DNA of 14,327 nt from Conexivisphaerales archaeon (GTDB lineage Archaea > Thermoproteota > Nitrososphaeria > Conexivisphaerales > DTJL01). This document shows, one piece after another, positions 1 to 14,327 of this stretch. The number at the start of each line of letters is the position of its first letter. Positions within the stretch are counted from its first letter, which is position 1. The stretch spans positions 1 through 14,327 of the forward strand of contig JBEKZX010000051.1 in NCBI GenBank assembly GCA_049509455.1, written 5' to 3'. The notes under the pieces were generated by a model. That model was not told the origin of the DNA and searched no databases. It saw only the letters and a list, made by a program, of their open reading frames with translations. The translations under genes and the position numbers were made by a program.

Positions 1-41
1 CCAAGTCGGTGAAGTATGAGAGCAGCGTATACATACTCCAT
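1..41 (-). CDS. rpl12: 50S ribosomal protein P1/L12 (archaeal acidic stalk protein), 5' end only; runs off the window
   Basis: Minus strand from ATG at 41 reads MEYVYAALILHRLG, the characteristic N-terminus of archaeal L12/aP1 (MEYVYAALLLH..G). Only 13 full codons are visible. Confidence 0.8.
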   Translation of the reverse strand, partial: MEYVYAALILHRL

Positions 42-238
42 CTAGTATCTCACGTCAGACAAGCATCAGGCGGATGGTATTTAGACATTTCCTTTGCTAT
101 AGGAAAGTAAAGTTGTTTTCAAATCGACGTGAGCGCTTGTAGGAGACCTCTCAGAGTGATATCAGGCCATACCTTCTTGGTGGAACAGGTCCAACAGGAA
201 AGACGGCGTTGTTATTAGAAGCGCTGGACTTCGCCAAC

Positions 239-799
239 CTAGCGTGGCGCGTCCGGTTTAGAGTGGCGCGTTTTCATCCAAAGGCCTGTCATTGTGGCCC
301 CGACCAGAGCGAATGCCGCCACTTCCAGCGGGTCCACGAGAGTAAACAAGATTGTTCCGATGAAGTCTGCTATGGTAGCCATCGGCCCATAGGCCCCCCA
401 ATAGGACGACGCGGTCGTCATGAAGAACATGAGGGGTTGCCCCTCGGGATAAGGGCTCTGTGCGTCGGGGAGAAGAACCTGCAAAACGATGTTCGCTGCC
501 AAACAACCGATGAAAGTACAGACTAGTATCTTCTTCATCCGTGGGCTTCCCGAATCCGTCTCTCCCGGGTGCCCGCGAACAATGTAATCAAACTGTCCCC
601 AGTATCCACCGACAACAGGAAAAACGACCACAGTAAAGAACACATATGAGTAATAGGCGGCAATATACCATATGGTAGATGCGGCGCCCAAGTGGGAAAA
701 ATCGTAATGGTACAGCTGAATGCCGCTGAAGACTCGAACTACGCCGACTGCGAGACCGACTATTAGCCATCGGGCAGTGTCATGGTCGAAATGCATCAA
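239..799 (-). CDS. Hypothetical multi-pass membrane protein (186 aa, about 4-5 hydrophobic segments)
   Basis: Long ORF with hydrophobic runs (WLIVGLAVGVVRVF, IWYIAAYYSYVFFTVVVFPVV, ILVCTFIGCLAANIVLQVLL, IADFIGTILFTLV). Start is TTG 799 or ATG 796. No family recognised. Confidence 0.65.
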   Translation of the reverse strand: MMHFDHDTARWLIVGLAVGVVRVFSGIQLYHYDFSHLGAASTIWYIAAYYSYVFFTVVVFPVVGGYWGQFDYIVRGHPGETDSGSPRMKKILVCTFIGCLAANIVLQVLLPDAQSPYPEGQPLMFFMTTASSYWGAYGPMATIADFIGTILFTLVDPLEVAAFALVGATMTGLWMKTRHSKPDAPR

Positions 800-1180
800 A
801 CAAGGAGTAAAGTACCCGACTTTTATTGCTGTTGACCACCATCACGTCGAGTCTCCCAGCGCGGTTCGGGACTGCCATTTGGGCACCTCCGTTACAAAAA
901 AGTCTACGGGACGATTTTCCAGCCAATAAGAGGCTTTCCGAACGCAAACCCTCCCCCCCGGCCAACTTCAGCAGACGTCCAAGGAGAAAAGAGCGCGCTC
1001 AACACCGTCTGTCTCACGAAAAGTCCGCGGAACGTTAGCCCATCCAATTAAGACGCTCCCGGATAGTCAGGAATGGCCTCGTTATCGTCCCAATTAGATA
1101 AAACGGCGTTAAATCGCTTCCTGAAGTAGTAAGTAAGTATATCTACGGGCATAAATGATGTAAATATGTGATAGGCTAGC

Positions 1181-1528
1181 ATGCCAACAGCGAATTACGA
1201 ACTTCAACCTGACTTTGACAAGCTACTGCAGGCGGACATAGCCCTCAAGAACTGGTACAACTGCATCACGGATGAAGGAACCAAGCGCACCTACAGGTTC
1301 GGCATGCTGGCCTTCTTGGAGTACGTCAAGACGACCCCTACCGAGCTAATCCAGCAGGCAGATGAAGACTACAAACAGTCGCCTTTGATGAGGCAGAACG
1401 TCGTCCTCAATCATTTCAAGTGCTTTCTAGATTACATGAAGAAGGAGTTCATACCAAGGAACGCGAGGAAGGCCTACGCCATCGGAAAATGGTCGCTTGC
1501 GCCAGACGGCGGAACGCGTCTCAGGTAA
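1181..1528 (+). pseudogene. Tyrosine recombinase/integrase N-terminal (core-binding) fragment; catalytic domain absent
   Basis: WYNCITDEGTKRTYRFGMLAFLEYVKTTPTELIQQA resembles the N-terminal helical region of archaeal integrases (W...TxxxY...L..F....TPxEL). The resemblance ends near KAYAI (about 1483). No R..HxxR..Y catalytic motifs were seen in any downstream frame. TATA-like CATAAATG lies about 26 nt upstream of the ATG. Confidence 0.6.
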
Positions 1529-1741
1529 ATGAAACGGGTACGAGGATAATACAAGTTTTGCCAACACATCTAATATTATAATAGCAAGGGCCCCTATCTA
1601 CCTTGAAGGTTTTACATCACTTATTCCAGACTTGAACCCGTAATAGGTATTAATGCCGTCCGGTCCATCCATACTTCACATTCTTCGGCCGGGAGAGGTT
1701 CTAACACTTGGGGACGTGCCTTGTCCTTGTAATACCAGCCC

Positions 1742-2344
1742 CTAGCGCTCTCTCCGTTTCATTTCCTTCAAGAGCTCCTTCAGGAGGAGAATCATCTCAT
1801 CTAGCCTTGCGAGGATCTTGTCCCCTCTTCGCATTGATTCGATGATTTGGGGCAGCTGCTCAGGGTGTATTCTATTGATCACCGTCAACAGGTATGCATC
1901 GGTGAAAGCCTGGATGAACTTGGCGTTTTTCCCATTGTTTCTCTTCCACCCCCACATGACCGTGATCGCGTACATCCATAAGGTCCTCTCGTCGTCGCTC
2001 AATGGAGGGAGAACCTTCGCCGCGGCATCAAACATATCCTCAGGGGTTTCATAGTCCTCCTTGACGATGTCCTCCACCTCGTGGTACCAATCCGGAAAGA
2101 TGGTCTGATTGGGCGGAAGCACGTCCGCTTGCGGCGTCTCCACGAGAGGCGCTTGGGGCACGCTGACAGCAGGCCTCTGTCGCTCTGTCTTTATCTGACC
2201 TCTCTTGACCGTGCGGGCGTAGCGCTCTATGGTAGAGATGGCCAAGCCACCCATGAGGACGCTTATCTCTGTGTAGGACCGGCCTTCCTTCCGATAATCG
2301 ATTATCCTCTCCTTCTCCTCCTCGGTAAGCCTGCGCCTTCTCAT
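1742..2344 (-). CDS. HTH-domain protein with Pro-rich linker and C-terminal coiled coil (200 aa from ATG 2344)
   Basis: N-terminal RRLTEEEKERIIDYRKEGRSYTEISVLMGGLAISTIERY is a typical helix-turn-helix. C-terminal LARLDEMILLLKELLKEMK is heptad-like. ATG 2344 is preferred over the ORF-track start 2416, which falls inside the putative promoter/operator. Confidence 0.7.
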   Translation of the reverse strand: MRRRRLTEEEKERIIDYRKEGRSYTEISVLMGGLAISTIERYARTVKRGQIKTERQRPAVSVPQAPLVETPQADVLPPNQTIFPDWYHEVEDIVKEDYETPEDMFDAAAKVLPPLSDDERTLWMYAITVMWGWKRNNGKNAKFIQAFTDAYLLTVINRIHPEQLPQIIESMRRGDKILARLDEMILLLKELLKEMKRRER

Positions 2345-2395
2345 GACCACGCGTCTTCCCTCCGTCGTCTCTCCGACGTCGGCATCCGCAGGGGC

Positions 2396-2430
2396 ATAGC
2401 GTAGGTATTGAAACACCTACACTATTTACG
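2396..2430 (-). promoter_or_regulatory. TATA-like box overlapped by an inverted repeat (putative operator) upstream of the HTH gene
   Basis: ATAG-C-GTAGGT-attgaaac-ACCTAC-A-CTAT (2396-2425, 10 of 11 bp pair). Minus-strand TAAATA at 2428-2423. Confidence 0.45.
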
Positions 2431-2569
2431 CACACCGGCCAATCCGATTACGATATCGCCTGAAACTACCTTTGGCGCTGCGACACCATGGTGTCTCCTC
2501 TGGAAGCTACTCATCTTGGCTGGATGCCTAGCCGGGGACCTTGAAGGTCATGGTCAGAGAAGGATGGCC

Positions 2570-3091
2570 CTACCTTAACAGTCTCTCCCTCAGCGCCATC
2601 AGCTCCGAATAGAACTTCTCCCTCTTGATCGCGTTGTACACCAGCTCATATCCCTCCATCTCGTCGTGGACGTACTCCAGTATCTTATCATAATCCCTCT
2701 CGGCGTACAGGGAGGGTATCTCCCTGTTCACCGTCTCGACCGCCCTCCCCGTCAGCCCCACCTTCCACTCCCTGAACCTCCCGAACCTGTCCCCTAGGAA
2801 CTGGTAGAGGTCGAACCAGTTCAGCTCCCTGTTCAGCCTCTCCCAGGATTCGAACGTGAGGAGGCCCTTCGAGCGCAGGATTTGCAGTTGCTGCCTTATC
2901 TTGGGTCTGACGTTCTTGTTGTCCGGATGAAGTGCAGCCAGCTCGCCGTCGAATTGGTACAGTTCTCTCAAGGAAAGAGCCTGACCTAGCTGCTTCGCGG
3001 CAGGTCCCCTTGACGTTTGACGGGGTTGACCTGACGGTGTTGACGGCAGGAGGCTTCACTTGACGTCGATGACTTTCGGTCTGACCGCCAA
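2570..3091 (-). pseudogene. Chimeric ORF: DpnI-type winged-helix domain fused to the C-terminal half of an RNase H-like (DEDD-type) exonuclease; probable in-frame TGA at 3058-3056
   Basis: LSLRELYQFDGELAALHPDNKNVRPKIRQQLQILRSKGLLTF matches the DpnI C-terminal/Dam-replacing wH signature (LHPxN..I..KIRQQLQxLRDxG). The C-terminal DLYQF...TG...EIPSLY..RDYDKILEYVHDE resembles the end of archaeal RNase H-like exonucleases. A GGAGGTGA SD (3099-3092) precedes TTG 3091, which is in frame with 2971 but separated from it by TGA after 11 codons. The ORF-track part 2570-2971 is open. Confidence 0.6.
3011..3085 (+). repeat. Array of 8 same-orientation TGAC(G) motifs
   Basis: TGAC starts at 3011, 3018, 3027, 3032, 3041, 3061, 3070 and 3082 (five are TGACG). 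Extra copies at 2982 and 3151. None on the opposite strand in the interval. Confidence 0.7.
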
Positions 3092-3118
3092 TCACCTCCG
3101 TCTGATCATGCTCTCCAC

Positions 3119-3134
3119 GAACCGTTTATTAGCC
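3119..3134 (+). promoter_or_regulatory. BRE/TATA-like promoter of the dehydrogenase/hydratase-thiolase operon (probably leaderless)
   Basis: GAACCG-TTTATTA-GCC, with the TATA-like part 24-30 nt upstream of GTG 3155. Confidence 0.55.
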
Positions 3135-3154
3135 GTGAGCCAGCAGGCTTTGAC

Positions 3155-5152
3155 GTGTCCAGCCTAGAAATTAAGAAGGTGGCCGTCGTCGGGGCCGGCG
3201 AAATGGGCCATGGCATCGCCCAGCTGCTGGCCCAGAACGGTCTCGAGGTCCGCCTCTTGGACAAGTACCCGGAAGCGCTGCAGAAGGCCAAGGGCAGGAT
3301 AGAGGCCGACCTCAAGAGGCTTGTCGAACGGCAGAAGGTCAGCGATCAGGAGGCCAAGACCGTCATGGCGAGGATAGCGTTCACTGGCGATCTGTCGGCA
3401 GCCGTGAGGGAAGCCGACCTGGTAATTGAAGCCGTCCCGGAGCTTCTTGATCTGAAGAAGTCCATCTTCAGGGAGGTGGATTCAGCGGCGCCTTCAGCCG
3501 CCATCTTGGCATCAAACACTTCAAACATCAGGATATCTGAGTTGGCCGCCGCGACTTCGCGACCAGACAAGGTCGTGGGTCTCCACTTCTTCAACCCGCC
3601 CACCAGGATGAAGCTGGTCGAGGTCATCCCCAGCTCCCTGACCGATCCGAGGGTCGTCGAGGCCGTTTCCTCACTCTGCATCAAGCTGGGGAGGACGCCC
3701 GTGAAAGTGGCCAAGGACGTCCCAGGTTTCATCGTCAACAGGATAAACGCCGCCGACATACTGCTCTTCGGCCTGATCCTCGACAAGGGGATGGCCGCGC
3801 CTGAAGAAGTGGACTCTTACGCTAAAGCGCAGGGGCTGCCGATGGGGCCATACGAGCTCCTCGACTTCGTGGGCATCGACGTCGCCAACGACTCCCTTGA
3901 GTACTTCGCCGCGGCGCTCTCGCCAGAATACGGCAAGACGCAGGTCTTCAAGCGGATGGTGAAGGAGAAGAAACTGGGGAGGAAGACCGGCAGCGGCTTC
4001 TATGACTGGGCTTCAGGCAAGGCCGACATCCCCAAGGCCGAGCCGACCGACAAGCTCTCCATGATGGACCTCTTCTCCGTCGAAATCAACGAAGCGGTCA
4101 AGCTCATAGAGGAAGGAGTCGCCACCCCCGACGACATCGACAAGTCCGTCATGCTGGGCATGAACAGGCCGTTCGGCCCCATATCTGTCGCCAAGAGCTT
4201 CACCAACGCCGAAATCAGGTCGAAGCTGGAGGAGATGGCGACCAGATTCGACTGCCCGCTCTTCGCTCCCGCCAAGTCGATACTGGAGGGTAAGCTGCGC
4301 GAAGCAATAGAAGGAAGGCTCCAGGCGGAGCACGCGCCGCAGGCGACGGCGGCTCCGTCCGGGCTTGCGGCGAAGGTCAGCCTCCCCATTTACGTGGAGA
4401 GGCTAGGCGGAAGGGTGGCACGAATAGTGATTAACAGGCCCAAGCACAACACCCTGAACGCCGAAGTCCTGGACGGCCTTGACAAGATACTGGACGAGCT
4501 CTGGGACGACAAAGAGGTCACCGTCGTCCTCGTGACGGGGCAGGGACCCACGTTCTCGGCGGGCGCCGACCTCTCACAATTCTTCGCCACATCCCTGGAC
4601 TTTATGGATTTCGCCGCGAGGGGGGCGAGGCTTTTCAAGCGACTGACGGATTTCCCGAAACTGACCATAGCTGTCATGAAGGGATCTGCCTTGGGCGGCG
4701 GCCTGGAGCTTGCCCTCTCATGCGACCTGAGGATAGGCACCGAGGACGTAAAGATGGGATTCACGGAGGTCACCCTGGGCATTGTCCCGGGTTGGTCCGG
4801 AACCCAGAGGCTCACCAAACTAATCGGCTTATCCAGGGCTTCCCAGCTCATACTCACCGGGAACAAGATCTCTGGAAAGGAGGCCCTAGGACTGGGGATT
4901 CTCTTCACGCTGGCACCCCCGGGTGACCCCGACGCCTATGCTGAACAGGTGGCTTCGGAACTGGCTTCGAAGGTCGCCCCAGTCGCCTTGGCGTTGGCCA
5001 AGAAGCTGATCAACAGGGGAGGCGAGGTCCCGTCCGATGTCGGGCTTGAGATGGAGGCTATGGCGATGGGCATCCTCTTCGGCACGGATGACCTAAAGGA
5101 AGGCATCTCCGCCTTCTTCCAGAAGCGGAAACCGGAGTTCAAGGGCAAGTGA
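3155..5152 (+). CDS. 3-hydroxyacyl-CoA dehydrogenase / enoyl-CoA hydratase fusion (archaeal order: dehydrogenase N-terminal, crotonase C-terminal)
   Basis: Rossmann VVGAGEMGHGIA, IEAVPE, SNTS, catalytic HFFNP, GFIVNR, LGRKTGSGFY. Crotonase part has FSAGADL, GGGLEL (Glu1) and FTEVTLGIVPGWSGTQRL (Glu2). Confidence 0.95.
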   Translation: MSSLEIKKVAVVGAGEMGHGIAQLLAQNGLEVRLLDKYPEALQKAKGRIEADLKRLVERQKVSDQEAKTVMARIAFTGDLSAAVREADLVIEAVPELLDLKKSIFREVDSAAPSAAILASNTSNIRISELAAATSRPDKVVGLHFFNPPTRMKLVEVIPSSLTDPRVVEAVSSLCIKLGRTPVKVAKDVPGFIVNRINAADILLFGLILDKGMAAPEEVDSYAKAQGLPMGPYELLDFVGIDVANDSLEYFAAALSPEYGKTQVFKRMVKEKKLGRKTGSGFYDWASGKADIPKAEPTDKLSMMDLFSVEINEAVKLIEEGVATPDDIDKSVMLGMNRPFGPISVAKSFTNAEIRSKLEEMATRFDCPLFAPAKSILEGKLREAIEGRLQAEHAPQATAAPSGLAAKVSLPIYVERLGGRVARIVINRPKHNTLNAEVLDGLDKILDELWDDKEVTVVLVTGQGPTFSAGADLSQFFATSLDFMDFAARGARLFKRLTDFPKLTIAVMKGSALGGGLELALSCDLRIGTEDVKMGFTEVTLGIVPGWSGTQRLTKLIGLSRASQLILTGNKISGKEALGLGILFTLAPPGDPDAYAEQVASELASKVAPVALALAKKLINRGGEVPSDVGLEMEAMAMGILFGTDDLKEGISAFFQKRKPEFKGK

Positions 5153-6342
5153 TTGGATTGGAGGACGCTTACGTCGTCGACTTTCAAAGGACGCCCTTCT
5201 CCAAGTCCAAGCCCTCCGAGCCCGAGAAGGACGCCTTCAACTCCGTCAGGATGGACCAGGGACTCGCACTTCTGATCGGCAGGGTTGTGCTGAGGACGGG
5301 GGTCCAAGGTCATGAGATCGGCGACGTGATCACCGGCTGCGCCCTCCAGGTCGACGAGAATTGGCTCTACGGTGGAAGGCACCCGATCCTCCTCGCCGGC
5401 CTCCCCGTCTCCGTCCCAGGGATGGCGCTGGACAGGGCGTGCGCCTCCTCGATGAACGCCATCTCCACCGGTTCGTTCGAGATCATGACGGGTCATTCGG
5501 ATGTCGTCCTCGCAGGGGGAATGGAACACATGACTCATGTCCCCATGTCCAACAACCCGCACATGGCGGTCAATTCGAGGCTCATACTGAGGCCCGAATA
5601 CATGAAGTATCAGATGAACGTCGGCTACGTAATGGGCCTGACCGCAGAGAAGCTGGCAAGCGAAAGCGGCATTAAGAGAGAGACGATGGACGCATTCTCG
5701 GTCGAATCGCACAGGCGGGCGGCCGCATCCCTCGAAGCGGGCTGGTTCAAAGACGAGCTAATGCCGATGAAGGTCGAGTCAGGAGGGAAGGAGATCATGG
5801 TGGAGGAGGACCTCAGCATCAGGAAGGATCCCTCATTGGAGCAGCTTTCGAAGCTGCCTTCTGTCTTCAAGGACGGAGGGACGATCACCGCAGGCAACTC
5901 GTCCACCCTCAGCGCAGGAGCCTCCTTGGTCGCCCTGATGTCCGGAGCCAAGGTCAAGGAACATGGAGCCTCACCACTGGCCAAGATTGTCTCGTTCGGC
6001 TGGGCCGGCGTGGAGCCCAGCCTGATGGGCAAGGGACCGGTGCCTGCCAGCCTCAAGGCCCTCGCGAAGGCTGGAGTGAAACCTGAGGAGGTCGACCTGT
6101 GGGAGATCAACGAAGCCTTCGCCGTAGTCGTCCTTTACGCCATGAAAGAGCTGGGCATCGACCATCAGAGGTTGAACATCCACGGCGGCGCCATCGCCCT
6201 GGGTCACCCGCTCGGCGCCACGGGGGCCCGGCTCGTGGGTACTCTGGCCAGGCAGCTTCACGTCAGCGGCAAGAGGTACGGAGTCGCCGCGCTCTGCGTC
6301 GGCGGAGGACAGGGCTTCGCTACGGTCCTAGAACGGGCTTGA
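5149..6342 (+). CDS. Acetyl-CoA C-acyltransferase (thiolase)
   Basis: Catalytic Cys in RACASS, NEAFA, GGAIALGHPLGATG (His), ALCVGGGQG (second Cys). Start overlaps the upstream stop (GTGA). Confidence 0.95.
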   Translation: MIGLEDAYVVDFQRTPFSKSKPSEPEKDAFNSVRMDQGLALLIGRVVLRTGVQGHEIGDVITGCALQVDENWLYGGRHPILLAGLPVSVPGMALDRACASSMNAISTGSFEIMTGHSDVVLAGGMEHMTHVPMSNNPHMAVNSRLILRPEYMKYQMNVGYVMGLTAEKLASESGIKRETMDAFSVESHRRAAASLEAGWFKDELMPMKVESGGKEIMVEEDLSIRKDPSLEQLSKLPSVFKDGGTITAGNSSTLSAGASLVALMSGAKVKEHGASPLAKIVSFGWAGVEPSLMGKGPVPASLKALAKAGVKPEEVDLWEINEAFAVVVLYAMKELGIDHQRLNIHGGAIALGHPLGATGARLVGTLARQLHVSGKRYGVAALCVGGGQGFATVLERA

Positions 6343-6360
6343 CCTTTCGACTGCCATAGA

Positions 6361-6720
6361 ATGGATCTAAAGGCCTCGTTCTACTCGGCCCTCCTGATGG
6401 CGAGCGAGATAGGGGACGTCAACAGGTTCCAGGATTCGTCCTCCCTTGTCTGATACGCCGGCCTCGCTCCTTCCATCCATTCATCTGGAGGGACGACGTA
6501 TCACGGCGGGATAACGAAGCAGGGGAGCCCCTACCTGAGGTGGATACTGAACCAGTGCGTCAGGGTCCACATGAGGGCGGAGCCGGACGGGTCCGTGGCA
6601 TCGTTCTATACCAGGCTGGCTAGGAAGAAGGGGAACTCCAAGGCCGTGGTGGCCGCCTCCGCGAAGCTCCTGAAGGTGGCCTGCTGGGTCCTCAGGGAGA
6701 GGAGGGAATATCACAGTTAG
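6361..6720 (+). pseudogene. IS110-family transposase, C-terminal (Transposase_20-type) fragment with in-frame stop; RuvC-like DEDD domain missing
   Basis: Reads MDLKASFYSALLMASEIGDVNRFQDSSSLV*YAGLAPSIHSSGGTTYHGGITKQGSPYLRWILNQCVRVHM...FYTRLARKKGNSKAVVAASAKLLKVACWVLRERREYHS*. This contains the EIGD..RF, YAGLxP...SG, G.ITKxG..YLR and KAxVA..KLL motifs. TGA at 6451-6453. The resemblance starts at about 6379. Confidence 0.9.
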
Positions 6721-6881
6721 GGGGCACGGCCGCATCCATCTTTGTGAGGAGGGCGTGCCTCGGTAACATAAACGCGGTGTGCCCCTTGACAAGGTGCCGG
6801 AGGTACGATAGTGGGGGAGAGCCCCGAATGGGTAATTGCCATACCTCTGTCGCCGCGTTCAAATGTCGCCCACATGGGTAA
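6376..6881 (+). mobile_element. 5'-truncated IS110/IS1111-type insertion sequence remnant, right end predicted at the AA core 6880-6881
   Basis: Transposase fragment followed by a structured 3' non-coding region. The right end is inferred from RNA-loop matches to 6874-6886. The left boundary is approximate. Confidence 0.65.
6719..6854 (+). ncRNA. Putative bridge/seek RNA (two stem-internal loop-hairpin modules) in the IS right end
   Basis: Module 1: outer stem 6719-6733/6774-6787, 12x12-nt internal loop (ATCCATCTTTGT / GGTAACATAAAC), inner stem GAGG/CCTC. Module 2: outer stem 6793-6805/6842-6854, internal loop (CGATAGTG / GAATGGGTAATTGCCA), inner stem GGGG/CCCC. Confidence 0.65.
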
Positions 6882-6918
6882 AGATGATTAACCACGAGGG
6901 TTTAGGCTCTGCCTTGAA

Positions 6919-7005
6919 GCCGGGGTACCCTAGCCTGGTAGGGGGCAGGCCTGCTAAGTCTGTGGGCGCAAGCCCTCGTGGGTTCGAATCCCACCCCCGG
7001 CGCCA
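6919..7005 (+). tRNA. tRNA-Ser(GCT), intron-less, CCA encoded
   Basis: Acceptor GCCGGGG/CCCCGGC, D-arm CCC/GGG, anticodon stem CAGGC/GTCTG with loop CT-GCT-AA (anticodon 6953-6955), long variable arm GGGC-GCAA-GCCC, T-arm GTGGG-TTCGAAT-CCCAC, discriminator G. Confidence 0.97.
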
Positions 7006-7170
7006 TTCTACTATTGTCTCTTTATCCATACCGTCACTACGCTACTGCTACACGGGATTTGGTCGTCACCAATAAGCGTCTGCGAGGAGCTCCATTAGTT
7101 CGAACGTGCGGGATAGGTCGCAGTGAATCGGCCACGTATCGGGATAGACAGCATCCGCTAGCGTCTCATT

Positions 7171-8142
7171 CTAGTAGTATCCCTCAGAAACGAAATCACA
7201 GATATCGAGGAGGGCGGTCCTCGCTTCGCACGGCCTGATGGGCTCTAGCAGCTTTCTTGCAGATTCTACGCAGCGGGAAGCTTTCTTCTCGCAGTAATCC
7301 GCCGAGCCGTACTTGAAGACTATTCCTTTCACCCTCTTGATTTCGTCTCCGCTGATATGTCCCTTGTTGAAGAGGCTCTTGATGTAGCCTCTCTCCCCAT
7401 CAGAGCACTTGGATAGGGCATGAACGAGCACTATGCTCTTCTTCCCACCCTTCACGTCTGTGAAGACAGGCTTGCCAAGCACCTTTTCATCCCCAATAAT
7501 GTCGAGAAGGTCGTCGCGGATTTGATAGGCCATGCCCAGCAGCTCTCCGAATCTGTAAGCTGTATCGGCCTCTCCATCAGAGGCGCCTCCCACTATCGCT
7601 CCGCTGGCTGAAGGGGCAGCAAGAAGCGCGGCCGTCTTGAGCCTGATCATCTTTTCGTACTCGTCCTCGCTGACGTCCTCCCTCTGGGCCATCTGAAGGT
7701 CGAGGAACTCGCCCATGGTTGTCGCCCTGCAACACTCCCCAACGAGGTCGAAGAGCCTGCAGAGCCTCTCGCTTTCCATATCCCTGTACCTCGAGACCAT
7801 CCTGGGAACGTTGAAGAGCAACATGTTCGAGGCGAGGATGGCGTTGGACAACCCATACTTGTGCACTATGGATTCATTCCCCCTTCTTGTATCGGACTGG
7901 TCGATTACGTCATCCTCCACGAGGGCAGCTGAGTGCGCGAGTTCGTAGGCAACCGCCATTGGGATGGCAGCCTCGTAACTGCCGGAGAAGACCTCGCACC
8001 AGAGCAGGGCGAGGACTGCTCTGACTCTCTTCCCGCCGTTGGAGAGAGAATCGCTGACGGCCCCTGCCAGGGTCGAATCATCAAACGGAAGATGAGAGAG
8101 CTCCGAATTCACGCTGTCCACGTACTTCGCCAGACCGGCCAT
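7171..8142 (-). CDS. Trans-polyprenyl diphosphate synthase (IspA/IdsA superfamily), probably medium/long-chain
   Basis: GGKRVR, first Asp-rich motif VEDDVIDQSDTRRG, KTA, second motif YQIRDDLLD, GKPVFTDVKGGKKS. ATG 8142 (or 8160) is preferred over 8199 because it gives a family-typical N-terminal length and avoids overlap with SRP helix 5. Confidence 0.9.
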   Translation of the reverse strand: MAGLAKYVDSVNSELSHLPFDDSTLAGAVSDSLSNGGKRVRAVLALLWCEVFSGSYEAAIPMAVAYELAHSAALVEDDVIDQSDTRRGNESIVHKYGLSNAILASNMLLFNVPRMVSRYRDMESERLCRLFDLVGECCRATTMGEFLDLQMAQREDVSEDEYEKMIRLKTAALLAAPSASGAIVGGASDGEADTAYRFGELLGMAYQIRDDLLDIIGDEKVLGKPVFTDVKGGKKSIVLVHALSKCSDGERGYIKSLFNKGHISGDEIKRVKGIVFKYGSADYCEKKASRCVESARKLLEPIRPCEARTALLDICDFVSEGYY

Positions 8143-8176
8143 CCGTGATAGAGGTATCATATCAGCAGCAAGCCCT

Positions 8177-8394
8177 GGCTGATGGAGCGACATCGGCATC
8201 TTTAGCCTTTACATCGCCCCGCCCGAGGAGGGTCATTTCGAAGGGGGAAGGTCCCTTAGAAGGAAGGGGTTCCAACCACGAACCGGCGAAACGAGTTAGG
8301 CCCGAGAGGGGGCAGCTCTAAATCGGGGTACTGGCGCTGCTGGGCCTGCGTGGGGGATTCGCGCGCTAGACCGAAGCCTCCTCCGGATTCAGTC
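8177..8394 (+). ncRNA. ffs: Signal recognition particle (7S) RNA; core from helix 5 through helices 6 and 8, true ends uncertain
   Basis: Helix 8 GAGTTAGG-CCC-GAGA-GGG-GGCAGCTC (8293-8318) aligns to the SRP54-binding motif (CAGG..GNRA..AGCA). Helix 6 at 8244-8277 has a GAAG loop. A colinear imperfect helix 5 pairs 8177-8235 with 8332-8394 (GGCTGA/TCAGTC, TGGAG/CTCCG, TCGG/CCGA, TAGC/GCTA, CCCC/GGGG, GCCC/GGGC, GTCA/TGGC). Confidence 0.82.
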
Positions 8395-8397
8395 GAT

Positions 8398-9315
8398 TCA
8401 CTCCTTCTTGTAGGGCGCACCTAGGGCCGTCGGCGGTCGAAGCCGCTTGGTCGTCAATGCCATGGCGATGACTGTCACCAGGTAAGGTAGCGCGGCGAGC
8501 AAGTAGGTGTATCCCTGCATCCCACCGTACTCTATGTAGACACCGAAGGTCACACCGAAAAGCAGGCTGAAGCCGAACACGAGGAAAGAGCTCCAGGCGC
8601 CCGCGATTACGGCTCCCAGTGCGATGAACCCCAGGCCGTGCGTCATGGACTTAACAAAGAATGGATTGAGGACTATCGACAGATAGGAACCTGACATGCC
8701 AAGCATCGCGCCTCCCAAGGTAGTGGCGAGTATCCTGGTGCGGACCACGTTGAGCCCCGCGGTCTCGCCGGCCTTAGGGTTCTCCCCAACTGCCCTGATC
8801 CTGAGGCCGAATTTCGTCCTGCTCAAGAGCAGGTAGGTGAGGACCGGCAGGATGAAAGCGAAGATCTCAAGGAGGCTGACTTGTCCGGTGCTGCCAATGC
8901 CGGGTATCGTGAAAACGTAAGGTAGTGTAACGGCCGGAGGCGTCTGGTCGTGGACATCGAATATGTGGATCAAAGCCAGCACCGTGATCCCGCCAGCCAG
9001 GACGTTGATACCTATCCCCGCTATCACCTGGTCCACATAGAGTTTGGTGCTCAGGACGGCCAGAAGGAAGTTGATCAACATCCCGGTCGCGATCCCCGAC
9101 AACAAAGCAACGTAGGGGGTTGAAAGGCCGAACGTCGGCCTCAACAGCCAGTTCATGTATGCCGCCACGAAGGCGCTTAACAGCATAGTTCCCTCTATGC
9201 CGATGTTCATCACGCCAGACTTCTCTGATAGTAGCTCACCCTGGGCGGCCAGAGCGATGGTTACGCTCTGCTGAAGGCCCAGCACCAGAAGGATTACCAC
9301 CTCACTTATGGCCAA
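8398..9315 (-). CDS. Nucleoside/simple-sugar ABC transporter permease (BPD_transp_2, YufQ/NupC-like)
   Basis: GELLSEKSGVMNIGIEG, GLRIRAVGENPKA, GFIALGAVIAG, LPYLVT motifs; highly hydrophobic. Confidence 0.92.
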   Translation of the reverse strand: MAISEVVILLVLGLQQSVTIALAAQGELLSEKSGVMNIGIEGTMLLSAFVAAYMNWLLRPTFGLSTPYVALLSGIATGMLINFLLAVLSTKLYVDQVIAGIGINVLAGGITVLALIHIFDVHDQTPPAVTLPYVFTIPGIGSTGQVSLLEIFAFILPVLTYLLLSRTKFGLRIRAVGENPKAGETAGLNVVRTRILATTLGGAMLGMSGSYLSIVLNPFFVKSMTHGLGFIALGAVIAGAWSSFLVFGFSLLFGVTFGVYIEYGGMQGYTYLLAALPYLVTVIAMALTTKRLRPPTALGAPYKKE

Positions 9316-9316
9316 T

Positions 9317-10444
9317 CTACTGTCCCTCCAGCTTGCCGGGCGACACTATGGTCCTCCGCCAGGCGCGGCTCCAGTCCGTCTTGGTGATGACCTTGTAGAT
9401 GTAAGGCATGGAGGCGAAGATGATTATGATGCCCTGCAGGGACCAGACCAACTCCCTAGGTATCCCCAAGGCTTGGATGTACGGTCCACCAGAAACCATC
9501 ACGGCGAACAAGACGGAGGAGAATATCGCTCCTATGGGGCTGCTAGCACCCACGAGCGCGACGGCTATCCCCGCGAATCCCATACCACCGAAATATCCTT
9601 CAGCGAACTGGTCTACGTAGTTTCCGTAGGTGCCCAGGACTTCGCTGGCGCCAGCTAACCCTGCCACAGCACCGCCAATCATCATGGCCACAACTTTGAT
9701 CTTTCTCCAGTCAATCCCCTTCATCTCAGCCGCCGTAGGGTTCAGCCCCACTGCCCTGATCTTGTAGCCAAGGGTGGTCCGAAGCAGAAAGTAATAGACT
9801 CCTATCGCGATCAGGATGGTGAAGAACACCATTATCGACGAGCTCAAACCAGGGATATGTGGCAGCCTCACGGCGGAGCTGAACTTCGGAGTCTGGCTGT
9901 CGACCTTGGTCGTCGGAAATGTCACGGCTATTACGAAGAACAGGATGAACGACGCGATTGGCGCGTACACATAGTTGAGCATTATGGTCGTAACTATCGC
10001 GGACGCGTTCCGGTACGATTCAAGGATGCCCGGAAGTGCCGCCCCCAGAGCTCCTGCTCCGGCACCGGCGAGGAGAGCAACTATGGGCCAGAGGATAGGG
10101 GGCATCGGAATGTACAGAGCTACGAGGGCAGCTGTTATGCCGCCAAGGTAGACCTGTCCCTGTCCGCCAACGTTCCAGATGCCCGCCTTACCTGGAATGA
10201 GGAAGGCTAGGGCGGCGAGTATAAAAGGAGATATGTAGGTTATCGTATATGAGAGGCCTTGAACCGATCCGAAGGCCCCTGAGAACATTTCGCCGAACAC
10301 GAGGACAGGGTTGTAGCCGCATATGATGATGAGGATGGAGCCGGCTACCAATCCCAGCAGAAGGCACAGCAGGGAAGGAAGGGCGTTGTGAAATGATGTC
10401 TCTAGGTATGACGAGAGCGTCGAGCCCTTTGCTTGTGCGTTCAA
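9317..10444 (-). CDS. Nucleoside/simple-sugar ABC transporter permease (YufP/NupB-like)
   Basis: AGIWNVGGQGQ, TTIMLNY, GYKIRAVGLNP.AA, GFAGIAVALVG motifs. Confidence 0.92.
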   Translation of the reverse strand: MNAQAKGSTLSSYLETSFHNALPSLLCLLLGLVAGSILIIICGYNPVLVFGEMFSGAFGSVQGLSYTITYISPFILAALAFLIPGKAGIWNVGGQGQVYLGGITAALVALYIPMPPILWPIVALLAGAGAGALGAALPGILESYRNASAIVTTIMLNYVYAPIASFILFFVIAVTFPTTKVDSQTPKFSSAVRLPHIPGLSSSIMVFFTILIAIGVYYFLLRTTLGYKIRAVGLNPTAAEMKGIDWRKIKVVAMMIGGAVAGLAGASEVLGTYGNYVDQFAEGYFGGMGFAGIAVALVGASSPIGAIFSSVLFAVMVSGGPYIQALGIPRELVWSLQGIIIIFASMPYIYKVITKTDWSRAWRRTIVSPGKLEGQ

Positions 10445-11964
10445 GCGCTCACTCCTCCCAAGAGCCTCCCAAGCGCTTCCACATTTGCCTGTTCCCTCGA
10501 AAGTTCCCCGATGATCTTCCCTTCAAATATAATCAGTATCCTATCGCTAAGGTTCAAGACCTCGTCAAAGTCTGCGGAGACGAGGAGTATCCCTTTCCCG
10601 CTGTTCCGCGATTTCACCAGGAGGGACTGGATGTACTCCGTAGCCGATATGTCCAGTCCACGGGTCGGTTGGGCAGCGATGAGCAGATCTGGATCGCGTG
10701 AAAGCTCCCTCCCAGCTATGAGCTTCTGCTGATTGCCTCCAGAAAGATTCTTTGCCGGCATGCTTACGCTGTTGGTGACTATCCCGAACGCGTGGACCAC
10801 GTTTTCAGCGAAGCGCCTCACCTTGTCGACGTAAATCAAGCCACTCCTAGACGAGAATTCGTCCTTCTGTACTATACCTAGGACCGAGTTGTCAGAGATG
10901 GAGAAGTCCATCACCAGACCCTGGGCTAACCTGTCCTCGGGGATATGACCGACGGACTTCTCTAATATCTTACTCGTGTCGAGGCTCGTGGTTACGACCC
11001 CCTTGACAGATATGGTCCCGCTCAACGGCTTCCTGAAACCAATGAGGCTCTCGACTAGCTCACTCTGACCGTTGCCGTCCACGCCTGCTAGGCCTACAAT
11101 TTCGCCCTTTCTGACGGCGAAAGAGACGCCGTCGACGGCCACGGCCTTCCTCCGGCCTGCTACCCTCAATCCCTTCACCTCCAGCAACACCTCGCCAGGA
11201 CTATATGGATTGAAGGAGAACGACCTGATGACCTCCCGCCCAACCATCATGTTGGCGAGCTGGCCTATGCTTACGTCCTTTGTCGGACCGCCGCCCACCA
11301 CACGTCCTCTTCTCATGACGGTTATGCTGTCGGTGATCTCCTTGATCTCTTGAAGCTTGTGCGTTATGAAGATGATGGTCGTCCCTGAATCTCTCATCTT
11401 CCTGATGGACTTGAATAACTCCACGACCTCAACTGGTGTCAGCACCGCCGTAGGCTCGTCTAGAATCAGAGTCTTTGCCCCACGGTACAGAGCTTTGAGA
11501 ATCTCAACCCTTTGTTTGAGCCCTGTGGGCAACCTCTCGACAACGACATCGGGGTCGACGGGCAGGCCGGAAGACTTGCTGAGGTCCAGTACCCTCTGTC
11601 TGGACTCGCCGGGACTGAAGACGCCCGAACTGCCGGGTTCAAACCCCAAGACTATGTTCTCCTTGACCGACAAGTTCGGGACGAGCATGAACTCTTGGTG
11701 GACCATCCCGATGCCCAGTCGAATCGCGTCATGGGAGCTTCCGATGTGTGCCTCCTTCCCGTCTACCTCTATTCGCCCGGCATCCAAGCGGTACAGCCCG
11801 TAGAGCAAACGCATCAGGGTTGACTTGCCGGCCCCGTTCTCTCCCAATAGCCCCCTGATCTCTCCCTTCCTGACCTCAAAGTCGACGTCATCCACCGCTA
11901 GGACGCCCGGGAAGGACTTCCTCATCCCAGTCATCCTTATGGCTAAATCACTCAAAGTAGGCAA
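10441..11964 (-). CDS. ABC transporter ATP-binding protein, two NBDs (CUT2/YufO/NupA-like)
   Basis: Walker A GENGAGKST, ILDEPT, second NBD with LSGGNQQK and AAQPTRGLD. TTG start is preceded by a GGTGA SD. Confidence 0.95.
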   Translation of the reverse strand: MPTLSDLAIRMTGMRKSFPGVLAVDDVDFEVRKGEIRGLLGENGAGKSTLMRLLYGLYRLDAGRIEVDGKEAHIGSSHDAIRLGIGMVHQEFMLVPNLSVKENIVLGFEPGSSGVFSPGESRQRVLDLSKSSGLPVDPDVVVERLPTGLKQRVEILKALYRGAKTLILDEPTAVLTPVEVVELFKSIRKMRDSGTTIIFITHKLQEIKEITDSITVMRRGRVVGGGPTKDVSIGQLANMMVGREVIRSFSFNPYSPGEVLLEVKGLRVAGRRKAVAVDGVSFAVRKGEIVGLAGVDGNGQSELVESLIGFRKPLSGTISVKGVVTTSLDTSKILEKSVGHIPEDRLAQGLVMDFSISDNSVLGIVQKDEFSSRSGLIYVDKVRRFAENVVHAFGIVTNSVSMPAKNLSGGNQQKLIAGRELSRDPDLLIAAQPTRGLDISATEYIQSLLVKSRNSGKGILLVSADFDEVLNLSDRILIIFEGKIIGELSREQANVEALGRLLGGVSA

Positions 11965-11969
11965 TCACC

Positions 11970-12008
11970 AAGAAAAAGAAGCGGAAGGTGAGCGTGAGCC
12001 CACCCCCC
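11970..12008 (-). terminator. Hairpin plus T-tract between the binding-protein and ATPase genes (partial terminator or mRNA stabiliser)
   Basis: Minus strand GGGGGGTGGGC-TCAC-GCTCACCTTCC (11 bp including G-U pairs), then GCTTCTTTTTCTT, directly after the TAG. Confidence 0.55.
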
Positions 12009-12009
12009 T

Positions 12010-13254
12010 CTATGGATTGTAGTTCTCAGGAACATTTGCGGTGCCGTTGAGTATCGCTGCCTTCAGCTGTGCCATGACCGTCGTGGCTTGGGGTGTAAGA
12101 TATTGCTGTGTGTAGGTCATCGGACTTGGTCCAACTCCACCCTGGGCGAGCCCGAGGAGGAAGACCCCTCTGACATAGCATGGCTGGTCTCCGGTGGATC
12201 CGCAGATTTGCGTCGTACCGTTGAAGAATGTAGGACCCCACTTCGTTGGGTTGTTCCAGAAGCTGCTGTAGTTCCCGGCGACCACGCTCTCGATGACCGT
12301 GTACACACCAGTGTCCACCCTCTTCATCTCCGACGTTAGCACGAAGGAGGGAGCCGTGAAGCCAGTGCTCTGTCCTTGAACGAAGTACTGGTAGGTCCCA
12401 TAGTAGTCCTGATCAGAGTCGACGCCGATAGCGAAGTACTTGGGAGGTGTCGTCAATGACCAATTCCACCCTGTGGCCTTATCCGCAGCACCTACCGCAT
12501 TGAACATGCCGACGCCGCTAGCGCCCGCGGCCGCGTAGATTATGTCAGCGCCCTTCGCCATCATGGACTGGGCTATCTGGCTGTCGGTGGTTGGGTCGTC
12601 CCAGGCCGCACCTGTCGTCCCCGTGTACTGCGCAGGGAGCAGAGTGACGGTCTTCCCCGTGTAGTTCTCCGCCCACGAGACGCCGTACTGGTAGCCATGC
12701 CAGAACTTGTAAATGATGCCGGTAGCCATGCCGCCGATGAACCCGATTACGTCCGTCTTGGTCATCGCCACTGCGAGCGCGCCCACCAGCGCACTTCCGA
12801 GGTTCTCTTGATATTTGATTGCGACGACGTTCGTTATGTTGTAGTCGTCGCCGTCTATCTGAGCGAACTTCATGTTCGGATACTTCGCAGCTTCCGAAGC
12901 GACTGCGTCGTCCATCAGGAAGCCGACGCACACGATCAAGCTAACGTTCTTGCTGACCAGTGCTTCAATATTCGGCACGTAGTCGCTCGCGTCGGTAGAC
13001 GATTCCTCGATGTAGTTTATGCCTAGGCTACTATTAGCTTGCAGGACTCCCGCATACGCCATGTCGTTGAATGACTTGTCTCCTTTGCCACCAGTATCAT
13101 ACACGATTCCGATGGTAATTTTGGATGACGATTTAGTCGTCAAAGTTGTGTAGTAATAAGTGCCTAGCGCAGCCACCACGATTATCACGATGACTGCACC
13201 CACCAAAGTGCCTCTTGCGATCGCGCGTTTCTTGCTGTGAGAAATCAGGGACAT
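12010..13254 (-). CDS. BMP-family (PnrA/TmpC-like) nucleoside-binding protein of the ABC transporter
   Basis: GGKGDKSFNDMAYAG, IVCVGF, GSALVGALA, IGFIGG, GADIIYAAAG, AIGVDSDQ, SEMKRVD motifs; N-terminal membrane anchor. ATG 13254 is preferred over 13272 because the TATA box at 13294-13286 implies a transcription start near 13263. Confidence 0.92.
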   Translation of the reverse strand: MSLISHSKKRAIARGTLVGAVIVIIVVAALGTYYYTTLTTKSSSKITIGIVYDTGGKGDKSFNDMAYAGVLQANSSLGINYIEESSTDASDYVPNIEALVSKNVSLIVCVGFLMDDAVASEAAKYPNMKFAQIDGDDYNITNVVAIKYQENLGSALVGALAVAMTKTDVIGFIGGMATGIIYKFWHGYQYGVSWAENYTGKTVTLLPAQYTGTTGAAWDDPTTDSQIAQSMMAKGADIIYAAAGASGVGMFNAVGAADKATGWNWSLTTPPKYFAIGVDSDQDYYGTYQYFVQGQSTGFTAPSFVLTSEMKRVDTGVYTVIESVVAGNYSSFWNNPTKWGPTFFNGTTQICGSTGDQPCYVRGVFLLGLAQGGVGPSPMTYTQQYLTPQATTVMAQLKAAILNGTANVPENYNP

Positions 13255-13283
13255 TCGTAATTCCCGACGCATATTTGGTTCAC

Positions 13284-13300
13284 AACTATATAAGTAGTTT
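13284..13300 (-). promoter_or_regulatory. BRE/TATA promoter of the ABC operon, embedded in an inverted repeat
   Basis: Minus strand AAACTA-CTTATATAG; plus strand AACTA-TATAAG-TAGTT. Confidence 0.6.
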
Positions 13301-13351
13301 CCAATCTGGATGCAAAACGATAATAACTCGTTTGATTTAAGACTATAAGTC

Positions 13352-13753
13352 TTATTTCTCTAACCTGAAAGCCTCGGGGAGCAATTCCCCCAAGCGATGG
13401 TAGGTAACTTCCCCTTTTCCTGACGCGACGATTACGACCATGTCGATGCCGAACTCGCTCAAGAACTGACGGCAGGCCCCGCACGGATAAGTGAGCTCCT
13501 CAAGGTTGGAAACCACCGCCACGGCCGAGAAACTCCTGGAGCCGGCGGACACGGCCTTGACCGCGGCCGTCCTCTCCGCGCAGATGCTGAGCCCGTACGA
13601 AGAGTTCTCCACGTTGCAGCCAGAGAAGACCTGGCCGTCAGAAGTGAGTATGGCTGCGCCGACCTCGACCTTGGAGAATGGAGAATAGGCCTTCGCGGCA
13701 GCCTTGCGGGCTTCCGAAATTAGCGACCGTTCCGTCTTCGCGTCCAACTTCAC
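13352..13753 (-). CDS. cdd: Cytidine deaminase (homotetrameric type)
   Basis: AYSPFS..VGAA, GCNVENSSYGLSICAERTA, PCGACRQFL zinc motifs. TATA-like TTAATTAG about 25 nt upstream. Confidence 0.95.
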   Translation of the reverse strand: MKLDAKTERSLISEARKAAAKAYSPFSKVEVGAAILTSDGQVFSGCNVENSSYGLSICAERTAAVKAVSAGSRSFSAVAVVSNLEELTYPCGACRQFLSEFGIDMVVIVASGKGEVTYHRLGELLPEAFRLEK

Positions 13754-13802
13754 ACCATCCTTCTACCCCGCGCTTCTAATTAACGTGCTAGGCGTGCCAC
13801 CG

Positions 13803-14327
13803 TTATATCGCGTCCGCCACCAGCTCTGAAAGGTCCTTGACTACCACCTTGCCCTCTACGCCCTCCGCCTTGACGGCATCTTCCAGCATGGCGGTGCAGA
13901 AGGGGCATTCGACCGCGAGCACCTGAGCACCGGTGTCTAGCGCCTGGCCCAGCCTCAGCTTCGAGATAGGCTTCTTTTCGCTCATCTTGTACCAGCAGTT
14001 CGCTCCCCCTGCTCCGCAGCAGAACGTCCTTTCCCTGCTGTCCTTCATTTCGACCAACCTGAGCCCTGGCAACGCCTCCATCACGTTGCGCGGCTCCTCC
14101 ACCATGGCGTTCCCCCTCGCTATGAAACAAGCGTCGTGGAGGGTCGCCTTGAGGTTCAGAGGCTTGGACGGCTTGAGCCTCCCCTCTATCAGGAGCTTCG
14201 AGACGAAGTCAGAGTGATGCATGACTTCGAACTCTCCACCGATGTCGGGATATTCGTTCTTCAGGGTGTTGAAGCAGTGGGGACAGTGGGTGAGGATCTT
14301 CTTGGCCCCTATCCCCTTCAGCATCTC
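13803..14327 (-). CDS. CCG-domain Fe-S oxidoreductase (GlpC/HdrD/FadF-like), C-terminal part; 5' end lies outside the window
   Basis: CPHC, HDAC, CCGAGG and CPFC motifs; the frame is open to the window edge. Confidence 0.9.
   Translation of the reverse strand, partial: EMLKGIGAKKILTHCPHCFNTLKNEYPDIGGEFEVMHHSDFVSKLLIEGRLKPSKPLNLKATLHDACFIARGNAMVEEPRNVMEALPGLRLVEMKDSRERTFCCGAGGANCWYKMSEKKPISKLRLGQALDTGAQVLAVECPFCTAMLEDAVKAEGVEGKVVVKDLSELVADAI

What the first reader, a model, noticed from the sequence alone, without database searches (positions are those of the whole stretch)
6719..6854. Archaeal bridge/seek-RNA-like structure preserved behind a dead IS110 transposase
Directly after the stop codon are two consecutive stem/large internal loop/small hairpin modules. 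This is the architecture of IS110 bridge RNAs (target-binding loop, then donor-binding loop), and a 3' location is typical of the IS1111 group. The stems look intact although the protein is broken, so the RNA might still guide an intact recombinase in trans. It is a candidate RNA-guided recombination system from an archaeon.
Basis: partly seen in the sequence, partly recalled or inferred. Interest (0 to 1): 0.78.

Follow-up and report, generated by a model that had tools for sequence, protein, structure and literature searches.

The report
Orphaned archaeal IS1111-type bridge RNA
The folded stretch behind the broken transposase is the guide ("bridge/seek") RNA gene of an archaeal jumping element. 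Its loops still spell out the site it inserted into and the element's own ends, so it is a well-supported but ordinary new member of a mechanism described in bacteria in 2024.

Summary
Confirmed, with corrections. Window 6721-6880 is the long right-end non-coding region of a 5'-truncated IS1111-type (IS110-family) element in a Nitrososphaeria archaeon.

- **RNA gene.** Bases 6718-6842 encode a two-loop bridge/seekRNA. A covariance model built from ten relatives finds it in 17 of 151 genomes of the class. On 48 distinct copies 89% of cells pair, and 21 of 31 pairs show compensatory change.
- **Loop 1 spells the insertion site.** 6737-6743 is complementary to the DNA right of the element (6880-6886). 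6764-6772 equals the left half-site plus the TA core. The uninterrupted site, upstream of the orthologous tRNA-Ser in a sister genome, reads as the two guides predict.
- **Loop 2 matches the element's ends.** 6828-6834 repeats the right terminus (6874-6880). 6804-6809 pairs with the left end, which lies at the end of contig C52.
- **Correction.** The covarying stem is 6794-6799/6837-6842.
- **Transposase.** Only the last third remains, with an in-frame TGA. No intact cognate recombinase is assembled, and expression could not be tested, so trans-activity stays open.

The mechanism has been known since 2024, and this scan has already reported archaeal IS1111-type bridge RNAs on other DNA. This is a new member, not a new kind.

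The parts
6352..6375 (.). Rearrangement junction. Homology to the sister genome's thiolase downstream region ends at about 6351, and homology to relatives' transposase genes starts at about 6373-6376.
6373..6720 (+). C-terminal third of an IS110-family (IS1111-type) transposase (Transposase_20 domain). It carries an in-frame TGA at 6451-6453 where relatives have a Ser codon, and ends at stop TAG 6718-6720. The DEDD domain is absent.
6718..6842 (+). Bridge/seekRNA gene (covariance-model match 6714-6848, 109 bits). It has two stem / internal-loop / hairpin modules.
6719..6787 (+). Module 1, the target-binding loop. Stems are 6719-6727/6779-6787 and 6730-6733/6774-6777; the hairpin is 6745-6749/6758-6762.
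6737..6743 (+). Right-target guide (5' side of loop 1). It is complementary to the top strand at 6880-6886 (core A plus right flank).
6764..6772 (+). Left-target guide (3' side of loop 1). It is identical to the left half-site plus TA core plus two bases, as read in the empty site of the sister genome and in the left flank on contig C52.
6794..6842 (+). Module 2, the donor-binding loop. The closing stem is 6794-6799/6837-6842 (C6797.C6839 mismatch), with a 2-bp helix 6809-6810/6829-6830 and hairpin 6814-6817/6822-6825.
6804..6809 (+). Candidate left-donor guide. It pairs (6 bp, one G.U) with the first bases of the left end after the TA core, on contig C52 (L030 1446-1451).
6828..6834 (+). Right-donor guide, identical to the element's right terminus 6874-6880.
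6842..6854 (+). It lies inside the element. Pairing with 6793-6805 is possible but not consistently conserved.
6858..6865 (+). A/T-rich TATA-like box at a fixed distance upstream of the right inverted repeat, conserved in relatives. Its role as a circle-junction or outward promoter is inferred.
6862..6875 (+). Right subterminal inverted repeat (conserved core 6868-6875). Its partner is at the left end on C52. A relative has a perfect 13-nt pair.
6879..6880 (+). TA core, the right terminus of the element.
6881..6887 (+). Right half of the target site. It is shared with the solo right-end remnant on contig C61 and with the empty sites in sister genomes.
6919..7005 (+). tRNA-Ser(GCT). The element sits 38 nt upstream, in its presumed promoter region.

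Best explanation
Window 6718-6842 is the bridge (seek) RNA gene of an IS1111-type insertion sequence of a Nitrososphaeria archaeon. It lies in the element's long right end, which runs to the TA at 6879-6880.

**How it works (by analogy with IS1111/IS110 elements).** The RNA folds into two internal-loop modules and is bound by the element's DEDD recombinase.
- Loop 1 reads the target. Its 5' side (6737-6743) pairs with the top strand to the right of the TA core. Its 3' side (6764-6772) has the sequence of the left half-site plus core, so it pairs with the bottom strand.
- Loop 2 reads the donor, which is the abutted ends of the excised circle. Its 3' side (6828-6834) has the sequence of the right terminus. 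Its 5' side (6804-6809) pairs with the start of the left end.

**History of this copy.** It inserted into the TA of a 14-base site upstream of tRNA-Ser(GCT). A later rearrangement removed the left end and two thirds of the transposase, and the remnant also acquired a nonsense codon. The RNA gene and right end are therefore an orphan.

**Shown here:** homology, conserved covarying structure, guide-to-flank and guide-to-end matches, the empty site, and the truncation.

**Inferred:** that the RNA is made, binds a recombinase and guides recombination.
For: **1. Conservation.** DNA conservation in relatives runs through the stop codon into the non-coding region. It is higher there (74-79%) than in the gene (64-69%).

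**2. Structure.**
- RNAalifold on 10 copies gives two modules, with 12 of 31 pairs compensatory.
- A model built from them finds 28 copies in 11 of 36 genomes of the order, and hits in 17 of 151 genomes of the class. These include 13 and 15 copies in two complete genomes.
- On 48 distinct copies, 89.1% of cells pair against 39-47% when partners are slid. There are 183 compensatory cells against 59 +/- 7 in shuffles, with 0 of 500 shuffles as high.

**3. Element anatomy (IS1111-type).**
- Short left end, long right end.
- A perfect 13-nt subterminal inverted repeat in a relative, with cores conserved across copies.
- The transposase motif GL-P----SG.
- Pfam PF02371 and NCBIfam 'IS110 family RNA-guided transposase'.

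**4. Target guides.**
- The longest match between the loop-1 5' side and an element's own right flank averages 5.65 nt, against 3.66 for other elements' flanks. It reaches 7 nt or more in 12 of 37 own pairs against 16 of 1276 non-own pairs (Fisher p about 8e-13).
- The loop-1 3' side against the left flank averages 5.2 against 3.8, and reaches 7 nt or more in 4 of 18 against 3 of 284.
- In one complete genome two guide variants differing by one base go with flanks differing by the complementary base in 8 of 11 copies.

**5. This copy.**
- Its two guides predict a 14-base site.
- The sister genome's uninterrupted tRNA-Ser upstream region reads exactly that, and two more genomes of the genus nearly so.
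- The left flank on contig C52 is the orthologous left half of that region.

**6. Donor guide.** The loop-2 3' side and the right terminus share an identical 7-mer in 20 of 27 distinct combinations, across three sequence states.

**7. Guide order.** The top-strand match lies 5' of the bottom-strand match and the two overlap at the core, as reported for IS1111-family seekRNAs (PMC11187229).
Against:
- **Folding energy.** The window sequence is not distinguishable from shuffles on energy (z about -1.4). Module 2 does not adopt the consensus as its minimum-energy fold.
- **Alignment bias.** The alignment used for pair counts was fitted to the model's structure, which inflates pairing. Many copies are also related to each other.
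- **Left-donor guide.** The match is short: 6 bp including a wobble here, 5-6 bp in the ammonia-oxidiser copies, and only 3-5 bp in two other lineages.
- **Exceptions.** Some copies show no guide-flank match (for example L097, L122).
- **Defects.** This copy has a C.C and an A.C mismatch in its stems.
- **No match to known models.** No Rfam family matches. The model does not hit the bacterial relatives at 35-45% protein identity. The link to characterised bridge RNAs therefore rests on architecture and logic, not on RNA sequence homology.
Confidence: 0.9

Rival explanations
1. It is the bridge RNA gene by descent, but now only a silent relic. It has no promoter of its own, no cognate recombinase in the cell and no left end to act on, so it does nothing and is recognisable only because the truncation is recent. 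This rival concerns present function, not identity.
For: - The transposase is reduced to its last third, with a nonsense codon.
- The only other cognate piece in the assembly is a 135-aa N-terminal fragment at a contig end.
- The one intact IS110-family gene in the genome (contig C86) is only 40% identical in the C-terminal domain. No copy of this RNA lies next to it.
- The stems carry two mismatches.
- No other genome of the same family has the RNA.
Against: - The model score (109 bits) is within the range of copies next to longer genes (97-139 bits).
- All four guide segments still match their DNA partners without a single change.
- The upstream thiolase gene is on the same strand, so read-through transcription is possible.
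- The assembly is about 95% complete in 140 contigs and may lack an intact copy.
Confidence: 0.6
2. The conserved right-end segment acts as DNA rather than as an RNA: a recombinase-binding or end-recognition site next to the subterminal repeat.
For: The region lies inside the element's end. Loop 2 repeats the terminal 7 bases, which could also be read as a duplicated protein-binding site.
Against: - Compensatory changes preserve pairing in six helices, which a double-stranded DNA site does not require.
- The variable segments track the flanking target DNA, not the element.
- Homologous bacterial elements use an RNA from this region (PMC11187229, PMC11208160).
Confidence: 0.04
3. It is a structured 3' UTR or terminator of the transposase mRNA, with no guiding role.
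For: It starts at the stop codon and is GC-rich and stem-forming.
Against: - There is no T-tract or terminator-like site.
- The two large internal loops are conserved in position but hypervariable in sequence, and they match the flanks.
Confidence: 0.03

Closest known systems
IS1111-group insertion sequences with a 3' seekRNA (ISEc11, ISPa11, ISKpn4, ISPst6; Siddiquee et al. 2024, PMC11187229)
   Same: - DEDD-type transposase family with the GL-P----SG motif.
- Subterminal inverted repeats, short left end, and a long non-coding region downstream of the gene.
- An RNA with a top-strand match 5' of a bottom-strand match, the two overlapping at the insertion point.
- Insertion without target duplication.
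   Different: - The host is an archaeon (Nitrososphaeria).
- The RNA has no detectable sequence similarity to the bacterial relatives' right ends.
- An A/T-rich TATA-like box sits where bacterial elements carry the -35 half of the junction promoter.
- This copy is truncated, and nothing has been tested experimentally.
IS621 / IS110-group bridge RNA (Durrant et al. 2024, PMC11208160)
   Same: - Two internal loops, one for the target and one for the donor.
- Each loop has two guide segments that read opposite strands around a shared core dinucleotide.
- Durrant et al. predicted a bridge RNA in the right end of 93% of IS1111 elements.
   Different: - The RNA lies in the right end, not the left.
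- The order of the guide segments within a loop is reversed.
- The core is TA rather than CT.
- The subterminal repeats are longer.
Archaeal IS110-family elements already catalogued (e.g. ISHvo9 and ISHvo10 in ISfinder; 662 archaeal IS110 recombinases in Vaysset et al. 2024, bioRxiv 10.1101/2024.06.21.599552), and archaeal IS1111-type bridge RNAs noted earlier in this scan (e1-2586528, e1-5681338, e1-5476835)
   Same: Archaeal hosts, the same protein family, and (for the scan's notes) the same reading of a two-loop RNA in the 3' tail that matches the target and the ends.
   Different: This copy is an orphan RNA gene plus right end. Its target can be read three ways: from the guides, from both separated flanks, and from an empty site in a sister genome.

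Membership tests
IS110 family, IS1111 group (element) | DEDD (RuvC-like) N-terminal domain PF01548 together with C-terminal PF02371 | tested here: not met
   The window holds only PF02371, covering profile positions 232-342 of 343 in NCBIfam NF033542. PF01548 is absent from the window. It is present in relatives and in the separated N-terminal piece on contig C52. The window copy therefore derives from such an element but is not an intact member.
IS110 family, IS1111 group (element) | GL-P----S(T)G motif in the C-terminal domain (PMC11187229) | tested here: met
   The translation reads G-L-A-P-S-I-H-S-S-G just after the in-frame stop. Relatives have the same motif.
IS110 family, IS1111 group (element) | Subterminal inverted repeats of 7-17 bp | tested here: met
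   A relative has a perfect 13-nt pair. The 8-nt core is conserved at left and right ends of many copies. The window keeps the right repeat (core 6868-6875), and its partner is on C52.
IS110 family, IS1111 group (element) | Long non-coding region downstream of the transposase and a short left end | tested here: met
   The right end runs 160 nt from the stop to the TA here, and 165-300 nt in relatives. The left end is about 45-60 nt.
IS110 family, IS1111 group (element) | Site-specific insertion without target duplication, with a shared core dinucleotide | tested here: met
   The empty site in the sister genome has one TA. The occupied site has TA at the left junction (C52) and at the right junction (6879-6880).
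Bridge RNA / seekRNA | Conserved structure with two stem / internal-loop modules | tested here: met
   89% of cells pair, 21 of 31 pairs show changes on both sides, and no shuffle of 500 is as high. Caveat: the alignment was fitted to the model.
Bridge RNA / seekRNA | Loop segments complementary to both strands of the target, overlapping at the insertion point, with the top-strand match 5' in IS1111 types | tested here: met
   For the window, a 7-nt and a 9-nt segment together spell the 14-base empty site.
Bridge RNA / seekRNA | Second loop matching the donor (both element ends) | tested here: inconclusive
   The right-end match is clear and covaries: an identical 7-mer in 20 of 27 combinations, across three states. 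The left-end match is short (3-6 bp) and uneven between lineages.
Bridge RNA / seekRNA | The RNA is transcribed, binds the recombinase and is required for transposition | not testable with these tools
No biochemical data exist.
Any Rfam family | Match at or above the gathering score | tested here: not met
   Only the tRNA matches. In 6600-6920 the permissive search lists only chance-level hits.

The most novel reading that the evidence does not exclude
This archaeal lineage of IS1111-type elements may be aimed by its RNA at promoter TATA regions. Here the target is the TA inside the A/T-rich box about 40 nt upstream of tRNA-Ser. The lineage also carries its own TATA-like box at a fixed 14-18 nt from the right terminus.

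In the excised circle that box would drive the transposase across the junction, an archaeal counterpart of the bacterial -35/-10 junction promoter. In the integrated state it would read outward and could replace the promoter the element has split.

In addition, the orphan RNA gene in the window may still be transcribed by read-through from the thiolase gene, and used in trans by a cognate recombinase from a copy missing from the assembly.
Probability: 0.25. Interest if true: 0.55.

Novelty: new member of a known kind. Interest (0 to 1): 0.35.

Why it matters
- It adds a clean, internally cross-checked archaeal example of RNA-guided IS1111-type transposition. The guides, both flanks and an empty site all agree.
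- It defines a covariance model that recovers the RNA in about a tenth of sampled Nitrososphaeria genomes, including multi-copy ammonia-oxidiser genomes.
- These compact archaeal recombinase/RNA pairs could be sources of new programmable recombinases. The multi-copy genomes with two guide variants offer a natural case of retargeting.
- For annotation, it shows that a "pseudogene plus GC-rich spacer" next to a tRNA can be read as a dated insertion event.
- It does not change what is known about the mechanism.

Tried and rejected
- **Right boundary at 6838/6839.** I first took this as the boundary because nucleotide matches to relatives stop there and 6839-6887 recurs on contig C61 without the element. 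This was rejected once the subterminal repeat and the common right terminus were found further right. The C61 piece is a solo right-end remnant that keeps the same 7-base target half.
It is only weakly and unevenly supported.
- **Single-sequence folding significance.** Not significant.
- **Rfam.** No family matches.
- **Recoding of the in-frame TGA.** A second copy in another genome has a stop at the same Ser codon, but it is TAA, and all other copies have Ser or Ala. These are independent nonsense mutations.
- **Simple inversion to explain the split element.** This does not fit. The sister genome's neighbour of the thiolase gene lies inside contig C86 with unrelated DNA upstream.
- **Model search on bacterial relatives and on the other IS110-family elements of this genus.** No hits.
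- **Genome contigs protein scan.** It returned mostly distant bacterial relatives, because the peptide patterns were narrow.

Full report
**What is in the window**

The + strand carries a thiolase gene (5149-6342). After it comes an open frame whose homology to IS110-family transposases starts at about 6373 and ends at TAG 6718-6720. A tRNA-Ser(GCT) lies at 6919-7005.

The transposase remnant matches Pfam Transposase_20 (E 4e-18). It aligns to positions 232-342 of the 343-position NCBIfam model 'IS110 family RNA-guided transposase'. It has an in-frame TGA at 6451-6453 where relatives have a serine codon. The DEDD catalytic domain is not in the window.

**The observation**

The energy is not unusual, however: z = -1.43, with 12 of 200 shuffles folding as well, and the same holds for 6718-6843. 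The single sequence therefore proves nothing, and the test has to be comparative.

**Relatives and the true extent of the element**

A DNA search of related genomes showed homology running from the gene through the stop codon into the non-coding region. Identity there (74-79%) is higher than in the gene (64-69%).

I first took 6838/6839 as the element's end, for two reasons. The matches stop there, and 6839-6887 recurs at 98% identity on contig C61 without the element. That was wrong.

- In a complete relative's genome a perfect 13-nt inverted repeat brackets the element.
- The repeat cores, followed by a few bases and TA, are conserved at the ends of many copies.

In the window the right repeat core is 6868-6875 and the element ends with TA at 6879-6880. 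The C61 piece is a solo right-end remnant. The finding's interval therefore lies wholly inside the element's 160-nt right end.

The layout is that of the IS1111 group (PMC11187229, PMC11208160): a short left end of about 45-60 nt, a long right end, subterminal repeats and the GL-P----SG motif.

**Structure**

- RNAalifold on ten copies gave two stem / internal-loop / hairpin modules, with 12 of 31 pairs compensatory.
- A covariance model built from them found 28 copies in 11 of 36 genomes of the order.
- It found hits in 17 of 151 sampled genomes of the class, including 13 and 15 copies in two complete genomes.
- A named relative is a 'Nitrososphaeria archaeon'.
- No other genome of the window's own family has the RNA.

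On 48 distinct copies, 89.1% of cells pair, against 39-47% when partners are slid. 21 of 31 pairs change on both sides. There are 183 compensatory cells against 59 +/- 7 in shuffles. The alignment was fitted to the model and the copies are related, so these numbers are generous. The slid controls and the variety of pair types still make the helices convincing.

The window copy scores 109 bits, against a range of 97-139 bits for the better copies. It maps onto all six helices, with one C.C mismatch (6797/6839) and one A.C mismatch (6734/6773).

The conserved closing stem of module 2 is 6794-6799/6837-6842.

**Guides: the decisive evidence**

The 5' side of loop 1 is hypervariable, even between sister copies in one genome. 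In copy after copy it is complementary to the DNA immediately to the right of the terminal TA.

| Comparison | Own flank | Other elements' flanks | 7 nt or more, own | 7 nt or more, other |
|---|---|---|---|---|
| Loop-1 5' side vs right flank (mean longest match) | 5.65 nt | 3.66 nt | 12 of 37 | 16 of 1276 |
| Loop-1 3' side vs left flank plus TA | 5.2 nt | 3.8 nt | 4 of 18 | 3 of 284 |

Fisher's test on the first comparison gives p of about 8e-13. Several matches are 9-10 nt and perfect.

In one complete genome two guide variants differ by one base. They go with flanks that differ by the complementary base in 8 of 11 copies. The three exceptions sit at the other variant's site, as expected if the RNA acts in trans.

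The order of the matches (top strand first, overlapping at the core) is the one reported for IS1111-family seekRNAs (PMC11187229).

**This copy**

- 6737-6743 pairs with 6880-6886.
- 6764-6772 predicts the left half-site, the TA and two further bases.
- Together they predict a 14-base target.

The sister genome of the same genus, which lacks the element, has that sequence with a single TA upstream of its orthologous tRNA-Ser. Two further genomes of the genus have near-identical sites.

The left end of the element is in the same assembly, at the end of contig C52. It comprises a subterminal repeat and 135 codons of a DEDD domain that is 55-62% identical to the relatives' N-termini. Its left flank is orthologous to the left part of that tRNA-Ser upstream region. 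C52's end and window 6373-6880 are therefore two halves of one insertion.

**Loop 2**

Its 3' side (6828-6834) is identical to the right terminus (6874-6880). Across the family this 7-mer is identical between RNA and terminus in 20 of 27 distinct combinations, through three sequence states. The rest differ by one base.

Its 5' side (6804-6809) can pair with the first six bases of the left end after TA, with one wobble. The ammonia-oxidiser copies show 5-6 bp at the same place, while two other lineages show only 3-5 bp. I rate the left-donor guide as probable, not shown.

**How the copy died**

Homology to the sister genome downstream of the thiolase stop ends at about 6351. The sister's next gene lies in this genome inside contig C86, with unrelated DNA upstream. 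The thiolase/transposase junction (6352-6375) thus reflects a rearrangement seen from two contigs, not merely a contig-end artefact. A composite of strains cannot be excluded, however. Roughly 90 codons between the C52 piece and the window piece are not in the assembly.

**Can it still work?**

- The only intact IS110-family gene in the assembly (C86, 351 aa) is 40% identical to the remnant's C-terminal domain and has no copy of this RNA.
- There is no promoter evidence for the RNA. Read-through from the thiolase gene is possible.

I put present activity at no more than about one in three.

**Comparison and novelty**

The logic and architecture are those of bridge/seek RNAs of IS110/IS1111 elements, described in 2024. 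Bridge RNAs were predicted in 93% of ISfinder IS1111 elements (PMC11208160). Archaeal IS110-family recombinases are catalogued (10.1101/2024.06.21.599552; ISHvo9 and ISHvo10 in PMC11187229). Large-scale mining of bridge RNA variants is under way (10.64898/2026.10.21.760802).

This scan has already reported archaeal IS1111-type bridge RNAs on other DNA, including in ammonia-oxidising archaea. The window's sequence itself had not been seen.

No Rfam family matches, and the model does not reach bacterial relatives. The finding is a well-supported new member of a known kind. Its particular merit is that the target can be read independently from the guides, from the two separated flanks and from an empty site.

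Noticed in passing
window 6858-6865, and the same place in relatives (e.g. L097, L099, L100, L125, L137, L157 right ends): An A/T-rich TATA-like box lies 6-8 nt upstream of the right inverted repeat in nearly all copies, about 14-18 nt from the terminus. It could be the archaeal equivalent of the circle-junction promoter of bacterial IS110/IS1111 elements. When integrated it would read outward, here towards tRNA-Ser.
   Followed up: partly
G000 contig C61 19656-19704 (L002 1501-1549): A solo 49-nt remnant of the same element's right end (98% identical to window 6839-6887). It keeps the terminal repeat, the TA and the same 7-base right target half, then has a different flank. It is either a second, independently truncated insertion at a guide-matching site or a copied fragment.
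   Followed up: partly
G000 contig C52 end (L030 1444-1857): Left end and first 135 codons of the same element type, cut by the contig end. Its left flank is orthologous to the tRNA-Ser upstream region of sister genomes, so this is the missing left half of the window's insertion.
   Followed up: yes
window 7006-8359: About 1.35 kb immediately downstream of tRNA-Ser is absent from the otherwise 95%-identical sister-genome locus. It includes a polyprenyl synthetase gene (7171-8199, minus strand). This is an indel next to the tRNA.
   Followed up: partly
window 6343-6375 and G000 contig C86 about 16552: The thiolase gene's downstream neighbour in the sister genome lies elsewhere in this genome (C86). 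The locus has therefore been rearranged, with one breakpoint inside the insertion sequence.
   Followed up: partly
L161, L150-L156 (G099, nine near-identical copies) and L137 (G134): In multi-copy genomes the transposase reads as two overlapping frames (G099), or shifts frame near the C-terminus (G134), in otherwise near-identical copies. This is either a programmed frameshift or homopolymer errors in the assemblies.
   Followed up: no
L024 1394-1590 (G010, about 1.8 kb upstream of the copy in L003): A second right-end-like remnant lies in tandem. It lacks module 1 of the RNA through an internal deletion but keeps module 2 and a repeat-like terminus. It sits next to a tRNA-Glu gene.
   Followed up: no
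window 6451-6453 and L035 (G024 contig 71): Two copies in different genomes carry a stop at the same serine codon of the transposase (TGA here, TAA there). All other copies have Ser or Ala, so these look like independent nonsense mutations, not recoding.
   Followed up: yes

What the first reader, a model, noticed from the sequence alone, without database searches (positions are those of the whole stretch)
6874..6886. RNA loops match both halves of a junction and overlap on a 2-nt core, predicting the IS end and target
Loop 1 5' strand CATCTTT (6737-6743) is the reverse complement of AAAGATG (6880-6886). Loop 2 3' strand ATGGGTAA (6828-6835) is identical to 6874-6881. The two matches overlap on exactly AA (6880-6881). 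An IS110 junction should be half donor and half target around a short core, so loop 1 would be target-binding, loop 2 donor-binding, and the element would end at ...CACATGGGT[AA]. Positional analogy makes the other target guide TAACATAA (6764-6771), predicting an empty site near TAACAT-AA-AGATG. Caveat: the 5' strand of loop 2 lacks the TT expected if it also covered the core.
Basis: partly seen in the sequence, partly recalled or inferred. Interest (0 to 1): 0.85.

Follow-up and report, generated by a model that had tools for sequence, protein, structure and literature searches.

The report
Guide RNA of a dead archaeal IS

Summary
All string matches are real. Shuffles of the non-coding region reproduce the arrangement in 0.045% of trials.

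Window 6376-6878 is the 3' part of an IS110-family element of the IS1111 type. It holds the last 114 codons of the transposase, with an in-frame TGA, then a 158-nt non-coding region with two stem/internal-loop/hairpin modules.

In 80 related metagenome loci, loop 1 tracks each copy's flanks (0 of 10,000 permutations reach the observed score). The 3' strand of loop 2 tracks the right end plus core.

The predicted empty site TAACATAAAGATG is found exactly:
- upstream of tRNA-Ser in a same-genus genome;
- as the two flanks of an intact copy at the orthologous site;
- in copies of a ~170-nt intergenic repeat in the same genome.

Correction: the core is TA (6879-6880), not AA. The element ends ...CACATGGG at 6878.

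The mechanism is published (Siddiquee 2024, Durrant 2024). This scan has already reported archaeal IS1111-type examples on other DNA. Verdict: a new member of a known kind, of modest interest.

The parts
6343..6375 (+). Remnant of the sequence downstream of the thiolase gene, abutting the truncation point of the IS
   Evidence: The thiolase ORF ends at 6342. Same-genus genomes align up to about 6348 by BLAST and loosely to about 6378 by eye, then continue into DNA that matches contig C86 of this genome.
6376..6720 (+). C-terminal 114 codons plus stop of an IS110-family transposase; a pseudogene fragment that lacks the DEDD domain
   Evidence: Pfam PF02371 at E 8.6e-19, with no PF01548. It is 93% identical to residues 211-324 of the 324-aa protein P0001.
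6451..6453 (+). In-frame TGA stop inside the transposase fragment
   Evidence: Translation. The family consensus has A at this position, and the close copy L008 has S.
6718..6842 (+). Bridge/seek RNA core: two consecutive stem / internal-loop / hairpin modules
   Evidence: RNAalifold on 37 sequences gives 28 pairs, 13 with compensatory changes. Stems: 6718-6724/6782-6788, 6730-6734/6773-6777, hairpin 6745-6749/6758-6762, 6794-6799/6837-6842, hairpin 6812-6826.
6735..6744 (+). 5' strand of loop 1: right-target guide. CAUCUUUG pairs with top-strand TAAAGATG (6879-6886), with G.T at the core T
   Evidence: In the family, the reverse complement of this strand matches core plus right flank (mean 8.0 own versus 5.8 cross; 0 of 10,000 permutations reach it).
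6763..6772 (+). 3' strand of loop 1: left-target guide. TAACA-TA-AA is identical to the top strand of the empty site, so it pairs with the bottom strand
   Evidence: Left flank of L011 and the G003 empty site. In the family, mean 8.1 own versus 5.3 cross; 0 of 10,000 permutations reach it.
6800..6811 (+). 5' strand of loop 2: guide for the left end. G-UACGA-U pairs with G-TCGTA-T just inside the left end, which is absent from the window
   Evidence: Left end seen at C52:30862 and in L008/L011. CGAT/CGAC tracks ATCG/GTCG in the left end.
6827..6836 (+). 3' strand of loop 2: guide for the right end. ATGGG-TA equals 6874-6880
   Evidence: All five family variants of right end plus core (ATAGG-TA, ATGAG-TA, ATGGA-TA, ATGGA-TG, ATGGG-TA) are mirrored in this strand.
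6858..6864 (+). TATA-box-like motif in the right end. It reads TTCAAAT here and TTTAAAT in L008, L011 and the C61 relic. It may act as an outward or circle-junction promoter (inferred)
   Evidence: (G)CTTAAAT or CTTATAT sits at a fixed 21 nt from the right end in the closest subfamily. It resembles host tRNA promoters of the gcTTTAAA type.
6868..6875 (+). Right subterminal inverted repeat GCCCACAT. Its partner ATGTGGGC is in the left end
   Evidence: The left end reads TA-GTCGT-ATGTGGGC.
6876..6878 (+). 3-nt terminal extension GGG; last bases of the element
   Evidence: Family ends. The IS1111 rule of 7 bp on the left and 3 bp on the right comes from PMC11187229.
6879..6880 (+). Core (crossover) dinucleotide TA, shared by element and target
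   Evidence: The same dinucleotide flanks both ends in the family; where it changes to TG it does so on both sides. Homology to the G003 empty site begins at 6879.
6881..6893 (+). Right half of the target, AAGATGATTAACC. It is also the presumed BRE/TATA promoter of tRNA-Ser
   Evidence: The empty sites keep the identical sequence. Other genera have AAAGGTAATTAA at the same distance from the tRNA.
6919..7005 (+). tRNA-Ser(GCT), the gene downstream of the insertion site
   Evidence: ARAGORN and Rfam RF00005 at 55.9 bits.

Best explanation
Window 6376-6878 is the 3' part of an archaeal insertion sequence of the IS110 family, IS1111 type. Its 158-nt region after the transposase stop encodes a bridge (seek) RNA with two internal loops.

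Loop 1 reads the target:
[quoted passage not shown] Loop 2 reads the element's joined ends:
- Its 3' strand matches the right end ATGGG plus the core TA.
- Its 5' strand pairs with GTCGTA just inside the left end.

Recombination occurs at the dinucleotide TA, so the element ends at 6878 and TA 6879-6880 is shared with the target.

The target is ...TTTTCAATAACA-TA-AAGATGA.... This sequence lies in a ~170-nt intergenic repeat of the genus and directly upstream of the tRNA-Ser promoter.

This copy cannot move. It lacks the left end and 210 codons, and it carries a nonsense codon. A near-intact copy of the same element probably exists elsewhere in the genome, at the end of contig C52.

Shown here: the anatomy, the boundaries, the empty sites and the guide/flank covariation. 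Inferred from published bacterial systems: that the RNA is made, binds the recombinase and directs strand exchange.
For: - Strings and chance estimate.
- Transposase fragment matches PF02371; full-length relatives also carry PF01548.
- Conserved two-module fold, with 13 of 28 pairs showing compensatory changes.
- 80 related loci share the layout core + 5 nt + ATGTG...CACATGGG + core, with a 3' non-coding region of at least 128 nt (mostly 158-250) and a 5' leader of mostly 51-57 nt.
- Guides of loop 1 track their own flanks across at least 15 different targets; 0 of 10,000 permutations reach the observed score for either strand.
- The 3' strand of loop 2 mirrors every variant of right end plus core; the 5' strand tracks the left end.
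- Intact copy at the orthologous site (L011) has flanks ...CAATAACA-TA / TA-AAGATGATTAACC + tRNA-Ser.
- Empty orthologous sites: G003 TAACATAAAGATG (exact), G004 CAACATAAAGATG, G001 CAACACAAAGATG. Homology to G003 starts at 6879.
- The order of the strands (top-strand match 5' of bottom-strand match) and the 7-bp/3-bp terminal extensions match what PMC11187229 reports for IS1111 elements.
Against: - There are no expression data and no circle junction for this or any related copy.
- The single-sequence fold is only marginally better than shuffles (z = -1.72).
- In some distant subfamilies the 5' strand of loop 2 matches the left end poorly, for example where the left end reads ACCG or ACAG.
- The regex parsing of the guides failed for about a third of the loci, whose hairpins diverge.
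- Related loci are not independent, although shared targets within subfamilies make the permutation test conservative.
Confidence: 0.9

Rival explanations
1. One reading: the core is AA (6880-6881) and the element ends ...CACATGGGT.
For: In this window the matches of the 5' strand of loop 1 and the 3' strand of loop 2 overlap exactly on AA.
Against: Left junctions of full copies read AACA-TA-GTCG, so no AA is duplicated there. Copies whose right flank starts with G, T or C still have ...GGG-TA. Core variants are TG on both sides in three loci. Empty-site homology starts at 6879. The GGTAA in the 3' strand of loop 2 is conserved whatever the flank.
Confidence: 0.03
2. The 5' truncation is an assembly artefact. 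Contig C88 would be a chimera, and the real genome would carry one intact element between contig C52 and tRNA-Ser, as in L011.
For: C52 ends with the left flank orthologous to L011, plus the left end and codons 1-121. The middle of the gene is missing from the assembly. The genome is a 140-contig metagenome bin.
Against: The C52 part is 99.8% identical to L008, but the C88 part only 94.6%, so they look like different copies. The metagenome contig L008 links C52 through a full element to contig C12, not to tRNA-Ser. The junction between thiolase flank and IS interior shares no repeat long enough to mislead an assembler. The C88 copy also has a nonsense codon.
Confidence: 0.2
3. The matches are coincidental and the region after the stop codon is just a decaying 3' UTR with no guide function.
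For: Each match alone is short. A 7-mer reverse-complement hit occurs in 15% of shuffles.
Against: The combined arrangement occurs in 0.045% of shuffles. Family-wide covariation of both loops with flanks and ends. Compensatory base pairs. The predicted empty site was found.
Confidence: 0.01

Closest known systems
IS1111-family elements with a 3' seekRNA (ISEc11, ISPa11, ISKpn4, ISPst6; Siddiquee et al. 2024, PMC11187229)
   Same: DEDD plus Transposase_20 recombinase. Long non-coding region downstream of the gene and a short left end. Subterminal inverted repeats with a 7-bp left and a 3-bp right extension. The RNA segment complementary to the top strand lies 5' of the one complementary to the bottom strand, and the two matches overlap at the insertion point. 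Insertion is site-specific.
   Different: The host is an archaeon. The inverted repeat is only 8 bp, against the usual 11-13. The core is TA. The window copy is a dead fragment. Nothing here has been tested at the bench.
IS621 bridge RNA (IS110 group; Durrant et al. 2024, PMC11208160; Hiraizumi et al. 2024, PMC11208158)
   Same: Two internal loops, the first for the target and the second for the donor. Each loop has two guide strands that read opposite DNA strands on either side of a 2-nt core, and the core is included in the pairings.
   Different: In IS621 the RNA lies in the left end, upstream of the gene. [quoted passage not shown] Here the RNA is downstream of the gene and the strand order is reversed.
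IS110-family elements that target repeats (ISPpu9 in REP sequences, PMC12288879; IS4321/IS5075 in Tn21 inverted repeats; IS1111-family members in attC sites)
   Same: The target is a position inside a multi-copy intergenic repeat: at least 25 copies in this genome, adjacent to unrelated genes.
   Different: The repeat is an undescribed archaeal element of about 170 nt with no Rfam match. One copy is fused to the tRNA-Ser promoter.

Membership tests
IS110 family (DEDD recombinases) | N-terminal DEDD/RuvC-like domain (PF01548) plus C-terminal Transposase_20 domain (PF02371) | tested here: inconclusive
   The window copy has only PF02371 (E 8.6e-19). The DEDD domain is deleted. The 93%-identical full-length relative P0001 and the C52 fragment have PF01548. 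The element type qualifies; this copy is a fragment.
IS1111 group | Long non-coding region downstream of the transposase gene and a short left end | tested here: met
   158 nt from the stop to the right end in the window. 128-290 nt (mostly 158-250) in the family. The left end to the start codon is mostly 51-57 nt.
IS1111 group | Subterminal inverted repeats with asymmetric terminal extensions (7 bp left, 3 bp right) | tested here: met
   Left end TAGTCGT-ATGTGGGC (C52, L008, L011); right end GCCCACAT-GGG at 6868-6878. The repeat is 8 bp. That is shorter than the 11-13 bp typical in PMC11187229 but within the 7-17 bp given in PMC11208160.
IS1111 group | seekRNA with the top-strand-complementary segment 5' of the bottom-strand-complementary segment, overlapping at the insertion point | tested here: met
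   [quoted passage not shown] 6763-6772 is identical to the top strand of the left half. They overlap on TA(AA).
Bridge/seek RNA-guided recombination | Guides covary with target flanks and with the element's ends across relatives | tested here: met
   0 of 10,000 permutations reach the observed score for either strand of loop 1. All five variants of right end plus core are mirrored in loop 2.
Bridge/seek RNA-guided recombination | Site-specific insertion without duplication beyond the core, shown by empty sites | tested here: met
   Empty site upstream of tRNA-Ser in G003, G004 and G001. The flanks of L011 rebuild it exactly.
Bridge/seek RNA-guided recombination | The RNA is expressed and bound by the recombinase; a circular intermediate with joined ends exists | not testable with these tools
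There are no bench data.
Active (autonomous) insertion sequence | Both ends and an intact recombinase gene | tested here: not met
   The window copy has no left end, lacks codons 1-210 and has an in-frame TGA.

The most novel reading that the evidence does not exclude
The right end carries its own archaeal TATA box: TTTAAAT, 21 nt from the tip, degraded to TTCAAAT in this window. On circle formation this box would drive the transposase gene. It would be an archaeal counterpart of the split -35/-10 junction promoter of bacterial IS110/IS1111 elements. Because the whole box sits in the right end, it would also fire outward in the integrated state, here into the tRNA-Ser promoter region. That could explain why two decayed copies in this genome (C88 and the 49-bp C61 relic) both keep exactly this end. 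The relic's intact guide RNA could also still serve the intact copy in trans.
Probability: 0.2. Interest if true: 0.45.

Novelty: new member of a known kind. Interest (0 to 1): 0.3.

Why it matters
The result gives a fully decoded natural example of an IS1111-type guide RNA in an uncultured archaeon. Records of related transposases are labelled Nitrososphaerota. The example has exact boundaries, a core, a target, empty sites and about 80 naturally re-aimed relatives. This is useful for annotation and as raw material for people who mine bridge recombinases. It does not change what is known about the mechanism. The side observations are small leads rather than discoveries: a 170-nt archaeal repeat that serves as landing pad for two different IS110-family elements, and a TATA-like box at a fixed distance from the right end.

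Tried and rejected
I therefore had no read support for the 6343-6376 junction and no expression data.
- The genome-contig scan with P0001 returned only one distant locus, at 37% identity. It gave no further copies and only a Nitrososphaerota label.
- Rfam found nothing for the target repeat or the relic regions at E up to 1. In the window it found only the tRNA.
- I considered that the repeat was the 5' end of a gene family, because AAAGATG contains ATG. No conserved ORF follows it, and the neighbouring genes are unrelated: CorA, a histidine kinase, a cNMP-binding protein.
- I considered the 15-mer matches at C133 and C2 to be chance (BLAST E 0.92). They turned out to be copies of the target repeat.
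- The sigma-70 promoter and intrinsic-terminator scan is not meaningful for an archaeon and gave nothing useful.
- I looked for a recombinase-type signature at the truncation junction, meaning pseudo-target or pseudo-donor sites. I saw only vague resemblance and dropped it.

Full report
**What is at the coordinates**

The window has a thiolase gene that ends at 6342. About 34 nt later comes an open frame that matches only the C-terminal third of IS110-family transposases: PF02371 at E 8.6e-19, with no DEDD domain. This frame has an in-frame TGA at 6451-6453 and stops at 6718-6720. A non-coding stretch follows, then tRNA-Ser(GCT) at 6919-7005.

Shuffles of the non-coding region reproduce the arrangement in 0.045% of 20,000 trials. 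The arrangement is a direct 8-mer and a reverse-complement 7-mer abutting on the junction.

**Relatives**

The fragment has many full-length relatives of about 324 aa, each with both Pfam domains. One call fetched 80 related metagenome loci.

All of them show the same anatomy:
- A dinucleotide flanks both ends. It is TA, or TG on both sides in three loci.
- The left end is core + 5 nt + ATGTG..., mostly 51-57 nt before the start codon.
- The right end is ...CACAT(G/A)GG + core, 128-290 nt (mostly 158-250) after the stop codon.

This matches the IS1111-group layout described by Siddiquee et al. It includes the 7-bp left and 3-bp right extensions beyond the subterminal inverted repeats. Here those read TAGTCGT-ATGTGGGC ... 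GCCCACAT-GGG.

**The RNA**

An alignment of 37 non-coding regions gives a consensus of two consecutive modules. Each module is a stem, an internal loop and a conserved hairpin (UGAGG...CCUCG). There are 28 pairs, and 13 of them show compensatory changes.

In window coordinates:

| Strand | Coordinates |
|---|---|
| Loop 1, 5' strand | 6735-6744 |
| Loop 1, 3' strand | 6763-6772 |
| Loop 2, 5' strand | 6800-6811 |
| Loop 2, 3' strand | 6827-6836 |

**Guides against flanks**

I parsed the loop strands of the relatives and compared them with each copy's own flanks.

- The 3' strand of loop 1 equals the last 5-6 nt of the left flank, plus the core, plus 1-3 nt.
- The reverse complement of the 5' strand of loop 1 equals the core plus 6-9 nt of the right flank. 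G.U pairs are tolerated.
- Over 32 non-redundant guide sets, own-flank scores are 8.1 and 8.0, against 5.3 and 5.8 for foreign flanks. No permutation out of 10,000 reaches the observed sums.
- The 3' strand of loop 2 mirrors every variant of right end plus core: ATAGG-TA, ATGAG-TA, ATGGA-TA, ATGGA-TG and ATGGG-TA.
- The CGAT/CGAC in the 5' strand of loop 2 tracks ATCG/GTCG in the left end.

The strand order is the one reported for IS1111-type seekRNAs: the top-strand match lies 5' of the bottom-strand match. It is the reverse of IS621.

**The boundary and the core**

Three independent lines place the end of the element at 6878 and the core at 6879-6880 (TA).

1. Two full copies share sequence with the window up to ...CACATGGG-TA. 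They are L008/L010 at a different site and L011 at the orthologous site. Their left junctions read ...AACA-TA-GTCG.
2. Empty tRNA-Ser upstream regions in three same-genus genomes align with the window from 6879 or 6880 onward.
3. The core dinucleotide is the same on both sides throughout the family, also where it is TG.

The trailing A of ATGGGTAA is a conserved loop base, not a flank match.

**The target**

The predicted empty site TAACATAAAGATG occurs as follows:
- exactly upstream of tRNA-Ser in G003;
- as CAACATAAAGATG in G004 and CAACACAAAGATG in G001;
- exactly at C82:5870 of this genome, and with one mismatch at nine further places, eight of them in copies of the repeat.

These sites belong to an intergenic repeat of about 170 nt. 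It has at least 25 copies in this genome and sits next to unrelated genes. It has no Rfam match.

The right half of the target, AAAGATGATTAACC, lies where other genera have AAAGGTAATTAA before tRNA-Ser. It also resembles other tRNA promoters of this genome. It is probably the BRE/TATA of the tRNA (inference). Because the core is kept on both sides, the insertion leaves this promoter intact.

**State of this copy and of the genome**

The window copy lacks the left end and codons 1-210, and it has a nonsense codon. It is dead.

The same genome also holds:
- a 49-bp relic of the right end with the flank TA-AAGATGA at C61:19656-19704;
- the left flank, the left end and codons 1-121 at the end of contig C52.

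The C52 piece is 99.8% identical to the metagenome contig L008. L008 runs through a full element and on into contig C12. The C88 piece is only 94.6% identical to L008.

I read this as one probably intact copy (C52 to C12) plus two relics.

In same-genus genomes the thiolase is followed by DNA that matches contig C86. The fusion of thiolase flank to the IS interior at about 6376 is therefore a lineage-specific rearrangement. It shows no repeat that could mislead an assembler. A chimera is not excluded (about 20%), because reads could not be obtained.

**Comparison with what is known**

The mechanism, the layout and the strand order are those published for IS1111-type seekRNA/bridge RNA elements (PMC11187229, PMC11208160). 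Archaeal IS110-family recombinases are known. This scan has already reported archaeal IS1111-type guide RNAs on other DNA.

The finding is a correct and well-supported decode of a new member, with a one-base correction of the core.

The modest extras are:
- the repeat as a landing pad, which in G003 is also used at a different position (TCTATTGCTG^CTGGAA) by a second IS110-group element with a 5' non-coding region;
- a TATA-like box at a fixed 21 nt from the right end in the closest subfamily. This may be an archaeal version of the junction promoter (inference only).

Noticed in passing
G000 contigs C133:353, 1841, 5235; C51:3548, 4574, 5653, 6359; C82:5857; C69; C62 and others: An intergenic repeat of about 170 nt with at least 25 copies. 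Its consensus reads ..TCAATTAACCTATTGTTTTCAATAACA[CT]AAAGATGA..GCCCATTCGCAGGTCCAAGCC..TTGATGATATTGATTTCTTTTCCAGCAGCAATAGATATCC. It sits next to unrelated genes and has no Rfam match. It is the landing pad of the element studied here.
   Followed up: partly
L004, L006, L007 (G003:C3 and C7): A different IS110-group element (363 aa, non-coding region of about 190 nt upstream of the gene), with three copies. It is inserted in the same repeat family in reverse orientation at TCTATTGCTG^CTGGAA, with an apparent core TG. Two IS110-family elements therefore use two positions of one repeat.
   Followed up: partly
G000:C52:30862-31252 and C12:1-833; L008 (Ga0187857_10004173): A metagenome contig that is 99.3-99.8% identical to both joins the end of C52, through a full-length copy of the element and about 2 kb of unassembled DNA, to the start of C12. 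It scaffolds two contigs of the bin and shows a probably intact copy in this population.
   Followed up: partly
G000:C61:19656-19704 (L002:1501-1549): A 49-bp solo relic: the last 40 nt of the right end (with an intact TTTAAAT), then TA, then AAGATGA. It sits in another variant copy of the repeat. The rest of the element is gone.
   Followed up: partly
window 3116-6348 against G003:C3 (L108) and G000:C86:15744-17415: In G003 the thiolase segment lies between sequences that are only 116 nt apart in contig C86 of this genome. G003 also lacks the 665-aa gene (window 3155-5152). The operon has moved or been lost and regained between close relatives, and one breakpoint is at the IS relic.
   Followed up: no
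G000:C86:24928-25890: A second, distant IS110-family transposase gene in the same genome, 36-39% identical to P0001. I did not examine it for a guide RNA.
   Followed up: no
The Rfam scan of the whole window at gathering thresholds returned only the tRNA.
   Followed up: no
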